Shown here: piece after piece, positions 1 through 64,000 of the stretch
How the letters are laid out: each line of letters starts with the position of its first letter
Position numbering within the stretch: position 1 is the stretch's first letter
Assembly (NCBI GenBank): GCA_043809315.1
Contig: JAZDDX010000027.1
Coordinates: 6,943 to 70,942, forward strand
Direction: 5' to 3'
Source of the DNA: Pseudomonadota bacterium
GTDB taxonomy: Bacteria > Bdellovibrionota_G > JALEGL01 > DATDPG01
Length of the DNA stretch: 64,000 nt
Notes under the pieces: model-generated
Seen by the model: the letters and a program-made list of their open reading frames with translations, nothing else
Told to the model about the DNA's origin: nothing
The model's database searches: none
Made by a program: the position numbers and the translations under genes

Positions 1-997
1 TGCCGGCACCCTGCAACCCCTTGCCTGCCTTGAGGTCGCGCTCACCCTGCAACCCGTACCGGGCGTCCTTGTTCATCTTGCTTTCGGCCGATTTTGGGAT
101 CGCGGAGCCGCCGGCGAGTAGCTCGCTGAAGGCGTTTCGTTTTCCGGCCTTCGTGAAGAAGTCGAGGACTCCAGTCTTTCCGAGATCTTTCTGGGTCATC
201 GCGCCGGACCCCGGCACACCACGCCCGCGACGCCCTTCCTTTCCGGGCGCCCGTTCCCCTTCCCCTTCCTTTCCGACTTTTCCACGGCTCACGCCGGCAG
301 GGGCCATGGCGCGCAGTGGGACGTACGGCTTGATCTCCTTCGGCTCGATCAGGATCTTCTGGAATTTCGGCGACAGAGTTTTGAGTGTCATTTCGGCCGT
401 CTGGATCGGAGCGAGAAGCATGACCAGAAGGAACAGGAAGTGGAGGGCGAGAGAGGCGGAGAGCCAGCGGATGAAATACGGGTCGGCGAGGTTTTTCCAG
501 ATCGCCACCGGCGGGACGCGCTCGGGATCGGGGATCTCGTCAAAGTAGATGAGGAGAGTGCCGTGTTCCAGGCAGCCCCGGGATCCCTTGGGAAGTTGGA
601 AGACCTTGAAGGGGCCCGAAGCGGTCGAACCGACGTCCGCGAGCCGCTGGAGCTTGTTCGCGATCTGCAGGACCCCCCCGAAATGCTTGTTGAGGTTCAG
701 GGTGACGGTGCCGTCCAGGTTGTACGCCACCAGCACGTGTCTCTCGGGGAGGTCCCTTGTCGGCACCTGGAAGGTGTTCTTCTGGGTCGGGCCGAAGGTG
801 ATCTGCGTGCCGGCGGAGAAGAAGCGATCGTCGACCACACGGCCGAACGCCTGGATCACGATCCGGAGAACCTTCCGGCGGAGGTCGCGAGACGGTTCGT
901 CCGCCTTCCGTGCGCGGTATCCGACGGAAAGAGTCCGGGGGTCGAAAAAGAGTTCCGAATTTGGATCCTGCGGAAGTTCGAGTCGCGCGTTCGGCAT
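1..997 (-). CDS. Single-pass membrane protein, 5' part only (C-terminus lies beyond the window). About 190-aa cytoplasmic N-domain, one TM helix (IRWLSASLALHFLFLLVMLLAPI), then a Lys/Gly-rich linker. TonB/GltG-like topology.
   Basis: Minus-strand frame with no stop from the ATG at 995-997 (AAGGAG 7 nt upstream) to the window edge. It is absent from the ORF track only because it has no stop. It follows the stop of the 1016..1654 shadow ORF in the same frame and starts 11 nt after the 1009..1293 ORF ends. The + strand ORFs 21..548, 440..1012 and 549..1124 are its antisense shadows. Confidence 0.55.
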   Translation of the reverse strand, partial: MPNARLELPQDPNSELFFDPRTLSVGYRARKADEPSRDLRRKVLRIVIQAFGRVVDDRFFSAGTQITFGPTQKNTFQVPTRDLPERHVLVAYNLDGTVTLNLNKHFGGVLQIANKLQRLADVGSTASGPFKVFQLPKGSRGCLEHGTLLIYFDEIPDPERVPPVAIWKNLADPYFIRWLSASLALHFLFLLVMLLAPIQTAEMTLKTLSPKFQKILIEPKEIKPYVPLRAMAPAGVSRGKVGKEGEGERAPGKEGRRGRGVPGSGAMTQKDLGKTGVLDFFTKAGKRNAFSELLAGGSAIPKSAESKMNKDARYGLQGERDLKAGKGLQGAG

Positions 998-1008
998 CGG
1001 TTTCTCCT

Positions 1009-1293
1009 TTAAAATTCATCCACCGAACGGACGATGTTCGGCAGGAAACTCTCGTCCAGGTCGAGAAGACGGCGGAAGCGGAATTCGGGCGGTTCCACGA
1101 TCGGCTGCACTTCCGGTTTCTTGAGCTTTCCCAGGATGTCGACCTCGTTGAAGTCGTACACCGTTTTTCCGGACCTCACCCGGCGGGGCTCGGTGGGGGA
1201 TCCCAGCTGCGGGTTCGGCTGGTTCTGAGCCAGAACGGTTCCCGCGAGCAGCAAGAAAACGAGAGACGGGACGGTTACGATCCTCCATCTCAT
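1009..1293 (-). CDS. Small secreted protein (94 aa) with an N-terminal signal peptide (VPSLVFLLLAGTVLAQN).
   Basis: The ORF start overlaps the stop of the 1369-aa TPR gene (translational coupling). It has a signal peptide and lies inside the operon. Confidence 0.5.
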   Translation of the reverse strand: MRWRIVTVPSLVFLLLAGTVLAQNQPNPQLGSPTEPRRVRSGKTVYDFNEVDILGKLKKPEVQPIVEPPEFRFRRLLDLDESFLPNIVRSVDEF

Positions 1294-4200
1294 TGGGATC
1301 CTCCCTTCGGCTGTTTCTCCTCCGCCGGAAGCTGGGGCGGGGGAGGGGCGGACGGTGTTGGGGCGGGACGGGGACGCTTCGGCATCGCCTGCAATTGTTT
1401 GATGTACATGAACACCTCGTGGTCGGGACGGATCTTCCCGCGCTCGACCGAGGCGAACTGACGGAAGTACTTGAGCGCGCTCTCGGCATCCTGCAACCGG
1501 TTCTGGTAGAGGAGCCCCATATTGAAGAGGGCGGCCGAATGGGTCGGGTCGGCATCCAGAATGGCCGCGAACGCCTGACGCGACTTCGCCACGTCGTTCG
1601 TCGCCTGATACGCCGTTCCGAGGTTCTCGATCGCCTGGAAATGAAGCGGATCAAAGTTCAAGACCTGTTGGTATCCGGCGATGGCCGCCGGATAGTTCGA
1701 GTACTTGAGGTACAGATTGGCGAGGTTGAGCCGGGGGTCGATCGCGTTCGGCGCCAGCTCGGAAGCTTTCTTGAACTCCGCGATCGCATTCTTCATCAGG
1801 TCCATCCCGATGTAAACGAGACCGAGGTTGTTGTACGTGTCGGCGGTCGCCGAGTTGATCTTCTTCCCTTTCTGAAGGGTCAGTTCCGCGAGATCGTACG
1901 CCTGGGTCTGATAGTAGATCAGGGCCAGATTGTTGATCGCCGAAATGCTCGTCTTGTCGACATTCAGAATTTCCCGGATCAGCGCGAGCGCCGATCCGTA
2001 GTCCTTCTTCCGCCGGTAGGCGATCGCGAGATCGTTCTTGAGCGCCAGGTTCGTTGGCTCCTTTGATAAGAGATCTCGGTAGATCGGGATGGCCCGGACG
2101 GCTTGTCCGGTCTCCGTAAGCGCGCGGGCAAGTTCCAAAAAGCCGACGTTCGTGCGCGATTGGACGAGAGAGGCGCTTTCAAACGAACTCGCCGCCTTAC
2201 CGAGGCGTCCCAACGTCCGGTAGGCGCGGCCGAGGGCCATGTACGCTCCGAAGTCCCTCGGGTCGGACTCGATCGCCAGGAGATTTTGGTCCATCTCACG
2301 GCGGAAGTCGGCCGGTGTGCGGCTCGAGGCTTGCCCCGCCGGGAGGGAGACGAACGGCTCACTGAGATGCATGGTGAGATCGACGTACCCCCGTCGCGGA
2401 GGATAGAGATCCGGTTTGAACTCGGTCAACGCCGCGTACGATTTAAGCGCCCACTCGTTGAAGACCTCCAGCTCGAACGCTTTCTTGATCGCCTTCTCGT
2501 AGGCCTCAACCGCTTTTTCCTCGATCGGGGCCGCCCGATTGGTGAGCTCTTGCTGATACATCTGCACCTCTTCGGGCGTGAGCTTCTTCGGGACCGGCGC
2601 GTTGAAGAGCGCCTGGCTGAACTCTTGGTAAATCACGCCGACGTGATGGAGGGCTGCCACCCCCATCTCCGGATCGCCGAAGTTGATGATGTCGAGGTAG
2701 CGGTCGCGCAGCTTCTTCAAGAGGAGCGCCTTCTGTTCGATCGCCCGAGTCAGGGCCGCCTGCGGCATTCGGAGACGGATCTCCCGGAAATCAGCCAACA
2801 TCGGTTTGGTCAGTTCGAGTGCAGCCTTCGCGGCATAGAGCCCAGCTCCCTTCACCTCGGGATCGGCCGCATACTGACGATGAACGTAGACGGCGCTCTG
2901 ATACGCTCGGGTCTCCCCCGCTTCGTCTTTCGTTTTTCCGAGCGCCTGTCCCAGCCGATAGTACGCTTCGATGACCCGTGCCCTCCGACTCGAATGCCGG
3001 CGCGGAAAATCCTTGAAGGCCGCGATGGCGTCGGTCCAGTGACGCTGTTTTTCATGGATGAGGGCGATCGAGAAGGCGATCTCCGCACTGTCTTTCGAGT
3101 TCGGATACCGTTTCAGGTGGGTCTCGTAACTCGCCAGGGCTCGCGGATACTCCCGAAGGTTCTCCTCGTACGTCCCCGCGTTGAAGAGCGCGTCCGCCGC
3201 GTATTTTCCCTTGGGGTCCTTCTCGGCGAGCAGTTCGTAATACTGGGCCGCATGGGCGTAATCGAGCTTGTCGTCGAAGTAGGTGGCCAGGGCCAGCGCC
3301 AGCTTGGAGACCATCTCGGAGTCCGGGTACTTGCGGAGGAACCGGTTCGACGTGCCCATCGCCTTTTCCGAGGCATCCGCGTTGATGTAATCGATGGCGG
3401 CGTTGAACAGCGCCTTGTCGGCGTACTTCGAATCGGGGTATTTTATCGCCAATTTTTCGAACATCTCGGCGGCCGCGACGTACTCTTTTTTATCCTCCGT
3501 CACCTTCGCCTTCTGGAAGATCGAACCCTGGATCAGCTCGAGCAGCTTCGCCCGGGTCTCGGCCGTCGCGTAGCTCTTGTCCGCGAGGAAGGTCTCTGCC
3601 CATTTTCCGAGGTTCTCCCAGTCCTTCCGGATGTTGTAGATGTCGAGGATCAGATCACGGGCCGTGTGGGAGGCCGGTGACTGCGGGTACTTTTTCACGA
3701 TGCCGAAGAATCCATCGCTCGCCCGCGAGAACTGATTGTAGTTATAAAGGAGCTGAGAACGCTGGAGCGCGATGTCGGGGACGCGAGGATCCTGGGGGAA
3801 CGAGCCGATGTAGGCCTCGTCAACTTCGATCAACCGCTGTGCGTAGACGGAGAGGAACAGCGGCTCGTAGTTGTCCTTTTGTTTGATCCCTTTGGTCTCG
3901 AGGTTCTTGTAATAAACCTTCTCGAGCTCGGTCAACGCGTCCATCTCACCGACGAGAGCTTCTTTGCGCCGTTTCCCGTTCTTGTCCGCCTTGGCGACAC
4001 GGTCGAACTCCGTGACCGCCTGGGCGTACATCTTGTTTTTGAAGAGCAGATCCGCATACAGGTAGCGGTTCTCGTAGGCGTTCTTGTGGTCGCCGAACCG
4101 ATCGAGGTATTTCCAGTAGTAGTTCAGCGCGGCACGTGTGTATCCCGCCGATTTCGCCGGATCGGTCTTCGCCGTCTGCTGCGAAAGCTCGTGATACTTC

Positions 4201-5399
4201 TTCGGGATGAACCGGGCGTAAACCTCCGATCGCTCGTAGGCGTACTCCCGCATCTCCGGATCGTTGGCCTGCCGGTACCAGATCGAGTTCTTGTCGTACA
4301 TGGAGATGAACTCCTCCATTTCCGACATCGCGTGCGTTAAGTCCTGGCTCTTGTCGTAGCAATCGACCAGCTTGGAATGGTATTTCGGCCGCTCCGCGCC
4401 GAACGGTTCGATCGCCATCAGCCGCCGGATGGTGGCGATCGCCTTGTCGTAGCGGGCCTGCTCGAAGTAGATGTTCGACAACTTCTGGAGGACCTTCTTC
4501 GCGTATTCCGGCTCGCCGATCGAAACGAAGTACTGCTGGGCTTCGTCGATCAGGCCGAGATCGGAATAAAAGATGACCAGATCCTTGAGAGCCTCATCCC
4601 GCAGCTCGAGTTCGCCACGGATCCCTTTAGAGCTCCGGACGACCTTCTGCATGACCTGGGTCGCCGGATTGATCTTCCCCTGGTTGTAGAAGCACCAGCT
4701 GAGCTTGTAGAGGGCGAAATTGTAGAGTTTGCTCGGTTCTTTGAGGACGATGTTGAAGGCGGCGATCGCCTCGTCGAAACGGCGGGCCATGAACTCGAGA
4801 TCGCCGATCTCCATATAGGAGTCGAGGCGAAATTTGCTCTTCGGGAACCTTGCGACCAGCTCCTTGAAGTACCCGAGGGCTTGGGAATCCCCGACCTCGG
4901 TGGCGTGGAACCCCGCCAGGAACATCACCTCGTCGAGCCGGTCGTAGGTCGAAGCGGTCTGAATGATCTGTTTGTACAGCGTGAAAGAAGCGGCGCCGGA
5001 GAACTGCGGCTCGACCGGCCTGACTTTCCGTTTTCCCTGGAACCACTCGTCGTACGCCTTGTTGTAAACTTCCATCTGCTGGAAATAGCGGGAACGGTTG
5101 TTCAGCCAGTACAACTCCGCGATCCGGAAGTACATGTCGGCCCGCCGATTGGGCTCGGTGGTCCTTTTCAAGAGCCGGGTCAGGATCGCGATCTCTTCCC
5201 GGATCTTCTGGGAGAGCGCTTGGTCGACCTGGTAGTCGGGAATCGAAAACGCCTCGAAGACCCCCGGTTTGAAGGAGCCGCGGCGGGGCTGCTCCTTCGG
5301 CGCGGCGGGGACTTTGGCCGGAGCCTCCGCTCCGCCGGCGGGGATCGCCAGGCTTAGCGTCAGGAGAAAACTCGTGAGCGCGATCCGCCTCGCGGTCAC
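1290..5399 (-). CDS. Very large secreted multi-TPR repeat protein (1369 aa), GltD/NfsD(AgmU)-like scaffold.
   Basis: The N-terminal signal peptide is MTARRIALTSFLLTLSLAIPAGGAEA. Tetratricopeptide-like repeats recur along the whole length (Y/F/A/L periodicity, many AxxxY/AxxxF motifs). It overlaps both neighbours by 4 nt. Confidence 0.85.
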   Translation of the reverse strand: MTARRIALTSFLLTLSLAIPAGGAEAPAKVPAAPKEQPRRGSFKPGVFEAFSIPDYQVDQALSQKIREEIAILTRLLKRTTEPNRRADMYFRIAELYWLNNRSRYFQQMEVYNKAYDEWFQGKRKVRPVEPQFSGAASFTLYKQIIQTASTYDRLDEVMFLAGFHATEVGDSQALGYFKELVARFPKSKFRLDSYMEIGDLEFMARRFDEAIAAFNIVLKEPSKLYNFALYKLSWCFYNQGKINPATQVMQKVVRSSKGIRGELELRDEALKDLVIFYSDLGLIDEAQQYFVSIGEPEYAKKVLQKLSNIYFEQARYDKAIATIRRLMAIEPFGAERPKYHSKLVDCYDKSQDLTHAMSEMEEFISMYDKNSIWYRQANDPEMREYAYERSEVYARFIPKKYHELSQQTAKTDPAKSAGYTRAALNYYWKYLDRFGDHKNAYENRYLYADLLFKNKMYAQAVTEFDRVAKADKNGKRRKEALVGEMDALTELEKVYYKNLETKGIKQKDNYEPLFLSVYAQRLIEVDEAYIGSFPQDPRVPDIALQRSQLLYNYNQFSRASDGFFGIVKKYPQSPASHTARDLILDIYNIRKDWENLGKWAETFLADKSYATAETRAKLLELIQGSIFQKAKVTEDKKEYVAAAEMFEKLAIKYPDSKYADKALFNAAIDYINADASEKAMGTSNRFLRKYPDSEMVSKLALALATYFDDKLDYAHAAQYYELLAEKDPKGKYAADALFNAGTYEENLREYPRALASYETHLKRYPNSKDSAEIAFSIALIHEKQRHWTDAIAAFKDFPRRHSSRRARVIEAYYRLGQALGKTKDEAGETRAYQSAVYVHRQYAADPEVKGAGLYAAKAALELTKPMLADFREIRLRMPQAALTRAIEQKALLLKKLRDRYLDIINFGDPEMGVAALHHVGVIYQEFSQALFNAPVPKKLTPEEVQMYQQELTNRAAPIEEKAVEAYEKAIKKAFELEVFNEWALKSYAALTEFKPDLYPPRRGYVDLTMHLSEPFVSLPAGQASSRTPADFRREMDQNLLAIESDPRDFGAYMALGRAYRTLGRLGKAASSFESASLVQSRTNVGFLELARALTETGQAVRAIPIYRDLLSKEPTNLALKNDLAIAYRRKKDYGSALALIREILNVDKTSISAINNLALIYYQTQAYDLAELTLQKGKKINSATADTYNNLGLVYIGMDLMKNAIAEFKKASELAPNAIDPRLNLANLYLKYSNYPAAIAGYQQVLNFDPLHFQAIENLGTAYQATNDVAKSRQAFAAILDADPTHSAALFNMGLLYQNRLQDAESALKYFRQFASVERGKIRPDHEVFMYIKQLQAMPKRPRPAPTPSAPPPPQLPAEEKQPKGGSQ

Positions 5400-7024
5400 T
5401 TCGCGGTCTCCCCGATCTCTTTACATCGACTCTTGAGGTTGTAGAGATACGAGCCGACCTCGTCCTTCCAGAACTCTCCCGAGTAGTCCCACCACATCAT
5501 CGTTTCTTTCAGACTGTCGGTGAACTCGGGCTTGATCAGCTCCGCGTCGGTCAGAACCGGTGGCGCCAGACGGAGCGAGCGCGTCTGGAGAATCTTCCGC
5601 TCGGCGCTGACGACCTCGTACCGGAGCAGGTCCTTGATATCGAGGAAGTCCTGGATCATCCGGCGGGTCTTCAAAAGCTTCTGCCCCGCCAGGTAGCTCG
5701 CTTTGAGAACGAGGTCACCGGAACGTTGCTGGAGAAGCTTCGACAGCAGATCGGCACGCGGGCGGTGCAGATCGGCAAGATTTTTTCGCTCCGAGGCCAG
5801 ACGCTCGATGTAGTGGTGAACGCCGAGGAAATCCCGCTCGGCCGCCGCGAGGTTGAAGAGGGAGCGGTACGCGTACGCCTCGCTCCCGTCCGGCTTGCGG
5901 ACCTTGCTGCTCAAGAGCGGGTAATACTCGCGCGGGGACTGTGCCTGGCGGGCGAAACGGTCGATGTCTCGGCCCAGGCCGGTGAACTGATCCTCGACCC
6001 CTTTGAGGGTGCCGACGGCGTCCTGGTATAGACAGAGCTCGAGGTAGATCGCCCCCGATAGAAGGTACGACTTCAAAAAATAGATCTGCTCGAAAAACGG
6101 ACTCTGCACCGAGTGGAGGACCGACAGCGACTCGTTGAACTTGTGCATTTTGAAGAGGGCCCAGCTCGCCTCGTAGAGGGCCGGGGGGTAGAACTCACCG
6201 TCCTCCTTGACCTTCTTGTAGTAGACGATCGAGAGCGGATAGTTCTTCATCTCGTAGAAAATCCGTCCCAGCGCGAGGTTCGCAAGCTGGCGGATTTTCT
6301 GGTTCTCGTAATACTCGACCGGCGACCTCGTGTCGGAGATCAACCGGAAGGCCGCAATCGCGCCGCGGAGGTTGTTCCGCTTCACCGCCATGGCTCCCAT
6401 CACGTACTCGGCCGCCAGAAAGAGACGGTTCCGCCGCGGGATCGAACCCATCCACTTATCGGCCGTGTCGTAATCCAGCTTTTCGTAGAGGTCCTTCGCG
6501 ATGAAATAGCGGAACTCCTCGCGAAGGGAGAGGGGGACCTTTTCCGGCGGGATGGTCGAAGCGAGATAAAGAATCAGCTCGTCGTCCTTGAGCTCCTGTG
6601 CGATCGAGATCGCCCTCCGCAACGACTCAAATGTGTGGGGTTGGACCGGCTCCTTTTCGACGATGTCGACGAAGTACAGAAGCGACCCGTACGCGACCTT
6701 CATCTCGTACAGGACGTACGCCAGATAATACTTGGCGAACGAGTATTCCGGATAATTGGCGAGCCGTTCGTTCGCGAGGATCCGGTCGAACGAGTTGAAC
6801 GCCTCCGACCACTTCCGGTCGGTGATATGTTTCCGCCCGGTATCCAACTCGTTCACGAGACCTAGATACAGTGGGTTTCCGCCGACCACCTGTTTCCGTT
6901 TGTCGAGAGTTCGCTGAATCCGTTCCTCCAGCTTCTGATCGAGGTCCTGGGAAAACGCCGGAGGAGCCGCGAACAACGCAGCCAAAGCGACCGATAGGGT
7001 GACGATCCGGTTGCGCTTAGTCAT
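5396..7024 (-). CDS. Secreted TPR-repeat protein (542 aa), GltC/GltE/NfsC-like.
   Basis: The signal peptide is LSVALAALFAAPPAFSQD. TPR-like repeats are present (YYLAYVLYEMK, ALGRIFYEMKNY, AIYLELCLYQDA). It overlaps the upstream and downstream genes. Confidence 0.8.
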   Translation of the reverse strand: MTKRNRIVTLSVALAALFAAPPAFSQDLDQKLEERIQRTLDKRKQVVGGNPLYLGLVNELDTGRKHITDRKWSEAFNSFDRILANERLANYPEYSFAKYYLAYVLYEMKVAYGSLLYFVDIVEKEPVQPHTFESLRRAISIAQELKDDELILYLASTIPPEKVPLSLREEFRYFIAKDLYEKLDYDTADKWMGSIPRRNRLFLAAEYVMGAMAVKRNNLRGAIAAFRLISDTRSPVEYYENQKIRQLANLALGRIFYEMKNYPLSIVYYKKVKEDGEFYPPALYEASWALFKMHKFNESLSVLHSVQSPFFEQIYFLKSYLLSGAIYLELCLYQDAVGTLKGVEDQFTGLGRDIDRFARQAQSPREYYPLLSSKVRKPDGSEAYAYRSLFNLAAAERDFLGVHHYIERLASERKNLADLHRPRADLLSKLLQQRSGDLVLKASYLAGQKLLKTRRMIQDFLDIKDLLRYEVVSAERKILQTRSLRLAPPVLTDAELIKPEFTDSLKETMMWWDYSGEFWKDEVGSYLYNLKSRCKEIGETAK

Positions 7025-7739
7025 AGGGATGCGGGGGGAGGAAGAAGGAGACCCCGAGCAGCATCATGCGGTTGTTGATGATGTGGTAATAAGGTGGTCC
7101 TTCGCGCACGGTGATGTTCCGGAGATCGAGTCGGATCGCGCACCAGTCGTTTAGGTAGACCTTCGTTCCGACCCCCACGTTGAAGCCGAAGTGTTTCTGT
7201 GTATTCATCTTGAAGAGGCCGCCACCGGCCACCATAAAGATGTCGAAGTGATAGATCTTCTTCGAGAAGAGGCTGAACTTCCCGTAAATCGGGGACCAGA
7301 CCAGGCTAGCGATCGCGATATGTTTCATCGGATCGGGGGCCGGGTTGAGCGTCACGGAGCACTTCCCGTTGGCGTTGGGTGTAGCCCCCGTCGGACAGTC
7401 GACGTTCTTCAGGTCGTTGATGATCGGTTTGTTCTGGTGAATCATGAGAGAGTACGACCCCTCGAATCCGAACGTCTCCCGGAAATGATAGGTGTATTTG
7501 AACCCCACCGACTCATACATCATGAACTGGTTGTCGGCGTTGATGCCGCCGTCGAGGGTGAATTCGTGCCGCCCCGTCTTTCGGAACATGCGGCGCTGAA
7601 CGACGTCGATTCCCTCTTTCCGGTAGTTCCCGATCTCACCCTCTTTCGCCGCGTCGGCTGCGTAAAGTGCCCCCGGGCCAAGGGGGCTCCCGACGAGGAA
7701 GAGAAGGAGACCGATCCAGGGGATTTTTCTCATCTTCAT
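7017..7739 (-). CDS. Outer-membrane beta-barrel domain protein.
   Basis: The signal peptide is MRKIPWIGLLLFLVGSPLGPGALYA, so the likely start is at about 7733-7739 (the ORF track extends to 7787). Alternating amphipathic beta-strands run to a C-terminal aromatic strand. It is the first gene of the TPR operon. Confidence 0.7.
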   Translation of the reverse strand: MKMRKIPWIGLLLFLVGSPLGPGALYAADAAKEGEIGNYRKEGIDVVQRRMFRKTGRHEFTLDGGINADNQFMMYESVGFKYTYHFRETFGFEGSYSLMIHQNKPIINDLKNVDCPTGATPNANGKCSVTLNPAPDPMKHIAIASLVWSPIYGKFSLFSKKIYHFDIFMVAGGGLFKMNTQKHFGFNVGVGTKVYLNDWCAIRLDLRNITVREGPPYYHIINNRMMLLGVSFFLPPHPYD

Positions 7740-7875
7740 CACTCTTTTCTGCTGGGGTTCAAGGGTCTTCGCAGGGCTCGTTCCCAAAAAACCATACCAG
7801 AAGGAATCCCCTAGTACAATCAGACACTTCGCTTGTTTTACTTGAGGCCTCCAACTTGAGTGCTATACCCGGGCG

Positions 7876-8868
7876 GTGTTGCGTACGAAAAAGGGGATCT
7901 CCCGGCATCACCATTCGATGGTGCGACACCTGGAAGCCGCACTCCGAGAGGATGCGGGATGGAAGCACGTTCAGCGTGTGCTCGTGGGGGTTTCGGGCGG
8001 CGTCGATTCTGCTGTGTTGCTCCATCTATTGTGCGCGCACCGAGAAAAAGGGGGGCCGGAGGTGGTCGCCGCGCACGTGCATCACGGTCTTCGGGGCGCC
8101 GAAGCGGATCGGGATGCGGAGATGGCGGAGAGAGTCGCGCGTGCGCACGGCTGCGACTTTCACGTTTCTCGTGTGGCCGGGAAGAAGCTCAAGACGAAGG
8201 CGGAGCATGCACTGCGGGCAGCTCGACTGGAGGCTTTGGAGCGAGTGGCGGTGTCTGTAGGCGCCGGCCGGATCGCGCTGGCCCACCACTTGGACGATCA
8301 GGCGGAGACCGTGCTGTTTCGTCTCCTCGGAGGGGCCGACCTGCGGGGTCTCGGCGGGATCCGCCCGTTCCGTCCGCCTCACTGGATCCGCCCGCTCTTG
8401 AATTTTTCCCGGGAGGAAATTGCGAAAGAGGCGAAGCTCTGTCGCCTGCCGTATGCCGTCGACTCGAGCAACCGGGAAACGCATTATCGTCGGAATTATC
8501 TCCGCCGGGTGGCGATTCCCATGTTGGAGAAAGAGTTCAATCCGCAACTTTCGCGCCATCTGGTCGCGCTGGCAGAGTCGATGCGGGAGACGAACGAGTT
8601 CCTGGATCGCCTTGCAGAGGAACTTCTCGATCGCGCGCGAATCGGCAAGGGGTACCGTTCCGATCTCTTGACGGAAGCCCCGGCGCCGGTGCGCCAGCGG
8701 GCGATTCAGATCGCGTTCAGCGAAAAAGCGGGGGAGGGCTCGGCCCTGCGTCGACCCCAGCTGGTAGCGATCGAGCGGCTCGTTTGTTCGACAGGTCGCC
8801 TTCGGACCTTTGCCCTGCCGCGGAATGTCCTCGCGGTCCGGGCGAAAAACCGGATCGAGTTCCGTTGA
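7876..8868 (+). CDS. tilS: tRNA(Ile)-lysidine synthetase.
   Basis: PP-loop SGGVDS motif (VLVGVSGGVDSAVLLHLL) and overall TilS architecture. It sits upstream of ftsH, as in many bacteria. Confidence 0.85.
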   Translation: MLRTKKGISRHHHSMVRHLEAALREDAGWKHVQRVLVGVSGGVDSAVLLHLLCAHREKGGPEVVAAHVHHGLRGAEADRDAEMAERVARAHGCDFHVSRVAGKKLKTKAEHALRAARLEALERVAVSVGAGRIALAHHLDDQAETVLFRLLGGADLRGLGGIRPFRPPHWIRPLLNFSREEIAKEAKLCRLPYAVDSSNRETHYRRNYLRRVAIPMLEKEFNPQLSRHLVALAESMRETNEFLDRLAEELLDRARIGKGYRSDLLTEAPAPVRQRAIQIAFSEKAGEGSALRRPQLVAIERLVCSTGRLRTFALPRNVLAVRAKNRIEFR

Positions 8869-8918
8869 ACGGGGCGGTGGGAGTGTGTTACCGTAACGCC
8901 CCAACGTAAGAGGTCGGA

Positions 8919-10865
8919 TTGAAAGGAAAAAGCGCGATACTTTGGATTCTTTTGGCCGTCATGGCGGTGGTCGTCTACCACCTGGCAAACCCGTTCGTGC
9001 GAGCAGTGCCGCGCGACCTTCCGTCCAGCGAGTTCCGCGACCAGGTCCGGCGCGGGTTGGTCGAGTCGGTCCGGATCCGCGGCGAGGCGATCGAAGGGGA
9101 CTACCTTACGAAGTTTCCGCCCGAAGCCACCGTCGATAAGGCGGTCTCCGACCTGCCCGGGAAAACGTTTGTCACACGGTGGCTCGGGACCGGGGACGAC
9201 CTGACGAGATTTCTCGAGGAGAACAAGGTTCGAAAGTTCGACGCGATCGCGGAGGAGCGCTCGCCGCTCTGGCAGCAGATCATCCCCGGATTGTCGTTCC
9301 TCTTGCTTGTACTCTTCCTGATCTTCATGTTCCGGCAGATGCAAGCCGGCGGCGGTAAGGCGCTCAGTTTCGGCAAATCCAAGGCCCGGCTTTTGAGTGA
9401 AAGCCCGAAAAAGGTCACGTTCCAGGATGTCGCGGGGATCGACGAGGCGAAAGAGGAGCTCGAGGAGATCATCGACTTCCTCAAGGACCCGAAAAAGTTC
9501 ACGAAGCTCGGCGGGCGGATTCCGAAAGGGGTTCTCCTGGTCGGCGCTCCGGGGACCGGAAAGACGCTCCTTGCGCGAGCGATCGCAGGGGAGGCGGGGG
9601 TTCCCTTCTTCACGATCTCGGGGTCCGATTTCGTCGAGATGTTTGTCGGGGTCGGGGCATCCCGCGTGCGCGATCTTTTCGAACAGGGGAAAAAACACGC
9701 TCCCTGCATCATCTTTATCGACGAAATCGACGCCGTGGGGAGGCACCGGGGAGCGGGCTTGGGCGGCGGGCACGACGAGCGGGAGCAGACATTGAATCAG
9801 TTGCTGGTCGAAATGGACGGATTCGAGTCGAACGAAGGGGTGATCCTGATCGCTGCGACGAACCGGCCGGACGTTCTCGATCCGGCTCTTCTCCGTCCGG
9901 GGCGTTTCGATCGTCACGTCGTGGTACCCAGGCCGGATCTCAAAGGGCGGATCGGGATCCTCGAGGTCCATACCCGGAAGGTTCCATTATCGGACGATGT
10001 GAACGTGGAAGTGTTGGGGCGGGGAACGGCCGGTTTCGCGGGGGCCGATCTCGAGAACATGGTGAACGAAGCGGCGTTGCTGGCTGCCCGGCAGGAAAAG
10101 AAGAGCGTTGCCATGATCGACTTCGAGCGTGCGAAAGACAAGATCATGCTCGGGAAAGAACGAAAGAGCCTTCTGATCTCCGACGAGGAAAAACGGATCA
10201 CCGCCTATCATGAATCGGGGCACACGGTCGTCGCGAAGAAGATCCCGGGGGCCGATCCGGTCCACAAGGTGACGATCATTCCCCGCGGTATGGCGCTGGG
10301 GCTGACCCACCAGATGCCGACCGAGGACAAGTACACGTTGAACCAGACCTCGGCCGAGACCACGATCGCGATCCTGATGGGGGGGCGAGTTGCGGAAGAG
10401 ATCGTGTTCGGGACGCGCACCAACGGCGCCGGAAACGACATCGAGAAGGCGACGGAACTGGCGCGGAAGATGGTCTGCGAGTGGGGGATGAGCGATGCCG
10501 TCGGGCCGCTCGCGTTCGGGCGGAAGGACGAGGAGATCTTCCTGGCGCGGGATTTCACGCGCCATGTGAATTACAGCGAGCAGACGTCGCGACTCATCGA
10601 CGAAGAAATCCGAAACATTGTGATGCGGAATTACAGTCGGACGCGTAAAATTCTGGAGGAGAGCCGGGTTTCCCTCGACCGCGTAGCCGAAGCCTTGCTG
10701 GAATACGAGGTTCTGGAAGCCGAGGATGTCGAAATCCTAATGGCGGGAGGCCCCCTCACGAAACCAAAACCGGCTCCTCGCTTGAGGAAACCGGGAGAAG
10801 CTTCGAAGGCGGGCGAGGAGAATAAACCGGAGCCCGGCTTGGTCCCCGAGCCGGCCGTCGGTTGA
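8919..10865 (+). CDS. ftsH: ATP-dependent zinc metalloprotease FtsH.
   Basis: N-terminal TM segment, AAA+ Walker A (GAPGTGKT) and Walker B (IIFIDEID), SRH, and the HESGH zinc-binding motif. Confidence 0.95.
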
Positions 10866-10878
10866 ACGAGGAGGAGAA

Positions 10879-11694
10879 TTGAAGGGATGGTTCGAGAATC
10901 TGACCGGGTTGCGTGACCTGCTCGACATTCTCGTCGTCGCCGTCCTGATCTACTGGCTCCTCCGTCTCATCCGGGGGACGCGCGCCGTCTACATGCTCTT
11001 CGGTCTGTCGGTAGCCGGGGTGATCTACTGGATCTCCTCTTGGTGGGAGCTCTACACCGTGAACTGGATCTTCTCGAGTTTGTTCTCGAGCCTTCTCTTG
11101 ATCGCGGTGGTCATCTTCCAGAACGACATCCGGCGGGCGCTGACGCAGATCGGGCGATCGCCGATCTTCTCGTTGGTCGCCTCTCCCCAGGAATCGATCG
11201 TCGTCGAGGAGCTGGTCAAAGCGTCCACGTCGCTCGCGAACAAGAAGATCGGGGCGTTGATCGTGATCGAACGAGACGCCAACGTTCTCGATTATGTCGA
11301 CGTCGGCGTGCCTCTCGACGCCGTTGTCTCCAAGGAACTCTTGACCAGTGTTTTTCATCCGGTTTCCCCCCTGCATGACGGGGCGGTCATTCTTCAGAAG
11401 GGGCGGATCACGGCGGCAGGCTGTTTTCTCCCGCTCACGATGAACCCGCGGTTCGGCGTCGAGGTGGGGACGCGGCACCGGGCCGCGATCGGGCTCACGG
11501 AGGAAACCGACGCCGCGGTGATCGTGATTTCGGAAGAAAAGGGGTGGATCTCGCTCGCCTCCGAGGGGCGGATCACGCGCGGGGTGGATGGTGCGGCCCT
11601 CCGGAAGATTCTCCACGGATACCTGCGTCCCCAAGGGTCGATCTACCATCGTTTTTGGAGACGGATCCGCCGGATCCGGGGTGAGGTCGCATGA
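10879..11694 (+). CDS. cdaA: Diadenylate cyclase CdaA (DAC domain, membrane-anchored).
   Basis: Three N-terminal TM helices, a DisA_N domain with DGA and RHR motifs (LHDGAVIL, GTRHRAAIG). Conserved cdaA-cdaR-glmM synteny. Confidence 0.9.
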   Translation: MKGWFENLTGLRDLLDILVVAVLIYWLLRLIRGTRAVYMLFGLSVAGVIYWISSWWELYTVNWIFSSLFSSLLLIAVVIFQNDIRRALTQIGRSPIFSLVASPQESIVVEELVKASTSLANKKIGALIVIERDANVLDYVDVGVPLDAVVSKELLTSVFHPVSPLHDGAVILQKGRITAAGCFLPLTMNPRFGVEVGTRHRAAIGLTEETDAAVIVISEEKGWISLASEGRITRGVDGAALRKILHGYLRPQGSIYHRFWRRIRRIRGEVA

Positions 11695-12611
11695 AGGGGT
11701 GGCTTACCGAACATCCGGTGATGAAGATCGTCTCCCTGATCCTTGCGACTTTACTCTGGGCGTTCGTCCGGGGGGAGAGGCGGATGGAAACGTCGATCGA
11801 GGTGCCGGTCCAGGTGCAGAATCTTCCGGAAAAGTTCATGATCATCGGCGAGATCGATCCCTCGATCAACTTGAGGCTCTCGGGTCCCAAGAGCCGGCTG
11901 GGGCGTCTCGATCCGGCGACCTTTCCGCCGTACGAGCTCGATCTGAAGAACGCGCACCGCGGTTCGAACACGTTCTTCATCCGCGAAGGGGCATTCAAGG
12001 TTCCGTACGGGATCACCGTGATGAGGGTCGTTCCCCCGTCGATCCGCGTGGTGGTGGACGAGGCGGAGGAGAAGTTGGTCCGGATCGAACCCCGCTTTGT
12101 GGACGATCCGGACGAGGGATACGAGGTCGAGAGCTACGAGGTGAAACCGGCCTACACGAAGAAGCGCGGTTCCCGGAAGGATCTGGCGGTCACCCCCTAC
12201 ATCTTCACGGAACCCATCAGTCTGGCCGGGCGGCATGGCAGCTTCTCCGGTGAATATTCGCTGACGTCGGCAACCCCCGGTTCCGACGAGGAGAAAAAGG
12301 TCACGCTCCGGGTCGTTGTGAAGGAAAAGGAGCTTTCGAAGATGTTTCGGGAGGTCCCGGTCCGTGTCACCGGGTTCACGAGCGCCGTCAAGGTCGAGCC
12401 GAGGACCGTTTCGATCCGGGCGCGGGGGCCGGCGGGGAAGGTGACGGCATTCGGGGAGGAGCACCTCGAGATCGAGATCGACGCCCTGAAGTTGGGTCTC
12501 GGGAAGACCCGGCAGAGAGTCGTCCACGTGACCGCCAGGCCGCTCAAACATCCCGGCCTTGAGCTGACGGTCGTTCCTGATACTGTCCGGGTCACGCTGC
12601 TGGCGGAATAG
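11691..12611 (+). CDS. cdaR: CdaA regulatory protein CdaR (YbbR-like domains).
   Basis: ATGA overlap with cdaA, an N-terminal TM helix, YbbR-like repeats, and its position between cdaA and glmM. Confidence 0.8.
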   Translation: MKGWLTEHPVMKIVSLILATLLWAFVRGERRMETSIEVPVQVQNLPEKFMIIGEIDPSINLRLSGPKSRLGRLDPATFPPYELDLKNAHRGSNTFFIREGAFKVPYGITVMRVVPPSIRVVVDEAEEKLVRIEPRFVDDPDEGYEVESYEVKPAYTKKRGSRKDLAVTPYIFTEPISLAGRHGSFSGEYSLTSATPGSDEEKKVTLRVVVKEKELSKMFREVPVRVTGFTSAVKVEPRTVSIRARGPAGKVTAFGEEHLEIEIDALKLGLGKTRQRVVHVTARPLKHPGLELTVVPDTVRVTLLAE

Positions 12612-12620
12612 AGGTCATTC

Positions 12621-13988
12621 ATGGCGGAATCGAGGAAGTTGTTCGGCACGGACGGGATCCGGGGCATGGCGAATTCGGAGCCGATGTCGGTCGATACGAT
12701 TCTTCGGGTCGGTCGGGCGGCCGCGTGCGTCTTCCGGCGGTCGGACGACCGGCGCCACTCGGTCGTGATCGGAAAGGATACGAGGCTCTCCGGATACATG
12801 TTCGAGACGGCGCTCGCCTCCGGACTCTGTTCGATGGGGGTGGACGTCATCCTCGTGGGGCCGGTCCCCACCCCTGGAATTGCTTTTCTAACGACGTCGA
12901 TGCGAACCGATGCCGGCGTCGTGATCTCCGCGTCGCACAATCCTTACAATGACAACGGCATCAAGTTCTTCGGCCCCGACGGGTTCAAGCTGGCCGATGC
13001 GGTCGAGCGATCGATCGAGAAGCTCGTCTTCTCGAACGGGGAACTGGACGAGCGGAGGCCGGAGGCTTCCGAGGTGGGGAAGGCGACGCGCCTCGAAGAC
13101 GCCAAGGGGAGGTACATCACGTACCTGAAGCAGAACTTTCCCCAGGAACACTCCCTGGACGGCCTTAAGATCGTCGTCGACTGCGCGCATGGCGCCACTT
13201 ACAAGATTGCGCCGACGGTATTCGCCGAGTTGGGCGCATCGCTTACCAAGATCGGAATCAAGCCGAACGGAAAGAACATCAACCACCACTGCGGAGCTCT
13301 CCACACCGACAAACTGGCGCAGAAGGTGAAAGAGGTCGGCGCCGATCTCGGGATCGCGTTCGACGGCGATGGCGATCGGGCGATCTTCTGCGATGAGAAC
13401 GGACGTGTGTTCGACGGAGACGACGTTCTGGGGATCCTGGCCCGCCCGATGCTGGCGCACGGCGAGCTGGGAAAGGGTGTGGTCGGCACGGTGATGAGCA
13501 ACTTCGGTCTCGAGCAGTATTTCCGTTCGAACCGGATCCCGTTTTTCCGAGCGCCGGTCGGGGATCGATACGTCGTCGAGATGATGAAAGAGGAAGGGTC
13601 GCTGTTCGGAGGGGAGCCCTCGGGGCATCTGGTGAGCCTGCATCGGAGCACCACCGGAGACGGGATCCTTTCGGCGCTTCTCCTTTTGGGAGAACTTCAA
13701 AGGAGCGATCGCCCTCTCTCGTCGTACGCAAAGCTGATCCCGCGATACCCGCAGGTGATCCGGAATGTCGCGGTCAAGACGAAGCCGTCGTTCGAAAAGC
13801 TCCCGCCGGTCGCGAAGTCGATCCGGGAGGCGGAGAGTCGTTTGAGCGGCACCGGGCGGGTCCTGGTCCGGTACTCCGGGACTGAACCGAAGGCGCGCGT
13901 GATGGTGGAAGGGGAGAACGAAAAGATCGTGAAGCGGCTGGCGGACGAGATCGCGGCCGCCATTCAATCGGAAATCGGGGTGGCGTGA
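12621..13988 (+). CDS. glmM: Phosphoglucosamine mutase.
   Basis: GTDGIRG N-terminus, active-site SASHNP, and four phosphohexomutase domains. Confidence 0.95.
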   Translation: MAESRKLFGTDGIRGMANSEPMSVDTILRVGRAAACVFRRSDDRRHSVVIGKDTRLSGYMFETALASGLCSMGVDVILVGPVPTPGIAFLTTSMRTDAGVVISASHNPYNDNGIKFFGPDGFKLADAVERSIEKLVFSNGELDERRPEASEVGKATRLEDAKGRYITYLKQNFPQEHSLDGLKIVVDCAHGATYKIAPTVFAELGASLTKIGIKPNGKNINHHCGALHTDKLAQKVKEVGADLGIAFDGDGDRAIFCDENGRVFDGDDVLGILARPMLAHGELGKGVVGTVMSNFGLEQYFRSNRIPFFRAPVGDRYVVEMMKEEGSLFGGEPSGHLVSLHRSTTGDGILSALLLLGELQRSDRPLSSYAKLIPRYPQVIRNVAVKTKPSFEKLPPVAKSIREAESRLSGTGRVLVRYSGTEPKARVMVEGENEKIVKRLADEIAAAIQSEIGVA

Positions 13989-14725
13989 TGGTGAAACTCG
14001 GCGTGAACATCGACCATGTGGCGACCCTTCGGCAGCAACGGAAGGGGAGATACCCAGACCCGGTGACGGCCGCTGCCTGGGCGGAGCTCGGCGGGGCGGA
14101 CAACATCACCTGCCACCTGCGAGAAGACCGCCGGCATATCCAGGACCGGGACCTGAAGGTTCTGCGTGACACGATCCAGACCGAACTCAACCTCGAGATG
14201 GCGGCGACGCAAGAGATGCTCCGGACGGCGCTCGAGGTGAAGCCGGAGGTGGTGACCCTTGTCCCCGAGAAGAGGCAGGAATTGACGACGGAAGGGGGGC
14301 TCGATCTCGTCACGCACGGGGAGTCAGTAGGAAAGGCGGTCGGGATGCTCCGTGAGGCGGGGCTCATGGTTTCGCTCTTCGTCGATCCGAACCCCGAAAC
14401 GATCAAGCTGGCCCACCGGACCGGCGCGCAGGCGGTCGAAATTCACACAGGGCGGTACGCCGAGGCGCGCAAGCCGGACGAGAAGAAGCGGGAGCTGGCC
14501 CGGGTTCTCGAGGCGGTGACGTTTGCCACGAAGTTGCGTCTGTCCGTGCATGCCGGGCACGGTCTCGACTATCAGAACGTCGAAGCGGTGGCGCAGATCC
14601 GGCCGATCGAATCGTTTCAGATCGGGTTCGCGATCGTCTCCCGTGCGCTCTTCGTGGGGCTCGAGGAGGCGGTGCGCGAGATGAAGCGCCTGATCGTCGC
14701 CTCCCGGAACTCCCTTGCCGATTAA
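13988..14725 (+). CDS. pdxJ: Pyridoxine 5'-phosphate synthase.
   Basis: KLGVNIDHVATLRQ N-terminus and full-length PdxJ TIM-barrel signature. The start overlaps the glmM stop (TGATG). Confidence 0.9.
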   Translation: MVKLGVNIDHVATLRQQRKGRYPDPVTAAAWAELGGADNITCHLREDRRHIQDRDLKVLRDTIQTELNLEMAATQEMLRTALEVKPEVVTLVPEKRQELTTEGGLDLVTHGESVGKAVGMLREAGLMVSLFVDPNPETIKLAHRTGAQAVEIHTGRYAEARKPDEKKRELARVLEAVTFATKLRLSVHAGHGLDYQNVEAVAQIRPIESFQIGFAIVSRALFVGLEEAVREMKRLIVASRNSLAD

Positions 14726-15176
14726 TGGGGGACACACGACTGTATCCAAATTAAGTGATGAGCAGGTCGTTCGAACCGCCAGGGTGATCTGGGCGGCTCT
14801 CTTCGTGAGCCTCTTTCTGTACGCCACGATCGCGTTTCAGCTGAAACCGGGTTCTCATACGCCGGCCTCGCCGGAGACGCTCAAGAGCATGGAGACGTTC
14901 TTCCCGATCGTTGCAATCCTCGCGATGTTTTTCGGGTTCTTACTTCCTCGATTGCTGCTTCGTGCGGAGGCGAAAAGAACTCCAGGCGGGATTCCTCTCG
15001 CGAGGCGGCTGAATCACTTCATCGTCCGGTTGGCATTCTTCGAATCGATCGCCATCCTGGGCTTTATCCTGGCGGCGCAGGCTTCCGAGGGGAAGAGGAT
15101 GTGGCCATTTCTGATCATCTCGGCATTCGGATTCTTACGATCACTCCCTTCAAGGGAGAAGCTGGAGGGGTTATGA
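14715..15176 (+). CDS. Hypothetical small integral membrane protein (3-4 TM helices).
   Basis: Hydrophobic helices (VIWAALFVSLFLYATIAF, FFPIVAILAMFFGFLLP, LAFFESIAILGFILAA). Overlaps the next gene by ATGA. Confidence 0.5.
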   Translation: MPINGGHTTVSKLSDEQVVRTARVIWAALFVSLFLYATIAFQLKPGSHTPASPETLKSMETFFPIVAILAMFFGFLLPRLLLRAEAKRTPGGIPLARRLNHFIVRLAFFESIAILGFILAAQASEGKRMWPFLIISAFGFLRSLPSREKLEGL

Positions 15177-16714
15177 GAATCGTCACAGCGGAAGAGATGC
15201 GGCGGATTGACAAGTTCGCCATTGAGAAGATCGGGATCCCGGGTTCTGTTCTGATGGAAAGCGCCGGTCGCTCCGTCTTTGCCGGGATCGTTCGGAGAGA
15301 GGGGACCGTCGCCGGGAAGAGGTTCGGGATCCTCTGCGGTACCGGGAACAACGGCGGCGACGGCTTCGTCATCGCCCGTTACCTCACCCTTCATGGCGCC
15401 CAAGTGGACGTTTGGCTTGTGGGGGAGGGGAGACCGAAACAAGGGGACGCCCTCACGAACCTGAAGATCCTGGAAAAAACGGGGATTCACCCTGTCCCGA
15501 TCCGAACCGCTGCCGATGTAAAGAAACATGCCGAACAGCTTCGCGGTTGGAGTGCTTTGGTCGACGCGCTTTTCGGCACAGGCTTAACCCGCGTTCTGCG
15601 AGGGGTTCACGCCGCTACCATCGACGCCGCGAACCATTTCCCGGGATCGGTCTATGCCGTCGACATCCCCTCGGGACTTCACTCCGATACCGGCGAGGTG
15701 ATGGGGAAAGCCGTCAAGGCGACGGTCACCGTTACCTTCGGGTTCAAGAAACGCGGATTTCATCTCGGAGAAGGACCCCTTCTTTGTGGTGAGGTCGTCG
15801 TTGCCGACATTTCTCTCGACGATCGTTGGGCGGAACAGACCGGAGCCACTCCGCTCTTCGAGACCGATCCGGATCAGATCCAACACTGGTTCCCGAAACG
15901 ACGCCCCGACAGCCACAAAGGGAGCTTCGGACATGTCCTGGTTCTGGCCGGCTCCCCCCAGAAGTCAGGGGCATCGGTTCTGACCAGCAAAGCGGCCCTC
16001 CGTTCCGGGGCCGGATTAGTCACCCTTGCCGTTCCGGAGAGCGCCCACTCGATCGTCAAGTCCCAGCTTGTGGAAGTGATGACCGAACCGCTCCCGGACG
16101 ATGGGTCTGGGGGGCTCGGTCCAAAGGCCCTTTCGGATCTTCTCCGAATCTGCGAAGGGAAGGAGGTTCTCGTTGCCGGGCCTGGATTGCTCCCAACGAA
16201 CAGCCTAAAGTCACTTCTCGAAAAACTAATTCAAGCCATTAAAATACCTATTGTTTTAGATGCCGACGGTTTGAACGTTTTTGGGAAAAACATCGGTCGT
16301 CTCTCGCTCGCTTTGAAGCGTATGGTTCTGACCCCCCATCCGGGGGAGATGTCCCGTTTGACCGGAAAAACGATCAAAGAGATCCAGGCGAACCGGATCG
16401 AATCCGCCCGTCGTTTCAGCGATCGAACCGGGGCGGTTCTGGTCCTGAAAGGGGCCCGGTCGGTCGTCGCCTGCCCGGATGGCCGAACCTTCATCAATCC
16501 CACCGGGAACCCCGGGATGGCCACCGCCGGGATGGGGGATGTGTTATCCGGGATCGTCGGGTCGTTTGTCGCCCAGGGGTTGAGTCTCGATCGTGCGGCG
16601 ATCGCCGGCGTTTTTCATCACGGATGGGCCGGGGATCGGGTGGCCCGGAAGAATGGCTCCCGCGGCCTGCTTGCGAGCGACTTGATCGACGAACTGCCGC
16701 ACCTTTCCATCTGA
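15173..16714 (+). CDS. nnr: Bifunctional NAD(P)H-hydrate repair enzyme Nnr (YjeF N-terminal epimerase plus C-terminal ADP-dependent dehydratase).
   Basis: YjeF-N motifs (ILCGTGNNGGDG) followed by a carbohydrate-kinase-like C-domain (GPGL, GMATAGMGDVLSG). Classic neighbour of tsaE. Confidence 0.85.
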   Translation: MRIVTAEEMRRIDKFAIEKIGIPGSVLMESAGRSVFAGIVRREGTVAGKRFGILCGTGNNGGDGFVIARYLTLHGAQVDVWLVGEGRPKQGDALTNLKILEKTGIHPVPIRTAADVKKHAEQLRGWSALVDALFGTGLTRVLRGVHAATIDAANHFPGSVYAVDIPSGLHSDTGEVMGKAVKATVTVTFGFKKRGFHLGEGPLLCGEVVVADISLDDRWAEQTGATPLFETDPDQIQHWFPKRRPDSHKGSFGHVLVLAGSPQKSGASVLTSKAALRSGAGLVTLAVPESAHSIVKSQLVEVMTEPLPDDGSGGLGPKALSDLLRICEGKEVLVAGPGLLPTNSLKSLLEKLIQAIKIPIVLDADGLNVFGKNIGRLSLALKRMVLTPHPGEMSRLTGKTIKEIQANRIESARRFSDRTGAVLVLKGARSVVACPDGRTFINPTGNPGMATAGMGDVLSGIVGSFVAQGLSLDRAAIAGVFHHGWAGDRVARKNGSRGLLASDLIDELPHLSI

Positions 16715-16743
16715 CGCGCTCTCTTCTATAGTCCCTTCGTCTC

Positions 16744-17208
16744 ATGGATTGGACCGCTCAAACTCCGGAAGAGACGGCCGAGATCGGCCGGCGGATCGGT
16801 TCCCACCTGCGGGCGGGGGATGTCGTCGCGCTCGAGGGACCGCTCGGCGCCGGAAAAACCGTTTTGGTCGGCGGGATCGCCCGAGGCTTGCAGATCGATC
16901 CCGGATATTCGGTCACCTCTCCGACGTTCGTCTTCGCACACATCTACGACGGGAAAGTTCCGCTCTATCATATCGACCTGTACCGCGTGGAGAAGGAGTC
17001 GGAACTCGCCGGGATCGGTCTCGGCGAGATGCTCGGCGGCGACGGCGTCGCGGTCGTGGAATGGTTCGAACGGTTTCCGAAGCTCTGGCCCGGCGATCGT
17101 TTGAACGTCCGGATCGGTTTCGGGGAACGGTCCTCGCGCGCGATCTCCGTGGGCGGGGACGGCGTGCGAGGAAATTCGCTCGAACGATCGATCGCGGAGG
17201 ATCGATGA
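16744..17208 (+). CDS. tsaE: tRNA threonylcarbamoyladenosine biosynthesis protein TsaE.
   Basis: P-loop GPLGAGKT and the YjeE family pattern (VTSPTFVFAHIY...LYHIDLYR). Confidence 0.85.
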   Translation: MDWTAQTPEETAEIGRRIGSHLRAGDVVALEGPLGAGKTVLVGGIARGLQIDPGYSVTSPTFVFAHIYDGKVPLYHIDLYRVEKESELAGIGLGEMLGGDGVAVVEWFERFPKLWPGDRLNVRIGFGERSSRAISVGGDGVRGNSLERSIAEDR

Positions 17209-18632
17209 CGGTCGAACTGGTAGGGCTCGCGTACGACCAGAAGCTGACCGATTCGATCTGGTCCGTCGTTCCGGCGCGTGCCGCGTACGACCTGATCCTC
17301 GCGGACGAGTTCCGGCGAAAGGTCGACTTCCGTTCGATGCTCTACCACAAGGGGCAACTCGAGCTTCTGACGGAGCTGGAGCAGTTCCTGAAAAAAGGGG
17401 GGGAGAAACTCTCCCTCGTCGAGCTGATCGCCGCCCGTTTCTCGACCGGAATCGAGGATTATCCGAACCCCGCCGGCGAATTCGGTTTCGATTTTCAGCT
17501 GATCCGGCACTTCTCCTCTCTCGCGATGGCGGACGATTTCCTGGTCGCGGAGACGTTCTTGCGGGAACTTCTCCGGCGCGTCGGGTTCCTGACGAACGGG
17601 ACCGGCTGGTCGCTTCTGGGGCAGTGGGATTTCGAGGCGATCGTGGCGGCGCTCAAGAACGTCCGGATGTCGGATATCTTGGAAGTGGGGAAACGAGTCC
17701 CGAGCTCCGGGGGCAAACTGTCGTTCGAAAACCTTGTCCGGAATTACCTGGAGTTCCTGAATTATTCTCAAAACAACTCGCTGACACCGTTCTTCTACAA
17801 CAGCCAGACCGATCTTAAGCGCTGGGGGAATCTGGCCCAGCGGAAGAACAGCCGAAACGAGCTGATCGTCGATCTTTCTCTCCGACCGCGGAAGAGCCAG
17901 AAGATGAAGAAAGAGCCCGCGGCTCCGAAGACTTTGGAACGCAGCTTCAACGAAAGAGCGAAATTGCGGCGGGAAAGTGACGCGCTTTTGGGCGGGCTCA
18001 AAGATTCCGATCCGTTGATTCGGCAGAAGTCGGCCGAGAGTTTGGGGAAGCTGTCGGATACCTCGACGTTGCCCCACCTGATCGCGGCATTGACCGATCC
18101 GGAGCCGGAGGTCCGCCAGGAGATCGTCCGCGCGATCGGCGCCGTCGCTGACCCGGAGGCGAACGAAGCGCTCTTGAAGGTACTGGAAACCGATGAGGCG
18201 TTCAGTGTCCGTCTGACGGCCGCCTGGGTGCTGCGGCGCCGCCGGGAGAAACGGTCGATCCCGGTCCTCCTCGACGCTCTCGAACAACGGAACCCGCACG
18301 TGTCGGCGGAGCTGGCCTATCATCCGCTTCTCGCGGCCGACCGGGAGACGGTGACCCGTCTGAGGAAGTTGGTGTCGCACGAGGCTCCCGAGGTCCGACG
18401 GGAGGTGGCGTTCATTCTCGGTCGGGTGCCGTCGAAACTCTCCTCGGAACCGCTGGCCAACATGGTGAACGATCCGGATGTGGAGACCGGCGTGATCGCT
18501 CTCTATTCACTCTGGGAAGCTCGCTCGGCGCGAGTGGTCGAGGCATCCAAAAAACTCTCTTCCTCCCCGCACGAGGCGGCGGCGCAAGCCGGCTCGATCG
18601 TCTCGGCCTGGGCGAAGAATCTCTCCGCGTGA
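17205..18632 (+). CDS. Hypothetical protein: N-terminal domain of unknown function (~230 aa) followed by C-terminal HEAT/PBS-lyase-like repeats.
   Basis: ATG at 17205 overlaps the tsaE stop (ATGA). The ORF-track 627-aa frame is extended upstream through the tsaE shadow. HEAT repeats are visible (DPLIRQKSAESLGKL, DPEPEVRQEIVRAIGAV, AFSVRLTAAWVL, APEVRREVAFILGRV). Confidence 0.6.
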   Translation: MTVELVGLAYDQKLTDSIWSVVPARAAYDLILADEFRRKVDFRSMLYHKGQLELLTELEQFLKKGGEKLSLVELIAARFSTGIEDYPNPAGEFGFDFQLIRHFSSLAMADDFLVAETFLRELLRRVGFLTNGTGWSLLGQWDFEAIVAALKNVRMSDILEVGKRVPSSGGKLSFENLVRNYLEFLNYSQNNSLTPFFYNSQTDLKRWGNLAQRKNSRNELIVDLSLRPRKSQKMKKEPAAPKTLERSFNERAKLRRESDALLGGLKDSDPLIRQKSAESLGKLSDTSTLPHLIAALTDPEPEVRQEIVRAIGAVADPEANEALLKVLETDEAFSVRLTAAWVLRRRREKRSIPVLLDALEQRNPHVSAELAYHPLLAADRETVTRLRKLVSHEAPEVRREVAFILGRVPSKLSSEPLANMVNDPDVETGVIALYSLWEARSARVVEASKKLSSSPHEAAAQAGSIVSAWAKNLSA

Positions 18633-18639
18633 ACGACCG

Positions 18640-19866
18640 ATGTCGGGTCTAGTGGTCCAGAAATTCGGCGGAACCTCCGTGGGGAACCTCGAGCGAGTTG
18701 CCGTGGTCGCCGAGCGGATCATTACCCGAAAAAAGGAAGGGAAAGACGTGGTTGCCGTCGTTTCCGCGATGGCGGGGGAGACCGATCGTTTGCTCACGTT
18801 AGCGCGGCAGTTTCAATCGGCCGGATCGTCCCGGGAAGTGGATGCTCTGATCGCGACGGGGGAACAGGTGTCGGCTTCCCTCCTTTCCCTCGCTCTTTCG
18901 GCGAAAGGGGTCACCGCGGTTTCTTTGCAGGGGCATCAGGTCCCGATCTTCACCGATCAGGCATTCGGAGGGGCACAGATCCTCTCGGTCGCGCCGCAAA
19001 AGATTCGCCAGCTTCTCTCCGAGGGGAAGGTGGTGGTGGTGACCGGGTTTCAGGGGGTCACCGAAGAAGGGGAGATCACGACGCTCGGTCGGGGCGGATC
19101 GGACCTGACGGCGGTCGCTCTGGCGGCGGCACTCGATGCGGATCAGTGTGAGATCTACACCGACGTCCCCGGGGTATTCACCGCCGACCCTCAGATTTGT
19201 GGCGACGCCCGGCTGATCCCGCGGATCTCTCACGACGAGATGATGGAGCTGGCAAGCCTCGGCACGAAAGTTTTGCAGGCCCGGTCGGTTCAGATGGCAA
19301 AGCGGTACGAGATCCCGGTCTGGATCGGCTCGAGTTTCACCGACGACGGGGGGACCTGGGTCACCAAGGAGGAGAAAAAGATGGAAGGAACGATTGTCGC
19401 GGGAATCACTTGTGACCGGACCGACGCGCAGATTTCGGTCCGCCATCTCCCCGACTCCCTGGGGGGGATGTCCGGACTGCTTACGGCGTTGGCCGATGCC
19501 AAGATCGTCGTCGACGTGATCGTTGCGGACCGGAGCGTCGACGGAAAGACGAACCTGACGTTCACCGTGCCTCGTCCGTCGTTTGCGATCGCCTCCGCGG
19601 TCGTCAAGAAAGCGACGGAAAAGGTTCCCGACATCCAGATCATCTGCAGGGAAAAGGTGGCGAAGGTGTCGGCCGTGGGGTTGGGGATGCGGACCCATTC
19701 CGGTGTCGCGGCGAAGATCTTCCAATGCCTGGCGGAAGAGAAGATCGAGGTGATGGCGGTTTCGACCTCCGACATCAAGATCAGCTGCGTGATCGACGAA
19801 AAGTACGGGGAGTTGGCGGTGCGGGCGTTGCACGATCGGTTCGGTCTGGGGAACGAACCGCACTAA
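18640..19866 (+). CDS. lysC: Aspartate kinase (with C-terminal ACT domains).
   Basis: KFGGTSV N-terminus, amino-acid kinase fold, and two C-terminal ACT domains. Confidence 0.9.
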   Translation: MSGLVVQKFGGTSVGNLERVAVVAERIITRKKEGKDVVAVVSAMAGETDRLLTLARQFQSAGSSREVDALIATGEQVSASLLSLALSAKGVTAVSLQGHQVPIFTDQAFGGAQILSVAPQKIRQLLSEGKVVVVTGFQGVTEEGEITTLGRGGSDLTAVALAAALDADQCEIYTDVPGVFTADPQICGDARLIPRISHDEMMELASLGTKVLQARSVQMAKRYEIPVWIGSSFTDDGGTWVTKEEKKMEGTIVAGITCDRTDAQISVRHLPDSLGGMSGLLTALADAKIVVDVIVADRSVDGKTNLTFTVPRPSFAIASAVVKKATEKVPDIQIICREKVAKVSAVGLGMRTHSGVAAKIFQCLAEEKIEVMAVSTSDIKISCVIDEKYGELAVRALHDRFGLGNEPH

Positions 19867-19998
19867 CAAAGTCGCCGGTGGTAACCCCAAAAGGCCACGC
19901 ACCGGCGAACAGGAGAAAAAATGGCAGAACCACTTTTTCGATTTCGTTCGTAACATTCACCCGAACGAGCGTCAAGACGCTTTGCGCGACGTAAGTAA

Positions 19999-20364
19999 TT
20001 GAAAACATTGAATTCAAAGCATTTTCTCTTACTTTTGGCTTTTTCGTCGATCTTTGTTGCCTATCATTTTACTAGGTCGGCTCCGGCTCCGGTCAATTCA
20101 AATCAACCCTTTGAAAATACTGAAGTATCTCCCGAACGGCGACTGCTTCGGAACGAGAAGATCGACCTCAACCGGGCGACCGAACGAGAGCTGCTCGCCC
20201 TGCCGGGGGTCGGTCCGAAGTTGGCGGGTGAAATCATCAAGAATCGGACGAAGAAGGGGCCATTTCCAACCGTCGAATCGTTGACCCGAGTCCGCGGGAT
20301 CGGTCCGAAGAAGCTTCAAAAGATCCGCTCCCTGGTCATTGTGGGACAAAAAGGCTCGCGATAG
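19999..20364 (+). CDS. comEA: ComEA-like helix-hairpin-helix DNA-binding protein.
   Basis: N-terminal hydrophobic anchor and C-terminal tandem HhH motifs (LLALPGVGPKLAGEII...RVRGIGPKKLQKI). Confidence 0.65.
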   Translation: MKTLNSKHFLLLLAFSSIFVAYHFTRSAPAPVNSNQPFENTEVSPERRLLRNEKIDLNRATERELLALPGVGPKLAGEIIKNRTKKGPFPTVESLTRVRGIGPKKLQKIRSLVIVGQKGSR

Positions 20365-20376
20365 GATTCCGCCGCT

Positions 20377-21483
20377 TTGAAAGCTGGGGGGACTCAGAGG
20401 GTCGTGGTCGCGATGAGCGGAGGGGTCGACAGCTCCGTCGCCGCCCTGTTACTCAAGAACGCTGGCTTCGATGTGGTCGGGATCTCGATGCGTCTCTGGT
20501 CATACGATCCGGAAGCGACGCACGGCTGTTGCACCCCGGACGACTTATATGACGCCCGGCGGGTCGCGGATCGGTTGGGGATTCCTCACTATGTCTCCGA
20601 TTTCGAAGCGACGTTCGAAGAGAAGGTCGTTCACCCATTCCTCGAAAGCTATCGGCGCGGTGAGACCCCCAACCCGTGCGTACGATGTAACACCGACATT
20701 AAGTTCACCACGCTCTTACAGCGGGCCGAAGAACTTGGGGCCACTCACCTCGCTACAGGCCACTATGCGCGCGTCGAGAAGCGTGAAGGCTCCTTCCATC
20801 TGTTGCGGTCGCTGAATCGGAAGAAAGACCAGTCGTATTTTCTCTTCGGGTTAGGACAGAATGAGCTTTCGAAGACGCTCTTCCCGTTAGGGGAAATGGA
20901 CAAGGAGGATGTTCGGAAGATTGCGCAGGAAGCCAAGCTCCCGGTGGCCGTGAAGCCGGATAGCCAGGAGATCTGTTTTGTTCCGGGGGATTACGCGGAG
21001 TTCGTGGAGAAGCATTCGGCGGCGACGGATCTGAAGTGTGGAAGGATCCTGAATGAAGATGGGGAGAAGCTGGGTCTGCACCGAGGGATTCATCGGTACA
21101 CGGTCGGGCAGCGGAAGAAGCTTCCGGTCGCGAAGCTCGAGGCGGCTTACGTGCTCGAGGTTCGGCCGGATGGGGATATCGTGATCGGGCCGGATGCGGC
21201 GCTGTTCAAGAGGGAGTTTTCTGTACGTGAGTGTCGGTGGATCGTCGAACCTCCCAAGGAAGGGGAGGAGGTTTTCGCGCAGATCCGAAGCCGGTTCGAG
21301 GCGGCGCCGGCCACGATCGTCGCGAGTGGAAAAGGAACCGCGAAGGTGGCTTTCCGCGAACCCCAGCGCGCGATCACGCCGGGCCAAGCTGCCGTTATTT
21401 ATCGCGGCGACGAGGTGATCGGGGGAGGGTGGATTGGCGGTACAACCCCTTCTCGAAGATATACGCCGCCACCGCGGGCGTGA
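20377..21483 (+). CDS. mnmA: tRNA-specific 2-thiouridylase MnmA.
   Basis: PP-loop SGGVDSSV, catalytic Cys context, and C-terminal MnmA domains. Confidence 0.9.
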   Translation: MKAGGTQRVVVAMSGGVDSSVAALLLKNAGFDVVGISMRLWSYDPEATHGCCTPDDLYDARRVADRLGIPHYVSDFEATFEEKVVHPFLESYRRGETPNPCVRCNTDIKFTTLLQRAEELGATHLATGHYARVEKREGSFHLLRSLNRKKDQSYFLFGLGQNELSKTLFPLGEMDKEDVRKIAQEAKLPVAVKPDSQEICFVPGDYAEFVEKHSAATDLKCGRILNEDGEKLGLHRGIHRYTVGQRKKLPVAKLEAAYVLEVRPDGDIVIGPDAALFKREFSVRECRWIVEPPKEGEEVFAQIRSRFEAAPATIVASGKGTAKVAFREPQRAITPGQAAVIYRGDEVIGGGWIGGTTPSRRYTPPPRA

Positions 21484-21976
21484 CGAGTTCGCCGAGCCAC
21501 TTGTTCCCCTTCAGCCGCTTCCGGATCTCGGTGCTCGAGATATCGGGAATTCCGAGTTCCCCGCCTTTTCCGCACCCTCTCGGCACCACCAGAACGCCGA
21601 ACCGGTTCTCGATCTCCTTGAACCGGTACCACTGCTTCGTCTCTTTTTTCAGATCCGACCCGATGATGAGAGAGAAATGATGGTGCGGGTGTTTCTTCCG
21701 CATCGCCAGAAGCGTTTCGAGCGTCTTTCCGTTGCTCTTTCGATTCTTCTCGATCGGGGAAACCTTCAGATATTTTTCAAACCCCTCCACCAGCAGCTCG
21801 CACATCCGGATCCGGTCGTCGTACGGGGCGAGGTCCTTCTCGAACCGGTGCTTGAAAACCGGCGCCAGCCAGATCTCGTCCAGCTCGAACGTCTTGATCG
21901 CGTAGATCGACGCGAGGAGATGACCCAGATGGGGCGGGTTGAAACTACCCCCGAAGAATCCGATCCACTTTTCCAT
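21395..21976 (-). CDS. nadD: Nicotinate-nucleotide adenylyltransferase.
   Basis: GGSFNPPHLGHL (HxGH) motif and ISSTEIR motif. The start is the internal ATG (MEKWIGFFGG) of the 21395..22120 ORF. The 3' end overlaps mnmA convergently. Confidence 0.8.
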   Translation of the reverse strand: MEKWIGFFGGSFNPPHLGHLLASIYAIKTFELDEIWLAPVFKHRFEKDLAPYDDRIRMCELLVEGFEKYLKVSPIEKNRKSNGKTLETLLAMRKKHPHHHFSLIIGSDLKKETKQWYRFKEIENRFGVLVVPRGCGKGGELGIPDISSTEIRKRLKGNKWLGELVTPAVAAYIFEKGLYRQSTLPRSPRRRDK

Positions 21977-22437
21977 CAAAACGCGAGCCCGACGCCGATG
22001 TATGGCTCGAAGAACGACTCCCCGTGGCGGACGGCCGCGTAGGTAACCCCACCGCTGATCTGGACGAACAGCAGCTTCTCGAGGGCCAGCCCCCCTCCAA
22101 TGAGAATCATCGAGTGCCAAGAACTGGCTCCCGCGGCCGATGTGTGAAGCGCACCGACCCCTCCCGAAACGAACGGCGTTACGACCGGAAGGAGCGGAAG
22201 GCTTACGATCCCTTCCCCCTGGACCATATCTCCGTCCGGGGCGGCACCCGTTCCGAGAAGACGGGAGTAGGAGATCTCCGTCGAGAGGAAATCGGTCCAG
22301 CGGTATCCGCCGGTCAGGCCGAGCGCATACGAAGAATCACCATGAAGTGGGATCGCCATCCCTGCGCGCGGCCGAACGTAGAACTCCGCCTGTGCCAGGG
22401 TGGGAACGAGCAACAGCAATAAGAGGATCTTTTTCAT
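21976..22437 (-). CDS. Small outer-membrane beta-barrel protein (OmpW/OmpA-TM-like).
   Basis: Signal peptide MKKILLLLLLVPTLAQA, alternating beta-strand pattern, and a C-terminal aromatic residue (GVGLAF). Confidence 0.6.
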   Translation of the reverse strand: MKKILLLLLLVPTLAQAEFYVRPRAGMAIPLHGDSSYALGLTGGYRWTDFLSTEISYSRLLGTGAAPDGDMVQGEGIVSLPLLPVVTPFVSGGVGALHTSAAGASSWHSMILIGGGLALEKLLFVQISGGVTYAAVRHGESFFEPYIGVGLAF

Positions 22438-22575
22438 AGCGGAACGATTCTACTCAAGGGGAACCTCCGCCGCATCTATTTGATACGACCGCTTGACTCT
22501 CGTCCCATCCCCTCTATAACCGACGCCGTGCCGCAAACCGCGACAGAGAGCCGGTCCCGGCCGAAAACGGTCCGA

Positions 22576-23838
22576 ATGTACACGTTCGGCTGCAAGGTGA
22601 ACCAGTTCGACACCTCCGCGATGGAGACGCTTCTCCGCGGAACCGGGAGATTCGAGATCCGGGAAGATTCCGAATCTCCTGACGTCGTCGTCGTCAACAC
22701 CTGCACCGTGACCGCCGAGGCCGACCGGCAGGCCCGTCAGTTGATTCGGCGAATCCATCGCACGCATCCGGAAGCAAAGATCGTCGTGACAGGGTGCTAC
22801 GCCGAATCGGAACCAGATCTGTTTCGCGATATGGAAGGGGTCGACGCGGTTCTTTCGATAGCCGAGCAACGTCGTTTACCGGTCCTTTTGGGAGAGGAGG
22901 CACCGGCCGATGGAACGCTTCTCGTGGTCGATTCAAGCCGAACGCGGGCGACCTTGAAGATGCAGGATGGGTGCAACGCCTACTGCTCGTTCTGCATCCT
23001 GCCGTACCTGCGCGGGCGGAGCCGTTCCGTTTCCCTAGAAGAACTCCGCTCCGCCGCCAAAGGACTCTCCGAACGAGGATTCCGGGAGATCGTCGTAACC
23101 GGGGTTCATCTCGCCGCCTATGGCCGGGACTTGAAGCCCCAAATTCGACTTTCGGACGCATTGAAGGCGATCTCTGTCGCCGCCCCCGGCCTCGCGATCC
23201 GCGTCAGCTCTCTCGAACCGGCCGGGATCACCCCCGATTTCCTGAACGCGATCGAGTCACTTCCGATCCAACCTCATTTTCACATTCCGCTTCAGAGCGG
23301 GAGCGACGCGGTTCTGCGTCGGATGAACCGGAAACATACCTCGAAGGCGTATGGGGAGCGGGTGCGAAGTATTGCGAAGGTCCGGCCGGAAGCCGCGATC
23401 GGGGCGGACGTGATCGTCGGGTTCCCCGGCGAGAGCCGGGCCGATTTCGAGGAGACCGTCCGCTTCATCCGGGCTCTTCCGATCTCCTACCTTCATGTTT
23501 TTTCGTTCTCAGCGCGGCCGGGGACGAAGGCGGCGGAATTTGAGAATGATGTACCAGGGACCGAGCGCGCGGAGCGAGTGAAGATTCTACGAGGGCTTGG
23601 ATTCGAACGACGGAGGGAGTTCTACGGACGATTTTTTGGGACGGTCCAGAAGGTGCTCATCGAACGGAAACGGGATCGTGACGGGTTGCTCACGGGGTAC
23701 ACCCCGCATTACGTGGCGATTCACCTGCCCGGTGGAGATTCTTTGATGGGAACGGAAGTCCCTGTCAGACTGGGGAAGATCGCAGGGCTCACCTCCGAGA
23801 CCCTGCATTTTGTTGGGGAAATCGCAGATGCCGGCTGA
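22576..23838 (+). CDS. mtaB: tRNA (t6A37) methylthiotransferase MtaB (MiaB-like radical SAM).
   Basis: N-terminal MTTase domain (TFGCKVNQFDT...VVNTCTVT), radical SAM CxxxCxxC (CNAYCSFC), and a C-terminal TRAM domain. Start placed at the MYTFGC ATG. Confidence 0.8.
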   Translation: MYTFGCKVNQFDTSAMETLLRGTGRFEIREDSESPDVVVVNTCTVTAEADRQARQLIRRIHRTHPEAKIVVTGCYAESEPDLFRDMEGVDAVLSIAEQRRLPVLLGEEAPADGTLLVVDSSRTRATLKMQDGCNAYCSFCILPYLRGRSRSVSLEELRSAAKGLSERGFREIVVTGVHLAAYGRDLKPQIRLSDALKAISVAAPGLAIRVSSLEPAGITPDFLNAIESLPIQPHFHIPLQSGSDAVLRRMNRKHTSKAYGERVRSIAKVRPEAAIGADVIVGFPGESRADFEETVRFIRALPISYLHVFSFSARPGTKAAEFENDVPGTERAERVKILRGLGFERRREFYGRFFGTVQKVLIERKRDRDGLLTGYTPHYVAIHLPGGDSLMGTEVPVRLGKIAGLTSETLHFVGEIADAG

Positions 23839-24553
23839 AATCGATGTGTTGGTGGACGAGATCGAGGAGATCCTGGGGCATCCTCTTGCGAATCGGGTTT
23901 ACCTCGAGACCGCGCTCACGCACCGTTCATACGTGAACGAGCTCGGGGCCGAAAGCATGGAGGACAACGAACGTCTCGAGTTTCTCGGGGATTCGGTCCT
24001 CGACCTCGTCGTGAGCGATCTCCTGATGCAGCGGAATCCACAGGAGCCGGAAGGGGGGCTTTCGAAATTCCGATCGGCCGTCGTGAACGAGCGGAGCCTC
24101 GCCACGGCCGCCCGTGCCATGGACCTCGGAGACTATCTGAAGCTGGGTCGGGGGGAGGAGCTGACGGCGGGCCGGGGAAAAGATTCGATCCTGGCGAACG
24201 CCTTCGAGGCGGTCATCGCGGCGCTGTATCTCTCGGGCGGGTTGTCGGATGCCGCGGCGTTCGTCCGCCATCACCTGAACGAGGTGATCGACGGGGTGAA
24301 GAGCGGCGGCGAGCGGCAGGACTACAAGACGACATTGCAGGAATACACGCAGAAGCTCCTCAAAACGATCCCGACCTACGTCCTCACGTACGAGGGGGGG
24401 CCGGACCACGACAAGATCTTCGAGTCGGAGGTCTGGATCGACGACAAGGTCTACGGTCGGGGGCGCGCGAAGAGCAAGAAAGATTCCGAACAGCTGGGCG
24501 CGATGGAAGCGCTCCAGAAGCTTCAAGAGGAGGAGACGGGCGGGGAGTCGTGA
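23828..24553 (+). CDS. rnc: Ribonuclease III.
   Basis: RNase III signature ERLEFLGDSVLDLVVSD and a C-terminal dsRBD. Confidence 0.9.
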   Translation: MPAEIDVLVDEIEEILGHPLANRVYLETALTHRSYVNELGAESMEDNERLEFLGDSVLDLVVSDLLMQRNPQEPEGGLSKFRSAVVNERSLATAARAMDLGDYLKLGRGEELTAGRGKDSILANAFEAVIAALYLSGGLSDAAAFVRHHLNEVIDGVKSGGERQDYKTTLQEYTQKLLKTIPTYVLTYEGGPDHDKIFESEVWIDDKVYGRGRAKSKKDSEQLGAMEALQKLQEEETGGES

Positions 24554-25875
24554 GGCCGGTGGTCAGCATCATCGGTCGTCCCAACGTCGGGAAGTCGACC
24601 CTGTTCAACCGCCTGGTCGGCCGGCGGCGTGCGATCGTCCACGGCACGCCGGGAGTGACCCGCGACCGGATCTTCTCTCTGGCCGACCTGATCGGCGGGG
24701 TTGTCTGGCTGGTCGATACCGGGGGACTCGAACCGGGAAAAGAGGAGGGGATCCCCGGGGTCATCCACCGCCAGGTCGAGGCGGCCGCCAAGGAGGCAAA
24801 CCTTCTTCTCGCCGTCTTCGACGGATGCGACGGTCTCACGTCGGTCGACGAGGAAGTGATTTCGAAGCTCCGGCGAACGGGAAAACCGATCGTCGGCGTC
24901 GTGAACAAGGTCGATCCCGGCTCGAAGAAGGCCTCGATCGACGATTTCCACCGTCTGGGTCTCGAGTCGTTGGTCGAGATCTCCGCGGAGCACGGGTCGG
25001 GGCTCGATTCCCTTCGCGAGACGATTCTGGCCCGGTTGGGACCGTTTTCGGACACCGAGGAGAAGGAAAAAACACCCGGTCAAAGCGAGGTCGCCTTTGT
25101 CGGTCGTCCCAACGTCGGAAAATCCTCTCTGATCAACGCGATTCTCCGGACCCCACGGATGGCCGTATCCGAGATCCCTGGGACCACGCGGGACGTGATC
25201 GACACGCCGGTCGTCGAGAACGGCGTTCCGTATCTCCTTCTCGACACGGCGGGGATCCGCAAGCGGATGAAGGTCGACACCGATGTCGAGTACTACTCGG
25301 TTCTCCGCGCGTTGCGCGCGATCGATCGGGCCGACGTTGTTGTCCTGGTCGTCGACGCTACGGGAGGAATCACCACGCAGGATGCCCGGATTGCCGCGGC
25401 TGCGATTGAGAAGGGGACCGGTCTCTTGGTCGCCGTCAACAAGTGGGATCTGGTGGACGAGGGGCCGAAAAAAAGAAACACGTTCCGGGAAGATCTGTAC
25501 GCGGAGGCCCCGTTTCTCAGCTTTGCCGACGTGAAGTTCGTCTCCGCGAAGACCGGGCTCGGGGTGGATGGAATCCTCTCGGCCACACACCGGATCTTCC
25601 GGAATCTGAACCGGAAGTTCACTCAGGCGGAGCTGACCGAAGCGTTCGATGCGATCGGAGAGGCTCATCCGCCGATGGGAAAGCAGGGGTATCGGCTCCG
25701 GATGCACAAGCTCACGGAGGGGGAAGATCGGGTTCTGACGTTCTTCGTCTGGTGCAACGATCCGCGCCTGGTCGACGAGGCGTACGTGCGATACTGGCGG
25801 AACGCGATCGGGGAGAGATTCGAACTCTGGGGCGTGCCTCTCCGGGTTATCTTCCGGAAGAAGGCGAAGAAGTAG
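24550..25875 (+). CDS. der: Ribosome-associated GTPase Der/EngA (tandem GTPase domains plus KH-like domain).
   Basis: Two G-domains with GRPNVGKS P-loops, and ATGA overlap with rnc. Confidence 0.9.
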   Translation: MRPVVSIIGRPNVGKSTLFNRLVGRRRAIVHGTPGVTRDRIFSLADLIGGVVWLVDTGGLEPGKEEGIPGVIHRQVEAAAKEANLLLAVFDGCDGLTSVDEEVISKLRRTGKPIVGVVNKVDPGSKKASIDDFHRLGLESLVEISAEHGSGLDSLRETILARLGPFSDTEEKEKTPGQSEVAFVGRPNVGKSSLINAILRTPRMAVSEIPGTTRDVIDTPVVENGVPYLLLDTAGIRKRMKVDTDVEYYSVLRALRAIDRADVVVLVVDATGGITTQDARIAAAAIEKGTGLLVAVNKWDLVDEGPKKRNTFREDLYAEAPFLSFADVKFVSAKTGLGVDGILSATHRIFRNLNRKFTQAELTEAFDAIGEAHPPMGKQGYRLRMHKLTEGEDRVLTFFVWCNDPRLVDEAYVRYWRNAIGERFELWGVPLRVIFRKKAKK

Positions 25876-26815
25876 AGACGGCGAAAAACCAGGTTTCCTG
25901 GCCTCCGGCTTCCCGGACGATCCCGACCAGGAGAGGCGCGGCATCGTCCGTTAGACGATAGACCCGGGCCGTTCCCCCTTCATCGGTCGTTCCGGTGCTC
26001 GGTTGATCCCCGTCGCTGACCGGGAGTCCGAATGTCACCCAGTTCTTGGTACCTCCGGCCTTCTTGATCCGCAGTTCACTCCGGCCGAATGAAACAGAGG
26101 CGGGCGCGGGGCTTTGGAACCGGGCGAACTTCGGTTCGAAAAGATACGCCTTCCAGGAGATCTTCGTGTCCATGACTTCCCGCCACGAAGGAGGGGTCAC
26201 GCTCTTCATCCGCTCCTCGATCTTGGTGTCGTAGGTCAAGAGATAGTACCGCTCGCGGATACAACGATCGGCCGTGCAGTACCCGGCCACCTGCGCGCCG
26301 AAAACCGGTCCCAGGCCGAAGCCGAGCTTCGACGTTCCGTCGTTCGATGCGAGCCAGGTATAGGGGCTCGTCGCCGTCGGCTCGGTCTTGTTCCCGGAGG
26401 AGAAGAGGGCGGAGGGGTGCGGCGGGAGTACACTCTTCGTCCCGTCGCTCACGGCCGCGAACCGGTAGGTCCCGTTTTCGAACACGAGATACGCCGTACC
26501 CGGATCGTGTTTCGGAAATACGACCGGGCGCTGGTTGACGGTCCCTTCCTTCAGGAACGGATAACGAGCATATGTGGCATCCTTGGGTCCGATCAGAGAG
26601 CGAACTGCGGGTGTGACGGATTTCCCCTGACGAGTCGCCAGGGGTTGCGACTGCTCGTTGCTCGATTGGGTCACTACCCTAACCGTCTTCCCGGTTTGCG
26701 AATTTCGATCGGCCATCGCCTGGGCGCGTGCTGTCTCGTTGACGAACGGAGTGTGGGCACCGCATCCGGCAAGAACGAGAAGCAAAAGTCCCACAAAACC
26801 GGGATGAACTGGCAT
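25847..26815 (-). CDS. Hypothetical lipoprotein.
   Basis: Signal peptide with lipobox (LLLVLAGCGA). Start taken at the MPVHPG ATG (~26815). Confidence 0.5.
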   Translation of the reverse strand: MPVHPGFVGLLLLVLAGCGAHTPFVNETARAQAMADRNSQTGKTVRVVTQSSNEQSQPLATRQGKSVTPAVRSLIGPKDATYARYPFLKEGTVNQRPVVFPKHDPGTAYLVFENGTYRFAAVSDGTKSVLPPHPSALFSSGNKTEPTATSPYTWLASNDGTSKLGFGLGPVFGAQVAGYCTADRCIRERYYLLTYDTKIEERMKSVTPPSWREVMDTKISWKAYLFEPKFARFQSPAPASVSFGRSELRIKKAGGTKNWVTFGLPVSDGDQPSTGTTDEGGTARVYRLTDDAAPLLVGIVREAGGQETWFFAVSTSSPSSGR

Positions 26816-27251
26816 AAATGAGACATTCACATCCCTATTTGGGAGGCGAGAGTTCACAGCGCCGGCATTATAAATCGAGGGTCTATAATGACGCAAGCGG
26901 TTATTTATGACATCTAATATATTAATATGTTTATATTTATAATCAATATTTGCGAGCTGGAGTTGTGCCGAGCGATCGATCACGTCCTGGAACGTACCGT
27001 GACAGAAATGCCGCTAAAATCAAGGCATGCGGGAAAAATAGAAAGAGGAGGCCTGAAACAGACCTCCTCTTCTATGAGAACTTCCGGTTTTGCTAGGCCA
27101 AATCCCGCGTCCGAATCCGCTCTGCATCCGCAACTACCAACTTCTACTCAACGACAACGGAAGCTCAAAAACCGCAAGCTGTGCGCGCTTATACAACGGA
27201 AAAAAAGCCTGTCAAGTGGCTATTTTTTCTTTAGGCTCCAGAGTAACCCGT

Positions 27252-28742
27252 ATGAAGACCTCTCTGAGCGAAATCCGTGTTGAGTTGGCCGTTTCTGTCG
27301 TGGAGCGCCATGTGGATCAGGTCCTCGTCGTTCCCGTGTTCCGGGACGGGCCGTTCCTCTCCCCTTTGAAGGAGATCGATCGCGAGGCGAACGGCGAGAT
27401 CCGGCATCGCCTCGATCGCGATCGTTTCGAGGTGGAGGCGGAGAAAACCCATTGGATCGAGATCCCGCAGGTGAAATGCGGGCGGATTCTTCTGACCTCT
27501 CTGGGATCGAGGAATGAATTCTCGCGGTCGGCACTTCGAGCGGCCTACGGGGCAGCGGCTCGCGCCGTTCAAGAACGGCAAGCCGAGAACGTGAGCCTGG
27601 CCTGGATCAACGATTCCAAAATTGCACGCGACTTCGATGCCGCCTTGGAGGGGTTCCTCCTGGGGGCCTACCGCTTCGATCGGTACCGCTCCGAAGCCGC
27701 GGCAAAGAGACGGATCCGAAAGGTGACCGTGATCGGTCCCGACCGTCGTGCGTTGGACAAACTCAAGAAAGAGCTTCCGAGAATCCTCGCGGTCGGACAT
27801 GCGTCGTTCCTGGCGCGCGACCTCGTGAACGAGCCGGCGAACGTCGTGAACCCGGCCCTGGTGCAGGAGATGGCGGGGGCCATCGCAAAAGAGCAGAAAC
27901 TCCGGTTAGAGGTCCTCGACGAAAAGAAGCTCAAGGGGTTGGGACTCAACCTCATCCTCGCCGTTGGCATGGGGAGCTACGAACGTCCACGTCTGGTTCA
28001 CTTGGAGTACAAGCCGAAGGGAAAGGCCAGAGAGACGGTCGCGCTGATCGGCAAAGGAGTGACGTTCGACAGCGGAGGCTTGTCACTCAAGCCCCAGAGC
28101 AACATGTACGGGATGAAGTGCGACATGTCGGGGGCCGCGGCGGTGCTGGCGGCCGCGTGGGGTGCGGCACAACTCAAGCTTCCGGTTCACCTGCACGTCC
28201 TGATGCCGCTGGTCGAGAACATGCCGAGCGGGCGCAGCGTTCGGCCCGGCGACATTTTCAAGGCGGGGAACGGAAAAACGGTCGAGATCGAGAACACCGA
28301 CGCGGAAGGGAGACTGATCCTGGCCGACACGCTCGCGTACGCGCAGCGTCTGGGGGTCGATTTCGCGGTCGATGTTGCGACGTTGACCGGTGCGTGCATG
28401 GTGGCGCTCGGCGATGATGTCGCGGGGCTGTTCGGGAACGATCGGAAGCTGATCGACCGGATCGAAGCGGCCGCAAAGCGAGCTGGGGAGAAGGTTTGGG
28501 AGCTTCCTCTCGAGAAGGCGTATCACCGGTTGCTCAAGAGCGACGTCGCCGACTTGAAGAACGTCGGCGGGAAATACGGCGGGGCGATCACGGCGGCGCT
28601 CTTTCTCGAGGAGTTCGTCGGGAAGATGCCGTGGGCGCATCTCGACATCGCCGGTCCCGCGTTCGTGGATCGGGACGGGGCGGTCGGCCCCAAAGGTGGG
28701 ACCGGCTTCGCGGTGAGGACGTTCCTCGAGCTGCTGTCTTAG
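27252..28742 (+). CDS. pepA: Leucyl aminopeptidase (M17 family).
   Basis: M17 signature NTDAEGRLILADTLAYA and metal ligands. Start at the MKTSLSEI ATG (the ORF track extends upstream to 27090). Confidence 0.9.
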   Translation: MKTSLSEIRVELAVSVVERHVDQVLVVPVFRDGPFLSPLKEIDREANGEIRHRLDRDRFEVEAEKTHWIEIPQVKCGRILLTSLGSRNEFSRSALRAAYGAAARAVQERQAENVSLAWINDSKIARDFDAALEGFLLGAYRFDRYRSEAAAKRRIRKVTVIGPDRRALDKLKKELPRILAVGHASFLARDLVNEPANVVNPALVQEMAGAIAKEQKLRLEVLDEKKLKGLGLNLILAVGMGSYERPRLVHLEYKPKGKARETVALIGKGVTFDSGGLSLKPQSNMYGMKCDMSGAAAVLAAAWGAAQLKLPVHLHVLMPLVENMPSGRSVRPGDIFKAGNGKTVEIENTDAEGRLILADTLAYAQRLGVDFAVDVATLTGACMVALGDDVAGLFGNDRKLIDRIEAAAKRAGEKVWELPLEKAYHRLLKSDVADLKNVGGKYGGAITAALFLEEFVGKMPWAHLDIAGPAFVDRDGAVGPKGGTGFAVRTFLELLS

Positions 28743-29494
28743 CGGTAGAAAAAACTCAGGTAGTCGTACAGGTTCGGAAACCATCGGATCATCACCGGCC
28801 CGTACGCGTTTGCGATCGCGTGAAAGACGATCCCGGGGATCAGGGACCCGGTCCGCAGGACGACGATGCCGTTCACGATCCCCAGAACAAGGGGCCCCAA
28901 CGCTAGCCACCCGTGTCCTCCCATGAAGATGAGCGCCGAACCGGCGACCGCAATCCAGGCCGGATAACTTTCGCGCAATCCGCGCAGCAGAATCCCCCGA
29001 AAAAACAGTTCTTCGCAGATCGGAGCAAGGACGATCAGCGTCACGAGATCGGAAGTCGTGAGCGTGCTCCGAAGCGGTCCGCCTCCCCAGAGCGGCTTCG
29101 AAAGAAACGGCCAGATCGAGTCGACCCAGGTCATGAGGAAAACCAGAAGGAGGGTCACGGCGACAGGGCTCAAGCCGATCAGAAGCCCGAGGCCGATCCT
29201 GCGTCCGATTTTTTCTCCGGACAGGCCAATTTTGCGCGATCCGATCCGCTTCCGGCGGAGGATGACGATGGAGGCGAGGAGAAAGAAGACCTGGGGGGAG
29301 AACGGCATGCGGATCCAACCGGAGGAGGGGAAGAAGTACTTGGCGGCCGGCAGGTAGACGAGACCGAAAACGACCAAGGCGGAGACCGGGGCGATCAGGC
29401 CGACGGAGTTCACTCGACCAGATCCCGACTGATGTTCAGATAGAACCACGCGGCGACCAGAAGAAGGATGGAACCCAAGACGATCCGGGTCCAA
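28739..29494 (-). CDS. CPBP (CAAX protease/Abi) family intramembrane metalloprotease.
   Basis: Motifs EELFFRG, FMGGHG and HAIANA, with multiple TM helices. The start is uncertain: the TTG at 29494 overlaps the small upstream ORF, and an alternative ATG lies at ~29308. Confidence 0.65.
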   Translation of the reverse strand: MDPDRLGFHPSSGRRVVLSEHQSGSGRVNSVGLIAPVSALVVFGLVYLPAAKYFFPSSGWIRMPFSPQVFFLLASIVILRRKRIGSRKIGLSGEKIGRRIGLGLLIGLSPVAVTLLLVFLMTWVDSIWPFLSKPLWGGGPLRSTLTTSDLVTLIVLAPICEELFFRGILLRGLRESYPAWIAVAGSALIFMGGHGWLALGPLVLGIVNGIVVLRTGSLIPGIVFHAIANAYGPVMIRWFPNLYDYLSFFYR

Positions 29495-29610
29495 CCCCAG
29501 AAACGGCTCCGGTTCCGTTTCCGTACGTTGGAGATTCCCAGGACCAGGTTGAATAGGCCGATCGAGAGGAGGGCCGTCATGGCGAACATCGTGCCGAGAG
29601 CCTGGTTCAT
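29410..29610 (-). CDS. Hypothetical two-TM small membrane protein (66 aa).
   Basis: Two clear TM helices. The start overlaps the rsmI stop (ATGA-type coupling). Confidence 0.4.
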   Translation of the reverse strand: MNQALGTMFAMTALLSIGLFNLVLGISNVRKRNRSRFWGWTRIVLGSILLLVAAWFYLNISRDLVE

Positions 29611-30308
29611 TCGATCTCGATCTCCTTGATCTTGGAAGGGCCGACGACGACGGTCGCCTCCCCGAGGATCTTGCGTCCGGTCAATCGCGCGGCCACATCC
29701 CGCGCCGTTCCTCGAATCAACTCTTCATGCTGTTTCGTCAGTTCCCGTGCCACGAAAACCATCCGTTCCGGGGCAACCTCCGCCAGCTCGCTCATCGTCC
29801 GCAAGAGGCGGTAGGGGGCCTCGAAGAAAGCGGAAGTATCCTCGCTTGCGGCCATCTGCTCCAATTCCCGGCGGCGAGCCGTTTCCTTCTTGGACAGAAA
29901 TCCGAAAAACCGGAACGGGGAGGCGCGGAATCCGCTGACGGAGAGGGCGGTCGTGATGGCGCTCGGCCCCGGGATCGGAACGACCGTTCCTCCCGAGCGA
30001 TGAACAGCGTCGATCAAGCGGGCGCCGGGGTCGGCGACGGAGGGGGTCCCCGCATCGGTCGCGAGAGCCACATCCTCCCCCCGCTCGAGGGTCTCCAGGA
30101 TGGTCCGGGTGGCCCGTTCCTCCGCCGCCTCGTCGCACCGGAGGAGCGGTTTGGAGAGCCCGAGATGGGTCAGAAGCTTCCGCGTGCGGCGGGTATCCTC
30201 CGCGGCCACAAGGGACGCCGTGCGAAGCGATTCGGCCGCCCGCCCGGAAAGGTCCGAGAGGTTGCCGATCGGGGTGGCGACCACGAAAAGGCGGCCGGAG
30301 GGGTGCAC
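29607..30308 (-). CDS. rsmI: 16S rRNA (cytidine1402-2'-O)-methyltransferase RsmI.
   Basis: RLFVVATPIGNLSDLSGRA...AAEDTRRT matches the RsmI N-terminus. The likely start is a GTG near 30308; the ORF-track extension to 30506 would overlap the divergent lipoprotein gene. Confidence 0.8.
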   Translation of the reverse strand: MHPSGRLFVVATPIGNLSDLSGRAAESLRTASLVAAEDTRRTRKLLTHLGLSKPLLRCDEAAEERATRTILETLERGEDVALATDAGTPSVADPGARLIDAVHRSGGTVVPIPGPSAITTALSVSGFRASPFRFFGFLSKKETARRRELEQMAASEDTSAFFEAPYRLLRTMSELAEVAPERMVFVARELTKQHEELIRGTARDVAARLTGRKILGEATVVVGPSKIKEIEIE

Positions 30309-30366
30309 CCGCCCATTGTTCCGATCTCCTTGAGGAGATGCAAGGCAATCAGTTACACTACAGAGG

Positions 30367-30849
30367 ATGAGATCCTGTTGGCTCCCGGTCCTTCTCACGA
30401 CTTTCCTGGGTGCGGGGTGTACCTCCAGCCCGGGGCAGATCGATGTGACGCTGAACCTCGACGGCACAGTCGTCCAAGCGAACATCCAGGACTTCATCTT
30501 CATCACCTTCGATCCGACCCCCGGATCGACGGCTCCGAAAATTCTCTATCCGTCCGACTGCGTGGGGTGCAACGACGGCGCCGCCGAATGCGATCCTTCG
30601 CTGGCCTGTCTCAAGAAGGACACGACCTGCGGGTTTGCGACGACCCAACGAACGTGGACCCCCCAACTTGATTTTGCCGAATATCCTGCGAAATCGACGA
30701 TCACGTTGGTGGCGTGCGCCCTGGATGCGAACCAAGCTCCCGTGGGGTACGGTTCGACGGCATCGATTCCGAATCAGAACGGTACGAGCGTGACGATCGC
30801 GATGACCGCATCGGCGACCTGCGCGGAGGCCCCGGCGTTATGTCCGTGA
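30367..30849 (+). CDS. Cys-containing secreted lipoprotein, paralogue 1 of 3.
   Basis: Lipobox LGAGC and six Cys. Shares the motifs IQDFIFITF and ILYPSDC with the two downstream paralogues. Confidence 0.55.
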   Translation: MRSCWLPVLLTTFLGAGCTSSPGQIDVTLNLDGTVVQANIQDFIFITFDPTPGSTAPKILYPSDCVGCNDGAAECDPSLACLKKDTTCGFATTQRTWTPQLDFAEYPAKSTITLVACALDANQAPVGYGSTASIPNQNGTSVTIAMTASATCAEAPALCP

Positions 30850-31247
30850 GGCTCACCTTTGTCGCGCTACTGGTGACGGTTCCGTTGCTCGGATGCGGAA
30901 CGAAAGCGGGGCCCGACATCACGTTCTCGATGCCGACCGCTGCTACGGCTTTTGCCGATGCCAACGTCACCGATTTCTATTTCGAGCTGACCAATACGAG
31001 CAGCGCCGATTTGTATTATTTCCCGGACAACTGTCGTGTCACGTCGTTGCAGGCGAATTGCGGCTACACGAGCGCGCAGCGGGGGACGACGGTCACGTTG
31101 GGGGCTCTTCCGTTGAATGCGACCTACCAGGTGGTCGTGAGATTCCGGGATGCGACGGGGAAGATCCTCTACGGCGGGACGTCGGCTTTCGTCAACGACG
31201 GGCACTCCCAGTCGCTGTCGATTTCTGTGGCGGGGGTGACACCATGA
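30840..31247 (+). CDS. Cys-containing secreted lipoprotein, paralogue 2 of 3.
   Basis: ATG at ~30840 (MSVRLTFVALLVTVPLLGCG lipobox) overlaps the previous gene. Motifs VTDFYFELT and LYYFPDNC. Confidence 0.55.
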   Translation: MSVRLTFVALLVTVPLLGCGTKAGPDITFSMPTAATAFADANVTDFYFELTNTSSADLYYFPDNCRVTSLQANCGYTSAQRGTTVTLGALPLNATYQVVVRFRDATGKILYGGTSAFVNDGHSQSLSISVAGVTP

Positions 31248-31789
31248 GGGTGAAAAAAAGTGCATGGCTGATGGGGGTGGCTTTCTTTTCGATCACATGC
31301 AGCAGTTCGCCGACGGCGACGGTCAACATCCGGATCGCGACGAACGGCACGGTGAACCCCCTTCAGCAAATCAAACAGCAGAAGGATGCGGGGCTGTCGC
31401 GCGGGATCTACTTCGAGTTTCGGGAGCTCAAGTGCCCGCCGGTATCGATGGAGGACGTGGTGAGTACGACCGCCGTCGCTCTTTATTATCCGGACTTGAA
31501 CGCACAGGCGAACATTGATGGGACGAGCCCGGTTTCGTCCACGTACGAGATCGACACCTCGGCGCTGAAGCCGAACGCCTACTATCGTGTGGCGATGTTC
31601 GCCCTGAACGTTTTCGACAACAACAAACCGTTTCAAGGCGTTGCAGAATGTCCGTTGAATCTCGCGCTCGGAAACAGGAACCTGATCAACATCTGTTTCG
31701 GCGACACCGGGATCCCCCTGACCTGTCTGGGGACCGTCCCGGCGCTTGCACAGTGCCCCTCGATGACGCCGGCGAGTTGCGCGCCGTAG
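31244..31789 (+). CDS. Cys-containing secreted lipoprotein, paralogue 3 of 3.
   Basis: ATGA overlap at ~31244 and signal peptide MRVKKSAWLMGVAFFSITCSS. Motifs IYFEFRE and ALYYPD. Confidence 0.55.
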   Translation: MRVKKSAWLMGVAFFSITCSSSPTATVNIRIATNGTVNPLQQIKQQKDAGLSRGIYFEFRELKCPPVSMEDVVSTTAVALYYPDLNAQANIDGTSPVSSTYEIDTSALKPNAYYRVAMFALNVFDNNKPFQGVAECPLNLALGNRNLINICFGDTGIPLTCLGTVPALAQCPSMTPASCAP

Positions 31790-33394
31790 CTATTCCTCTT
31801 CGGACTTGAGCGGGGCGATCACGACCGGTGTTCGGCTTTCCCCGGCCGGAGTGAACTCGTGCCCGGTCAGGTTGATCTGGTAGTGCTCCGTATGGAAGTT
31901 CGCCTGTTCGCGGACGACGATGCTCCGCCCCGAGCGGTTCTCGAGATCGAGCAGAAGGTCGTACTCCTCCTGTTTCAAGATCACCGAAACGTTGGGGTGC
32001 GCCACGATTTCGACGTTCCGGTGGGAATCCTTCTTTTCAATCTCGTGCGAAAGCTTTCGGAGGATGTCGTACGCGACCGTTCGTCTCGACCGGTGGAAGC
32101 CGCGTCCCTCGCAGTTCGAGCAGACCTCGCCCAGTTGCCGGGAGAGGTTCTCGCGTGTCCGTTTCCGGGTCATTTCGACGAGTCCCAGCTCCGAGATCTG
32201 GAGGACGTTTGTCCTCGCTTTGTCGTTGGCGAGCGCGTCTTCCAACGCCCGGTAGACCTTCTCGCGGTTCGTTTTCCGGTCCATGTCGATCGTGTCGAGG
32301 ATGATCAGCCCCCCGATGTTCCGGAGGCGGAGTTGCGCCACGATCTCCTTCACCGCTTCGAGGTTGACCTTGAGGATCGTCTCTTCCAGGTTTTTCGATC
32401 CGACGAACCTGCCGCTGTTGACGTCGATCGAGGTGAGCGCCTCGGTCTGGTCGATCACAAGATACCCGCCGGATTTGAGCCAGACCTTCCGGCCGAGGGC
32501 GCGGTCGATCTGCGGCTCGATCTTGTCGAAATCGAAGATCGGCTCGACCCCCTCGTAATGCGTGATCTTCCGTTTCCGTTTCGGCAGGAATTGTCCGACG
32601 AACTGTTTGATCTGCCGGAACGCGTTCCGGTCGTCGACCACCAGCTCATCGACATCATCGGTGAAGAAATCGCGGACCGATCTCATGACGAGGCTTAAAT
32701 CCTCATGGGCGAGGGAGGGGGCCTTCATCCCTTGCCGCCGGCGCAAGACTTTGATCCAGAGGCGTTCCAGGTAGGCGACTTCCTGCTGGATGTTCTTGTC
32801 CGGCTGTCCGGCCGCCGCCGTCCGAACGATGAACCCCCCGTCGGTGGTTTGAGTTGTTTTGACGAGGTCCTTCAGGCGCCGCCGTTCCTCCTCGCTCTCG
32901 ATTTTCCGCGACACTCCGATATGGGCGACCGTCGGCATGTAGACGAGGTGCCGACCGGGTAAGGAGACATGCGACGTGAGCCGCGCCCCCTTGGTGCCGA
33001 TCGGGTCTTTGGCGACCTGGACCAGAACATCCTGTCCCTCCTTCAGGAGATCCTGAATCTGGACACGCTGGGCGGGGCGCTTGCGCCGCTTTTCCTCCTC
33101 GACCTCTTTCTGGTTGAAAGCGTCGCCGTACTCCTCGAAAAAGTCGGTGACGTAGAGGAACGCGGCCCGCTCCAGGCCGATATCGACGAATGCCGCCTGC
33201 ATCCCCGGAAGGACCCGGACGACTTTGCCTTTGTAGATGTTTCCGACGATCCCGCGCTCACGTCGCCGTTCGATGTACAGCTCCGCCAGCTTGTCGTTTT
33301 CCATGACCGCGACGCGCACTTCCTGCGGCGTCGCGTTCAGCACTAAGCGAGAAGTAATTCCCACAGCCCGCCTCCATTCGTATGTGAGGCGCAA
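31790..33394 (-). CDS. rng: Ribonuclease G (RNase E/G family).
   Basis: S1 domain plus RNase E/G catalytic domain (ATPQEVRVAVMENDKLAELYIER, GLIILDTIDM). Confidence 0.85.
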   Translation of the reverse strand: MRLTYEWRRAVGITSRLVLNATPQEVRVAVMENDKLAELYIERRRERGIVGNIYKGKVVRVLPGMQAAFVDIGLERAAFLYVTDFFEEYGDAFNQKEVEEEKRRKRPAQRVQIQDLLKEGQDVLVQVAKDPIGTKGARLTSHVSLPGRHLVYMPTVAHIGVSRKIESEEERRRLKDLVKTTQTTDGGFIVRTAAAGQPDKNIQQEVAYLERLWIKVLRRRQGMKAPSLAHEDLSLVMRSVRDFFTDDVDELVVDDRNAFRQIKQFVGQFLPKRKRKITHYEGVEPIFDFDKIEPQIDRALGRKVWLKSGGYLVIDQTEALTSIDVNSGRFVGSKNLEETILKVNLEAVKEIVAQLRLRNIGGLIILDTIDMDRKTNREKVYRALEDALANDKARTNVLQISELGLVEMTRKRTRENLSRQLGEVCSNCEGRGFHRSRRTVAYDILRKLSHEIEKKDSHRNVEIVAHPNVSVILKQEEYDLLLDLENRSGRSIVVREQANFHTEHYQINLTGHEFTPAGESRTPVVIAPLKSEEE

Positions 33395-33403
33395 GGGTCA
33401 ACG

Positions 33404-33682
33404 TCAATGTCGAATTTCAAACTCGCCGTTCTTCGTATCGATCGGCGGTTTCCAATCCACTTCTACGTTGTCCACCCGTGCGCCGGGCGGCCCGTGCTGA
33501 CACCAGTGAAGAAGGTCGCGTAGCAAGCCTTCCTCTCCCTGAGCGTCGAGTTCCACAGATCCATCGGGGAGGTTTTGTACAAACCCTTGAATTTCAAGCG
33601 CCCTGGCGTGCTCACGAGCCGTAGCCCGAAAAAAAACCCCTTGCACTCTCCCCGTCACAACCGCGTGGAACCGCTTCACCAT
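33404..33682 (-). CDS. acyP: Acylphosphatase.
   Basis: VxGxVQGVxFR signature (VVTGRVQGVFFRA). Start at the MVKRFHA ATG. Confidence 0.75.
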   Translation of the reverse strand: MVKRFHAVVTGRVQGVFFRATAREHARALEIQGFVQNLPDGSVELDAQGEEGLLRDLLHWCQHGPPGARVDNVEVDWKPPIDTKNGEFEIRH

Positions 33683-33873
33683 GGGCGCAACCAAACCTGG
33701 AAAACGGGATCGAAAAGGACCCGTCTTCACAAACCTTTAACGGGCGGATTAAACACACAGTTCCCTGAAATGCCAACGAAAAACGACGAAACGGTCGAGA
33801 GATCGAAGGTTAGCATCTTGATTTTATTGCATTTTCTGGCTAGCGGGGGTAAAAGATCAGGCTCTCTATTAAA

Positions 33874-34407
33874 GTGATGAGGAAGGGAATCGCAATCGTT
33901 GTTCTTCTGCTTGGGTTGGGAACGGCCCGGGCCGAAGCTCTTCTGTATCAGGATCACGACCGGACCGGATCGCTCGCAGGGAACGGTGCGATCGGGTTCA
34001 CGCTCGGTCCGGACACGTTTCTCGTCGCCTCCGGCGTCGACTATTATTTTACCCGGCACTTCACGCTCGGTCCGTTGCTTCAGATGGGTGTCTCGGACGA
34101 CGTCTTCCTCGTTTCCCCTACCGTCGAAGCAAAGGGGGTCTTCGATCTCCCGGTGAACGGGTTCGGAAGGCGGGTAAAACCGTTCGTTCAGGGAGGGGCG
34201 GGTTTCACCTACGCGAACGTCGATCGTGCGGGGAAGAGCGATAACGCGATCGACTTCATGTTCAACTTGGGGTTCGGCGTCGACATCTATCTAACGACCC
34301 GTTTCGCTATGGGGAACAACATGTTGTTCAACGTCACCCCGACCCGTGTTTTCAGAGATCGCCTGATCTTCGCCTGGCAGTTCGTTTCGCTGAAGTATCA
34401 TTTTTAA
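33874..34407 (+). CDS. Small outer-membrane beta-barrel protein.
   Basis: Signal peptide MMRKGIAIVVLLLGLGTARA, beta-strand periodicity, and C-terminal ...VSLKYHF. Confidence 0.6.
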   Translation: MMRKGIAIVVLLLGLGTARAEALLYQDHDRTGSLAGNGAIGFTLGPDTFLVASGVDYYFTRHFTLGPLLQMGVSDDVFLVSPTVEAKGVFDLPVNGFGRRVKPFVQGGAGFTYANVDRAGKSDNAIDFMFNLGFGVDIYLTTRFAMGNNMLFNVTPTRVFRDRLIFAWQFVSLKYHF

Positions 34408-35022
34408 ATGACGACGTTTTATCTGATCCGGCACGGTCAAACCGATTGGAATGCGATCCGGAAGGTCATGGGTCGGACCGATGTCCCTCTGAATTCGGTC
34501 GGGGTTGCGCAGGCGAAAGATTTGAGCGGCGCGATGAGTCGGTATCCGATCGACGCCATCGTGACGAGCCCGCAACTTCGGGCGAGGCAGACCGCCGATG
34601 TCATCGGAGCCGGGAGGACGGTGCCGGTTCGGATCGAGTCGGCGCTTGCGGAGGTGGAGTTCGGACCCTGGGTGGGGATGGGGCTCACCGAGCTGAACCT
34701 CGATCCCGAATTTCATCTCTGGCTGGATGACCCGAACCCGAAAGGAAGCCACACGTTCGAACGGTCGGCCGACGTCCGGAAGCGAACGAGTGAGGTTCTC
34801 GAGCGTCTCGCGAGTGAAAATCCGTCCGGCACCTTCGCCTTGGTTTCGCATGCCGATCCGATCCGGGCGATGGTAAACTACGCCCTGGGTGGACCGGTCG
34901 AGGAGTTTCGAAGAATCCGGATCGTGAACGCTTCGCTGACCGTCGTGCTCAAGGAAGCGAACAAGTGGAGACTGACGTTGTTGAACTACAGGCCGGAGCC
35001 GGATCTCCGGGCCGAGATATAG
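34408..35022 (+). CDS. Histidine phosphatase family protein (phosphoglycerate mutase-like).
   Basis: RHG motif at the N-terminus (FYLIRHGQTDWN) and a conserved His in SHADPIR. Confidence 0.8.
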   Translation: MTTFYLIRHGQTDWNAIRKVMGRTDVPLNSVGVAQAKDLSGAMSRYPIDAIVTSPQLRARQTADVIGAGRTVPVRIESALAEVEFGPWVGMGLTELNLDPEFHLWLDDPNPKGSHTFERSADVRKRTSEVLERLASENPSGTFALVSHADPIRAMVNYALGGPVEEFRRIRIVNASLTVVLKEANKWRLTLLNYRPEPDLRAEI

Positions 35023-35035
35023 ATCAGGAGGAGTG

Positions 35036-35146
35036 ATGGGAAAGAAAGACAATCGGCGGAGCCGTAAAGTCAAACAAAGACGTAGACAGAAGAAGCTGAA
35101 GGCACGCATTCATCGCAAAAAAGAGATCGCCCGCAAGCGCAAGTGA
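35036..35146 (+). CDS. Unannotated 36-aa highly basic small protein (MGKKDNRRSRKVKQRRRQKKLKARIHRKKEIARKRK). The N-terminus resembles ribosomal protein bTHX.
   Basis: Strong SD AGGAGG 6-7 nt upstream and a start 13 nt after the previous stop. The TGA overlaps the GTG start of the downstream hydrolase gene (GTGA). Below the ORF-track size cutoff. Confidence 0.4.
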   Translation: MGKKDNRRSRKVKQRRRQKKLKARIHRKKEIARKRK

Positions 35147-35757
35147 TCCTTCCGTCCGCCGGCGCGGAGCTGGAGGCGGAGGTTTCCGCACCGAAGAAGA
35201 ATTCCGCACCGTTTCTGGTGTTGGCGCACCCTCACCCACAAATGGGGGGGGACATGCACAACAAGGTGATCGATACGCTCTTTACGCGCGCGATCGAAAA
35301 AGGGTGGGGGGCGCTCCGTTTTAATTTCCGCGGTGTCGGAGCGAGTTCGGGAACCTTCGACAACGGTGCCGGAGAAACCGACGACGTTCTGTCCGCGCTC
35401 TTATTCGCCTCGAAGTTCGCGGAACGACCGTACCGAACGCTCACGCTCGCAGGGTATTCGTTCGGTTCCTGGATGGCGGCGAAGGCCGCCGCGACGCTAC
35501 CTGAACTCGGGAAACTGGTTCTGATCGCGCCACCCCTCCGGGGGATGGATTTCTCGCCCCTGCAAACGGTTCGGCACCCCAAGTACGTTTTTGCTGCGGG
35601 AAAAGACGAATTTGTTTCGGTCGCCGAGCTCGAGGCTTGGTTCGCGCAATTGACCCCTCCCAAGTCGTTGCATCTGCTGGAAGAGGCGGATCACCAGTTC
35701 ATCGGGTGCACGTCGCGGTTGATTCGGGACGTTCTTCGGGTCGTCGACGCGAGCTAA
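35143..35757 (+). CDS. Alpha/beta hydrolase fold protein.
   Basis: HPHPQMGG oxyanion-like region, GYSFGSW nucleophile elbow (GxSxG), and a C-terminal His. Confidence 0.65.
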   Translation: MILPSAGAELEAEVSAPKKNSAPFLVLAHPHPQMGGDMHNKVIDTLFTRAIEKGWGALRFNFRGVGASSGTFDNGAGETDDVLSALLFASKFAERPYRTLTLAGYSFGSWMAAKAAATLPELGKLVLIAPPLRGMDFSPLQTVRHPKYVFAAGKDEFVSVAELEAWFAQLTPPKSLHLLEEADHQFIGCTSRLIRDVLRVVDAS

Positions 35758-35777
35758 AGAAAAACCCACGAGGCGGG

Positions 35778-35817
35778 GGCGGAGGGAGTCCGTGTGGTGT
35801 TCCCCTCTCGAGTTTTT
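35778..35817 (+). terminator. Possible intrinsic terminator: GC-rich imperfect hairpin followed by a TTTTT tract.
   Basis: GGAGGGAG...TCCCCTCTC followed by GAGTTTTTC, about 25 nt after the hydrolase stop. The stem is imperfect. Confidence 0.3.
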
Positions 35818-36987
35818 CAGGCGGGGGATTAAGGTCAGCCTCGTCGCCGCGGCCTCCTCCCGGCTCTCCTGCGGTTGGCGTGGATTTCAGCGTATTGTCC
35901 GCCCGCGCCGCCTATCGCCTTATTCCCTTCGGCGATCCCTCTTCGTCCTTTAAGATCGGACCTTGAGGTCTTCGGAGGGCGGGGCGCTTCGGTTCAACCC
36001 GAAACGATCCGCTCAGATCCTTCGTCTCCGCTTCAGAGCCTGTCTCCCTTACCTGGAGCCCACCGTTGCCGGCGGGATCCTCGTTTGAGGTTCATGGCCC
36101 CTTCGACATTTTCCGAATTCCCGCGGGTCCTTGACCCGTAATCCATCCGGCGGGCCCGGGGGGGGTAGATCCACCTCGGGAACCAGCGGGAATCCTTAAG
36201 AGGTATCTTTCAACCTCCGATGTCCTGGGGTGCCTTCCCCTTCGAAGCTTTCCGCCCGCGCGTCGATCCGGGTTCCCTTACGGGCTCCCGCTCCTCCCGT
36301 ACCGTTTGTCTCCGACGAACCGTCGAGTGGTTCGTCGGCTTGAAGTCCGGTTTCGGAGGGTTCATCCCGCCGCCGAGCCGGCGCGGTTGAAGGGGAATTA
36401 TTCCTTTCAACCCACCCGAGCTCCCTTGGGGTTTCGGGTCTCTCGGGTTCTCTCTCCGTCATCGCCGATCGGGTTTCACCCCGATCTGCCTCTCCTGCCG
36501 TTGCACCTCGCCCCCTCTTCGCAGAGGTTCGATCGAGAGTGCCGGCTTCAAAGGTTTGAGCCGCTGACGGTTTGGCGTTTCACTCAACCGAGTGCGCCGA
36601 CCCGTTGGACCTTTTTCACCAATCTCTTGGTGCCACATCGGACGGCCCCCGTCCGTGGGTTCGCGCTATGTAGCGAGCGTTTCTTCCAGGGTCAACGAAA
36701 GAGATGAAAAAAATTGAACGAACGAGATTCGTGCACGAATCTTCTTCGTGCATCATCGACAAGTGTGCTTCGTAATCGACGCGAAGCCCGGAGCGATACG
36801 ATTGGATACGGCTTTCCGAGCGATGATGGATTGAGAACACATGCCCGTTGGACGATCCTCGAATGTCGAGCGCGCGATTGTTAAGCCGGGGTCTTGCGAA
36901 AGATCGCTTGTCAGAGCCCCGAGTGGAGTGGAGTTGCGAGCGAAAATCAATTTGAACTGCGGAGTCTCCGTGGGAATTCGGAAGTCG

Positions 36988-37016
36988 TTGCTGTTGCTAG
37001 GTCGTTGCGATATATA
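36988..37016 (+). promoter_or_regulatory. Candidate sigma70-type promoter for tRNA-Val (TTGCTG, 17 nt spacer, TATATA).
   Basis: -35 TTGCTG at ~36988, 17-nt spacer, -10 TATATA at ~37011, about 10 nt upstream of the mature tRNA 5' end. Confidence 0.4.
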
Positions 37017-37026
37017 CGCGCGCCAT

Positions 37027-37101
37027 GGGCGATTAACTCAGCGGGAGAGTGCCATCCTCACACGGTGGAAGTCACTGGTTCGAATCCAGTATCGCCCACC
37101 A
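37027..37101 (+). tRNA. tRNA-Val (anticodon CAC), 75 nt including the encoded CCA.
   Basis: Manual fold. Acceptor GGGCGAT/ATCGCCC, U8, D-stem ACTC/GAGT, anticodon stem CCATC/GGTGG, loop CTCACAC (U33, CAC, A37), T-stem ACTGG/CCAGT, T-loop TTCGAAT, discriminator A, CCA. Confidence 0.85.
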
Positions 37102-37104
37102 ACT

Positions 37105-37518
37105 TCACTCCCCCATCACCTTGACGATCACCCGTTTTTTCCGCTGCCCGTCAAATTCCGCGTAATAGACCTGCTGCCAGGGGCCGAGGTCGAGTCTCCC
37201 CTTCGTGATCGGGACGATCACTTCGTGGCCGATCAAGAGGCTCTTCAAATGACTGTCGCCGTTCGATTCGCCGGTCCGGTGGTGGCGGTACCCCTCCCTG
37301 AAAGGGGCGAGTTTCTCCGCCCATTCGTCGATATCGGCGATCAGGCCGTCTTCGGCGTCGTTCACGTAAACCCCGGCGGTGATGTGCATCGCCGAGACGA
37401 GAACCATCCCCTCCTGGACCTTGGACTTCCGGACTGCCTCCTCCACGTCGTCCGTGATCCGGACGTACTCGCGGTGTTTTTCGGTGTTGAACGTCAGGTA
37501 CTCCGTATGAGATTTCAT
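37105..37518 (-). CDS. yjbQ: YjbQ family protein (secondary thiamine-phosphate synthase, UPF0047).
   Basis: Full-length similarity to YjbQ (ITDDVEEAV...[20 protein letters not shown]...GHEVIVPI). The stop lies 3 nt after the tRNA. Confidence 0.8.
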
Positions 37519-37556
37519 GGTCCCCCCTTTTAAGATAGGTTGGCTCCGGCGACAAC

Positions 37557-39389
37557 ATGCTTGAGGCGGTGCGAGCGCAGATCGATCGCGCCCCTTTATC
37601 CCCCGGAGTCTATATCTTCCGGGGGGAGGGGAAGAAAATCCTTTATGTCGGGAAGGCGATCCGCCTCCGGGATCGTCTGAAGGCGTACGTCCCTCCCGTC
37701 AAGGACGAACGCCCGTCGGTTCTCCTCCTGGTCCCCCAGATCCGGGAGGTGGAGTGGCTGATCACCGACACCGAGAAAGAGGCGATCCTTCTTGAAAACT
37801 CCCTGATCAAGACCCATCGACCCCGGTACAACATCTCGCTCCGCGACGATAAGTCGTACGTGAGCCTGCGTCTCACGAAACATGCCCATCCTCGTCTCTT
37901 CGTGACCCGGAACATCGTTCGGGACGGAAGCGAGTACTTCGGCCCGTACTCTTCCGCTGCCGGGGTTCGTCAGACGCTCAAACTGATTCAACAGCTCTTC
38001 CGCGTCCGGGATTGCACCGATTCTTTCTATTCTCAGCGCAGCCGCCCCTGTATGCGATACGAAATCAAGCGTTGCACCGCCCCGTGCGTCGCGCTCGTCA
38101 CCCCCGAGGCATATGCGGAGCAGGTGCGCCAGGCGTGCCTCTTCCTGATCGGTCAGAAAGACGAACTGGTCGCCCGTCTCCGGAAGGAAATGGAGGAAGC
38201 GTCGGAGGGGACGAGGTTCGAGGAGGCGGCGCTGCTGCGGGACCGCCTCGCCGACGTGGAGGGAACGCTGGAACCGCAGGAGGTGGAATCGCGCAGTGAC
38301 GAACGGGATGCCGACGCGATCGGTCTCTCGGGGGATGCCGACGCGACGCTGATCAAAGTCCTGAAAATCCGGAAGGGGAGGTTGATCGCGGCGGATGAGT
38401 TCTTGACGGAAGAGCCGGTCGGCTCCTCGTCCGAGATCGTCCGAGCTTTCTTTCAGGAGTACTACCTGGCCGATTATCCGGGGCACGAGATCCCCCCGCA
38501 GCTCCTTCTTCCGATCGACGTGGACGATCAATCCTCCTTTGAGACGCTCTTCGCGGAACGAGCGGGGCACAAGGTGACGCTCTTCGTTCCGAAACGCGGC
38601 GCCGCCCAACGACTCCTCGTCCTCGCGGAGAGGAATGCGGCGTCGGCGTTCGGCGAGCGGAAGCGGAAGACGGAAAAAAACCAGCGGGCGATGAGTGAAC
38701 TTCAATTCAAGCTCAAGCTGCCGCGTCTCCCGAAGCGGATCGAAGGGTATGATATTTCGAACCTCCAAGGAGCAGAGGCCGTCGGATCGATGATCGTCTT
38801 CGTCGACGGCGAACCGGACAAAACGAAATACCGGCAGTTCAACATCCGCTCGGTCAAAGTGCCGGACGACTTCGCCATGCTCCGGGAGATGTTCGAACGC
38901 CGATTCCGAAAGATGAGCGCCGAGAACCGCCCCGACCTGATCCTGGTCGACGGTGGAAGGGGGCAGCTCCGCCAGGCGACGGAGGCGCTCCGGGAGGCGG
39001 GGATGACCGATCTTCCGATCGCATCGATCGCCAAAGAGCGAGAGGCCCAGCCGGACCGGATCTTTCTTCCGGGACAGAAGAACCCGATCCTCTTTCCCCG
39101 CTCATCCCCGGTCCTGCATCTTCTCCAGGGCGTTCGGGATGAGGCGCACCGGTTCGGAATCACCCGTCACCGCCGTGCTCGAAGCAGAGCGACGATCGGA
39201 TCGGTCTTGAACCGGATCCCGGGGATCGGGCCGAAGCGACAGCGCGCGCTCCTGCGGGCGTTCGGGAGCGTCGACGAAATCTCTCGAGCGCCGCTTGAGG
39301 AACTCACGAAGATCTCCGGGATCACGGCTGCGGCGGCTCAATCGATCGCGAAGTTTTTTGCCAAGACGGAGGCTCCGGGGGAGGAATGA
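37557..39389 (+). CDS. uvrC: Excinuclease ABC subunit C.
   Basis: N-terminal GIY-YIG ([19 protein letters not shown]), UvrBC domain, RNase H-like endonuclease domain, and C-terminal HhH. Confidence 0.95.
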
Positions 39390-41818
39390 TCTTCGCGCGG
39401 ATCCCGCTCCTCCCGTACTTCGCAAGCTTTGTTCTTGGAATCGTCTGCGCGGAATGGGCAGGTCCCTCGGAGGTTGTCTGGCTTGGCCCGCTGGTAGCGC
39501 TCGTAAGTGCTTGGCTCTGTTGGTTATGCCGCCTTAGGCCCGTGGTGATTTTCCTCCTGTCGTGTTCGGCGTTCGCCGTTGCATTCGAACACAACGTAAA
39601 TGCATCACACGCCCAAGCTCGGCCAGGCGAAGCCTGGCAGGGGATCCCCGACGCTTCCCAAATCTATGAAGGACTCGTTTCGAGCTATCCCCAAACGACC
39701 GAAAGGGGATTTTCCTTCCGGGTCGATCTCCAATCCTGGCAGAGCGAAACCGGCTCGCGCCCGCTCGATCTTTCCGCACAGGTTTCCTTATACGGAACGG
39801 AAGTGCCGAAGCGGGGGGAGAGGATCCGCTTCCGGGCGAATCTTAGAACTCCACGGAACTTCGGGAACGACCGGGAGTTCGATTTCGAGCGGTACGCCCG
39901 AACGCGCGGGGTCGACCTGACCGGTACGATCGGGGATGAATCCCGGTGGGTCCGGGTCGCGCCCGCGAAGGGGTGGTTTCGGAACGCGCTCAATGCCTTC
40001 CGGGAACAGGGGATCGCTCGCGCGGAGAGTTGGTTGCCGCTGGAACAGAGCGCCCTCTTCAAGAGCCTGGTTCTCGGAGACCGAATCAATCTCGATCCAT
40101 CACTTGTTTCCTCATTTCGTGCCGCCGGCGTGATCCATCTGCTTGTGGTCTCCGGCTTTCACGTGGCGGTGATGGCCGCTCTCTTCGCCTGGCTCGCCTC
40201 GTTTCTGGCTGGCCGCTCGGTCGTTCTCCTGCGAACGCTCGGGAGGTGGAGAATCAAAGCCCTAGGGGCGGCTGTTGGTGCCATCTTCTTCTGTTTGTTG
40301 ACCGATCTGCCGATTCCCACCGCGCGCGCGCTCGTAGCGATTCTCCTGGTTCTCTTGGCCGTAGGGTGGGAGCGTCCGCACGACGGCCTTGCCATTTGGA
40401 CGATTGGGGCGTGGCTGATTCTTGGGATCGAACCGCTCTTTCTGTTCGATATCTCGGCGCAACTCTCTTTTGCGGCCGTTCTGGGGATCCTCTTGGCACT
40501 GGAAGCGTTTCCCGTCGTCGATCGGAAGAGCGGCCTCGGACGGGTTTGGACCTGGGGAAAGGGGATCTTCATCGTGACTTGTGGAGCCACGGTGGTGACG
40601 TTGCCGGTGATCGCCTTCCATTTCGGTCGCGTGACGCTCTGGTCCCTCCTGGGGAACTACATCCTTGCGCCGACCTTGGGAACGATTGCGACACCGCTCG
40701 GTTTCGTCGCCGCCTCGCTCGGAGGTCCGTTCCGGATCGCGGGGGATTATCTCTTCCTGTGCTTCAGCCGCCTTCTCGATCTTCTCCTTCCGGTCGTCGG
40801 ATGGTTCCACGGGCTCTCCGGGTCGAACCTCTCGGTTTCTAAACCTTCAGGGCTCTCCCTCCTCGGATATTACGGCTGCTTTGGAGTACTTTACGCACAT
40901 CTGGTTCTTCAGATCCGCCGGATTCGCGTCCTGATGTGCGTTTCTCTTCTCGCGCTTCTTGCTCCTTATGGTGGATCGGCGTTTTTCCGGGATGAGCCCG
41001 CTTCGGAGATCCACATTCTCCACGTCGGGGAGGGGGACGCTACGCTGGTGAGATCTTCGTCGGGCCCTACGATCCTTCTCGACGCCGGACCGGGTGGTTT
41101 TCATCTCTTCGACGCCGGAGAACGGATCGTGATCCCCTGGATGCGGGTCCACGGGGTCGACCGGATCGATCTTCTGGCGATCACGCATGGCGATGCCGAT
41201 CATGTCGGCGGGGCGTTCTCGATCCTGGACGAACTTCCGGTCGGGGAGATCTGGATGCCGCACGATCCGGACTCGCCGATGCTCTGGGTGCTTGCTCGCA
41301 AGGCGCGCCTTCGCGGGATTCCGGTGAAAGAGGTCGACGCGAGAATTTCACCGCTTCGGCGGGAGGGAATGGAGTTGTCGGTGCTCTATCCACCGAAAGA
41401 CATTTCGGCCTCGGGCTGGAGTTCAAACGAACGCTCGGTCGTCTACCGCCTCGAACTTTCCGGGTACCGGATGATCACGGCAGGAGATTTGGACGCGGCG
41501 GGTGAATCCCTCTTATTGAAACGACACCCGGATCTGCGCGCGGAGTTGTTGAAAGTGTCGCATCACGGAAGCCGGACCTCATCGACCCCGCGGTTTCTCG
41601 ATTCTGTCCGGCCGTTCGATGCGGTGATCACCGCCGGCTGGAAGAACCGTTTCGGTCATCCGTCGGCGCAAACGCTCACGAGACTGTCGGAACGCGGAAT
41701 TCGGATTTGGAGGGGGGATTTCTGCGGTGAATTCGCGGTCGAAGTTCGGCCGGACTCTTTTACCATCGACCGGCGATCAGCTTGGCGCGGATCGGATCGA
41801 CCCTCTTGCCGTCTTTAA
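39386..41818 (+). CDS. comEC: DNA internalisation-related competence protein ComEC/Rec2 (competence domain plus metallo-beta-lactamase domain).
   Basis: Polytopic N-terminal membrane domain and a C-terminal MBL domain with HGDADHVGG and HHGS. ATGA overlap with uvrC. Confidence 0.85.
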   Translation: MIFARIPLLPYFASFVLGIVCAEWAGPSEVVWLGPLVALVSAWLCWLCRLRPVVIFLLSCSAFAVAFEHNVNASHAQARPGEAWQGIPDASQIYEGLVSSYPQTTERGFSFRVDLQSWQSETGSRPLDLSAQVSLYGTEVPKRGERIRFRANLRTPRNFGNDREFDFERYARTRGVDLTGTIGDESRWVRVAPAKGWFRNALNAFREQGIARAESWLPLEQSALFKSLVLGDRINLDPSLVSSFRAAGVIHLLVVSGFHVAVMAALFAWLASFLAGRSVVLLRTLGRWRIKALGAAVGAIFFCLLTDLPIPTARALVAILLVLLAVGWERPHDGLAIWTIGAWLILGIEPLFLFDISAQLSFAAVLGILLALEAFPVVDRKSGLGRVWTWGKGIFIVTCGATVVTLPVIAFHFGRVTLWSLLGNYILAPTLGTIATPLGFVAASLGGPFRIAGDYLFLCFSRLLDLLLPVVGWFHGLSGSNLSVSKPSGLSLLGYYGCFGVLYAHLVLQIRRIRVLMCVSLLALLAPYGGSAFFRDEPASEIHILHVGEGDATLVRSSSGPTILLDAGPGGFHLFDAGERIVIPWMRVHGVDRIDLLAITHGDADHVGGAFSILDELPVGEIWMPHDPDSPMLWVLARKARLRGIPVKEVDARISPLRREGMELSVLYPPKDISASGWSSNERSVVYRLELSGYRMITAGDLDAAGESLLLKRHPDLRAELLKVSHHGSRTSSTPRFLDSVRPFDAVITAGWKNRFGHPSAQTLTRLSERGIRIWRGDFCGEFAVEVRPDSFTIDRRSAWRGSDRPSCRL

Positions 41819-42830
41819 TAAGCTCGAAGTGAATGTGGGTTCCGGTGGAATGTCCGGTCGATCCGGCTAGGCCGAGAAGATCCCCCTGTTTCACCCTCTT
41901 GCCGACCTTGACGAGAACCTTCTCGAGGTGCGCGTAACGGCTCTGGTAGCCGTCCGGGTGCTCGACGATGACGATGTTCCCGTACGATCCCCAGTCCCCG
42001 GCCCGGATCACTTTGCCGTCGAGAGCCGCTTTCACCTCGGAGCGGTACTCGGCGCGGAAATCGATTCCGCGGTGGTATTCGATCCCTTCTGCGAACGGAT
42101 CGATCCTTGGACCGTATTGAGAGGTCAATCGGTTCCGGGAGGGGAGACGCAGCGCCTGTTCTTTGCTCTGGGGTTCCGATTTCACCCAAACCGGGGGGGG
42201 ATCTTCGATCGACTCCTCGAGGATGTCGGGACCGGGACCTCCTTGCGGATCGGCGGGAAGCTCGGCCGGATGGTTGGCGGCGCGCTTCTCAAACGCTGGC
42301 GCGGCTTTCAGGATCGCCCGGTTCAGGAGCTTGCCCCCCGCATTGGATCGCATCGCATAAACGGTCAGGACGATTGTCGCGGCGGTGCCGGTGACGATCA
42401 TGAGACCGAAGATGAATTTCAGAAGCGGGAGAAGGCCTCGCCGCCGTGGGCGGACCGAGACATGCGCTGGCTTGGGGCGGTTCCGGGCGTGATCGGCGAA
42501 ACGGAACGGCTTGACCTTGGTCAGGACGTGGGCGTTGACGGCGGCGCGGCGGGATTTCCCGTGGGAAGCGTTCGTCCGCTGTGTGTGGCCGGTTTTCGAA
42601 CGCGGAGGCTGCTTTTCGGTCGTCTCCTGGGACTGGACGGTGAGCGGTACGCCGATCGCCTCCGACTTCCCGTTGGGGGTGACCTGGAGGATCGTCTTGC
42701 AGGTCGGGCAAGGAGTCCGGACGCGATAGGCGATCCGGAAGACGTTCTTACAACCGTCGTAGTCGATCTGTCCCAGGCTCTTGACCGGAACATCGAACGG
42801 CGACTGACAATGTTGGCAGATGACTTTCAT
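41760..42830 (-). CDS. M23 family metallopeptidase with an N-terminal zinc-ribbon (CxxC...CxxC), a TM segment and a C-terminal LytM domain.
   Basis: N-terminus MKVICQHCQSPF...TPCPTCKT. The C-terminus has the HxxxD and HxH motifs of peptidase M23 (YHRGIDF, GSTGHSTGTHIHFE). Confidence 0.8.
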   Translation of the reverse strand: MKVICQHCQSPFDVPVKSLGQIDYDGCKNVFRIAYRVRTPCPTCKTILQVTPNGKSEAIGVPLTVQSQETTEKQPPRSKTGHTQRTNASHGKSRRAAVNAHVLTKVKPFRFADHARNRPKPAHVSVRPRRRGLLPLLKFIFGLMIVTGTAATIVLTVYAMRSNAGGKLLNRAILKAAPAFEKRAANHPAELPADPQGGPGPDILEESIEDPPPVWVKSEPQSKEQALRLPSRNRLTSQYGPRIDPFAEGIEYHRGIDFRAEYRSEVKAALDGKVIRAGDWGSYGNIVIVEHPDGYQSRYAHLEKVLVKVGKRVKQGDLLGLAGSTGHSTGTHIHFELIKDGKRVDPIRAKLIAGRW

Positions 42831-43050
42831 CCCTTACCCAGTCAATTCAAGCTCTTACAGCGCAAAGGACGTGCCAGGTTCAGCGGCGATAACTTGTTGA
42901 TATTTAAAGACTTCGATCGGACCTCAGGGTGCCGAAAATCGGCCCTTGCGGCACAGGTGTCCGGGAGTTGAGCAGACTTGATTTAGCCTCGCGGGAGGGG
43001 TGATATACTCTTTCGACGTGACAGCAATCACCCTAACTTGGAGGTGGGCC

Positions 43051-43299
43051 ATGAATGACAAAGCCGTTTCACGCGATCAGTTGGTCGCCGAACTGCTCGA
43101 TGCGAACACCGAGTTCCGAGCTCTTTTCAAGGAGCATCAGGAACTCGAAGCTCAGATCGAGGAGTTCGGCCGCCGTCGGTTTCTGACGACCGATGAATCA
43201 ATGGAGCGGAAACGGCTGCAGAAGGTGAAACTCCAGGGGAAGGACCGGATGGAGGAGATCCTCCGGTGCCGCGGGACGCAGACAGCCAGCGCGGCCTGA
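43051..43299 (+). CDS. YdcH/DUF465 family small protein.
   Basis: Coiled-coil small protein with DUF465-like pattern (FRALFKEHQELEAQIEEF...). SD GGAGGTG upstream, and a TTGATT...TGaTATACT promoter-like sequence upstream. Confidence 0.6.
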   Translation: MNDKAVSRDQLVAELLDANTEFRALFKEHQELEAQIEEFGRRRFLTTDESMERKRLQKVKLQGKDRMEEILRCRGTQTASAA

Positions 43300-43956
43300 A
43301 TGAATCAGCCTCGTGTCCGCCGTTGGGGCGGCTTGTGCGTGGACGGTTTCCCGTTCATCTTACCTGCCCTTGCGCTCGTGATGATCTTCTCCGGACTTGG
43401 ATTCCTCGGCCCTGCAGTGCTGTTTTTCGTGCTCTTCGTATTCATTGCTTGGTTCTTTCGTGACCCCGAACGATCGGTCCCCTCGGAGACCGGGGCGATC
43501 GTCTCTCCCGCCGACGGAAAGGTGATCGGAGTCTCGACGGTCCCGTACCCGCGGATGCTTGTCGGGCAAGCGACGCGCGTCTCGATCTTCATGTCGGTCT
43601 TCAACGTCCACGTGAACCGGATCCCGTTCGGCGGGATCGTGCGGGACGTGGCGCACAACCCGGGGAAGTTTTTCGCGGCCTATGCCGACAAAGCGTCCGA
43701 ACAGAACGAACAGGCCACGACGCTGATCGACACCGATCGCGGGATCCCGATTCTCGTAGTACAGATCGCCGGGTTGATCGCGCGGCGGATCGCCTGCCGC
43801 GTCTCCCCCGGCGAGCGTGTAACGACTGGGGAGCGATACGGATTGATCCGATTCGGATCGCGTTGCGATCTTTATCTCCCGCCGTCGGCTGACGTTCGTG
43901 TGAAGTCAGGCGATTGCGTCGCGGGGGGAAAAACCGTTCTGGGGGTGTTCCGATGA
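43300..43956 (+). CDS. psd: Phosphatidylserine decarboxylase proenzyme (short archaeal-type).
   Basis: N-terminal TM helix and a short-type PSD domain with the self-cleavage motif FGSR. Confidence 0.85.
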   Translation: MNQPRVRRWGGLCVDGFPFILPALALVMIFSGLGFLGPAVLFFVLFVFIAWFFRDPERSVPSETGAIVSPADGKVIGVSTVPYPRMLVGQATRVSIFMSVFNVHVNRIPFGGIVRDVAHNPGKFFAAYADKASEQNEQATTLIDTDRGIPILVVQIAGLIARRIACRVSPGERVTTGERYGLIRFGSRCDLYLPPSADVRVKSGDCVAGGKTVLGVFR

Positions 43957-44834
43957 AGGACCTGCGCAAGGGAGTCTACATTCTGCCGAACCTGATCACG
44001 TCGACGAGCCTGTTCCTCGGATTCTACGCGATCATCCATGCGATTCAGACGTCGATTTCGGGGGCCCTGAATTATCAGCCGTGCGCTCTGGCGATCATCG
44101 CGTCGGCGGCTTTCGACATGATGGACGGGCGTGTGGCGCGGAAGACGAACACCGCTACAAAGTTCGGCGTCGAATACGATTCGCTGGCCGATCTTGTTTC
44201 GTTCGGCGTAGCGCCGGCCGTGGTGATGTTCCTGTGGACCCTGAACGACCTGGGACGCGCGGGGTGGCTGGCGGCATTCCTGTACATGGCCTGCGGTGCA
44301 CTCCGCCTCGCTCGGTTCAACGTTCAGGTGACCAGCGTCGAGAAGAATTTTTTCCAGGGGCTCCCGATCCCGATGGCGGCGATGATGCTTTCCGGCGCCC
44401 TTCTCATCTGGGAGGGGAAGCCGGTCGGGGAAGTCTCGCTTTTCTTCCCCTTCGACGTGCAGCTCTACCTTCTGGTCTTCACGTACACATTGGGCGCCCT
44501 GATGGTCAGCTCGATCCCGTACCGGAGCTTCAAGTCCCTCAGCCTCACATCCCGGCGTCCGTTTTATTTTCTCGTGTTCGGGGTGATCGGCTTGATGATC
44601 TGGGCGTTCCGGCCGTGGTGGTTCCTCTTCATGCTCGGTTGCCTCTATCTTCTTTCGGGCCCCGTGGAGCGGTACATCCTGCCAAAGCCGATCGGTGCCA
44701 TCCAGCGCGTTCGGAAACGGCGCCGAGTCAACAAGGCCCTCGATCGGATCGACGAGATGTCGACCCTCCCTCCCTCCGCTCCCGATTCCTCGGGTGAAAC
44801 CGACGAAAATGTCCACCCGATTCGCCGCCCTTAA
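43953..44834 (+). CDS. pssA: CDP-diacylglycerol--serine O-phosphatidyltransferase (CDP-alcohol phosphatidyltransferase family).
   Basis: ATGA overlap with psd, the CDP-OH_P_transf motif (DGRVAR...G...DSLAD), and multiple TM helices. Confidence 0.85.
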   Translation: MKDLRKGVYILPNLITSTSLFLGFYAIIHAIQTSISGALNYQPCALAIIASAAFDMMDGRVARKTNTATKFGVEYDSLADLVSFGVAPAVVMFLWTLNDLGRAGWLAAFLYMACGALRLARFNVQVTSVEKNFFQGLPIPMAAMMLSGALLIWEGKPVGEVSLFFPFDVQLYLLVFTYTLGALMVSSIPYRSFKSLSLTSRRPFYFLVFGVIGLMIWAFRPWWFLFMLGCLYLLSGPVERYILPKPIGAIQRVRKRRRVNKALDRIDEMSTLPPSAPDSSGETDENVHPIRRP

Positions 44835-45717
44835 ATTCGTTGTTCTGACCATCGCTGCGTCGATCAGCATCGGTTCTCGATGCATGGCGGACCGTTCCGG
44901 CGCGGTTACCCAGGTCGGTTCCAAAGCTCTGGCGTTGACCGACGAGATGGTCTCGTTCGGGCCTCGCCCCGCCGGCTCGGCGGGGCTTGCGAAGGTCCGG
45001 GAGTGGCTGGCGAAGCAAGCGGCGACACTCGGATACCCCCTCGAGATCGATACCTTCACCGGCGATACTCCGCTGGGTCCGATCGAGATGAAGAACCTTT
45101 CGTACACGATCCGCGGGAGTTCGTCGGGACGGAAAGTCCTTCTCGCCGCGCATTACGACAGCAAGAGATTCATCGGTTTCGATTTCGTCGGTGCGAACGA
45201 CGCTGCGTCGTCGGTTGCCCTTCTTCTCTCGCTCTCTCCGGAGATCGCGAAGAAGCGGCTTCCGTATGACGTGCACGTGGTTTTTCTCGACGGGGAGGAG
45301 GCTCTCGTTCAGTGGACGGCACGGGACAGTCTTTACGGGAGCCGTCATCTTGTGACCCGCCTTTCCTACAAGTCCCCCATTCGTGCGGCGATCGTCGTGG
45401 ATATGATCGGGGACCGGGAGCTGTCTCTGGTGCGGGACGAAGACGTCGATCCACGGTTGATGAAGATTCTGGAGCAAGTACTCGCCGAACGGGGATGGTC
45501 CGACTTGTTGGGAAGGAAAGGGGAGATCATCGAAGACGATCACACGCCGCTGATTCGCGCCGGGATTCCGACGCTCCATCTGATGGATTTCACCTACGGC
45601 GGTCCGGTGAGTCCCGGCCCCTATTGGCATACCCGCGAAGATACGCTCGACAAGATCTCTGCTTCGTCTCTGTCGGCGATCGGGGAGATCGTTCTCGATC
45701 TGCTTCAAAAACTGTAA
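44809..45717 (+). CDS. M28 family zinc peptidase (aminopeptidase-like), secreted.
   Basis: Signal peptide, and M28 metal-binding blocks (HYDS, NDAASSVALLL, DGEE, VVDMIG, HTRED). Confidence 0.7.
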   Translation: MSTRFAALKFVVLTIAASISIGSRCMADRSGAVTQVGSKALALTDEMVSFGPRPAGSAGLAKVREWLAKQAATLGYPLEIDTFTGDTPLGPIEMKNLSYTIRGSSSGRKVLLAAHYDSKRFIGFDFVGANDAASSVALLLSLSPEIAKKRLPYDVHVVFLDGEEALVQWTARDSLYGSRHLVTRLSYKSPIRAAIVVDMIGDRELSLVRDEDVDPRLMKILEQVLAERGWSDLLGRKGEIIEDDHTPLIRAGIPTLHLMDFTYGGPVSPGPYWHTREDTLDKISASSLSAIGEIVLDLLQKL

Positions 45718-45762
45718 GCCGGTTCGTTTGACAGGGAGGGGAGGGGCGTCTACGGTTTTCCG

Positions 45763-46797
45763 ATGAATCCAGGAAAGAAAGAGGGGTATGTCTTCGTTGT
45801 CGTGGGCGCGACCGGAGCGGTCGGGCGCGAAATTCTTTCGATCCTCGCCGAGCGGAAGTTCCCGGTTCGTGAGCTTCGGGCGATCGGTTCGGAACGGTCG
45901 GTTGGGCATGCCATCGAGTTTCAGGGGAAGACGACCGCGGTTCGGGCGCTCGATTCCCAGTCGTTTGTCGGCGCCGACATCGCGTTCTTTACCGCCGGCT
46001 CGAACGTCAGCAAAGAGTACGTTCCTGTGGCGGCCCGGTCCGGGGCTGTCGTCGTCGACAACACCAGCGCATTCCGGATGGATCCCGACGTCCCGCTTGC
46101 CGTGCCCGAAGTGAATCCGGAAGTGCTTCGGGGGATCCCCTCGCGCCGGATTATTTCGGTCCCGAACTGTACGACCGTTCAACTGGTTGTCGCGTTGGCT
46201 CCGCTTCACAAGGCAGCCAAAATCCGGCGGATCGTCGTGTCGACCTATCAGGCGACCTCGGGAGCGGGGCGCCGCGCGATGGAGGAGCTTTCTCGCCAGG
46301 TACAGGATCTTTTTCACCTCCGAGAGGTCGATCCGGACGTTTTTCCCCACCGGATCGCGTTCAACTTGATCCCCGAGATCGGCGGTTTCCATCCGGATGG
46401 CATGTCGATCGAAGAGAAGAAGATCTGCCTGGAAACGCAGAAGATTCTGAGCGATCCGTCGATCGGCGTTTCCGCAACCTCGGTCCGCGTTCCGACGTTT
46501 CACGGGCATGCGGAGTCGATCAACATCGAGACGGAGAAGCCGCTCTCGGCCGAAGAGGCGAGAAAGATCCTTGCCGATGCTCCCGGAGTCACGGTGGTCG
46601 ACGACCCGGGGGAACACGAATATCCGTTGATCAGCGATTCGCACGGAGAGGACGCCGTCCTCGTGGGAAGGATCCGGAACGATCCGTCGCGGGCGAACTG
46701 TCTCAATCTGTGGGTGGTGGCCGACAACCTTCGAAAAGGTGCGGCGTTGAACGGGATTCAGATCCTCGAGAGTTTGATCGCAAACGGCGCGTTGTAA
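45763..46797 (+). CDS. asd: Aspartate-semialdehyde dehydrogenase.
   Basis: N-terminal Rossmann VVGATGAVG, catalytic Cys context (SVPNCTT), and a C-terminal dimerisation domain. Confidence 0.9.
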   Translation: MNPGKKEGYVFVVVGATGAVGREILSILAERKFPVRELRAIGSERSVGHAIEFQGKTTAVRALDSQSFVGADIAFFTAGSNVSKEYVPVAARSGAVVVDNTSAFRMDPDVPLAVPEVNPEVLRGIPSRRIISVPNCTTVQLVVALAPLHKAAKIRRIVVSTYQATSGAGRRAMEELSRQVQDLFHLREVDPDVFPHRIAFNLIPEIGGFHPDGMSIEEKKICLETQKILSDPSIGVSATSVRVPTFHGHAESINIETEKPLSAEEARKILADAPGVTVVDDPGEHEYPLISDSHGEDAVLVGRIRNDPSRANCLNLWVVADNLRKGAALNGIQILESLIANGAL

Positions 46798-46801
46798 CGG
46801 G

Positions 46802-47293
46802 TTACTGAGTCGTCGCGTTGAAATCCCCCCAGGCCGACCCCCCCTCGGCCAAGGTGACATTGAACGTGCCGGAGGCCGACTTCAGTTGGTTGGCGGCATC
46901 GAGAACGATCGATGCGAGCGTCATCGCGCCGGTTGCACCGGTCATGGAAACGGTTTGGGGGGAGAGCCCCATCCTCACCGTGATCGAGGCGGTGAAGGAG
47001 TTTTTTCCGCTCGCGTCGATGTTGTAAGCCTTCGCGGTCGAGCCGCCGAGAGTCAGGGTCATCACATCCCCATCAGGACTCAAGAAGGCGAGGACCAAAG
47101 CCCCGTTCGCGTACGAGGGGCGGAACTCCGTGAAGTAGACCGTCGCGGTTGTTGACTGGTTTCCTTCATTGTCGTTGATCGGCGTGACGTTCGCCGTGAT
47201 CGATGCGATGAGAAGGGGTTGAGTGCAGGGGGCGAGGAAGGGGAGCGTCGCCCACAAAAGAACCGTTCCGACCTTGCGGGGGATCACACCCAT
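46802..47293 (-). CDS. Hypothetical secreted/lipoprotein (Ser/Thr-rich beta-type).
   Basis: Signal peptide with LAPC lipobox. Start at the MGVIPRK ATG. Confidence 0.5.
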   Translation of the reverse strand: MGVIPRKVGTVLLWATLPFLAPCTQPLLIASITANVTPINDNEGNQSTTATVYFTEFRPSYANGALVLAFLSPDGDVMTLTLGGSTAKAYNIDASGKNSFTASITVRMGLSPQTVSMTGATGAMTLASIVLDAANQLKSASGTFNVTLAEGGSAWGDFNATTQ

Positions 47294-47309
47294 AGTATAC
47301 CAGAAGCCG

Positions 47310-48083
47310 ATGACAAAACGACGGGGCCCCCCTCCCGGGACGACACGCACGATCCGTCTCGACGTCCAGTACGAGGGGACCGCCTACGCCGGCTTCCAGT
47401 GCCAGGCAAACGGGGAATCGGTCCAGGCGCTCCTCCAGCGGGCTCTCGTGCGGGTGGCCTCCGAGAAGGTGACCCTCTTCGCGTCGAGCCGAACCGACGC
47501 AGGGGTTCATGCGCGTCAGCAGGTGGTTTCGTTTTCGTTGGGCGGATCGCGGACGCCGGTTCGGGCGTTCGTGGAAGGGACGAACGCCCTCCTCCCGGAG
47601 GATATCCGAGTGGTGGAGGCGGCCGAGGTCGATCTTTGGTTCCACGCGAACCAGGACGCGATCGAAAAAACCTACCGGTATTTTTTCTATTCGGGACGGG
47701 TCCCTTCCGTTTTCCTTCGGCGCTTCGCCTTGCACCTTCGGAAGGAACCGGATTGGCAGGCAGCCGAAGAGGCCGCCAAGCTTCTGGTCGGGAAACACGA
47801 CTTCGCGGCGTTCCGGACGCGCGGAACTCTCACCAAGAGTTCGGTTCGAACCGTTCTCTCCACCCGTTTTAAAGAAGATTCGTACGGACTCCGGTTCTTC
47901 GAAATCCGGGCGGATGGATTCCTGAAACACATGGTTCGGAACATCGTCGGGACGCTTCTCGAGATCGGGCACGGAAAGCGGGAAGTCGGTTCGATCTCCG
48001 CGATTCTCCGTTCGAAAGACCGCCGCTTCGCCGGGGCGACCGCTCCGCCACATGGACTCTTTCTCTGGCGTGTGGTGTACTAG
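47310..48083 (+). CDS. truA: tRNA pseudouridine(38-40) synthase.
   Basis: TruA catalytic Asp motif (SSRTDAGVHA) and overall fold. Start at the MTKRRG ATG. Confidence 0.85.
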   Translation: MTKRRGPPPGTTRTIRLDVQYEGTAYAGFQCQANGESVQALLQRALVRVASEKVTLFASSRTDAGVHARQQVVSFSLGGSRTPVRAFVEGTNALLPEDIRVVEAAEVDLWFHANQDAIEKTYRYFFYSGRVPSVFLRRFALHLRKEPDWQAAEEAAKLLVGKHDFAAFRTRGTLTKSSVRTVLSTRFKEDSYGLRFFEIRADGFLKHMVRNIVGTLLEIGHGKREVGSISAILRSKDRRFAGATAPPHGLFLWRVVY

Positions 48084-48088
48084 CGCCC

Positions 48089-48199
48089 ATGGCGATCAAG
48101 ATCAAACGCGGGAAGACTCGGAATCGGAAAAAGACCAGTCGCCTGAAGGCGCAGTTGAAGCGGAAACAGACGAAACGCCGGGCGCGTTGGTACAAGTAG
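48089..48199 (+). CDS. Unannotated 36-aa highly basic small protein (MAIKIKRGKTRNRKKTSRLKAQLKRKQTKRRARWYK).
   Basis: The ATG lies 5 nt after the truA stop. Composition and length are similar to the 35036..35146 small ORF. There is no strong SD. Confidence 0.3.
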   Translation: MAIKIKRGKTRNRKKTSRLKAQLKRKQTKRRARWYK

Positions 48200-48223
48200 C
48201 CCGGTTCCCTCCGCGTTCGGCGG

Positions 48224-49156
48224 TCAGTGAATCAGTTTTTTCCGCCGGAGCGCGATGAAGTACTTCCAGCCGTAGATAAACCAGAATCGTTTCTCGCGGG
48301 GGGTTAGTTCGATCCGGATCCCTTGCGTCCGTTCGATCTTCTGGATCAGGTAGTCGAGCCAGTTTTCGACGGTGAACATCCCCTTCGGCCAGCGGAGCTG
48401 CGCACGGAGGCGGCTTTTTGAGAGAAAGATGCGAGTGGTGAATCTCCCGATGGTCTCACGCAGGAAAGCAGGCTTCTTGAAGAAGGCACCGTCCCGTTCC
48501 TCGGCCCAGCTGTGGAGGATCAAGCGATACGCCGTGCGATAGAACTCCTCGTCCGACCGAAAGAGGCGTTCGATCTTGTCGGCCGCTTCGACCCGAACGT
48601 CTCCGTAATAACTCAGTCGAAGCGCTTCCAGGATGAACGTATCGAGGGTGAAGTTCTCGGGAAGGAGGTGGCGGGTTTGGGCTGCCACCGTTCTCATCGC
48701 CGCAGCTTGCGCCGCGACGATTTCCTCGAGGCCTCCTGGGTCACGCGTCCAGGCCGCGCCCATCCGTTTCGAGAAGCGTCCGAGTTGGTACACATCGCGA
48801 GCCCTGGGGGAGGTGTCGTGTGCAAGGTCGCCGAAGCTCAAGACGTTGTATTTGGCCGTCCGGCCGTCGACGGTGAAATGATAGATGCTGGGGGGGAGGA
48901 TCCAGTTCACCACTGTGTGCAGAAGAGATCGGTGGAAATCGCGGTACCGCCGGACGAGAACGAAAAAGTCAGGGGTGGAGGTGGAGGAGCGAGTCACTGA
49001 GCTCAAGCAGGAGCCGTACACCAAGATCGCATCGGCTCGTTCACCCACCAAGCTGCGCAGGGAACTCAGGAACGGCTCGACGACTGCCGGCTCGAAGGAG
49101 GTGAGCTGGTTCCGGATGAGCGACTCCAGCGGACTTGTCGGTTCAAGCTCCGGCAA
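48224..49156 (-). CDS. Tam41/Mmp37-like nucleotidyltransferase (putative phosphatidate cytidylyltransferase-like).
   Basis: Motifs aligning to yeast Tam41: ILVYGSCLS...TPDFFVLV (Tam41 VFGYGSGVF...PQIDIILGV) and EALRLSYYGDVRV (Tam41 ALSYAGDIRY). Confidence 0.55.
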   Translation of the reverse strand: MPELEPTSPLESLIRNQLTSFEPAVVEPFLSSLRSLVGERADAILVYGSCLSSVTRSSTSTPDFFVLVRRYRDFHRSLLHTVVNWILPPSIYHFTVDGRTAKYNVLSFGDLAHDTSPRARDVYQLGRFSKRMGAAWTRDPGGLEEIVAAQAAAMRTVAAQTRHLLPENFTLDTFILEALRLSYYGDVRVEAADKIERLFRSDEEFYRTAYRLILHSWAEERDGAFFKKPAFLRETIGRFTTRIFLSKSRLRAQLRWPKGMFTVENWLDYLIQKIERTQGIRIELTPREKRFWFIYGWKYFIALRRKKLIH

Positions 49157-50183
49157 CGCCGTTCCGTGTGGTATTCTTCACCTTGTACATCGCTTCGTCC
49201 GCGAGACGGATCAACTCGTCTTTGGTCTGTGCATCCTCCGGGAACGTGGCAACGCCGAAGCTGGCGGTGAAATGAACATTTAAGCCCTTGTCGGTCAGGA
49301 ACATGTTCCCCTCGACCGCTTTCCGGAGGCGTTCGGCAACCATGATCGCCGCCGGTTTTTCAGTTTCAGGCAGGAGAATAACGAACTCATCCCCTCCGTA
49401 TCTCGCGCCGTAATCGACGCTGCGGATATGCTTCTTTAAGACCTGGGCGGTTTCTCGGAGAAGTTGCGATCCGTGGATGTGTCCCCAGGTGTTGTTCATC
49501 TCTTTGAAGTGATCGAGATCGAGGAAGATCATCGAGAAATGTTTCTTGTATCGGGCCGCACGTGCAACCTCGGTCTCCAGGAGCGTGTGGAGGTGGCGGA
49601 CATTAAACAAGCTCGTCAAATCGTCGGTGATCGTGAGCTCCTGGACCCGCTGGAAGTTCCGGACGTTTTCAATCGCGATCGCAGAGTAGTCGGCGATCAC
49701 CGCCAGCGTCGTCAAATCCTCCTCCCCGAACGGGACCGTCCCATTCCCTTTGCGGCGGATTTCGATCACCCCCAGCGTCTTCCCTTTGCTCCGGATCGGA
49801 ACACAAATCAGGGAAAGCTCCGGATCGGTTGGAAGAATGTCCTGAGGCGGCGTGTTCTTTTTCTCCTTGGAAAGGTCCGGGAGGAGAACCGGTTTGGCGG
49901 CCTGAGCCGCCCAGCCGGGAATCCCTTGCCCGAGCTGGACCACTTTGGAGCGGTCGACTGCGGGGTCGTTGATCAGGATCTCATACTTGAGCGTCATCTC
50001 CCGTTCGTCCAACATCAAGAGGGACCAGGAGGTGGGGCTCAAGAGTTCGGAGATCTTCTGAAGGATGACGCGAAGGACCTCTTTGATGTCGAGAGTCGAG
50101 GTGAGGGTCTTGCCGATTTCGCTTAAGATCCGCAGCGCATCGACGGTCCTCTTCAACTCCTCGAGAAGTTTGTGTCCTTCCAT
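49143..50183 (-). CDS. GAF domain-containing diguanylate cyclase (GGDEF).
   Basis: N-terminal GAF followed by a GGDEF domain with intact RYGGDEF and the RxxD I-site region. Start at the MEGHKLLEEL ATG. Confidence 0.85.
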   Translation of the reverse strand: MEGHKLLEELKRTVDALRILSEIGKTLTSTLDIKEVLRVILQKISELLSPTSWSLLMLDEREMTLKYEILINDPAVDRSKVVQLGQGIPGWAAQAAKPVLLPDLSKEKKNTPPQDILPTDPELSLICVPIRSKGKTLGVIEIRRKGNGTVPFGEEDLTTLAVIADYSAIAIENVRNFQRVQELTITDDLTSLFNVRHLHTLLETEVARAARYKKHFSMIFLDLDHFKEMNNTWGHIHGSQLLRETAQVLKKHIRSVDYGARYGGDEFVILLPETEKPAAIMVAERLRKAVEGNMFLTDKGLNVHFTASFGVATFPEDAQTKDELIRLADEAMYKVKNTTRNGVAGA

Positions 50184-50227
50184 CCGGTTCGTCCTTCGGT
50201 TATGGATGACTCTAACGTGGAGGCGAA

Positions 50228-50815
50228 ATGAAGCAAGTCGGACGTATCGTCCTGGCGTCGGCCTCTCCAAGGAGGAAGGAGTTTTTCGATCTCCTGGGGA
50301 TCCGGGTGGAGGTGATGCCGGCCAACGTTCCGGAGGGGGAATCGGGCGGAAACCCGCAACGGTTGCCGCTTCGGAACACGGTGGAAAAGCTCAAAGCGGT
50401 CCGTACGAAGCTGGGGCCGGGGTTCGCCGGATGGCTGATCGGTGCCGACACGGTGGTTGCGCTCGGTCGGAGAGTCTTGGGAAAACCGAAGAACCGGCAG
50501 GAAGCGAAACGGATGCTGACCGAGCTGTCGGGGAATCGCCACAAGGTCTTTACCGGGTATCGGGTTCAGAAGGCGAGCGGTCAGTACCGGGAAGGGGTGG
50601 TCGAGACGATGGTCGAGATGGTGCCGATGACCGAGGCTCAGATCGACTGGTACGTCGAAAGCGGCGAGCCGGACGACAAGGCGGGGGCGTACGCGATCCA
50701 GGGGAAGGGGGGGGCGTTCGTCCGGACAATCGTCGGGTCGTATTCGAACGTCGTGGGTCTTCCGCTGGTAGAAGTCTTGACAGCACTGCGTGAGCTGAAG
50801 GCGATCGAGGACTAG
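50228..50815 (+). CDS. maf: Maf-like nucleoside triphosphate pyrophosphatase.
   Basis: ILASASPRR N-terminal signature and Maf fold. Confidence 0.85.
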   Translation: MKQVGRIVLASASPRRKEFFDLLGIRVEVMPANVPEGESGGNPQRLPLRNTVEKLKAVRTKLGPGFAGWLIGADTVVALGRRVLGKPKNRQEAKRMLTELSGNRHKVFTGYRVQKASGQYREGVVETMVEMVPMTEAQIDWYVESGEPDDKAGAYAIQGKGGAFVRTIVGSYSNVVGLPLVEVLTALRELKAIED

Positions 50816-51508
50816 ATGATCCGGGAACGGTGGGAAGAGCTGCTCGCGAGCGTGGAGCGTAGCTGCGCCCGCGCGGGACGTTCCCCCGATTCCGTTCGGA
50901 TTGTTGCGGTTTCAAAAAACCATCCGCCAGATGCGGTCATCGAGGCGTATCAAGCGGGGGTTCGCATCTTCGGCGAGAACTACGTCCAGGAGGCGCTCCC
51001 GAAAATCGAAGCAACCCGGGGGATGACTCCAGAGGCGAGTTGGCACTTCATCGGCGCGCTTCAGTCGAACAAGGCAAAGCAGGTCGTCGGGCGGTTCTCG
51101 CTTCTTCACTCTCTCGACCGCTGGTCGCTCGCGGCGGCGTTAGAGAAAGAAAAGAGGAAAACAGGACTGGTGACCCCAGGGTTGCTCGAGGTGAACCTGG
51201 CGGGCGAGGAGTCCAAATCAGGCGTTGCCGTGCAGCAAGTTCGACCCCTGTTGGAGCGGATCTCGGGCGAAACGTCGATTGAGGTGCGAGGGTTGATGAC
51301 GTTTCCTCCGTTGTCGGACGATCCGGAGGAGGCCCGTCGGTACTTCGCCAGTGCCCGGGAGCTGGGGAACGAGATCGCATCCTGGAAGTTGCCCCGGATC
51401 GAGATGAATGAGTTTTCGATGGGGGTGACGAGTGATTTCGAGGTTGCGATCGAAGAGGGGGCCACCCTGATCCGGATCGGGACCGCTATTTTTGGAACTC
51501 GCTCTTGA
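50816..51508 (+). CDS. yggS: YggS family PLP-binding homeostasis protein.
   Basis: PLP Lys context (IVAVSKNHP) and alanine-racemase N-domain-like fold. Confidence 0.85.
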   Translation: MIRERWEELLASVERSCARAGRSPDSVRIVAVSKNHPPDAVIEAYQAGVRIFGENYVQEALPKIEATRGMTPEASWHFIGALQSNKAKQVVGRFSLLHSLDRWSLAAALEKEKRKTGLVTPGLLEVNLAGEESKSGVAVQQVRPLLERISGETSIEVRGLMTFPPLSDDPEEARRYFASARELGNEIASWKLPRIEMNEFSMGVTSDFEVAIEEGATLIRIGTAIFGTRS

Positions 51509-51511
51509 CTC

Positions 51512-51544
51512 TTGATATTGTGTATACTTAAGTATACAATAATA
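51512..51544. promoter_or_regulatory. AT-rich near-consensus sigma70 promoter (TTGATA, 17 nt spacer, TACAAT) carrying a perfect 18-nt palindrome TGTATACTTAAGTATACA (51521-51538). Putative operator.
   Basis: Positions were checked against the flanking ORF ends. The -10 ends 6 nt before the GTG at 51547, so the wHTH gene would be leaderless or start at its internal ATG. Confidence 0.5.
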
Positions 51545-51546
51545 TT

Positions 51547-51924
51547 GTGATCGGACGCTTGGCGGAAGAGATCCTGTCCCATTCCACGATGGCGGTATTG
51601 CGCGCCCTATCGGAGCGTGCCTGCGGGGTCCGGGAGGTTGCCGATCTGTGCGGTCTCTCTCCGCGCGGTAGTTCTCTGGTTCTCCATCGCTTGGTGGTGG
51701 CGGGGCTAGCGGAACGAACTGGCCAGGCCTATTCCGCCGCTTTGTCTGCGGACGACGCCGAGATCCTTCGAATCCTGGTTGGGGCGGCCGAAAAGACCGA
51801 ACTCAGACGCCGTGCCGGGGATCTCTCCGCGGGCGCCAAACGATCGGTCCAATGGATCGACGGGACGCTCGGGAAACTTCAACAGGTGAGGAAGAGATAC
51901 CGTGGGGCCGATCGAACTTCTTGA
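51547..51924 (+). CDS. Small winged-HTH transcriptional regulator, putative antitoxin (AbiEi-like) of the downstream nucleotidyltransferase.
   Basis: wHTH segment (VREVADLCGLSPRGSSLVLHRLVVAGLAERTG). Overlaps the downstream gene by 23 nt. An alternative ATG start lies at ~51589. Confidence 0.5.
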   Translation: MIGRLAEEILSHSTMAVLRALSERACGVREVADLCGLSPRGSSLVLHRLVVAGLAERTGQAYSAALSADDAEILRILVGAAEKTELRRRAGDLSAGAKRSVQWIDGTLGKLQQVRKRYRGADRTS

Positions 51925-52534
51925 GTCGGCTGTCCGGGCTCTGCGCAAAGTTGATTGCCGTTTTGCGGTTGCGGGGGGGATTGCCGCGAACCTGTTCCGC
52001 TCCGAGCCGCGTCTCACGCAAGACGTAGACCTGTTGCTTCTTGCCGATCCAATCGAAAAGACGGAAGAGATCGCCACGCGGTTTCTGCAAAAGCTTGGGT
52101 TCGAAGTGGGGCGAGCCAAGGTGGCTGATCTGGTGCAAGCGCAGATGATGGGGAAGAAAACGACACCGGTCGTATTGTTGGTCGGCCGGGAGAAAGGAAC
52201 AAAAGGGGAAGGGGGAGTCGATATCCTTCTTCCCAAGATGGCGTGGGTACAGGGGGCGATCGAACGTGCCCAGCACCATCGGGTCGATTTCGGCTTCGGG
52301 AAACTCCCGACCATTACGATTGAAGACTTCATCGTGTCGAAACTCTTTGCTCTCCGGGATAACCCGAGCCGGTTCAAGGATCTGGACGATCTGCAGTCGC
52401 TTTTTGGCTCGAACCCCTCGCTGGATCTCGTTTATCTGGCAGGGGCGTTCGGACGGTACCATCTCACGCTGCCGAGGGAGCTCAGGCGACTTGCTCCGAA
52501 AGGGATACGGGCGGCAGCTCGAAGGCCGGGTTGA
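51902..52534 (+). CDS. AbiEii/DUF1814-like nucleotidyltransferase (putative type IV TA toxin-like NTase).
   Basis: Pol-beta NTase motif FAVAGGIAANLF...R.TQDVDLLL, which matches the DUF1814 G[GS] and R.[ST].D.D pattern. GTG start overlapping the wHTH gene. Confidence 0.55.
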   Translation: MGPIELLESAVRALRKVDCRFAVAGGIAANLFRSEPRLTQDVDLLLLADPIEKTEEIATRFLQKLGFEVGRAKVADLVQAQMMGKKTTPVVLLVGREKGTKGEGGVDILLPKMAWVQGAIERAQHHRVDFGFGKLPTITIEDFIVSKLFALRDNPSRFKDLDDLQSLFGSNPSLDLVYLAGAFGRYHLTLPRELRRLAPKGIRAAARRPG

Positions 52535-52567
52535 CAGCGAGGCGCCGCCCCCTTACCATAACGCGAC

Positions 52568-53356
52568 ATGTCAACACATCGGTGGGTCATTCTTTTGTCT
52601 GCACTTCCGTTCCTCGCGGGAGGATGCGCTCGATCTTCCAAGCCGGCAGAAAACTCTCGTCCGCTCTATGCCCGGAGCGTCGAGACGGTCACATTCGACG
52701 TAGCCTACATGAGAGGAGCCGAACCGACGGTCGACGAATGGCCTCGCGGATCCGCCTTTTTCGGTCTCTTTCGGACAAATCTAGCGGCTCTTTTGAAGGA
52801 CTCCGGGAAGGAGGTTGTCGTTCCTTCCTCCTTGAGTGAAGCGGAAGAGATTCCGGCAGGATCCGGCCTGTACACCAAGGAAGAGGTCACTGACTTGGCG
52901 AAGAAGTACCGGAAAGGTTCAACCTCCTCTAATCACGAAGCGCGGATCTTCATTCTTTTTGTCGATGGGTTTCTCTCGGGCGGGGGTAAAAAGATGAACG
53001 ATATCGTCGGCCTCAACGTCGACCCCGACGGAGTCGTGGCTGTCTTTAAGGGTGCGATCGACCAGAGAACGAAAAATCGACCCGATCTTCGGAGCTCGCT
53101 GGAACAGGTCGTGATGATTCATGAGGCGGGGCACGCCATTGGTTTGGTGGCAAACGGGATTCCTACCGTCTCCGCGCACCTCGATGCCGACCATCCGGGT
53201 CATTGCACGAACCCAAAGTGCATCATGCATTTCAAGATGGAGGGTGGGGCGGCGCTGATGGACCTTCTCGACAATGCTGTGATGGGTTCGCGGACCATCC
53301 TCTTCGGGCAAGAGTGTCTTGACGACGTCCGTGCCCGACTATCGACCCCCGCCTGA
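52568..53356 (+). CDS. Lipoprotein zinc metallopeptidase with an archaemetzincin (M54)-like motif.
   Basis: Lipobox LAGGCA. HEAGHAIGL...GHCTNPKCIMH resembles the archaemetzincin HExxHxxGxxHCxNxxCxM signature. Confidence 0.55.
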   Translation: MSTHRWVILLSALPFLAGGCARSSKPAENSRPLYARSVETVTFDVAYMRGAEPTVDEWPRGSAFFGLFRTNLAALLKDSGKEVVVPSSLSEAEEIPAGSGLYTKEEVTDLAKKYRKGSTSSNHEARIFILFVDGFLSGGGKKMNDIVGLNVDPDGVVAVFKGAIDQRTKNRPDLRSSLEQVVMIHEAGHAIGLVANGIPTVSAHLDADHPGHCTNPKCIMHFKMEGGAALMDLLDNAVMGSRTILFGQECLDDVRARLSTPA

Positions 53357-53394
53357 GCGCCTGATATACTCCCCTGCGGCACGGGAGGCCGACC

Positions 53395-53892
53395 ATGAAA
53401 CTGACCCCGCTCGATCTTCAACATCATACGTTCCGGAAGTCCCTCCAGGGGCTCGATCCGAAACAGGTGGCAGCGTTTCTGGAGCTGGTCCGGAATGACT
53501 GGGAAGAGATGTTGCGGGAGAACCATAAACTTAAAGTACAGGTTGATGACTTGAATAAGAAGGTGTTGGAATACAAAGAAAAAGAACACACGCTTCAAGA
53601 GACGTTGATGATGGCTCAGAAGCTGGTCGAGGGGATGAAAAAGACCAGCCAGAAAGAGGCCGACGTTCTGATCGGCCAAGCCGAGCTCCAGGCCGACAAG
53701 ATCCTCCACCAGGCGCACGAGCGGCTGACGCAGATCATCGATGAGATCAACGACCTCAAGAAACAGCGGGCGGAGTTCGAGGGGAAATTGAAGGGGATTC
53801 TCGAATCGCACCTTCGCCTGATCGACCTCCAGAAGGAAGCGCGAGAAAAGGTCCATCTCGAGGACGTCGGGCTTTTGCCCAAAGCGATGTAA
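53395..53892 (+). CDS. divIVA: DivIVA domain cell-division protein.
   Basis: DivIVA N-terminal motif (LTPLDLQHHTFRKSLQGLDPKQVAAFLE) and coiled coil. Confidence 0.8.
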   Translation: MKLTPLDLQHHTFRKSLQGLDPKQVAAFLELVRNDWEEMLRENHKLKVQVDDLNKKVLEYKEKEHTLQETLMMAQKLVEGMKKTSQKEADVLIGQAELQADKILHQAHERLTQIIDEINDLKKQRAEFEGKLKGILESHLRLIDLQKEAREKVHLEDVGLLPKAM

Positions 53893-53911
53893 AAGCATAG
53901 ACTGCCGCGCC

Positions 53912-54766
53912 GTGGTGCTCCTGGACGGCAAGGCGTTCGCAAAAAAAATCCGAAGCGATCTTACGACCCGGATCCGGACGTTTTCGGCCCGGACCGGGGT
54001 CATTCCTGGGTTGGCGACGCTCTTGGTCGGCGACAATGCCGCATCCAAGGTCTACGTCGGAAGCAAAGTCAAAACGTGCGGCGAGGTGGGGATCCATTCC
54101 CGGAAGATCGAGTTGTCCGCCGACTTGGCGGAAGGGTCGCTTATCAAAGAGATCGAAGCTCTCAACCGCGATCCCGCGATCCACGGGATCCTCGTCCAGC
54201 TCCCCCTGCCGAAGCAGATCCGCCCGGAGCGGATCCTGGATGCCGTCGATCCTTCGAAAGATGTCGATGGCTTTCATGTCATCAACGCCGGGCGGCTTGC
54301 GACCGGGCAGCCGGGGTTTGTTCCCTGCACCCCCCTGGGAATCGTCCGCCTTCTGGAGGAATACAAAGTGCCGATCGAGGGGAAGAGGGCGGTGGTCGTG
54401 GGAAGGAGCAACATCGTCGGGAAGCCGGTGGCGCAGCTCCTGTTGAATCGCCACGCGACCGTGACAATCTGTCACTCGCGTACGATAGATCTCCCGGCGG
54501 TCTGTCGCGAAGCCGACATCCTGATCGCGGCGATCGGGAAGGCCGAGGTCGTCCGCGGTGATTGGATCCAGCCGGGGGCGGCGGTGGTCGACGTCGGGAT
54601 CAACCGAAACCCGGACGGGACGTTGACGGGGGATGTAAAGTTTTCGGAGGCATCGGAGCGGGCAGGATGGCTGACCCCGGTTCCGGGGGGGGTGGGACCC
54701 TTGACGATAGCGATGCTTCTCTCAAACACGCTGGAAGCGGCGGAGAAATGGATGGAGCGGAAATGA
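53912..54766 (+). CDS. folD: Bifunctional methylenetetrahydrofolate dehydrogenase/cyclohydrolase.
   Basis: N-terminus LLDGKAFAKKIR..., THF_DHG_CYH domains, and GRSNIVGKP. Confidence 0.9.
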   Translation: MVLLDGKAFAKKIRSDLTTRIRTFSARTGVIPGLATLLVGDNAASKVYVGSKVKTCGEVGIHSRKIELSADLAEGSLIKEIEALNRDPAIHGILVQLPLPKQIRPERILDAVDPSKDVDGFHVINAGRLATGQPGFVPCTPLGIVRLLEEYKVPIEGKRAVVVGRSNIVGKPVAQLLLNRHATVTICHSRTIDLPAVCREADILIAAIGKAEVVRGDWIQPGAAVVDVGINRNPDGTLTGDVKFSEASERAGWLTPVPGGVGPLTIAMLLSNTLEAAEKWMERK

Positions 54767-55860
54767 CGGAGCTGAAGCGGACGCCGTTGTACGAACGGCA
54801 CAAGAGTCTGGGGGGGAAGATCGTCCCGTTCGCAGGATGGGAGATGCCGCTCGAGTACAGCGGGATCTTGAAAGAGCACGAAGCGGTCCGGACTGCGGTC
54901 GGGATCTTCGATGTGAGCCACATGGGGGAGATCGAGATCCGGGGGAAGCAGGCACTGGAGTTCTGCCAGAAAGTCTCCACCAACGACGCCTCCGCCTTGA
55001 AGCCGGGAAAAGTCCAGTACTCGGCGATCCTGAATGCCGAGGGGGGGATCGTCGATGACTGCACGCTCTATCGGATCGGGGAGGAACATTTCCTTTTTGT
55101 CGTGAATGCCTCGCGGAAGGAGAACGTGCTTCGCTGGTTCGAGGGACACCCGATGGAGGGGGCGAAGGTCGAGGACCGGAGCGACGATTACGGGTTGCTC
55201 GCCCTTCAGGGGAAAAAGTCCGAAGATCTCTTGAGCCGTCTCGTCCATCGCGATCTTTCGACGGTCGGATACTACGAGTTCACGTGGACCGAACTCTCCG
55301 GTGCCGCAGTGATGATCTCTCGGACCGGATACACGGGCGAGGACGGGTTCGAGATCTATCTCCCGTGGGAGAAAACCGTCGAGATTTGGGATCTCCTGAT
55401 GAAGGAAGGGAGTTCGGTCGGGATCACGCCGATCGGTCTGGGCGCGCGCGATACGCTTCGTCTGGAGATGGGGTACTCGCTCTACGGAAACGAGTTGAAC
55501 GAACACACGACTCCTCTCGAGGCGGGGTTGGCCTGGATCGTCAAGATGGACAAAGGAACATTTTTCGGCCGGAACCGTCTGGTTGAGCAGAAAGAGAAGG
55601 GGCTCACGCGGAGGATCCGCGGCATCAAGATGATCGACCGCGGGATCCCGCGTCCGCACTACGAGATCTATTCCGCCGGCAGGAAGATCGGGGAGGTTAC
55701 GAGCGGGACCTTTTCCCCGACCCTCAAGCAGGGGGTGGGGTTGGCGATGCTTCCGGCGGAGTTGAAGGAAGGGAACGAACTCTCGGTTCGGATCCGCGAG
55801 AAGGATAACCGGGCGGCGATCACGAAACCTCCGTTTGTCGCAGGGTCGGTGAAAAAATAA
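54763..55860 (+). CDS. gcvT: Glycine cleavage system aminomethyltransferase T.
   Basis: Start at MTELKRTPLYERH (ATGA overlap with folD). GCV_T domain. Confidence 0.9.
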   Translation: MTELKRTPLYERHKSLGGKIVPFAGWEMPLEYSGILKEHEAVRTAVGIFDVSHMGEIEIRGKQALEFCQKVSTNDASALKPGKVQYSAILNAEGGIVDDCTLYRIGEEHFLFVVNASRKENVLRWFEGHPMEGAKVEDRSDDYGLLALQGKKSEDLLSRLVHRDLSTVGYYEFTWTELSGAAVMISRTGYTGEDGFEIYLPWEKTVEIWDLLMKEGSSVGITPIGLGARDTLRLEMGYSLYGNELNEHTTPLEAGLAWIVKMDKGTFFGRNRLVEQKEKGLTRRIRGIKMIDRGIPRPHYEIYSAGRKIGEVTSGTFSPTLKQGVGLAMLPAELKEGNELSVRIREKDNRAAITKPPFVAGSVKK

Positions 55861-55895
55861 ATCCCTTGCGGGGGTAAAAGTTCTGTGATGAGAAA

Positions 55896-56297
55896 TTGAC
55901 CATGGAAATCCCGGATGATCTTCGTTACACGCGCGAACACGAGTGGGCGCGCATTGATCTGAAACAGAAAACCGCGACCATCGGCCTCACGGACTATGCC
56001 CAGGAGCATTTGGGGGACGTGGTGCACGTCGATCTCCCCGAGGAGGGGGCGGAGCTTGCGCGCGAGGAGCCGTTCGGGAGCGTCGAGTCGGTGAAGGCGG
56101 TTTCCGATGTGTTTGCCCCGATCTCCGGAAAGGTGATCGAGATCAATGATGACCTTCTCGATTCCCCGGAAATGATGAACGAAGATCCGTACGGTGAGGC
56201 GTGGCTGGTGAAGGTCAAGTTCACCGACACCAAGGGGATCGATAAACTGATGGACGCTGCGGCATACAAAAAATACTGCGAATCGCAGGAAGAATAA
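55896..56297 (+). CDS. gcvH: Glycine cleavage system H protein.
   Basis: Lipoyl-lysine motif region (ESVKAVSD) and YTKEHEW N-terminus. Confidence 0.9.
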   Translation: MTMEIPDDLRYTREHEWARIDLKQKTATIGLTDYAQEHLGDVVHVDLPEEGAELAREEPFGSVESVKAVSDVFAPISGKVIEINDDLLDSPEMMNEDPYGEAWLVKVKFTDTKGIDKLMDAAAYKKYCESQEE

Positions 56298-57634
56298 TGC
56301 GTTACATTCCCCTGACCGGCGCCGACCGGGAGGCGATGCTCAGGGAGATCGGCGTCCAATCGATCGACGACCTCTTCCGTTCGATTCCGGCGTCGTCCCG
56401 GAAGAAGAGCGCCCCGGAACTGCCGGCGGCGAAGACCGAATCGGAACTTCTCGGATATTTTCACGCTCTGGCCCAGAAGAACCTCCCCAACGGGGAGAAA
56501 TGGCTCTCGTTTCTCGGGGGAGGGGCGTACGACCATTTCGTGCCGACGATCGTCGACGCGCTCTCCAGCCGCGGGGAGTTCCTGACGGCATACACGCCGT
56601 ACCAGCCGGAGGTGAGTCAGGGAACCTTGCAGGCGATCTTCGAATTTCAATCCCTGGTCGCGAATCTCTTCGGTCTCGATTGCGCGAATGCCTCGATGTA
56701 CGACGGGGCGTCGGCTGCAGCCGAGGCGGTTTTGATGGCGATGCGGATCAAGGATGGGAACCGCATTTTTCTTTCGAAGGGACTCCATCCGGAATACCAG
56801 CAGGTGATTCGGGCCTATCTCCGGGAAACGGAAGTAGAGATTGTCGAGCTCGAACTCGATGCTTCCGGTCGGACGGTTCTTCCGACGCTTCCGACCGGCA
56901 CCCTGGCGGGGGTGATATCGCAACCGAACTTCTTCGGCGTCATCGAGAACCTGTCTCCGCTGGCTGACTCCGTTCATGCGGGCGGCGGTTTGTTGATCAC
57001 CGCGACTCCGGAGGGGATGGCGTTCGGCGCAATCCGGGATCCCGGTTCGGAGGGGGCCGACATCGTCGCCGGGGAGGGGCAGTCGTTCGGAAACTACCTG
57101 AATTACGGCGGGCCGTACGTCGGACTGCTCGCGACGAAACGGGAATATGTGCGGCAGATTCCGGGGCGGCTGGTCGGAAGGACCGTCGACCGCGAGGGAA
57201 AAGAGGGGTACGTGTTGACGCTCGCGACCCGCGAACAACACATCCGCCGCGAGAAGGCGACCTCCAACATCTGCACGAATCACTCGCTCTGCGCCCTGCG
57301 AGCCTGCATCTATCTCGCGACGGTCGGGGAGCGCGGACTGCGGGAGATCGCGCTCCGAAATATGTGGGCGGCACACAAGCTGCGGACGAGTCTGCTGGAA
57401 CTGAAAGGGGTCGAGGCGGTCTACAAGGGGCCGGTCTTCAACGAGTTCACGGTTCGGCTCCCGATTTCAACCGAGGCGTTTCTCTCGAAGATGGAAGCAG
57501 AAAAAGTCCTCGGGGGGATTCCGATCTCGAAATGGGATCAGGCCCGGACCCACGATCTCCTGATTGCCGTCACCGAGACGAAGAGCCCGGACGATCTGGA
57601 TCGCTACGTTGCCGCGGCTAGGAAGGCGCTATGA
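56297..57634 (+). CDS. gcvPA: Glycine dehydrogenase (decarboxylating) subunit 1.
   Basis: GDC-P N-terminal half. Start overlaps the gcvH stop. Confidence 0.9.
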   Translation: MRYIPLTGADREAMLREIGVQSIDDLFRSIPASSRKKSAPELPAAKTESELLGYFHALAQKNLPNGEKWLSFLGGGAYDHFVPTIVDALSSRGEFLTAYTPYQPEVSQGTLQAIFEFQSLVANLFGLDCANASMYDGASAAAEAVLMAMRIKDGNRIFLSKGLHPEYQQVIRAYLRETEVEIVELELDASGRTVLPTLPTGTLAGVISQPNFFGVIENLSPLADSVHAGGGLLITATPEGMAFGAIRDPGSEGADIVAGEGQSFGNYLNYGGPYVGLLATKREYVRQIPGRLVGRTVDREGKEGYVLTLATREQHIRREKATSNICTNHSLCALRACIYLATVGERGLREIALRNMWAAHKLRTSLLELKGVEAVYKGPVFNEFTVRLPISTEAFLSKMEAEKVLGGIPISKWDQARTHDLLIAVTETKSPDDLDRYVAAARKAL

Positions 57635-59148
57635 AGGAACCGAACGAGATCCAGCGGGCGTTCCATCACGTCTCGAATCTCTTCGAGAAGAGCCACACGA
57701 AAGGGGACGGGGAGCGGAACGGGTATGTTCCTCCGATCCCGGCTGAGGAACTTTCAAAGGTCGTTCCGTCGAACTTGCTGCGGACGAAGGTTCCCAACTT
57801 TCCTCAACTCTCCGAAGTGGAGGTGGTCCGCCATTTCACGCGTCTTTCCCAGCTCAACTTTGGGATCGACAGCGGGACGTATCCCCTCGGTTCGTGCACG
57901 ATGAAATACAACCCGAGGGTCAACGAACGGGTCGCGTCGGAGGAAGGGTTCACTTCGCTCCATCCGTACACGCCGGAGAAGTATGCCCAGGGGGCGCTGG
58001 CGCTGATGTACGAACTCCAGCAGGCGTTGATCACGATCACCGGACTCAAGGGATGCAGTCTCCAGCCGGCGGCCGGTGCGCATGGCGAACTGGTCGGCGT
58101 CCAGATGATCCGGGCGTATCACCGGAAAAAGGGGCAGAAGCAGCGGACGACGATCCTCGTCCCCGATTCCGCGCACGGCACCAACCCGGCGAGTGCCGCA
58201 CTCTGCGGTCTCAAGGTGAAGCAACTCGCCTCAGGACCAAATGGGATGCTCGAAGTCGCCGATGTCGAGAAGGCGATGGACGACACGGTGGCCGGGATCA
58301 TGGTCACCGTTCCGAACACTCTGGGGATCTTCGAAGAGAAGATCATCGAGATCGCGAGCTTGGTTCACGAGCGGGGTGGGTTGGTTTACTGCGATGGCGC
58401 GAACCTGAACGCCCTCGTCGGCAAGGTCGATTTCCGCGCGATCGGGGTCGACGTCATGCACATTAACCTCCACAAGACCTTTTCCACGCCGCACGGTGGA
58501 GGGGGTCCGGGGGCGGGGCCGGTGGTGGTTTCCGAGAAACTCCTCGATTTCCTGCCGATTCCGCTGGTCCGGAAGCGGGGAGAAGATACCTATTTTCTCG
58601 ACGATACGGTTTCACACACAATCGGGCGGTTCCGGTCGTTCTACGGGAATTTCGGGGTCCTGGTTCGGGCGCTTTGTTACATCTATGCGTTCGGGCCGGA
58701 GGGGATCTCGGAGATTGCGAACGGGTCGGTGCTGAACGCGAACTACCTCAAGACGAAGCTGAAAGCTTCGTATCACCTTCCGTACTCGACGCCGACGCTC
58801 CACGAGGCGGTGTTCACCGACAAATGGCAGCAGGCGAACCACGTTTCCACGCTCGACGTCGCCAAGCGGATGATGGATTTCGGGATCCATCCGCCGACGG
58901 TCTATTTCCCTCTCGTGGTGCGCGGAGCGCTCATGATCGAGCCTACGGAGACGGAGTCGAAGGAAGATTTAGACCGATTCGTAGCGATCCTCACCCTGAT
59001 CGCGGAGGAAGCGAAAACGAATCCGGAGAAGCTAACCGGTGCACCCCATAACCTGGGAATCCGCAGGCTCGACGAGACGAGGGCTGCGCGGGAACCGATC
59101 CTCACCTGGAACCCGCCGGGCGCGAAACCGGTTCGAAAGTCTCCGTAG
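57631..59148 (+). CDS. gcvPB: Glycine dehydrogenase (decarboxylating) subunit 2 (PLP-binding).
   Basis: ATGA overlap with gcvPA. GDC-P C-terminal half with the PLP Lys region (NLHKTFSTPHGGGGPG). Confidence 0.9.
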   Translation: MKEPNEIQRAFHHVSNLFEKSHTKGDGERNGYVPPIPAEELSKVVPSNLLRTKVPNFPQLSEVEVVRHFTRLSQLNFGIDSGTYPLGSCTMKYNPRVNERVASEEGFTSLHPYTPEKYAQGALALMYELQQALITITGLKGCSLQPAAGAHGELVGVQMIRAYHRKKGQKQRTTILVPDSAHGTNPASAALCGLKVKQLASGPNGMLEVADVEKAMDDTVAGIMVTVPNTLGIFEEKIIEIASLVHERGGLVYCDGANLNALVGKVDFRAIGVDVMHINLHKTFSTPHGGGGPGAGPVVVSEKLLDFLPIPLVRKRGEDTYFLDDTVSHTIGRFRSFYGNFGVLVRALCYIYAFGPEGISEIANGSVLNANYLKTKLKASYHLPYSTPTLHEAVFTDKWQQANHVSTLDVAKRMMDFGIHPPTVYFPLVVRGALMIEPTETESKEDLDRFVAILTLIAEEAKTNPEKLTGAPHNLGIRRLDETRAAREPILTWNPPGAKPVRKSP

Positions 59149-59214
59149 ATCCATGGAATGAGTAGTTTTGTGCGCGCGTAAGTTAAAGCTAGATATCTAA
59201 TTGACGCGCGTGAA

Positions 59215-60447
59215 TTGGATATCTATATTTGGTTTGTGATGACCGAGTTTCCTCGACTGCTCTCCCGGTGGGCCTTCTCTGAGATGCAGAGCAAGAGCCT
59301 TGTGCCGATGGTCTGGATAACGGGCGCACGGCAAGTGGGCAAGACTTGGATGGTTTCAAAACTTCCGGGGAACTATTTCAACTGGGATACGGTCGAGACC
59401 CGCAAAGCATTCGCCAAGGACCCGTACTTCTTTCGCAGCGAACGGCGGCTGGTCATCTTCGATGAGATCCATAAACGACGGGACTGGAAGAAGATTCTGA
59501 AGGGATACTACGATTCAGCCGATCGGCGGGAAAATTTCCTCGTCACGGGCTCCGGGAAAATGGATCAGTATCTAAGGGGAGGTGACAGCCTTCAGGGGAG
59601 GTACGATCTGTACCATCTGTGGCCGATCACGTGGGATGAGTTCAAGAGATTTAGGGGAAAACTAGCGTCGCCGCGAAACTGGGCGGAATGGGAGCCCGGC
59701 GACCCGACCGGGTCGGATCGGGACCTGATTCGTCTGGGCGGCTTTCCGAAGCCCCTGCTTCAAGGAAGTGAGCAGCGGCTGCGAAGATGGCAGGATCAGT
59801 ACCTGGACCGCTTGGTTCGAGAAGATACGCGCGATTTCAGTGCCGTTCAGCGCCTCGATCAGTTGGACCTGCTGGCGAGAATCCTGCCGGACCGGGTCGG
59901 ATCTCCGATTTCGGTCAAGAGCCTCTCAGAGGACATCGAGTCAAGTACGATCGGCGTGAAATCGTGGCTCCGCCTTTTCGAAGTGCTCTATCTGGGGTTC
60001 CGGGTTCATCCCTACCATCGGAAAATCCATCGGGCCGTGAAAAAAGAACCCAAGTGGTACTTCTATCAATGGACCTTCGTCGAAAATCCCGCGGCACGTT
60101 TTGAAAACTATCTAGCCGTCCAGCTTGCGGCGGCATGTTCCGCCTGGTCCGAGCAGGGGTTCGGCCGCTGGGAACTTTTCTATCTCCGAGATCAGGATCG
60201 GAGGGAGGTCGATTTCCTTCTCTGCAGGGATCTTAAACCCCAGGTACTGGTGGAAGCGAAGACATCCGAACAGTCTTGGCCCTCCGCCTTGCACTTCTAT
60301 TGCAAGAAACTCCAAGTCCCGGGATTTCTGGTCTATCCGGGCGGCACGGACAAGAAGACGGATGTGGTTCGGCGAGTCGCGCCGACAGGTTGGACGGTTC
60401 CCTCGTCTCGGTTTCTCTCGGGTTTGCTGCTGGAGAAGACTCAATAA
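59215..60447 (+). CDS. AAA-domain ATPase with C-terminal DUF4143-like domain (standalone ATP-binding protein).
   Basis: P-loop GARQVGKT and Walker B VIFDEIH. The C-terminal region is typical of the DUF4143 family. Confidence 0.65.
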   Translation: MDIYIWFVMTEFPRLLSRWAFSEMQSKSLVPMVWITGARQVGKTWMVSKLPGNYFNWDTVETRKAFAKDPYFFRSERRLVIFDEIHKRRDWKKILKGYYDSADRRENFLVTGSGKMDQYLRGGDSLQGRYDLYHLWPITWDEFKRFRGKLASPRNWAEWEPGDPTGSDRDLIRLGGFPKPLLQGSEQRLRRWQDQYLDRLVREDTRDFSAVQRLDQLDLLARILPDRVGSPISVKSLSEDIESSTIGVKSWLRLFEVLYLGFRVHPYHRKIHRAVKKEPKWYFYQWTFVENPAARFENYLAVQLAAACSAWSEQGFGRWELFYLRDQDRREVDFLLCRDLKPQVLVEAKTSEQSWPSALHFYCKKLQVPGFLVYPGGTDKKTDVVRRVAPTGWTVPSSRFLSGLLLEKTQ

Positions 60448-61370
60448 ACCGGCCGAAGCGTTACGATAAACCCCCAGTTCGGGACGTGGATCAACCCGTC
60501 CTCTTCCACCAGCTGCGGCGGGGGGTTCAAGAACGGGGCCGCGCGCCGGACGGCGTCGATCGCCTCCTGATCCAGCTTGCGGTTCCCGGACGAATTCAGA
60601 AGGAACAGATCGTTCAGATATCCGTTCTTCTTGATCGTGAACTGGAGGGTCGTCACGTATTGATCCCTCGCGAGACGCTCAGAGGAAATGGTCGAGGTCG
60701 GATCCCAGATCGCCTCCATCTGCCGTTTCATTCGGATGAAGAAGGTGGCGTAGGCATATTCCCGCGTGTTCAGAACGGTGGAATCGCCGATCGCGATCTG
60801 CGGCAGATAATTCGACGGAGCGAGCATGGCGAGCTTGGAGTTCGACGGTCCCATGGCGGGCATTTCTTTCCCCAGAATGGAAGACGGGACGTCCCAGCGG
60901 AACTTTCCGTTTCCCGGTTTCATTGACTCCCGGGCAGTGGATCCGGCTCTCCCGATCGGGGAGGTCGGGTTCGGTCCCGTCAAACGGGCCTGGGTTTCCC
61001 GCTCGGCTGTGCGGTTTTTGTCGCTCCAAAACTGAGCATTGTCTGGCGCCTTTTTTTCGTTCGCTTTCGAGTCGAGGAGGTCGACCAGTTCCCCTTTCGG
61101 GCTCAAGAGGTTCCGATCCGATTTCGTTTCCGGGAAACGGACCCGGAGGACTTTTTCGCGGGAGGCGGCGACCGCCGTATCCTTGGACCAGGTCCCGAAT
61201 GTCGGGATCAGCCCTACGAAAAAGAAATGGAGGAAGAGGGAGGCGGCGATCGGCCACCAGAGGGAGAGTCGTTCTTCCCGGACGGTCGTATTCAAGCGTG
61301 AGAATCGTATCACAACCGGGCCGGTCCGGGTTGACCCGACAGAGCGAATCTGGTTGGATGCGCCGCTCAT
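60441..61370 (-). CDS. tonB: TonB family energy transducer (N-terminal TM anchor, Pro/Lys-rich linker, TonB_C domain).
   Basis: TM helix LWWPIAASLFLHFFFVGLIPTF and a C-terminal TonB_C-like fold (YPPQLVEEDGLIHV-type region). The start may be an internal GTG, since the ATG is only 13 nt from the divergent folE start. Confidence 0.6.
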   Translation of the reverse strand: MSGASNQIRSVGSTRTGPVVIRFSRLNTTVREERLSLWWPIAASLFLHFFFVGLIPTFGTWSKDTAVAASREKVLRVRFPETKSDRNLLSPKGELVDLLDSKANEKKAPDNAQFWSDKNRTAERETQARLTGPNPTSPIGRAGSTARESMKPGNGKFRWDVPSSILGKEMPAMGPSNSKLAMLAPSNYLPQIAIGDSTVLNTREYAYATFFIRMKRQMEAIWDPTSTISSERLARDQYVTTLQFTIKKNGYLNDLFLLNSSGNRKLDQEAIDAVRRAAPFLNPPPQLVEEDGLIHVPNWGFIVTLRPVY

Positions 61371-61383
61371 TTAGGGAGGCAAC

Positions 61384-61932
61384 GTGGAAGAGCAGATTCG
61401 GGAAATCCTCAAACAAATCGGCGAAAACCCGGAACGGGAAGGGCTTTTGAAAACGCCGGAACGGGTGGCAAAGGCGTACCGGTTCCTGACGAAGGGGTAT
61501 TCGGAGGATCCGAAGAAGGTGGTCAACGGGGCCGTCTTCACGGAGGAGCAGCGGGACATGGTCATGGTCCGGAACATCGACTTCTTCTCCCTCTGCGAGC
61601 ACCACATGCTTCCGTTTTTCGGGAAGTGTCACGTCGCCTACATCCCGAACCGGAAGATCATCGGTCTCTCCAAAATGGCCCGCCTCGTCGACATCTACGC
61701 CCGCCGCCTCCAGGTTCAGGAACGCCTCACGTGGGAGATCGCCAACACGATTCAGGACGCGCTCACCCCTCTCGGGGTGGCGGTCGTGATGGAGGCGCAG
61801 CACCTCTGCATGATGATGCGGGGGGTGGAACGGCAGAACTCCGTGGCGGTCACCAGCGCGATGCTGGGGGCCTTCCAGGAGCGGTACGCGACCCGCGCGG
61901 AGTTCATGTCCCTGATCAAGCCGACGTCGTAA
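61384..61932 (+). CDS. folE: GTP cyclohydrolase I.
   Basis: Motifs [31 protein letters not shown] and RLQVQERLT. Confidence 0.9.
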
Positions 61933-61956
61933 CGTGACATTCGTGGGCATTGGCGT

Positions 61957-62289
61957 TTGAGCGATCGGCCCGATAGAATGAGTTCCGTGTTGAAGGGGGG
62001 AGGGGACGAAACCACCCGCCTCTATGGCGAGGTGGGGCGCCTTGTCGAGATCACGGTTGAGGGGAAGGGGTATCGGGTCCCCGAACGCCTGGAACTCCTC
62101 CGCTGCTTTCAGTACCTCGATTTTCAGATCGCCTACGAACAGTTTTGCTGGAACGCCACCTGCAAAAACTGCGCCGCGAACCTCCGCTCCGACCCGAAGA
62201 AAAAGAAGAAACGAGAGCTCTGCTGCCAGACGCCGGCGCTGGAGGGGATGGCGGTCGAGAAACTGCCGGTCGGGGTCCGCGTCCGCTAA
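61957..62289 (+). CDS. Hypothetical small Cys-rich protein (possible 2Fe-2S ferredoxin-like).
   Basis: Cys spacing C-x11-C-x4-C-x2-C (LRCFQ...FCWNATCKNC) after a beta-grasp-like ITVEGKGYRV segment. The start is uncertain. Confidence 0.35.
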   Translation: MSDRPDRMSSVLKGGGDETTRLYGEVGRLVEITVEGKGYRVPERLELLRCFQYLDFQIAYEQFCWNATCKNCAANLRSDPKKKKKRELCCQTPALEGMAVEKLPVGVRVR

Positions 62290-62336
62290 CTGCGGCAAGC
62301 CTTGACCTCGCCGATTCGGCGTGTTTTGAACCGCTC

Positions 62337-62723
62337 ATGAGCGACCGTTACCTTGTCCGCACGGAGGCGTTCTTCGAAGCTGCCCACAACCTTCGTTCGT
62401 ATCACGGGAAACCGGAACCGTTGCACGGACACAGTTGGAAGGTGGAGGTCGAGGTCGAGGCGGACGGCTTGGACTCGGAGGGGATGGCCGTCGACTTCGT
62501 GCAGGTGACTTCCGCTCTGACAGGAGTCGTGAAGAAACTGGACTATACGTACTTGAACGAAGTCCCGCCGTTCACCGATCTCGCCCCGACGGCGGAGAAC
62601 ATCGCGGCCTGGATCTGCCGGGAGCTGGCCGGCCCGGTCGGTCGGCAGGGTGGAAAGGTTCACGAGGTGAGGGTCTTCGAAGGAAGACACGCGTCAGCCG
62701 CTTATCGACCGGCGGCAGTCTAA
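62337..62723 (+). CDS. PTPS/QueD-family protein lacking the catalytic cysteine (Pro substitution: HGKPEPLHGHSW).
   Basis: 6-pyruvoyl-tetrahydropterin synthase fold motifs (EAAHNL, LHGHSW, E-x-H region). Start at the MSDRYLV ATG. Confidence 0.7.
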   Translation: MSDRYLVRTEAFFEAAHNLRSYHGKPEPLHGHSWKVEVEVEADGLDSEGMAVDFVQVTSALTGVVKKLDYTYLNEVPPFTDLAPTAENIAAWICRELAGPVGRQGGKVHEVRVFEGRHASAAYRPAAV

Positions 62724-63130
62724 GATTTCCAGTATCGGGCGTACTGCGTCGGGGTTTCCCAGACTTTCACCTCGGTCACGGGGAGCCCTAAAGACTCGGC
62801 CTTTTCGAACAAAATTCGGGAGATGTTTTCCGCCGTGGGGTTTCCCTCGATCCGGAAGACCGGCTCACCCAGTTTTTCGAGAGGGGACGCGAGAGGGTCG
62901 TCCCTGCGTAGGAGCATTTTGTGGTCGATCGTTGTCTCGATCCAGGCCTTGAGCTTCGACTTGATCTCGTTGAAATCGACCACCATCCCCCGACCGTCGA
63001 GCGACGGGGACTCGAACGTCAACTCCGCCACGGCATTGTGGCCGTGGAGGTGGGCGCACTTCCCATCGTAGTCGAGAAGACGATGTCCGTAACAGAAACA
63101 GATCTGTTGGGTGACTCCGAACCGATTCAT
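62720..63130 (-). CDS. queD: 6-carboxy-5,6,7,8-tetrahydropterin synthase (QueD/PTPS) with intact Cys-x3-HGH.
   Basis: GKCAHLHGHN motif plus conserved Glu/His. Convergent with the PTPS paralogue, with a 4-nt overlap. Confidence 0.75.
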   Translation of the reverse strand: MNRFGVTQQICFCYGHRLLDYDGKCAHLHGHNAVAELTFESPSLDGRGMVVDFNEIKSKLKAWIETTIDHKMLLRRDDPLASPLEKLGEPVFRIEGNPTAENISRILFEKAESLGLPVTEVKVWETPTQYARYWKS

Positions 63131-63217
63131 CGATACCCCGTTCGGGTGGCACCATACGGCGCCGGTGGAACAGGGTCAACTTGCGGAGTCGACGTAAAAC
63201 CGGCACAACTTCTCACC

Positions 63218-64000
63218 GTGAAACTGAGTTCAGCCGAGATTTCCGGTCTCCTGGAAGAGATAGCGGTTCTTCTGGAACTTAAAGGGGAGAATCCGTTCAA
63301 GATCCGGGCGTATCGAAATGCCGCGCGGAAGCTTGAGGAGGTCGGGAGCGACCTAGCGGAGCGGGTGGAGCGGGGTTCGCTGGAGGAGCTCGAAGGGATC
63401 GGAAAGGCTTTGGCGGAGAAGATCACGGCGCTTGCGCGTACCGGCCGCTTGGAGGAGTACGAACGACTTCGCTCCGAGACCCCGGAGGGTCTGCTGGATC
63501 TCTTGAAGGTCGCCGGCCTCGGTCCGAAGAAAGTCAGGGCGCTCCACGAAAAGCTGGGGATCTATTCGCTCGATGGTCTGGAAAAGGCCTGTCGGGGGAA
63601 TCGGATCGCGATGCTGGAAGGGTTCGGGCTCAAGACGCAGGAGAAGATCCTGGCAGGGATCGCGAATGTGCGAAAGAACCAGGATCTGTTTCTCTTCGCC
63701 GAAGCGATCGACCTTGCGGAAGAAGTCAAAAACACCATCTCCGGTTGGAGAGAGGTCCTGCAGGTTTCCCTGGCGGGGAGTCTCCGGCGGCGGAACGAGA
63801 CGGTCCGGGATGTCGACATCGTCTGCTCCTCCCGGCGGCCCAAAGCGGTGATGGAGAAGTTCACGAAGCTTCCCGGAGTGGTCCGTGTCACGGAGCATGG
63901 CGAGACGAAGTCGAGAGTCGTATTCGAGAGGGGGCTGGCGTTCGATCTTCGGGTCGTGACGGAAGAACAGTTCCCGTTCGCGCTCCAGCATTTCACCGGG
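63218..64000 (+). CDS. polX: Family X DNA polymerase (PolX/YshC-like), 5' part only (continues beyond the window).
   Basis: Translation from the GTG at ~63218 is stop-free to the window end. N-terminus KLSSAEISGLLEEIAVLLELKGENPFKIRAYRNAARKL plus HhH motifs (GIGKALAEKI, GLGPKK) typical of Pol beta-like PolX. Not in the ORF track because there is no stop. Confidence 0.7.
   Translation, partial: MKLSSAEISGLLEEIAVLLELKGENPFKIRAYRNAARKLEEVGSDLAERVERGSLEELEGIGKALAEKITALARTGRLEEYERLRSETPEGLLDLLKVAGLGPKKVRALHEKLGIYSLDGLEKACRGNRIAMLEGFGLKTQEKILAGIANVRKNQDLFLFAEAIDLAEEVKNTISGWREVLQVSLAGSLRRRNETVRDVDIVCSSRRPKAVMEKFTKLPGVVRVTEHGETKSRVVFERGLAFDLRVVTEEQFPFALQHFTG

What the first reader, a model, noticed from the sequence alone, without database searches (positions are those of the whole stretch)
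1..997. Uncalled partial gene running off the window edge (minus strand)
A stop-free frame of more than 330 codons starts at ATG 995-997 with an AAGGAG SD. It encodes a protein with a clear TM helix and low-complexity K/G-rich linker. All three listed + strand ORFs in this region are its shadows. Its N-terminal ~100 aa contain an FHA-like segment (ERHVLVAYNLDGTVTLNLNKHFGG).
Basis: seen in the sequence. Interest (0 to 1): 0.5.

Follow-up and report, generated by a model that had tools for sequence, protein, structure and literature searches.

The report
Truncated gltG gliding-transducer gene at edge
The open frame at the window edge is the first two thirds of an ordinary gene for a GltG-type, TonB-like membrane protein that, in gliding bacteria, passes force from a proton-driven motor to the outer envelope; its apparent truncation is only because the window ends.

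Summary
Minus-strand bases 997..2 form a stop-free run of 332 codons. It starts at ATG 997-995 behind an AAGGAG Shine-Dalgarno site, has the codon-position GC profile of its neighbours, and contains one strong TM helix and a G/A/K/R-rich segment.

Nineteen full-length relatives of about 481 aa exist; the nearest is 89% identical and collinear. They show that about 149 codons lie beyond the window, and those codons encode an AgmX/PglI (TonB-C-like) domain. All named relatives come from Bdellovibrionota MAGs, apart from one MAG labelled Pseudomonadota.

The gene is last in a translationally coupled glt operon in the window: an outer-membrane beta-barrel, a GltC-like gene, a GltD-GltE fusion, a GltF/CglF-like gene, then this gene. 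Relatives continue with a GltH/CglE-like barrel.

Verdict: a new member of a known family, of low interest. A minor aside is the GltD-GltE fusion next door.

The parts
1..997 (-). Partial CDS: codons 1-332 of a gene of about 481 codons for a GltG-type (AgmX/PglI family) TonB-like transducer. The C-terminal ~149 codons lie beyond base 1.
   Evidence: Open frame. Homologues P0001-P0020, E down to 1e-198. Collinear alignment. Full-length homologues hit NCBIfam GltG at 1e-38 to 1e-46.
1004..1009 (-). AAGGAG Shine-Dalgarno site, six bases upstream of ATG 997-995. It overlaps the TAA stop of the gltF-like gene, which indicates translational coupling.
   Evidence: Read directly from the sequence.
530..958 (-). 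Cytoplasmic, membrane-proximal degenerate FHA-fold domain (residues 14-156).
407..481 (-). Single transmembrane helix (residues about 173-197).
   Evidence: Hydropathy maximum 2.2 at residues 178-198. Helix 173-195 with pLDDT 85-92 in the model of P0001.
2..406 (-). Periplasmic G/A/K/R-rich segment (residues 198-332). It is predicted to be disordered when modelled alone but is strongly conserved, with motifs such as EGEGxRAPGxEGRRGKGVPG, TGVLDFF and RYGLPGE..GKGLQG.
   Evidence: Composition. pLDDT below 50 for residues 224-370. Column conservation 0.58-0.69, equal to or above the folded domain at 0.56. Invariant Gly and Arg columns.
1009..1293 (-). GltF/CglF-like small secreted protein (94 aa), the gene immediately upstream.
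   Evidence: NCBIfam NF033764 CglF, E 8e-6, aligned over the full length but below cutoff. Same position in L001, L002 and L003.
1290..5399 (-). GltD-like TPR protein fused in frame to a GltE-like TPR protein (1369 aa).
   Evidence: Residues 1-1025 are 63% identical to L001 GltD-like. Residues 1025-1352 are 59% identical to L001 GltE-like residues 48-374. NCBIfam GltE hit 1e-22 on residues 1056-1336.
5396..7024 (-). GltC-like periplasmic TPR protein (542 aa).
   Evidence: NCBIfam NF033756 GltC, E 1.7e-50, below the equivalog cutoff.
7017..7787 (-). GltA/GltB-type outer-membrane beta-barrel (256 aa), first gene of the operon. It is divergent from tilS and ftsH.
   Evidence: TIGR04565 OMP_myx_plus, 107 bits against a cutoff of 60. 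tilS-like and ftsH genes at 7876-10865 on the + strand. Same synteny in L001 and L002.

Best explanation
Bases 997..1 on the minus strand are the 5' two thirds of a gltG-type gene.

**Domain order.** The full protein is about 481 aa, judged from a homologue that is 89% identical. It is a bitopic inner-membrane protein with four parts:
- a cytoplasmic, membrane-proximal FHA-fold domain that has lost the phosphothreonine-binding residues;
- one TM helix;
- a long, conserved Gly/Lys/Arg-rich periplasmic segment;
- a C-terminal TonB-C-like (AgmX/PglI) domain, which lies off the window.

**Proposed mechanism, by analogy with Myxococcus GltG and with TolA/TonB.** These steps are inferred, not shown here.
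- The TM helix and the adjoining FHA-fold domain dock on a TolQ/ExbB-like proton-channel pentamer (AglR type) encoded elsewhere in the genome.
- The extended periplasmic segment crosses the peptidoglycan and binds the TPR scaffold, which here is the GltD-GltE fusion encoded two genes upstream.
- The TonB-C-like head engages the GltD/GltF/GltC assembly beneath the outer-membrane barrels.
- Proton-motive force would thereby be turned into movement of an outer-envelope complex.

**Likely output.** In a Bdellovibrionota-type organism the most probable output is surface gliding.

**Shown versus inferred.** Shown here are the gene, its family, the domain folds and the operon context. Partner contacts, energy coupling and the gliding role are inferred.
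For: **Gene and family**
- Homologues P0001-P0020 are 480-494 aa. Several are named 'AgmX/PglI C-terminal domain-containing protein' and come from Bdellovibrionota MAGs.
- Full-length homologues match NCBIfam NF033760 GltG at E 1e-38 to 1e-46. P0016 matches over residues 61-493 against model positions 219-649. P0031 matches over 34-480 against 199-649 (E 2e-65). The N-terminal domain therefore maps to GltG's central region.
- They match NF033768 (AgmX/PglI tail) above its cutoff.

**Folds**
- The N-terminal domain model (pLDDT 85) has an FHA fold.
- The full-length model shows a beta-sandwich, a TM helix at 173-195, a disordered stretch at 224-370 and an alpha/beta C-terminal domain. That C-terminal domain hits TonB, TolA, HasB and FusB C-terminal domains.

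**Operon**
- The order is OMP, GltC, GltD/E, GltF, GltG, then GltH/CglE in relatives. It is conserved in L001, L002 and L003 and collinear with M. xanthus gltD-E-F-G-H (gene order from PMC3169522).

**Literature**
- AglR binds GltG in a two-hybrid assay (PMC3169522, PMC3858216).
- AlphaFold modelling places GltG's TM helix and pre-TM FHA domain on AglR5QS. It places residues 428-543 in a crevice of GltD and the TonB-like C-terminal domain on GltD/GltF (PMC11761067).
- Bdellovibrio glides and carries expanded glt clusters (PMC3169522).

**Conservation**
- The linker, although predicted disordered, is as conserved as the folded domain or more so. This fits a binding segment rather than a mere spacer.
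Against: - The fragment in the window hits no Pfam or NCBIfam model on its own.
- Full-length relatives score 132-158 bits against the GltG equivalog cutoff of 650. By NCBI's criterion they are not equivalogs of M. xanthus GltG.
- They lack the canonical N-terminal FHA domain of M. xanthus GltG.
- The C-terminal domain is inferred from homologues and is not seen in the window.
- No TolQR/AglRQS-like motor gene was found among the window ORFs I scanned. That scan covered only ten ORFs.
- No gltI or gltJ homologue was seen.
- Which glt-like cluster, if any, drives gliding in Bdellovibrionota has not been established experimentally (PMC13104615).
- The paralogous Nfs system of Myxococcus shows that the same architecture can serve a non-motility function (PMC3858216).
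Confidence: 0.8

Rival explanations
1. The protein family and envelope-spanning complex are as described, but the output is not gliding. The cluster could be an Nfs-like or ancestral 'core complex' machine. Such a machine would move or assemble a surface polymer, or serve another envelope function.
For: - M. xanthus NfsG is a GltG paralogue that also binds AglR and serves spore-coat assembly (PMC3858216).
- Luciano et al. found core gltC-D-E-G plus aglRQS sets in non-gliding bacteria (PMC3169522).
- The single-operon order A/B-C-D-E-F-G-H seen here resembles a compact cluster.
- No gltI, gltJ or adhesin gene is visible in the window.
Against: - GltF/CglF-like, GltH/CglE-like and GltA/B-type barrel genes are present. 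These are the 'group A' genes that Luciano et al. found only in Myxococcales and Bdellovibrionales (PMC3169522).
- In L001 three cadherin/beta-helix surface proteins follow the operon, which would suit adhesion.
- From general knowledge, Bdellovibrionota are not known to make Myxococcus-type spores.
Confidence: 0.25
2. It is a conventional TonB or TolA that energises outer-membrane nutrient receptors or the Tol-Pal system.
For: - It has one N-terminal-side TM helix, a charged extended periplasmic linker and a TonB-C-like C-terminal fold in homologues.
- There are weak TIGR01352 and PF03544 hits.
Against: - TonB_C scores are mostly below cutoff, while the AgmX/PglI tail model scores 89-99 bits against a cutoff of 40.
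- A ~170-aa cytoplasmic FHA-fold domain precedes the TM helix. From general knowledge, TonB and TolA have no such domain.
- The linker is Gly-rich, not rich in Pro-Glu/Pro-Lys.
- The neighbours are glt genes, not exbBD, tolQR or pal.
Confidence: 0.04
3. The N-terminal domain is a working FHA module. It would read Ser/Thr-kinase phosphorylation and make the protein a phospho-regulated signalling receptor.
For: - The domain has an FHA fold.
- An STK-type kinase gene and a canonical FHA protein lie within 10 kb of the orthologue in L002.
Against: - PF00498 gives no hit at E <= 1.
- In 173 domain instances, the FHA Arg position is Arg in only 11. The FHA Ser position is Pro in 152 and Ser in 6. 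No instance combines Arg with Ser or Thr.
- This register rests on a weak alignment to RNF8 (E about 1). That alignment is anchored by the invariant Gly69 and Gly108.
Confidence: 0.05
4. The frame is a decaying pseudogene or a truncated remnant rather than an intact gene cut by the window edge.
For: The 3' end cannot be seen. The neighbouring gltD and gltE have undergone an unusual fusion.
Against: - There are no stops or frameshifts over 332 codons.
- It is 89% identical and gap-free against P0001 through the last visible residue.
- It has a normal coding GC3 profile and an intact SD and start.
Confidence: 0.03

Closest known systems
Myxococcus xanthus GltG (PglI, MXAN_4867), transducer of the Agl-Glt gliding machinery
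   Same: - Same order of modules from the membrane-proximal FHA-like domain onwards: FHA-fold domain, TM helix, long periplasmic segment that is disordered when modelled alone, then a TonB-C-like AgmX/PglI domain.
- Relatives align to the NCBIfam GltG model from position ~199-219 to 649.
- Same operon position, after gltF and before gltH (PMC3169522).
   Different: - About 481 aa instead of 640 aa.
- It lacks the canonical N-terminal FHA domain (PF00498, residues 26-90 in MXAN_4867) that is predicted to bind GltI (PMC11761067). No gltI was seen.
- Scores fall far below the equivalog cutoff (132-158 against 650 bits).
- The linker is rich in Gly, Lys and Arg.
M. xanthus NfsG (GltG paralogue of the Agl-Nfs spore-coat machinery)
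   Same: TonB-like partner of AglR, encoded in a compact A-to-H operon (PMC3858216). The compact operon layout resembles the one here.
   Different: Its function is tied to myxospore coat assembly.
M. xanthus GltJ (AgmX)
   Same: It shares the C-terminal AgmX/PglI TonB-like domain. The NF033761 model hits the C-termini of relatives at E 1e-4 to 1e-8.
   Different: GltJ has cytoplasmic ZnR and GYF domains (PMC11135422, PMC11761067), not an FHA-fold domain. The match is confined to the last ~90 residues.
TonB / TolA energy transducers
   Same: Bitopic, N-in topology; an extended periplasmic linker; a C-terminal alpha/beta domain of the TonB/TolA fold. The presumed partner is a 5:2 TolQR/ExbBD-type proton motor.
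   Different: A large cytoplasmic FHA-fold domain is present. The gene context is glt rather than exbBD or tol-pal. TonB_C HMM scores are mostly sub-threshold.
Degenerate FHA-fold domains of envelope-spanning machines (T3SS YscD/PrgH/MxiG, T7SS EssC)
   Different: There is no detectable sequence relationship, and the downstream domains and machines differ. Their lack of phosphopeptide binding is recalled from the literature and was not tested here.

Membership tests
GltG / AgmX-PglI family (TonB-like gliding transducer) | Bitopic inner-membrane protein with a single TM helix and no signal peptide (N-in, C-out). | tested here: met
   One hydrophobic peak at residues 178-198. AlphaFold helix at 173-195. 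Orientation is inferred from the TonB-C-like C-terminus, not measured.
GltG / AgmX-PglI family (TonB-like gliding transducer) | Membrane-proximal cytoplasmic FHA-like domain just before the TM helix (M. xanthus GltG residues 190-329). | tested here: met
GltG / AgmX-PglI family (TonB-like gliding transducer) | Canonical N-terminal FHA domain (PF00498) as in M. xanthus GltG residues 1-114. | tested here: not met
   The protein begins ~13 residues before the membrane-proximal domain. There is no PF00498 hit. The commonest architecture in the family is ~474 aa with the domain starting near residue 5, so this feature appears specific to the Myxococcus-type long form.
GltG / AgmX-PglI family (TonB-like gliding transducer) | C-terminal AgmX/PglI (TonB-C-like) domain, NF033768. 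| not testable with these tools
   This region lies beyond base 1 of the window. It is present above cutoff in all full-length homologues tested, including the 89%-identical P0001 (93 bits against 40). The fold was confirmed in the P0001 model. Attempts to fetch the flank failed.
GltG / AgmX-PglI family (TonB-like gliding transducer) | Score above the NCBIfam equivalog cutoff for GltG (NF033760, 650 bits). | tested here: not met
   The window fragment gives no hit. Full-length relatives score 132-158 bits. They are homologues, but not equivalogs by NCBI's threshold.
GltG / AgmX-PglI family (TonB-like gliding transducer) | Encoded in a glt operon next to gltD, gltE, gltF and gltH homologues. 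| tested here: met
   for the window. for relatives, including the GltH/CglE-like gene directly downstream.
GltG / AgmX-PglI family (TonB-like gliding transducer) | Physical interaction with the AglR (TolQ-like) motor subunit. | not testable with these tools
   This is known for M. xanthus GltG and NfsG from two-hybrid assays (PMC3169522, PMC3858216). No motor gene was found among the ten window ORFs scanned.
FHA domain (PF00498, phosphothreonine reader) | Beta-sandwich fold of the FHA/SMAD-MH2 type. | tested here: met
FHA domain (PF00498, phosphothreonine reader) | Sequence match to the Pfam FHA model. | tested here: not met
   No PF00498 hit at E <= 1 for the window protein or five homologues. 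A PDB profile search gives only RNF8 FHA at E about 1.
FHA domain (PF00498, phosphothreonine reader) | Conserved phosphothreonine-contacting Arg (G-R motif) and Ser (S-x-x-H motif). | tested here: not met
   In the register, the position after invariant Gly69 is Pro in the window. Across 173 domains it is Gln, Glu, Ser or Ala in most, and Arg in 11. The Ser position is Pro84 in the window, and Pro in 152 of 173. No member has both Arg and Ser/Thr. The register rests on a weak alignment.
TonB (TIGR01352 / PF03544) | C-terminal domain scoring above the TonB_C cutoffs, and an exbBD neighbourhood. | tested here: not met
   TIGR01352 scores 16-24 bits (cutoff 27.1) in three of the five relatives, gives no hit for P0001, and passes only in P0016 at 34 bits. 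PF03544 is below cutoff in all. The neighbours are glt genes.

The most novel reading that the evidence does not exclude
The ~140-residue domain in this fragment may define an undescribed, Pfam-less family of degenerate FHA-fold domains. The profile search found 607 representative clusters. Gly69 and Gly108 are invariant, and Pro replaces the phosphate-binding Ser. In this reading the domain is the universal stator-docking module of 'short' (~470 aa) GltG proteins, and the short form would be the ancestral, minimal transducer. The linker, predicted disordered but highly conserved, would be a second obligate binding element for the GltD scaffold, which in this genome is fused to GltE.
Probability: 0.4. 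Interest if true: 0.35.

Novelty: new member of a known kind. Interest (0 to 1): 0.15.

Why it matters
On its own this matters little. It is an intact-looking gene clipped by the window boundary, and public annotation already names its relatives as AgmX/PglI-domain proteins.

It has some modest value for other work. First, it adds a compact, complete-looking glt operon from an uncultured Bdellovibrionota-like lineage. In that phylum the gliding motor and force path are still called unidentified (PMC13104615). Second, the minimal GltG form here keeps only the membrane-proximal FHA-fold domain. That points to this domain, rather than the canonical FHA of Myxococcus GltG, as the conserved part of the motor-transducer interface. 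Third, the adjacent GltD-GltE fusion gives independent 'Rosetta-stone' support for the GltD-GltE contact predicted by AlphaFold modelling (PMC11761067).

Tried and rejected
**Searches that led nowhere**
- Pfam and NCBIfam scans of the 332-aa fragment alone gave no hit at E <= 1. Identification needed full-length homologues.
- I tried four times to obtain the true flank. These were search for related loci with the window protein in genome contigs and in metagenome contigs, plus a degenerate DNA pattern for ERDLKAGKGLQGAG in metagenome contigs. None found a close relative. The contig of the 89%-identical P0001 is indexed, but its DNA could not be served.
- A profile search through the word index did not reach beyond the close family. 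The exhaustive HMMER search did.
- The afdb50 fold library was unavailable, so I obtained no direct structural match to the M. xanthus GltG AlphaFold model.
- A Pfam scan of ten other window ORFs looking for TolQ/ExbB/ExbD-type motor genes found only housekeeping genes: tilS, ftsH, RNase E/G, psd and others. The scan was not exhaustive.

**Interpretations considered and rejected**
- A conventional TonB or TolA.
- A working phospho-reading FHA protein.
- A pseudogene.
- A real gene on the + strand: the three + strand ORFs have antisense-type GC profiles and no support.

Full report

Yes. The minus strand of window 997..1 translates to 332 codons without a stop. The other five frames of bases 1-997 carry 1 to 12 stops.

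In this frame the nearest upstream stop is TGA at 1018-1016, and ATG 997-995 is the first start codon after it. An AAGGAG Shine-Dalgarno site sits at 1009-1004, six bases before the ATG, and overlaps the TAA stop of the upstream gene.

GC at codon positions 1/2/3 is 0.65/0.44/0.79. This is the signature of the three upstream genes (0.59-0.63 / 0.36-0.38 / 0.76-0.81).

There is one strong hydrophobic segment, with a Kyte-Doolittle mean of 2.2 over residues 178-198. Residues 226-332 are 21% Gly, 12% Ala, 11% Lys and 8% Arg. The gene is missing from the ORF table only because that tool omits ORFs that run off the source.

**2. What is it?**

A search of 5.8 billion proteins found 17 relatives, and a profile search raised this to 19. 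Almost all are 480-494 aa. The best, P0001, is 89% identical and collinear with the window protein through its last residue, with no gaps or frameshifts. About 149 codons therefore lie beyond base 1.

Sources name several relatives 'AgmX/PglI C-terminal domain-containing protein'. Six genomic loci come from MAGs: four are labelled Bdellovibrionota or Bdellovibrionales, one Pseudomonadota and one uncultured bacterium.

The fragment itself hits no Pfam or NCBIfam model. The full-length relatives do:
- NF033760 'adventurous gliding motility protein GltG' at E 1e-38 to 1e-46.
- NF033768 (AgmX/PglI tail) at 89-99 bits against a cutoff of 40.
- GltJ and TonB_C only weakly.

**3. Context**

The gene is the last visible member of a translationally coupled minus-strand operon, with 4-8-nt overlaps or an 11-nt gap between genes:
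- 7017-7787: an OMP_myx_plus beta-barrel of GltA/B type.
- 5396-7024: GltC-like, E 1.7e-50.
- 1290-5399: a 1369-aa TPR protein.
- 1009-1293: a 94-aa CglF/GltF-like protein.

The operon is divergent from tilS and ftsH.

Relatives L001, L002 and L003 share this synteny and show what follows: a 191-200-aa GltH/CglE-like barrel (NF033755, E 1.6e-17). The order D-E-F-G-H is that of the M. xanthus G1 cluster (PMC3169522).

**4. The FHA question**

I modelled residues 1-170 with a 16-sequence alignment. The result was pLDDT 85.4, pTM 0.81, and an all-beta domain spanning residues 14-156.

At the sequence level the picture differs. PF00498 is not hit. A PDB profile search finds only RNF8 FHA, at E about 1. 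That alignment is nevertheless in register: VGRG aligns with FGPT, ISRNH with LPERH, and LNGV with FGGV.

In that register the structural glycines are invariant but the phosphothreonine contacts are gone:
- Gly69 is present in 171 of 173 domain instances and Gly108 in 169 of 173.
- The Arg position is Arg in only 11 of 173.
- The Ser position is Pro in 152 of 173.
- No member has both Arg and Ser/Thr.

I conclude it is a degenerate, probably phospho-independent FHA fold. The caveat is that the register depends on a weak alignment.

**5. Relation to Myxococcus GltG**

An exhaustive HMMER search with the domain profile found 607 representative clusters at E <= 1e-3. Among the listed hits, 119 proteins are 400-600 aa (median 474 aa) with the domain starting near residue 5.

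Sampled hits align to the GltG model from position ~199-225 onward. P0031 residues 34-480 align to model positions 199-649 (E 2e-65). P0121 has the domain at residues 179-309 behind a longer N-terminal region.

[quoted passage not shown] AlphaFold modelling docks that domain, together with the TM helix, onto the cytoplasmic face of the AglR5QS motor (PMC11761067).

The canonical N-terminal FHA of M. xanthus GltG (PF00498, residues 26-90; PMC3169522) is predicted to bind GltI. It is absent here, and no gltI homologue was seen. That is consistent with the reported absence of GltI and GltJ from Bdellovibrio (PMC3169522).

**6. Whole-protein architecture by proxy**

I modelled P0001 with 21 sequences. 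The model shows:
- a beta-sandwich at residues 14-156;
- a helix at 173-195 with pLDDT 85-92;
- residues 224-370 with pLDDT below 50;
- an alpha/beta domain at 371-480 with pLDDT 83-93.

Foldseek matches the C-terminal domain to the C-terminal domains of TonB, HasB, FusB and TolA. The best target-normalised TM-score is 0.72, to H. pylori TonB-CTD.

The 'disordered' segment is not a free spacer. Its column conservation is 0.58-0.69 inside the window and 0.80 just beyond it. That equals or exceeds the FHA-fold domain at 0.56. Many Gly and Arg columns are invariant. This fits the prediction that the equivalent GltG segment becomes ordered in a long crevice of GltD (PMC11761067).

**7. Mechanism**

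Inference by homology: the protein is the TolA/TonB-like output arm of a 5:2 proton motor.
- The TM helix plus FHA-fold domain would bind the TolQ-like pentamer.
- The conserved Gly/Lys/Arg-rich segment would cross the periplasm and clamp the GltD(-E) TPR scaffold.
- The TonB-C-like head would contact GltD/GltF beneath the GltC and beta-barrel outer-membrane module.
- Proton flux would thereby move the outer complex.

For M. xanthus the AglR-GltG and AglR-NfsG contacts are experimental, from two-hybrid assays (PMC3169522, PMC3858216). The rest is modelling (PMC11761067). In Bdellovibrionota the machine most likely drives gliding, but this is untested (PMC13104615). An Nfs-like, non-motility role for this cluster cannot be excluded.

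**8. Rivals**

- **Conventional TonB or TolA.** Rejected because of the cytoplasmic domain, the gene context and the sub-threshold TonB_C scores.
- **Working phospho-FHA sensor.** Rejected on the binding residues.
- **Pseudogene.** Rejected because of the intact, conserved, collinear frame.

The flank could not be retrieved, so the 3' end is inferred.

**9. Novelty and verdict**

This is a new member of a known family in a known type of operon. Relatives are already annotated in public databases. Interest is low, at 0.15.

Two small points are worth noting. The first is the short GltG form whose only cytoplasmic domain is a Pfam-less, degenerate FHA fold. The second is the in-frame GltD-GltE fusion next door.

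Noticed in passing
window 1290-5399 (-): The GltD-like and GltE-like TPR proteins are fused into a single 1369-aa ORF. Residues 1-1025 are 63% identical to L001 GltD-like, and residues 1025-1352 are 59% identical to L001 GltE-like residues 48-374. In L001, L002 and L003 the two genes are separate (1018-1040 aa and 381-410 aa). L001 GltE starts with a lipoprotein signal (MRKLLSILILPFFLAC) that the fusion has lost. This is either a genuine Rosetta-stone fusion of two predicted partners or an assembly artefact.
   Followed up: partly
P0027, P0029, P0030 (representative-library hits, ~920-940 aa): These are long GltG-like proteins in which the profile matched three stretches. Two copies of the degenerate FHA-fold domain were confirmed at about residues 165-295 and 470-595. 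They also have several extra hydrophobic segments before the usual TM, linker and AgmX/PglI tail. This is a multi-domain variant of the transducer.
   Followed up: no
L001 12149-17416 (+): In the closest relative with a long contig, three paralogous proteins of 514-588 aa directly follow the gltG and gltH-like genes. They carry Cadherin and Beta_helix hits and are candidate surface adhesins for the machine. The equivalent region lies off this window.
   Followed up: no
L002 12317-13627 (-) and 19504-20733 (-); L003 12263-13570 (-): A canonical FHA protein (PF00498 plus Yop-YscD_cpl, 436 aa) is encoded convergently just after the gltH-like gene in L002. A Ser/Thr kinase gene lies ~8 kb away in L002. 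L003 has a 435-aa ORF, not scanned, in the same position. The canonical FHA function missing from the short GltG might be supplied in trans.
   Followed up: no
window 7017-10865: The glt operon starts divergently from tilS (7876-8868 +) and ftsH (8919-10865 +). This boundary is conserved in L001 and L002, so the cluster sits at a stable chromosomal position in this lineage.
   Followed up: partly
window 7017-7787 (-): Only one OMP_myx_plus barrel (GltA/B type) precedes gltC here and in the relatives. From memory, M. xanthus uses the GltA and GltB pair. I did not search the window for a second copy.
   Followed up: no

Follow-up and report, generated by a model that had tools for sequence, protein, structure and literature searches.

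The stretch of DNA analysed here as a whole, hereafter the window, is 64 kb long and contains three consecutive small genes, referred to as A, B and C, that are transcribed in the same direction and that lie between rsmI, from which they diverge, and rng, with which they converge. The relevant features, with the two flanking genes listed for context only, are as follows:

29607-30308, minus strand: rsmI, encoding a 16S rRNA 2'-O-methyltransferase-type protein with a TP_methylase domain; divergent neighbour
30309-30366, no strand assigned: divergent intergenic region between rsmI and A, 58 nt
30315-30320, minus strand: -10-like hexamer AACAAT (ATTGTT as written on the plus strand), 6 nt before the rsmI start (GTG, 30308)
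30325-30338: palindrome TCTCC-TTGA-GGAGA in the rsmI-A spacer
30330-30335, plus strand: -35-like hexamer TTGAGG, from sequence reading
30354-30359, plus strand: -10-like hexamer TACACT, 7 nt before the ATG of A
30367-30849, plus strand: gene A, an ORF encoding a predicted 160-residue lipoprotein precursor
30367-30420, plus strand: predicted signal peptide of A with lipobox cysteine Cys18 (LGAG-C)
30840-31247, plus strand: gene B, an ORF encoding a predicted 135-residue lipoprotein precursor, a paralog of A
30840-30849, plus strand: overlap of A and B, 10 nt, ATGTCCGTGA
30840-30896, plus strand: predicted signal peptide of B with Cys19 (PLLG-C)
31244-31789, plus strand: gene C, an ORF encoding a predicted 181-residue lipoprotein-type precursor
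31244-31247, plus strand: overlap of B and C, 4 nt, ATGA
31244-31300, plus strand: predicted signal peptide of C with Cys19 (S-I-T-C, atypical in having Thr at position -1)
31790-33394, minus strand: rng, encoding an RNase E/G family protein with RNase_E_G and RNase_E_G_Thio domains; convergent neighbour

This layout bears out the original prediction of a tandem, coupled trio, both as regards the three plus-strand ORFs and the 10-nt and 4-nt overlaps that join them, while the identities proposed for the divergent and convergent neighbours were confirmed by the domain matches given above. In the 10-nt overlap, the sequence encoding the final Cys-Pro and stop codon of A is read in another frame as Met-Ser-Val at the start of B. 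At the other end of the trio, the stop codon of C (31787-31789) and that of the convergent rng (31790-31792) are directly adjacent. The surroundings are those of an ordinary chromosome, comprising ftsH, cdaA-ybbR-glmM, pdxJ, a miaB-like gene, rnc and pepA, together with uvrC, comEC, psd, glycine-cleavage genes and genes encoding a CPBP protease, an acylphosphatase, an outer membrane protein beta-barrel and an M23 peptidase.

Homologs of the three proteins were sought in several sequence collections. A word-indexed search of 5.8 billion proteins returned only the proteins of the window itself and a single A homolog, encoded on a 1.5-kb contig (L001) where A, B and C follow one another in the same way, at 32-35% identity (35% for B, E 3e-18; 32% for C, E 4e-26). 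Overall, pairwise BLASTP comparison of each window protein with its ortholog gave E values of 3e-18 to 8e-26. In L001, the operon ends in a fusion to a pilin-like gene. A metagenome scan added two further loci, namely L002 and L003, the latter containing rsmI, A, B and the beginning of C, whereas a contig scan with an early alignment of A yielded no matches and one with Rng returned a single, uninformative contig end (L004). An exact look-up with the sequence of window A returned no record. Searching 1.84 billion cluster representatives by HMMER with a profile of A yielded 43 matches, of which 27 reached E<=1e-10. Some 40 of these matches are of the lipoprotein type and 134-221 residues long. 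Three large repeat proteins (P0038, P0039 and P0045) were rejected as relatives of A, as they contain unrelated domains and look like low-complexity artefacts.

Genomic contexts were recovered for ten of the A-profile matches. In total, the A-B-C trio was found in 12 other metagenomic or MAG contigs, with 28-51% identity to the window proteins, and its position between rsmI and rng is kept in nine of these 12. The complete order, with rsmI on the minus strand, A, B and C on the plus strand, and rng followed by an acylphosphatase gene on the minus strand, was seen in L002, L005, L006, L007, L008, L010 (part of a 2.92-Mb contig), L012 and the contig encoding P0040. In L009 and L011, the trio is instead divergent from another conserved gene, encoding a secreted protein of about 391 residues. 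That the trio is found in this different genomic context indicates that it behaves as a unit that is independent of rsmI and rng. The family HMMs detected a single copy of each gene per trio locus, and no extra copies elsewhere in the window. As such, the variation in copy number that was to be looked for according to the original prediction was not seen among the 12 related loci, where the trio is constant, and the one exception is L013, a more distant relative of 36% GC in which only A sits between rsmI and rng. In that organism, A may function on its own, or else B and C may be located elsewhere in the genome.

The overlaps between the genes recur as well. The 10-nt overlap of A and B is present in L001, L002, L003 and the P0040 contig, while L006, L007 and L008 contain a 4-nt ATGA overlap at this junction instead; the 4-nt overlap of B and C is found in L006, L007, L008, L009, L010, L012 and the P0040 contig. 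The loci with such overlaps, of 4 or 10 nt, range from 43% to 60% GC. At the same time, the trio has diverged approximately twice as fast as the neighbouring genes, given that identity to the window is 31-51% for A, B and C, as compared to 62-87% for Rng, 45-69% for RsmI and 45-64% for PepA. Such rapid evolution would be typical of envelope-exposed, non-enzymatic proteins. Depositors assigned the carriers to Bdellovibrionota, Bdellovibrionales, Deltaproteobacteria, 'Pseudomonadota bacterium' or simply 'bacterium'. Judged by this pattern of sequence conservation, A, B and C are real genes, and as a unit they are conserved in a Bdellovibrionota-like lineage that is uncultured.

At the N-terminus of each of A, B and C, a short, basic n-region precedes a hydrophobic segment, after which comes a cysteine (C18 in A, C19 in B and C19 in C). 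This cysteine is invariant in every aligned ortholog (40 for A, nine for B and eight for C). The lipoprotein class was defined by a lipobox of the form [LVI][ASTVI][GAS]-C ending the signal peptide, and a PROSITE-PS51257-like pattern was matched by 31 of 40 A, six of 12 B and seven of 11 C sequences. In its strict form, this pattern is matched by A of the window but not by B or C. Deviations are found at position -1, which is Phe in B of L001-L003 and Thr in C of the window, unlike most C orthologs, where the usual Ser, Gly or Ala is present. The residue at position +2, following the cysteine predicted to be lipid-modified, is never Asp. A signal peptide ending in a lipobox-type cysteine is seen in all three proteins, with the caveat of the atypical Thr at position -1 in C, and A, B and C are described here as predicted lipoproteins that would be modified at that cysteine. 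The secreted or cell-surface location originally suggested for the products is plausible, although anchoring to the outer membrane facing the periplasm is at least as likely.

Almost every base of the 58-nt spacer between rsmI and A is conserved in L007 and L008, and the spacer is still recognizable in L010 and L012. A hexamer of the form TAnnnT is positioned 6-7 nt ahead of the A start codon in the window (TACACT), in L002 and L003 (TACAAT), in L005, where A starts with GTG (TAGAAT), and in L012 (TAAACT), and is likewise present in L007, L008 and L010. A mirror-image hexamer, corresponding to AACAAT in the window, precedes the rsmI start by 6-7 nt. A lacks a Shine-Dalgarno sequence at the proper spacing. 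Together, these elements suggest that the divergent rsmI and A mRNAs would both be leaderless, with B and C then being translated by coupling. A generic promoter and terminator scan detected nothing above shuffle expectation in the operon and did not call the TACACT site, and an Rfam scan of the region revealed no RNA family. A 10-codon upstream ORF (30338-30370), the stop codon of which overlaps the ATG of A, was also considered and dismissed, since L007 and L008 preserve the nucleotides but not the frame.

The three genes had been described as paralogs. Single-sequence BLASTP among A, B and C linked only A and B, and weakly so. When full-length profiles were compared, all three pairs looked strong, yet the score came largely from the signal peptides. 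Accordingly, paralogy was assessed using hhalign with the signal peptides cut off, such that only the mature parts were aligned. In this manner, A and B were matched with a probability of 97% (E 6e-11; 97-98.5% when the full-length comparison is included), whereas B and C gave a probability of 5-14% (P 0.002-0.007) and A and C a P value of 0.02-0.03. Combining A and B against C led to a probability of 34% (P 4e-4) over 41 columns, corresponding to strands 4-6. Likewise, the HMMs of A and B cross-match one another (the A HMM detects B of the window with E 5e-7) but not C. The motifs DF[IY]F[IE] and Y[YF]P[SD][DN]C, thought to be shared by the trio, are present in A and B, while C has only partial versions, namely GIYFEF and a YYPDLN lacking the cysteine. 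Still, C contains elements that are co-linear with those of A and B (YFxF, YYP, YRVxMxA and N...ICFG), and its C-terminal tail, Cys-x9-Cys-Pro, is reminiscent of the Cys-x6-Cys-Pro tail of A. On the strength of these profile comparisons, A and B are true paralogs, so that the claim of three paralogs stands for this pair; it is not borne out for C, for which no significant mature-part similarity was found and which may be a very divergent relative.

The mature part of A contains eight cysteines (C65, C68, C75, C81, C88, C117, C152 and C159), and the protein ends in LCP. All members of the A family have C18, C65 and N136, and at least 90% of them have C81, C88, C117, C152, C159, P62 and G129. 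Of 40 A sequences, 39 have an even number of cysteines in the mature part. Moreover, C68 and C75 come and go together, being jointly present in 14 of the 40 members and jointly absent in 25. In B, the mature part contains two conserved cysteines (C65 and C74), a number that is constant in all aligned orthologs. Finally, the mature part of C contains six cysteines in the window and either four or six in the aligned orthologs, with C136, C151, C161 and C171 being invariant and C64 present only in those orthologs that also contain a cysteine in the C-terminal extension (C179 in the window). Even cysteine numbers, together with the paired gain and loss of cysteines, point to structural disulfides and hence to an extracytoplasmic location.

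AlphaFold2 modelling of A, using an alignment of 42 sequences, yielded an all-beta sandwich with a pLDDT of 87.6 and a pTM of 0.79; with only two sequences, a poor model was obtained (pLDDT 55.9). The main strands of the model correspond to residues 24-31, 42-48, 59-61, 111-119, 125-130 and 140-147, and a cysteine-rich excursion is formed by residues 62-100. The earlier suggestion of a disulfide-stabilized beta-sandwich is thus supported for A, the one member of the trio that was modelled, by the confidence of the model and by the paired, conserved cysteines. Nothing in the trio proteins resembled a catalytic motif; indeed, invariance is confined to cysteines and to a proline, a glycine and an asparagine located in turns.

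None of the three proteins could be assigned to a known family, in agreement with what had been noted from the sequence. No trio member was matched in Pfam or NCBIfam, PADLOC returned nothing, a profile search of PDB sequences gave no match at E<=1, and in PHROGs, C alone obtained a match, at chance level (E 0.043). Structural comparison of the A model using Foldseek likewise yielded nothing at E<=1e-3, with the best probabilities being those of FimB/Mfa2-like proteins and of 5wec, while viral folds in BFVD were matched at E>=3e-3 in all cases, these being uninformative tail-fibre-like sandwiches. Fibronectin type III and generic Ig-like domains show no sequence relationship to the trio. Fibronectin type III domains are usually modules of larger proteins, rather than stand-alone lipoproteins with one to four disulfides.

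Among the known lipoproteins that come closest, ExsB of the Pseudomonas aeruginosa type III secretion system (2yjl) and the Vibrio cholerae type II secretion system 'alternative pilotin' in 5wec show 8-10% identity and are not matched by sequence profiles. They differ from the trio in being encoded by single genes within secretion-system clusters, as opposed to three coupled genes in a housekeeping neighbourhood, and from A in that the latter contains the cysteine-rich insert (residues 62-100) and a presumably disulfide-locked C-terminal tail. Equating 5wec with AspS was considered and dropped, since the published AspS structure is of the alpha/beta type (PMC3542185). The type VI secretion system component TssJ is a lipoprotein of the outer membrane that folds as a two-sheet beta-sandwich, as proposed in the working model for the trio, yet it appears far down the Foldseek list for A (3zhn, E 0.28, probability 0.13), and no type VI secretion genes lie near the trio. 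The protruding loop and the helical domain specific to TssJ have no evident counterpart in the trio. Both ExsB and TssJ have been described as transthyretin-fold lipoproteins that dock onto or associate with macromolecular machines of the envelope (PMC3213119). The likeness of the trio to lipoproteins of the ExsB/TssJ type would lie in fold and lifestyle, as small sandwich-type lipoproteins, and not in family membership.

These observations are best combined by assuming that the trio corresponds to a stoichiometric, lipid-anchored and non-enzymatic complex of the cell envelope, expressed from a single operon, a reading to which a probability of roughly one half is assigned. According to this model, all three proteins would leave the cytoplasm through the Sec pathway and then undergo cleavage and lipid modification at the conserved signal-peptide cysteine. 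In the oxidizing periplasm, each protein would fold into a compact domain stabilized by disulfides, four in A, one in B and three in C, with A and B forming paralogous beta-sandwiches of seven to eight strands, similar to Ig or transthyretin domains, and C serving as a third component with, at best, weak co-linear similarity to the other two. Translational coupling would lead to the three proteins being made in roughly equal amounts, and these would assemble into a lipid-anchored hetero-complex, most likely on the side of the outer membrane that faces the periplasm, where the module would act as a binding or scaffolding unit. The conservation of stop/start overlaps across very divergent relatives suggests translational coupling and joint action of the products as a complex, the formation of which is inferred from this gene coupling. 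Points that weigh against the model are the atypical residues at position -1 of the lipobox in some members, the presence of A alone between rsmI and rng in L013, and the lack of secretin, pilus or secretion-system genes near the trio in the window. The module is read as a binding or scaffolding unit because no catalytic-looking residues were seen, and a scaffold role is further suggested by the closest structural neighbours, ExsB and TssJ, docking onto envelope-spanning machines. Lipidation, outer-membrane location, complex formation and scaffold role are all put forward as proposed features of the trio. What is shown is the existence and conservation of the genes, the geometry of their overlaps, the paralogy of A and B, the fold of A and the distribution of the cysteines.

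Other readings of the trio were weighed against the same evidence. The three proteins could be pilotin-like or docking outer-membrane lipoproteins that serve a machine encoded elsewhere, such as a type IV pilus or the secretin of a type II secretion system. Although ExsB, the 5wec lipoprotein and TssJ act in this way and the fold ranking of A and the single pilin neighbour in L001 point in the same direction, this reading seems unlikely. No secretin, pilus or other secretion-system gene was found near the trio, be it among the 40 large ORFs of the window, as examined by Pfam scan, or, for secretin and secretion-system genes, among the called genes of nine related loci.

It is quite improbable that A, B and C are instead surface adhesins or fibre subunits, either flipped to the cell surface or polymerizing like the type V pilins of Bacteroidota. 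The latter are, it is true, also lipoprotein precursors encoded by tandem paralogous genes. Yet type V pilins and their anchors (Mfa1, Mfa2 and FimB-like proteins; 5nf3, 5nfi, 3up6 and 3r4r) are proteins of 270-500 residues with two transthyretin-like domains and a C-terminal donor strand, polymerizing by donor-strand exchange once a protease has removed the N-terminal strand, whereas mature A, B and C, of 116-162 residues, each consist of a single domain, lack pilin elements and are found outside Bacteroidota. Specifically, A is single-domain in the AlphaFold2 model, the Cys-x6-9-Cys-Pro tails of A and C, being disulfide-locked, would be ill-suited to providing a free donor strand, and no usher, sortase or protease partner is encoded nearby. 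A broader version of these ideas, in which the trio is the outer-membrane module of a lineage-specific envelope-spanning machine, be it a three-component pilotin or docking set for a type IV pilus or a secretion secretin, or a lipoprotein-derived surface fibre comparable to type V pili but made of single-domain subunits, is something of a long shot. If it were true, the pilin-like gene in L001 would be the remnant of a link to a pilus or fibre.

There is a similarly small chance that the three are independent periplasmic proteins that bind or buffer Ca2+, another metal or redox equivalents, sharing an operon but forming no complex. A DxDxDG-like loop of the Ca2+ type (e.g., LDQDGNGQPD) does occur in every aligned B ortholog other than B of the window (in an alignment of nine sequences), yet its absence from window B speaks against such a role. 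So does the behavior of C68, which completes a CxxC motif in A but is missing from the 25 members noted above and is always paired with C75, as expected of a structural disulfide. The CueP score, moreover, was at background level. Lastly, that the genes are spurious ORFs in GC-rich sequence, as might be thought from the many long ORFs that overlap them in other frames and from the lack of a database family, is refuted by conservation, with orthologs of the same order, overlaps and cysteine positions occurring in genomes of 36-60% GC at E values as low as 1e-26, and by the confident model of A.

Returning to the envelope complex, the trio as it now stands is a genuine lineage-restricted operon, the families it encodes being previously undescribed and their beta-sandwich fold ordinary. 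Two or three protein families new to Pfam and NCBIfam are thereby defined, and the trio appears to be an envelope module that is core and vertically inherited in a little-studied lineage, as yet uncultured, which depositors assign to Bdellovibrionota. By itself, the trio answers no long-standing question, being a 'conserved hypothetical' that is well supported and has been assigned a fold. Should the complex be real, it would represent a lineage-specific piece of outer-membrane architecture and offer a handle on the envelope of these organisms, in the form of a marker operon, antigens or perhaps a partner for a secretion machine or pilus. The A, B and C proteins of the window correspond to locus tags V1495_08095 to V1495_08105, from a MAG labelled 'Pseudomonadota bacterium'.

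Examination of the DNA surrounding A, B and C, the three overlapping lipoprotein-type genes, revealed the following features in the window:

8919-13988: ftsH, then a cdaA (DAC domain)-ybbR-glmM cluster
29410-29610, - strand: conserved ORF of 60-69 aa with two hydrophobic segments, between rsmI and a CPBP (Rce1-like) protease gene
30309-30366: conserved spacer between the divergent genes rsmI and A
31787-31792: stop codons of the convergent genes C and rng, directly adjoining
37027-37101: tRNA-Val (CAC), with no other RNA gene detected across the window

The rsmI-A spacer has a counterpart in seven of the related metagenomic loci, namely, L002, L003, L005, L007, L008, L010 and L012. Hexamers resembling a -10 element lie 6-7 nt 5' of both divergent start codons; in the window, these are TACACT ahead of the ATG of A and, on the opposite strand, AACAAT ahead of the GTG of rsmI at 30308. 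The window spacer also contains the perfect palindrome TCTCC-TTGA-GGAGA. This arrangement suggests that rsmI and A are expressed as two leaderless transcripts, arranged back to back. At the other end of the trio, the abutting stop codons of C and rng leave no intergenic spacer in the window and no space for terminators, such that the two convergent transcripts must overlap.

P0026, an A-family protein of 221 aa in ENA, carries a 70-residue N-terminal extension that corresponds to read-through of the rsmI-A spacer and of rsmI in antisense; this extension is a gene-calling artefact, and the same long false ORF is found in the window at 29727-30671 (+). A 230-aa ORF at 36841-37533, a crude call that overlaps tRNA-Val, is probably spurious as well.

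The small ORF at 29410-29610 overlaps the end of rsmI by 4 nt, and homologs occupy the equivalent position in L005, L006, L008, L010, L012 and L013. No Pfam match was recorded for these homologs beside rsmI.

Within the trio, B of the window (30840-31247) lacks a DxDxDG-like loop of some 12 residues, resembling a Ca2+ site, that each of the other eight B orthologs in the alignment carries. The surroundings of the trio vary between loci. In a divergent subgroup, it lies apart from rsmI and rng:

L009, 3-1815
L011, 5717-8451

Both loci share an upstream CGGTGTCAAGC motif and, divergent from the trio, a gene for a conserved secreted protein of about 391 aa and unknown function (34% identity between the two); L011 also has a gene with an AMIN domain some 2 kb away. 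L001 is the only locus where a pilin-like gene replaces rng after the trio, with a type IV pilin/pseudopilin-like N-terminus (MNQKKAFTLIELMVVIVIIGILTAV; 1436-1512) starting one base past the C stop and the contig terminating there. In L013 (7001-7645), from a 36%-GC relative (GCA_022763185.1), A stands alone between rsmI and rng, and neither B nor C is present within ±7 kb; Rng here is a 624-aa protein with a long C-terminal extension rich in Lys and Ser.

Finally, the cdaA-ybbR-glmM cluster is a c-di-AMP synthase operon, of a kind best known from Firmicutes, found here in a genome labelled Pseudomonadota/Bdellovibrionota by its depositors.

Follow-up and report, generated by a model that had tools for sequence, protein, structure and literature searches.

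A 36-codon gene and its flanking genes

All positions refer to the window, the whole 64,000-nt stretch of DNA that was analysed. On its plus strand, at 35036..35146, we found a 36-codon gene for an ultra-basic protein, recognised by direct reading of the open reading frame (ORF), by its orthologues, by purifying selection and by a family profile. The ORF runs from an ATG at 35036-35038 to a TGA at 35144-35146, and its product is MGKKDNRRSRKVKQRRRQKKLKARIHRKKEIARKRK (36 aa). Lysine and arginine make up 21 of the 36 residues (58%), the pI is ~12 and the net charge is ~+18.6; a preliminary description of the locus had put the Lys/Arg share at ~55%, and the count upheld its claim of an ultra-basic composition. 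The strong Shine-Dalgarno (SD) signal reported there could be read directly as an AGGAGG box at 35026..35031 on the plus strand, 4 nt 5′ of the ATG, and in all homologous loci a purine-rich, SD-like box lies 4-9 nt 5′ of the ATG. An ORF listing gave a 37-aa version of the product that begins at a GTG at 35033. Because all homologues begin at the ATG with MGKKDN and the preceding codon is unconserved, the ATG and not this GTG was taken as the start.

Upstream on the same strand lies a histidine phosphatase family gene (34408..35022; 204 aa, MFH1263388.1; Pfam His_Phos_1, E 3.6e-52), hereafter His_Phos, which stops 13 nt short of the small gene and probably shares an operon with it. Downstream, also on the plus strand, an alpha/beta hydrolase of 204 aa is encoded at 35143..35757 (MFH1263389.1, an exact NCBI match; Pfam Hydrolase_4, Abhydrolase_11 and Abhydrolase_1). 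The stop of the small gene had been described as overlapping the GTG of the next gene, and this is what the sequence holds: the hydrolase GTG (35143-35145) and the TGA of the small gene (35144-35146) share the plus-strand tetranucleotide GTGA at 35143..35146, a candidate termination-reinitiation site. Reading the sequence upstream of the hydrolase GTG in the window revealed no SD-like box.

Neither the exact 36-aa nor the exact 37-aa sequence was found among 15 billion proteins. Both flanking proteins are present in the same collection under the consecutive NCBI accessions MFH1263388.1 and MFH1263389.1, indicating that the small gene lacks annotation in the NCBI source record, a metagenome-assembled genome labelled "Pseudomonadota bacterium", as had been proposed.

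Selection on the reading frame and the variable surroundings of the gene

Contigs of relatives were picked through hydrolase homologues at 50-69% identity, and searches of genome and metagenome collections with an alignment of the peptide contributed loci L004-L013. An orthologue of 34-36 aa was present at the syntenic position in each relative for which DNA was available. Loci L001 and L002 carry 36-aa ORFs with the start MGKKDNRR and an identical GTGA junction at the end, and on the two ENA contigs of P0007 the gene caller had independently predicted a 36-aa gene with a 4-nt overlap with the hydrolase. Contigs of other relatives showed an uncalled gap of 115-120 nt before the hydrolase, whichever gene lay upstream.

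Pairwise comparison of nine close-clade copies gave amino acid identities of 55-86% against nucleotide identities of 54-76%. In these copies dS was saturated in most pairs, dN/dS was 0.04-0.17 where computable, and third codon positions accounted for 623 of the 1097 differences (57%). Genomes with a GC content of 41-42%, in which shadow ORFs caused by high GC vanish, kept the frame too. Together, the conserved frame, the saturated synonymous sites and the low dN/dS indicated a protein-coding gene under purifying selection. The preliminary description had tied its proposal to conservation of the frame in close relatives, and all nine kept it with this dN/dS range.

These data also bear on whether the ORF is a chance feature, or owes its conservation to an antisense gene, an RNA element or a frameshifted hydrolase N-terminus. 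The genome is GC-rich, and minus-strand shadow ORFs do overlap the locus at 34291-35109 and 35024-35239. However, the dN/dS values and the codon-position pattern are specific to the plus-strand frame, amino acid identity exceeds nucleotide identity, and the ORF exists both in the 41-42% GC genomes that have no shadow ORFs and in loci without the hydrolase. A six-frame HMM scan gave 44.3 bits for the 36-aa ORF and ≤7.4 bits anywhere else in the window, with no second copy in the 64 kb. We give such explanations practically no credence; the stretch at 35036-35146 is almost certainly a genuine coding gene under selection, overlooked in annotation, whose product belongs to an undescribed family.

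The peptide was also compared with the proteins encoded around it. Where the hydrolase is 69% and 56% identical, the peptide is 83% and 69% identical. In low-GC relatives the peptide reached 65-78% identity. RNase G, the most conserved protein encoded nearby, stood at 72-83%, the hydrolase at 39-40% and His_Phos at 36-48%. As judged by these sequence identities, the peptide is conserved on a par with the housekeeping RNase G and far above its operon partners.

Mapping of the neighbourhoods, by blastp of all loci against the proteins of the window, showed that the small gene recurs throughout, whereas the genes beside it vary. Both His_Phos and the hydrolase adjoin it in the window, L001, L005 and L007, the hydrolase only in L002 and L006, His_Phos only in L004, L008 (on a contig too short to judge) and L012, and neither in L009-L013 other than L012. 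His_Phos lies directly 5′ of the small gene in the window, L001, L004, L005, L007, L008, L012, L016 and L020. In L004 the small gene is followed by kdpA without a hydrolase, and in L012 it is intact with no hydrolase after it. In L020-L022 the 36-aa gene is intact and the coupled downstream ORF is a 50-aa hydrolase remnant. In more distant members the gene comes behind skp/bamA, a GCV_T-family gene or a PilZ gene, or stands by itself between serS and ddl. No ribosomal-protein or translation operon was found around family members, the sole L28 gene lying ~5.7 kb off in L014. The small gene is thus independent of its neighbours.

The GTGA junction recurs in at least five independent assemblies (L001, L002, L006, L007/L020, and as the 4-nt overlap on the P0007 contigs). 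Considering that the hydrolase of the window has no SD of its own and that its GTG lies inside the junction, reinitiation is likely: in the subclade of the window, ribosomes finishing the small gene would reinitiate at the hydrolase GTG within GTGA, and hydrolase output would thereby be tied to translation of the small gene. The hydrolase is probably translated by such termination-reinitiation coupling in this subclade. Nevertheless, the coupling is secondary and specific to a lineage, and it is not what the peptide exists for, so that of the coupling proposed in the preliminary description the overlap stood, and its reach proved limited to one subclade, the peptide gene outliving hydrolase loss in L004 and L012.

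The same evidence bears on a leader peptide or upstream ORF that would serve only to drive or regulate hydrolase translation, its product being functionless. The overlap, its recurrence across the assemblies listed above and the missing hydrolase SD in the window are all what such a leader would display, and known coupled upstream small ORFs with ATGA or GTGA junctions likewise precede downstream genes without an SD. Unlike in those systems, selection acts strongly on the peptide of the window family, which also outlasts loss of the downstream gene. It is better conserved than the hydrolase, the overlap is lost in L005 (a 63-nt gap) and L016 (a 7-nt gap), and over 100 family members are encoded in unrelated surroundings. 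As the peptide is conserved like RNase G, far above the hydrolase and His_Phos, and the gene survives without the hydrolase or beside its remnant, we rejected a leader role as its sole function and consider that explanation extremely improbable.

The protein family and its likeness to tiny ribosomal proteins

A single-peptide phmmer search of 1.84 billion representatives returned one match, P0122 (E 2e-5), one 36-aa query having little power. Profile searches of the protein collections used an alignment headed by a 50-aa member; such a search returned 145 proteins at E≤1, and an iterated profile, run over 5.8 billion proteins, added dozens more. The family comprises roughly 200 sequence clusters, with ~170 distinct hits among the matches listed, and has members of 34-118 aa that are all labelled "hypothetical". 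The named sources are all metagenome-assembled genomes (MAGs), of Myxococcales, Polyangia, "Deltaproteobacteria" and "Acidobacteriota", and the two genome matches are Bdellovibrionales MAGs. By its sequence matches the family is one of Bdellovibrionota- and Myxococcota-type bacteria. Its sequences form a well-defined, strongly selected set, and it spans two predatory and developmentally complex lineages, Bdellovibrionota and Myxococcota.

No member contained a Pfam domain, and no model of Pfam, NCBIfam, PHROGs or PADLOC matched any member; the best PHROG score (E 0.005) fell on the low-complexity tail of an 89-aa member and is not meaningful. A tblastn search of 50,697 phage records gave no match. 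We therefore rejected a phage or defence origin. The signature strings of the family did not occur in the searchable literature. The family is thus undescribed and has no Pfam or NCBIfam model; its profile could be adopted by annotation pipelines.

The consensus reads MG-x-G-DNRR-[ST]-P-K-M-RRK-xx-Q-x-KLKARIKR, followed in longer members by a variable Ala/Lys/Pro tail, and the conserved part is the N-terminal 28 residues. M1, D5 and K11 are invariant. Conservation is at least 94% at G2, N6, R7, Q18, K20, L21, K22 and R24, with Asn6 and Gln18 at ≥96%, and at the eleven positions conserved to ≥94% Lys and Arg are not interchangeable. This position-specific conservation, together with the discrimination between Lys and Arg, suggests specific contacts with a conserved partner rather than an effect of bulk charge.

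AlphaFold2, run with 81 sequences, gave a model of mean pLDDT 90.8 in which residues 1-5 form a coil, followed by one helical turn, a break at the S/T-P (residue 9) and a helix at 10-35. The predicted anatomy would accordingly comprise a near-invariant N-terminal cap (G2, D5, N6, R7, K11), the [ST]-P break and one long basic helix, which carries a narrow hydrophobic seam of M12, L21 and I25. A Foldseek search of the model against the PDB, which is uninformative for a single helix, returned nothing. Sequence searches of the PDB with the peptide and the profile matched no ribosomal chain, the only match being a chance one to hnRNP H (E 0.71), and the family is thus unrelated in sequence to every solved ribosomal chain.

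The first 11 residues had been likened to those of the ribosomal protein bTHX, and the likeness itself is there: 6 of the 11 are identical without gaps, but comparison with shuffles gave it no statistical support. The N-termini are similar (window MGKKDNRRSRK, P0125 MGRGDNRRTPK and P0225 MGKGDRRHSNK against bTHX MGKGDRRTRRGK, a sequence verified against the PDB), sharing a string of the form MGK-x-D-(x)-RR-[ST]. Both proteins are tiny and very basic, and both have Gly2, so the initiator Met is probably removed. A diverged true homologue, seated in the 30S head as Thermus Thx is, would account for these features. The string is only partly common, however, and MGKKDNRR or MGRGDNRRT against MGKGDRRT of bTHX is too short to separate homology from convergence.

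Profile comparisons with shuffle and positive controls spoke against such homology. A scan with the Thx models PF17070, TIGR04560 and NF011339, which took in the window peptide, 12 other members, P0125 and P0225, matched no tested member at E≤10, not even P0225 with its start MGKGDRR; the positive control, Thermus bTHX, scored 64.6, 54.5 and 66.7 bits, respectively. In the reverse direction the family profile aligned residues 1-8 of bTHX only and gave it 2.0 bits, as much as or less than 23-25% of composition-matched shuffles received. In unfiltered hmmsearch 1240 of 5000 shuffles reached the bTHX score or more, and shuffling only the tail left the score undiminished. A profile search of PDB chains, with Thermus, plastid and mitochondrial bTHX among them, returned none, and the iterated search of 5.8 billion proteins reached no protein annotated Thx. 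Unlike the family of the window, which is predicted to be helical and measures 34-50+ aa, bTHX has 24-27 aa with a GK..G.YGK.RPRK C-terminal half; this conserved C-terminal half of bTHX (GKIWRGTYGKYRPRK) has no counterpart in the family, for which a long helix is predicted there instead. We therefore rejected homology with bTHX, which we judge very improbable. A literature search for bTHX with Myxococcus gave nothing relevant.

Homology with bS22 and bL37 was rejected in the same way, the profile scores being no better than those of composition-matched shuffles. Sequences of bS22 from Msm, Fjo and Bbu and of bL37 from Msm came from the PDB and the supplement of PMC10618245. The family profile gave -4.5 to -0.4 bits for bS22 (Msm, Cac, Fjo and Bbu), with 62-92% of shuffles scoring as high, and 3.5 bits for bL37, with 55% as high. 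The models of Mycobacterium-type bS22, COX24_C PF08213 and NF047430, matched no family member at E≤10; in the curated libraries the positive controls scored 46.2 (PF08213) and 62.6 (NF047430) bits for Msm bS22 and 52 bits for bL37. Yet the proven bS22 proteins of Fjo and Bbu also match no Pfam or NCBIfam model, and Msm bS22 scores them at ~0 bits, indicating that sequence tests at such a size cannot exclude functional equivalence. The bS22 lineages are mutually as dissimilar (19% three-way identity, ~0 bits by phmmer) as the family of the window is from bS22.

In its physical properties the peptide resembles bS22. The bS22 proteins of Flavobacterium and Borrelia have 30-31 aa, ~61% K/R and a pI of 12.7, and both were unannotated or "hypothetical" until cryo-EM density revealed them. 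The window peptide and these proteins share a length of 30-36 aa, ~58-61% Lys+Arg, a pI of ~12 or higher and essentially one, possibly kinked, helix, predicted for the peptide at 10-35 with its break at 9. They also share a stand-alone or variable gene placement, a record of being missed or labelled "hypothetical" in annotation, and high conservation within a lineage. The near-invariant N-terminal G-x-x-D-N-R-R-[ST]-x-K cap and Q18 of the window family are missing in bS22, a proven ribosomal protein. The authors of the Borrelia bS22 study anticipated that other bacteria would have more proteins of this sort.

While bS22 occupies the 16S h44/h45/h27 pocket at the subunit interface, other rRNA pockets are likewise filled by one very basic helix: eL41 and mS38 are the eukaryotic and mitochondrial occupants of the h44/h45 pocket, and mycobacterial bL37 is a further case. 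These unrelated sequence families are able to serve the same pocket-filling role. They differ from the window family in having no sequence relationship with it and in belonging to another domain of life or another lineage. The proteins bS22, bL37 and bL38 are ribosome components that affect antibiotic access and decoding.

Possible partners of the protein and a candidate structured RNA downstream

The housekeeping-level conservation, the strict Lys and Arg positions, the SD box in every orthologue and the variable, stand-alone placement of the gene point to an RNA-binding and probably ribosome-associated protein. By analogy with the tiny proteins above, we regard it as an evenly balanced prospect that the product is a sequence-specific RNA-binding protein of this kind. 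The peptide would bind a conserved, structured nucleic acid through sequence-specific contacts; its most likely partner would be rRNA, and the peptide would then be a lineage-specific ribosomal or ribosome-associated protein, like bS22, bTHX, bL37 and eL41. A tiny basic ribosomal protein resembling bTHX is the leading functional hypothesis, by analogy only, and the narrower proposal of a new lineage-specific ribosomal protein of Myxococcota/Bdellovibrionota is one that we advance more tentatively.

Extreme positive charge would also suit a small nucleoid-associated protein that binds or condenses DNA in the manner of protamines or histone H1, with no role at the ribosome. The Ala/Lys/Pro-rich tails of longer members, such as AAKAAKKPAAPSKKK, resemble the DNA-binding tails of H1 and AlgP type, and the gene has no link to translation operons. 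The invariant Asp5, the conservation of Asn6 and Gln18 and the strict discrimination between Lys and Arg are, however, unlike charge-driven DNA condensers, and the H1-like tails are missing in the clade of the window and variable elsewhere. To our knowledge, tiny single-helix proteins with >55% K/R and a solved structure are almost always rRNA-bound (bS22, mS38, eL41, bL37 and bTHX). A nucleoid protein therefore seems to us unlikely.

An rRNA-bound protein would fit a wider pattern, in which tiny polybasic proteins are systematically missed by annotation and several have proved to be real ribosome components. In the literature searched we found no ribosome structure for Myxococcus/Myxococcota or Bdellovibrio/Bdellovibrionota, and the family supplies a definite protein in which a lineage-specific role in the ribosome or in RNA binding can be tested.

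A partner other than rRNA was considered as well. ARM RNA-binding peptides, found in lambda/P22 N and in HIV Rev and Tat, are short Arg/Lys-rich helices. The composition and the single basic helix of the peptide resemble theirs, and with a few specific polar residues such a helix could read an RNA hairpin. Whereas the window peptide is a complete cellular protein, ARMs form parts of larger proteins of phages or viruses. As an ARM-type peptide, the product could be an RNA chaperone or a partner of a structured RNA, for example an RNA of ~897 nt that lies downstream. This RNA, rich in GNRA-like loops, lies 7 nt past the hydrolase stop and ~620 nt past the small gene, and it is also found 3′ of the small gene in L001, L012 and L020/L022. 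So far, however, the RNA has been detected much less widely than the peptide family. A covariance model of the RNA module found no copy near the small gene in 12 other small-ORF loci, blastn found none, and the adjacency may be mere shared synteny with tRNA-Val, yjbQ and uvrC. The link between RNA and peptide is positional only. We consider an ARM-type peptide on a non-ribosomal RNA about as unlikely as a nucleoid protein, and the more specific proposal of a dedicated partner of a large non-ribosomal RNA, which in the subclade would be the ~897-nt "ornate" RNA in a previously unknown ribonucleoprotein, considerably less likely again. Ribosome association stays the preferred reading for the peptide.

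The RNA is an observation in its own right. The 1.27 kb between the hydrolase and tRNA-Val looks empty and holds, at 35764-36660 on the minus strand, a candidate for a highly structured RNA of ~897 nt, recognised by collinearity, folding and compensatory pairs. The region is collinear with L001, L012 and L020/L022, and its identity to L001 (82.6% over 132 nt) is above that of the coding genes. Each frame of the low-GC copy contains 11-21 stops, and the "ORF" called in L020 translates to junk; the region is therefore non-coding, and we rejected the idea of a broken protein gene. Rfam 15 gave no match to the region at gathering thresholds or at E≤1, and a scan of viral contigs gave only seed matches of 20-25 nt and no relatives.

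RNAalifold gave -250 kcal/mol for the alignment against -94 ± 6 for column shuffles (z = -26). Compensatory pairs numbered 75 of the 240 predicted, against 3-13 with partners slid by 1-3 columns, and standard pairs filled 90.8% of cells against 38-46% with slid partners. G.U cells outnumbered A.C cells by 58 to 16. An invariant TTGACC-N17-TA.A.. box lies directly 5′ of the closing helix (window 36695-36667), and a hairpin with a T-run stands at the 3′ end of the RNA; these two signals and the G.U/A.C imbalance indicated the minus strand as the RNA strand. The predicted transcript would have its +1 near 36661 and its 3′ end near 35760. The region may represent a new class of large structured bacterial non-coding RNA. 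A covariance model built on one module found a second internal module in each copy, indicating that the RNA is modular.

A conserved neighbourhood around the small ORF

The gene order of the window's clade was conserved across window 31790-39389 and the syntenic loci of relatives, beginning with RNase G and acylphosphatase on the minus strand, continuing on the plus strand with an OMP-like 177-aa gene, the histidine phosphatase gene, the 36-aa small ORF and the alpha/beta hydrolase gene, and followed by tRNA-Val, yjbQ (minus) and uvrC (plus). Some relatives carried an upstream insertion of MoaE, ThiS and Fe-S genes.

A candidate structured RNA downstream of the hydrolase gene

Within this neighbourhood we identified a conserved, modular and highly structured non-coding RNA candidate of ~897 nt (window 35764-36660, minus strand), with a promoter-like box at 36695-36667 (minus) and a 3' hairpin plus T-run at 35777-35755 (minus). 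Homologues were found at L001 5616-5747 (where the match stops at the contig end), L012 2220-3111, L020 6262-7171 and L022 ~3610-4515, and tRNA-Val always lay 370-400 nt from the candidate. Another relative's locus, L002, has genes for a PEGA protein and for a Ser/Thr kinase in place of the RNA.

Folding with RNAalifold gave -250 kcal/mol, against -94 ± 6 in shuffles, and 75 of 240 pairs in the three-sequence alignment were compensatory, compared with 3-13 in slid controls. Because G.U cells outnumbered A.C cells in the alignment (58 to 16), the minus strand was favoured. The 5' and 3' ends pair with each other, GNRA-like loops are numerous, YCGAAG motifs are repeated, and one module is present as two internal copies. 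Rfam 15 held no entry for this candidate, which may represent a previously undescribed class of large "ornate" RNAs from bacteria.

In L020, and also in L022, annotated "proteins" of 251 and 104 aa overlie the structured-RNA region (L020 6414-7169 and 7217-7531, respectively). Neither had a Pfam match, and their translations are Ser/Arg/Pro/Leu-rich junk; the public records probably contain spurious gene predictions here.

Apparent decay and possible kinship of the hydrolase

In one relative (L020 and L022), the hydrolase gene coupled with the small ORF has shrunk to a 50-aa remnant (L020 6108-6260; L022 3452-3604). The remnant still starts at the GTGA junction and the 36-aa gene beside it is intact, a pattern that looks like ongoing decay of the hydrolase. 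The top NCBIfam match of the window hydrolase (35143-35757) was SglT, a type IV pili motility protein of Myxococcus, at 54.9 bits, far under the model cutoff of 300 bits; this sub-cutoff sequence match hints weakly at kinship with a myxobacterial family.

Reference sequences for the bS22 comparison

In supplementary file 1 of PMC10618245, the tiny ribosomal protein Msm bS22 is printed with HKRLL, where the PDB chains read HRKLL, and the "Fjo bL38" query is a bS22-like string. Both discrepancies are probably typographical or text-extraction errors, and the PDB-verified sequence was used for Msm bS22 comparisons.

Follow-up and report, generated by a model that had tools for sequence, protein, structure and literature searches.

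The locus described here lies within a window of 64 kb, the whole stretch of DNA that was analysed. Its protein-coding neighbours are RNase G, an acylphosphatase, an OMP, HisPhos, an alpha/beta-hydrolase, YjbQ, UvrC and ComEC, accompanied by a single tRNA gene. Between the hydrolase ORF and this tRNA-Val (35758-37026), no ORF of more than 133 aa is present, and stop codons populate all six frames. The first-pass annotation had highlighted this ORF-free stretch of ~1.27 kb as by far the longest of the window. Its coordinates are right, and the segment 35758-36840 (1083 nt) is indeed the longest run without an ORF of at least 134 aa, the next largest measuring 479-629 nt. On the right, nothing but a spurious ORF overlapping the tRNA gene limits this run. 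A replication origin was considered and rejected, as the stretch has no DnaA-box cluster, no skew switch and no dnaA context. The locus is organized as follows:

Ending at 35757, plus strand: alpha/beta-hydrolase ORF (ORF calls)
35758-36660, minus strand (predicted): conserved structured RNA gene of about 905 nt (predicted transcript, ends ±~10 nt)
36698-37026, no strand: non-conserved spacer of ~330 nt, holding the palindrome GATTCGTGCACGAATC at 36726-36741
37027-37101, plus strand: tRNA-Val(CAC), conserved divergent neighbour (ARAGORN, Rfam)

Comparison with related genomes shows that the conserved part of the 1.27-kb stretch amounts to about 905 nt (~35758-36660), referred to below as the element. 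The UvrC of the window is 100% identical to a protein of an NCBI MAG labelled 'Pseudomonadota bacterium'. The nearest UvrC relatives (60-72% identical) stem from uncultured Bdellovibrionota-type MAGs, and the genomes of the relatives combine a UvrC ~63% identical to that of the window with a GC content of 43-58%. Full-length homologues occupy the same locus in L029 and in L042, L043 and L044, and a fragment is found in L040, which yields three full-length lineages (the window, L029 and the L042 group) and one fragment. In L029 (GC 43%, UvrC 63% identical), the genes for RNase G, acylphosphatase, OMP and HisPhos are followed by a gene-poor gap, tRNA-Val, YjbQ and UvrC. L042, L043 and L044, which were anchored on HisPhos, display HisPhos, a gap and then tRNA-Val. 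L040 stops 190 nt into the gap directly after the hydrolase gene and carries the hydrolase-abutting end of the element. The samples behind these contigs are ERZ27247320 / JGI 3300031576 for L029 and SRR3989295-6 / ERZ27254795 / ERZ27254861 for L042-44.

The homologues span positions 4336-5285 in L029 and 7821-8790 in L042 (nhmmer and alignment), the latter being recovered by nhmmer across its full length with E = 1e-88. The alignment of the window with L029 runs from ~35753 to ~36705 at 56% identity (952 vs 949 nt), with conserved blocks alternating with variable ones, and the L042 copy is of similar length. As the UvrC proteins are 63% identical and the GC contents of the window and L029 differ by 17 points, neutral DNA would be unalignable at this distance; hence, the element is conserved. 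Right of 36697, conservation ceases. The counterpart of the spacer in L029 and L042 measures 340-350 nt, so that its length is kept and its sequence is not, and the distance from tRNA-Val(CAC) to the element is about 330-365 nt in the window, L029 and L042. The conserved order thus reads OMP, HisPhos, a 36-aa ORF, the hydrolase (at some loci), the element, a spacer of ~330 nt and tRNA-Val. The gene preceding the element varies: the window and L040 have the hydrolase there, whereas L029 and L042 have the 36-aa ORF and, after it, small unannotated ORF calls. The first-pass annotation had named conservation as a test of its proposal, and the retention of the element in three lineages supports an RNA.

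The distribution of the element is patchy. It is missing at the same site in L034 and L039, with the hydrolase gene of L034 being followed directly by tRNA-Val, and is therefore not universally required even within this clade. Among the UvrC-anchored contigs, L025, L026-28, L032, L033 and L034 contain no element and only L029 is syntenic. A scan of genome contigs with UvrC returned only relatives of at most 41% identity without synteny. A metagenome pattern scan with a motif from the 5' region hit one contig, identical to L029, and added no further lineage. With three full-length lineages and one fragment recovered from the metagenome scan and the anchored contigs, the family appears to be rare.

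The element possesses a conserved secondary structure. The first-pass annotation had suggested a large structured ncRNA in this region, and this proposal is borne out both by the conservation and by compensatory changes beyond those of the controls. On the minus strand, the minimum free energies of the three homologues correspond to z-scores of -6.9 (window), -6.7 and -5.4 relative to dinucleotide shuffles. For the alignment of the three lineages, RNAalifold gives -249 kcal/mol on this strand, compared with -106 ± 6 kcal/mol after column shuffling within conservation classes (z = -24), and the consensus includes 86 compensatory pairs vs 44 ± 6 in shuffled alignments. In a four-row MAFFT alignment (A6), which is uncertain in the variable part of domain D, 94.5% of the cells are paired. 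Here, 85 pairs are changed on both sides and yet paired, as opposed to 34.4 ± 4.1 with shuffled partners (0 of 500 shuffles reach 85) and 11-22 when the partners are slid by 1-3 columns, although the consensus structure was predicted from the same alignment that scores its pairs. At least two such double-change pairs occur in 22 of the 41 helices, in counts that rest on three independent full-length lineages and thus on too few for per-pair statistics of the R-scape type.

The model comprises about 40 helices in five multi-helix domains (A-E) that are enclosed by a terminal helix. In the order of the predicted minus-strand transcript, its parts are:

36654-36660, minus strand: 5' strand of the terminal helix (helix 1), RNA 5'-ACCCACG, pairing with 35764-35770
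36438-36610, minus strand: domain A, helices 4-13, with 5, 5 and 3 double-change pairs in helices 8, 11 and 13
36375-36423, minus strand: domain B, a long hairpin with double changes in 7 of the 8 pairs of helix 16
36261-36372, minus strand: domain C, with 4 and 6 double-change pairs in helices 20 and 21
36088-36240, minus strand: domain D, with a variable-length insert (36120-36190) and the conserved loop GGAUGGA
35831-36082, minus strand: domain E, with a long interrupted helix (35871-36031) and 9 double-change pairs in helix 33
35764-35770, minus strand: 3' strand of the terminal helix, RNA CGUGGGU-3' (consensus fold)

Within the terminal helix, C-G is exchanged for U-A in L029 and L042 and for G-C in L042. 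Domain C includes a hairpin (36313-36337) whose loop ACUCGACGG (36320-36328) is invariant, as well as a GNRA hairpin (36271-36288) with the loops GUAA, GUAA and GAAA across the lineages. A second GNRA hairpin in domain E (35836-35855) has the loops GCGA, GUGA and GCGA and a G·U pair that is invariant in four lineages. Further invariant A-rich loops read GAGAGA, CGAAGGG, GAUGGA and CUCUGAA. Two hairpins had been quoted in support of the original proposal. One of these, GGTTGAAGGGGAATTATTCCTTTCAACC (36385-36412), is part of domain B, helix 16. The other, the 16-nt palindrome mentioned above, does exist, but sits in the non-conserved spacer outside the element.

Several candidate motifs were discarded. 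UUCG tetraloops are suggested by many CTTCGG motifs on the plus strand, but these have no closing stems. A long-range pairing of GUGUGG in the 5' region (plus sense) with CCACA in the 3' region emerged from the two-sequence fold but is not supported by L042, which has GCACGC vs GUCACAC at these positions. A tRNA-like piece was considered on the basis of repeat D1 (36535-36559), which shares 72% identity with positions 37045-37069 of the tRNA; the homologues show an ordinary helix there. When the 3' domain was folded alone together with L040, the pairing partners fell outside the L040 fragment.

As Watson-Crick covariation is strand-symmetric, other evidence was used to assign the strand of the RNA. 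The minus strand has the lower minimum free energy in the three homologues, with differences of 2, 18 and 43 kcal/mol, the z-score is better on this strand in all three, and the consensus energy is lower by 30 kcal/mol (z = -24 vs -14). In the minus sense, 36-45% of the unpaired residues are A and 13-20% are U, and A-rich unpaired residues are the usual signature of functional RNAs. In addition, two minus-sense tetraloops vary strictly within GNRA. In a strand-neutral structure computed without G·U pairs, 40 minus-sense G·U cells face 26 A·C cells, while loop composition predicts the reverse. A two-sequence version of this G·U test was neutral (17 vs 20). Given that the element is an RNA, the minus strand is likely the one that is read.

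An RNA on the plus strand could instead form a long structured tail at the 3' end of the hydrolase/HisPhos transcript or serve as a giant 5' leader that is co-transcribed with tRNA-Val. Its orientation would match that of the tRNA and the upstream genes, and it likewise beats its controls, with single-sequence z-scores of -5.6 (window), -4.8 and -2.9 against dinucleotide shuffles, a consensus z-score of -13.8 and 88 compensatory pairs vs 43 ± 5. Moreover, the hairpin at 35783-35795 keeps its pairing in L029 and L040 through plus-strand G·U pairs, where the minus strand would have A·C mismatches. However, the plus strand consistently folds less stably than the minus strand, the loops are U-rich and A-poor with UUAC/UUUC and UCGC/UCAC instead of GNRA tetraloops, and the balance of G·U to A·C favours the minus strand. 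In the window, a plus-strand promoter would also have no space, as the element begins 1-7 nt past the hydrolase stop codon. The 330 nt between the element and the tRNA are non-conserved and include a -10-like box of the tRNA's own (TATATA, ~10 nt upstream of tRNA-Val), and a role as 3'-UTR is difficult to reconcile with an upstream gene that differs between lineages. We consider a plus-strand RNA unlikely. On the minus strand, the RNA would be transcribed divergently from tRNA-Val and hence be neither a tRNA-linked leader nor a co-transcript. The tRNA-linked regulatory RNA that the first-pass annotation had envisaged is thus disfavoured by the probable strand as well as by the lack of conservation in the ~330-nt spacer.

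The minus strand further displays candidate signals at both ends of the element:

36690-36695, minus strand: -35-like hexamer TTGACC (alignments A5 and A7)
36667-36672, minus strand: -10-like hexamer TACATA (TAGAAA in L029, TAGAAC in L042)
35755-35777, minus strand: terminator-like end, CCCGCCUCGUGGG and then UUUUUCUUU, adjoining the stop codon of the convergent hydrolase gene

The conserved blocks end with GGTCAAC on the plus strand (36690-36696), which reads GTTGACC on the minus strand and is identical in three lineages. In all of them, TTGACC and the -10-like hexamer are spaced by exactly 17 nt, and 6-7 nt separate the latter from the first base of the terminal helix, resulting in the shared promoter-like pattern TTGACC-N17-TAnAnn. 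The -10-like hexamer lacks the canonical final T, and a generic sigma-70 scan did not call the site. A terminator scan detected one terminator-like site on the minus strand (35777-35765). The U-run after the terminal helix is present in the window, similar in L040, weaker in L029 and absent in L042.

Judging from these signals, a sigma-70-type promoter (TTGACC at 36695-36690, a 17-nt spacer and TACATA at 36672-36667) may direct transcription from ~36660, the first base of the terminal helix. The 5' end ACCCACG would then pair with the 3' end CGUGGGU (35770-35764), and the transcript would finish in the U-rich tract that adjoins the stop codon of the hydrolase, a convergent gene. The RNA is predicted to fold into about 40 helices and five domains with GNRA tetraloops as well as A-rich invariant joining regions and loops. 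Because no gene in minus orientation lies downstream, such an RNA would not be a leader or riboswitch, and because it would run into the 3' end of a convergent gene, it would not be a tRNA precursor either. The tRNA-Val gene is transcribed divergently, about 365 nt away, with its own -10-like box. Overall, ~35758-36660 is probably a stand-alone minus-strand gene for a non-coding RNA of ~905 nt.

Conservation might also act on the level of DNA, for instance in a relic of a mobile element with the terminal inverted repeats ACCCACGG...CCGTGGGT, or in regulatory or structural DNA that binds proteins beside a tRNA integration hot spot. The two ends of the element are in fact inverted repeats, the 1.27-kb block is either present or absent as a whole, as illustrated by L034, and the tRNA-Val of L034 has an att-like duplicated 3' end. 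A mobile relic is at odds with the finding of just one copy of the element in the window and at each of the other loci examined, its shared chromosomal position in three diverged lineages and the lack of a transposase, an integrase or protein similarity. Mobile collections are equally devoid of the element: of four motifs searched, one gave four matches in IMG/VR that nhmmer identified as chance, the three others had none there, the INPHARED phage collection contains no match, and plasmid and phage BLAST searches returned no match. Compensatory changes are distributed across about 40 internal helices throughout the element, a pattern that DNA-binding sites or terminal inverted repeats would not yield. 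The composition is strand-asymmetric as well, with 58% pyrimidine on the plus strand of the element in both the GC-rich and the AT-rich homologue. A DNA-level element is accordingly rated as very improbable.

The element is non-coding and not a degraded gene. Mismatches between the window and L029 show no 3-nt periodicity, and 13 of the 17 indels between them are not multiples of three and thus break the reading frame. Gene callers did place ORFs on the element in L042 and L044 as well as a 90-aa ORF in L029, but these calls disagree in strand and extent between the homologues, and a 251-aa call is truncated in L044 by one of only two substitutions that distinguish L042 from L044. Pfam returned no match for the element, and the concatenated six-frame translation of 35750-37026 had no match at E<=1e-3 among 5.8 billion proteins. 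A protein-similarity check for a degraded gene, which the first-pass annotation had recommended, therefore came out in favour of an RNA. A decayed pseudogene or an unrecognised, purine-rich minus-strand gene, to which the AT and GC skew across 35700-36750 and the ORF calls might point, has next to no probability in light of these findings, the stop codons in all six frames and the fact that a pseudogene would not remain alignable at such divergence.

The element fits none of the known RNA families examined. A cmscan of the whole window on both strands with the 4227 families of Rfam 15 detected only the tRNA at gathering score. In a permissive scan (E<=10) of 35500-37300, everything apart from the tRNA was noise of at most 19.9 bits, and the corresponding noise reached at most 20.2 bits in L029 and 9.8 bits in L042. 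The Rfam scan that had been suggested as a check thus yields no known family, and the absence of RNase P and tmRNA noted earlier is corroborated by Rfam 15 and ARAGORN, which return the tRNA alone. Rfam includes models for GOLLD, ROOL, OLE, raiA and HEARO, and none of these matches the element. In the paper collection covered by full-text searches, no description of such an RNA in relatives of Bdellovibrio was found.

Among the classical RNAs, RNase P RNA, rRNA domains and ORF-less group II introns share with the element the paired ends and the arrangement of several domains around a central junction. GNRA tetraloops and A-rich joiners are likewise common to the element and classical stable RNAs or group II introns, and its size falls within the range of ORF-less group II introns. 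Yet, the Rfam models of RNase P, tmRNA, rRNA, group I and group II introns gave no match in the element. Unlike group I and II introns, it occurs once, at a fixed intergenic site, with a promoter-like start and without exon context. The sequence shows no hairpin with the geometry expected of domain V: with just 7 bp and a 1x1 internal loop, the GNRA hairpin at 35836-35855 departs from it.

Parallels to the large ornate RNAs exist as well. ROOL measures about 580 nt. OLE, with about 600 nt, occurs in Bacillota in an operon with oapA and other genes. Like the element, OLE is a stand-alone, highly conserved and large RNA with A-rich loops, from which the element differs in lacking an Rfam match. 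ROOL resembles it in being large, ornate and tRNA-proximal without a known protein partner. GOLLD is often longer than 800 nt, ornate and multi-domain and often located beside tRNA genes (PMC12286853), and the element is similarly very large, ornate and multi-domain and lies near a tRNA gene, which would be divergent if the RNA is on the minus strand. Phages or prophages carry the genes for GOLLD and ROOL, as a rule within tRNA islands or close to them (PMC12286853). In contrast, the element has chromosomal housekeeping neighbours, a single tRNA and no phage or IMG/VR match, and GOLLD also differs in its host clade, the element being found in relatives of Bdellovibrionota. Of the GOLLD/ROOL-like character that the first-pass annotation had proposed, size, complexity and tRNA proximity hold, whereas the housekeeping neighbours and the failure of all three homologues to match an Rfam model even at E<=10 speak against membership. 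The element fails every family test that was run.

GNRA loops are typical tertiary-contact elements. Together with the clamped ends of the element and its invariant A-rich loops, they would be indicative of a compact, stable, trans-acting RNA. By analogy, our best guess is that it may serve as a trans-acting scaffold, either a ribonucleoprotein or an RNA-only assembly, like OLE, ROOL and GOLLD (PMC12286853, PMC12054373). ROOL forms RNA-only assemblies (PMC12286853), which provide one model for how the RNA of the element could work. Conceivably, the self-complementary UCGA in the invariant loop ACUCGACGG could mediate a kissing-loop dimer. OLE, on the other hand, operates as a ribonucleoprotein whose small basic partners include bS21 (PMC12054373, PMC9723947). 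At the locus studied here, the conserved 36-aa ORF, which is rich in Lys/Arg and has no Pfam, NCBIfam or PDB relative, lies 0.1-0.7 kb from the element. This basic ORF is also present in L034 and L039, which lack the RNA, and a partnership is hence only a guess.

To our knowledge, very few bacterial ncRNAs exceed ~500 nt and have a dense conserved structure. The known large cases are ribozymes or ribonucleoprotein cores, such as rRNAs, RNase P, tmRNA and group I and II introns. OLE, GOLLD and ROOL were long-standing puzzles and were recently found to form striking RNA assemblies (PMC12286853). We lean slightly toward regarding the element as the founding member of an undescribed class of giant ncRNAs with its own promoter, which might be a ribozyme, a ribonucleoprotein core or a self-assembling architecture. 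If this is true, the ~905-nt RNA would rank among the largest bacterial ncRNAs outside the ribosome, exceeding OLE and ROOL in size and at least matching GOLLD. With three homologues that span 43-60% GC, it would offer a defined target for structural biology. Moreover, a new and unrelated class of such RNAs would then be contributed by a little-studied lineage with predatory bacteria among its relatives.

The elements of the related contigs L042 and L044 are near-identical population variants that differ at two positions over 1.55 kb (L042 7853 and 8028). Neither position is base-paired in the consensus secondary structure model, and one of the two changes introduces a stop into the ORF that the gene caller placed over the element. 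A further ORF, which is almost certainly spurious, hides the right-hand boundary of the non-coding stretch in simple ORF maps:

Window 36841-37533, plus strand: ORF of 230 aa that spans tRNA-Val and overlaps the YjbQ gene (minus strand, 37105-37518) in antisense orientation

Within the non-conserved spacer between the element and tRNA-Val, the window carries a palindrome that precedes the predicted minus-strand start by approximately 66-81 nt, and a different inverted repeat occupies a comparable position in L042:

Window 36726-36741: 16-nt palindrome, GATTCGTGCACGAATC
L042, about 8800-8830: inverted repeat GTCTCG...CGAGAC

The two could represent lineage-specific regulator sites of divergent promoters for the RNA and the tRNA. 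At the opposite end, just past the 3' end of the element in the related contig L029, lies another repeat that could act as a bidirectional terminator or constitute a small inserted repeat element:

L029 4208-4330: perfect 21-bp inverted repeat, GCGGCATGAAAAAATGTTGTG / CACAACATTTTTTCATGCCGC, whose arms flank about 80 nt

Between the HisPhos and hydrolase genes, a short reading frame was found that had escaped annotation:

Window 35036-35146, plus strand: extremely basic micro-ORF of 36 aa, MGKKDNRRSRKVKQRRRQKKLKARIHRKKEIARKRK

It is conserved with 69-83% identity across all related loci compared (L029, L034, L039, L040 and L042-45), including those without the RNA element, and no relatives were found in Pfam, NCBIfam or the PDB. 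That its product serves as an RNA-binding partner is a guess.

In L034, one of the loci lacking the element, tRNA-Val directly follows the hydrolase gene with no large element in between, and the 3' end of the tRNA gene recurs about 200 nt further downstream:

L034 3569-3591 and 3770-3791: tRNA-Val 3' end, AAATCCAGTATCGCCCACCA, and its second copy

This duplication resembles an att-type scar and suggests that integration occurs at tRNA-Val in this clade.
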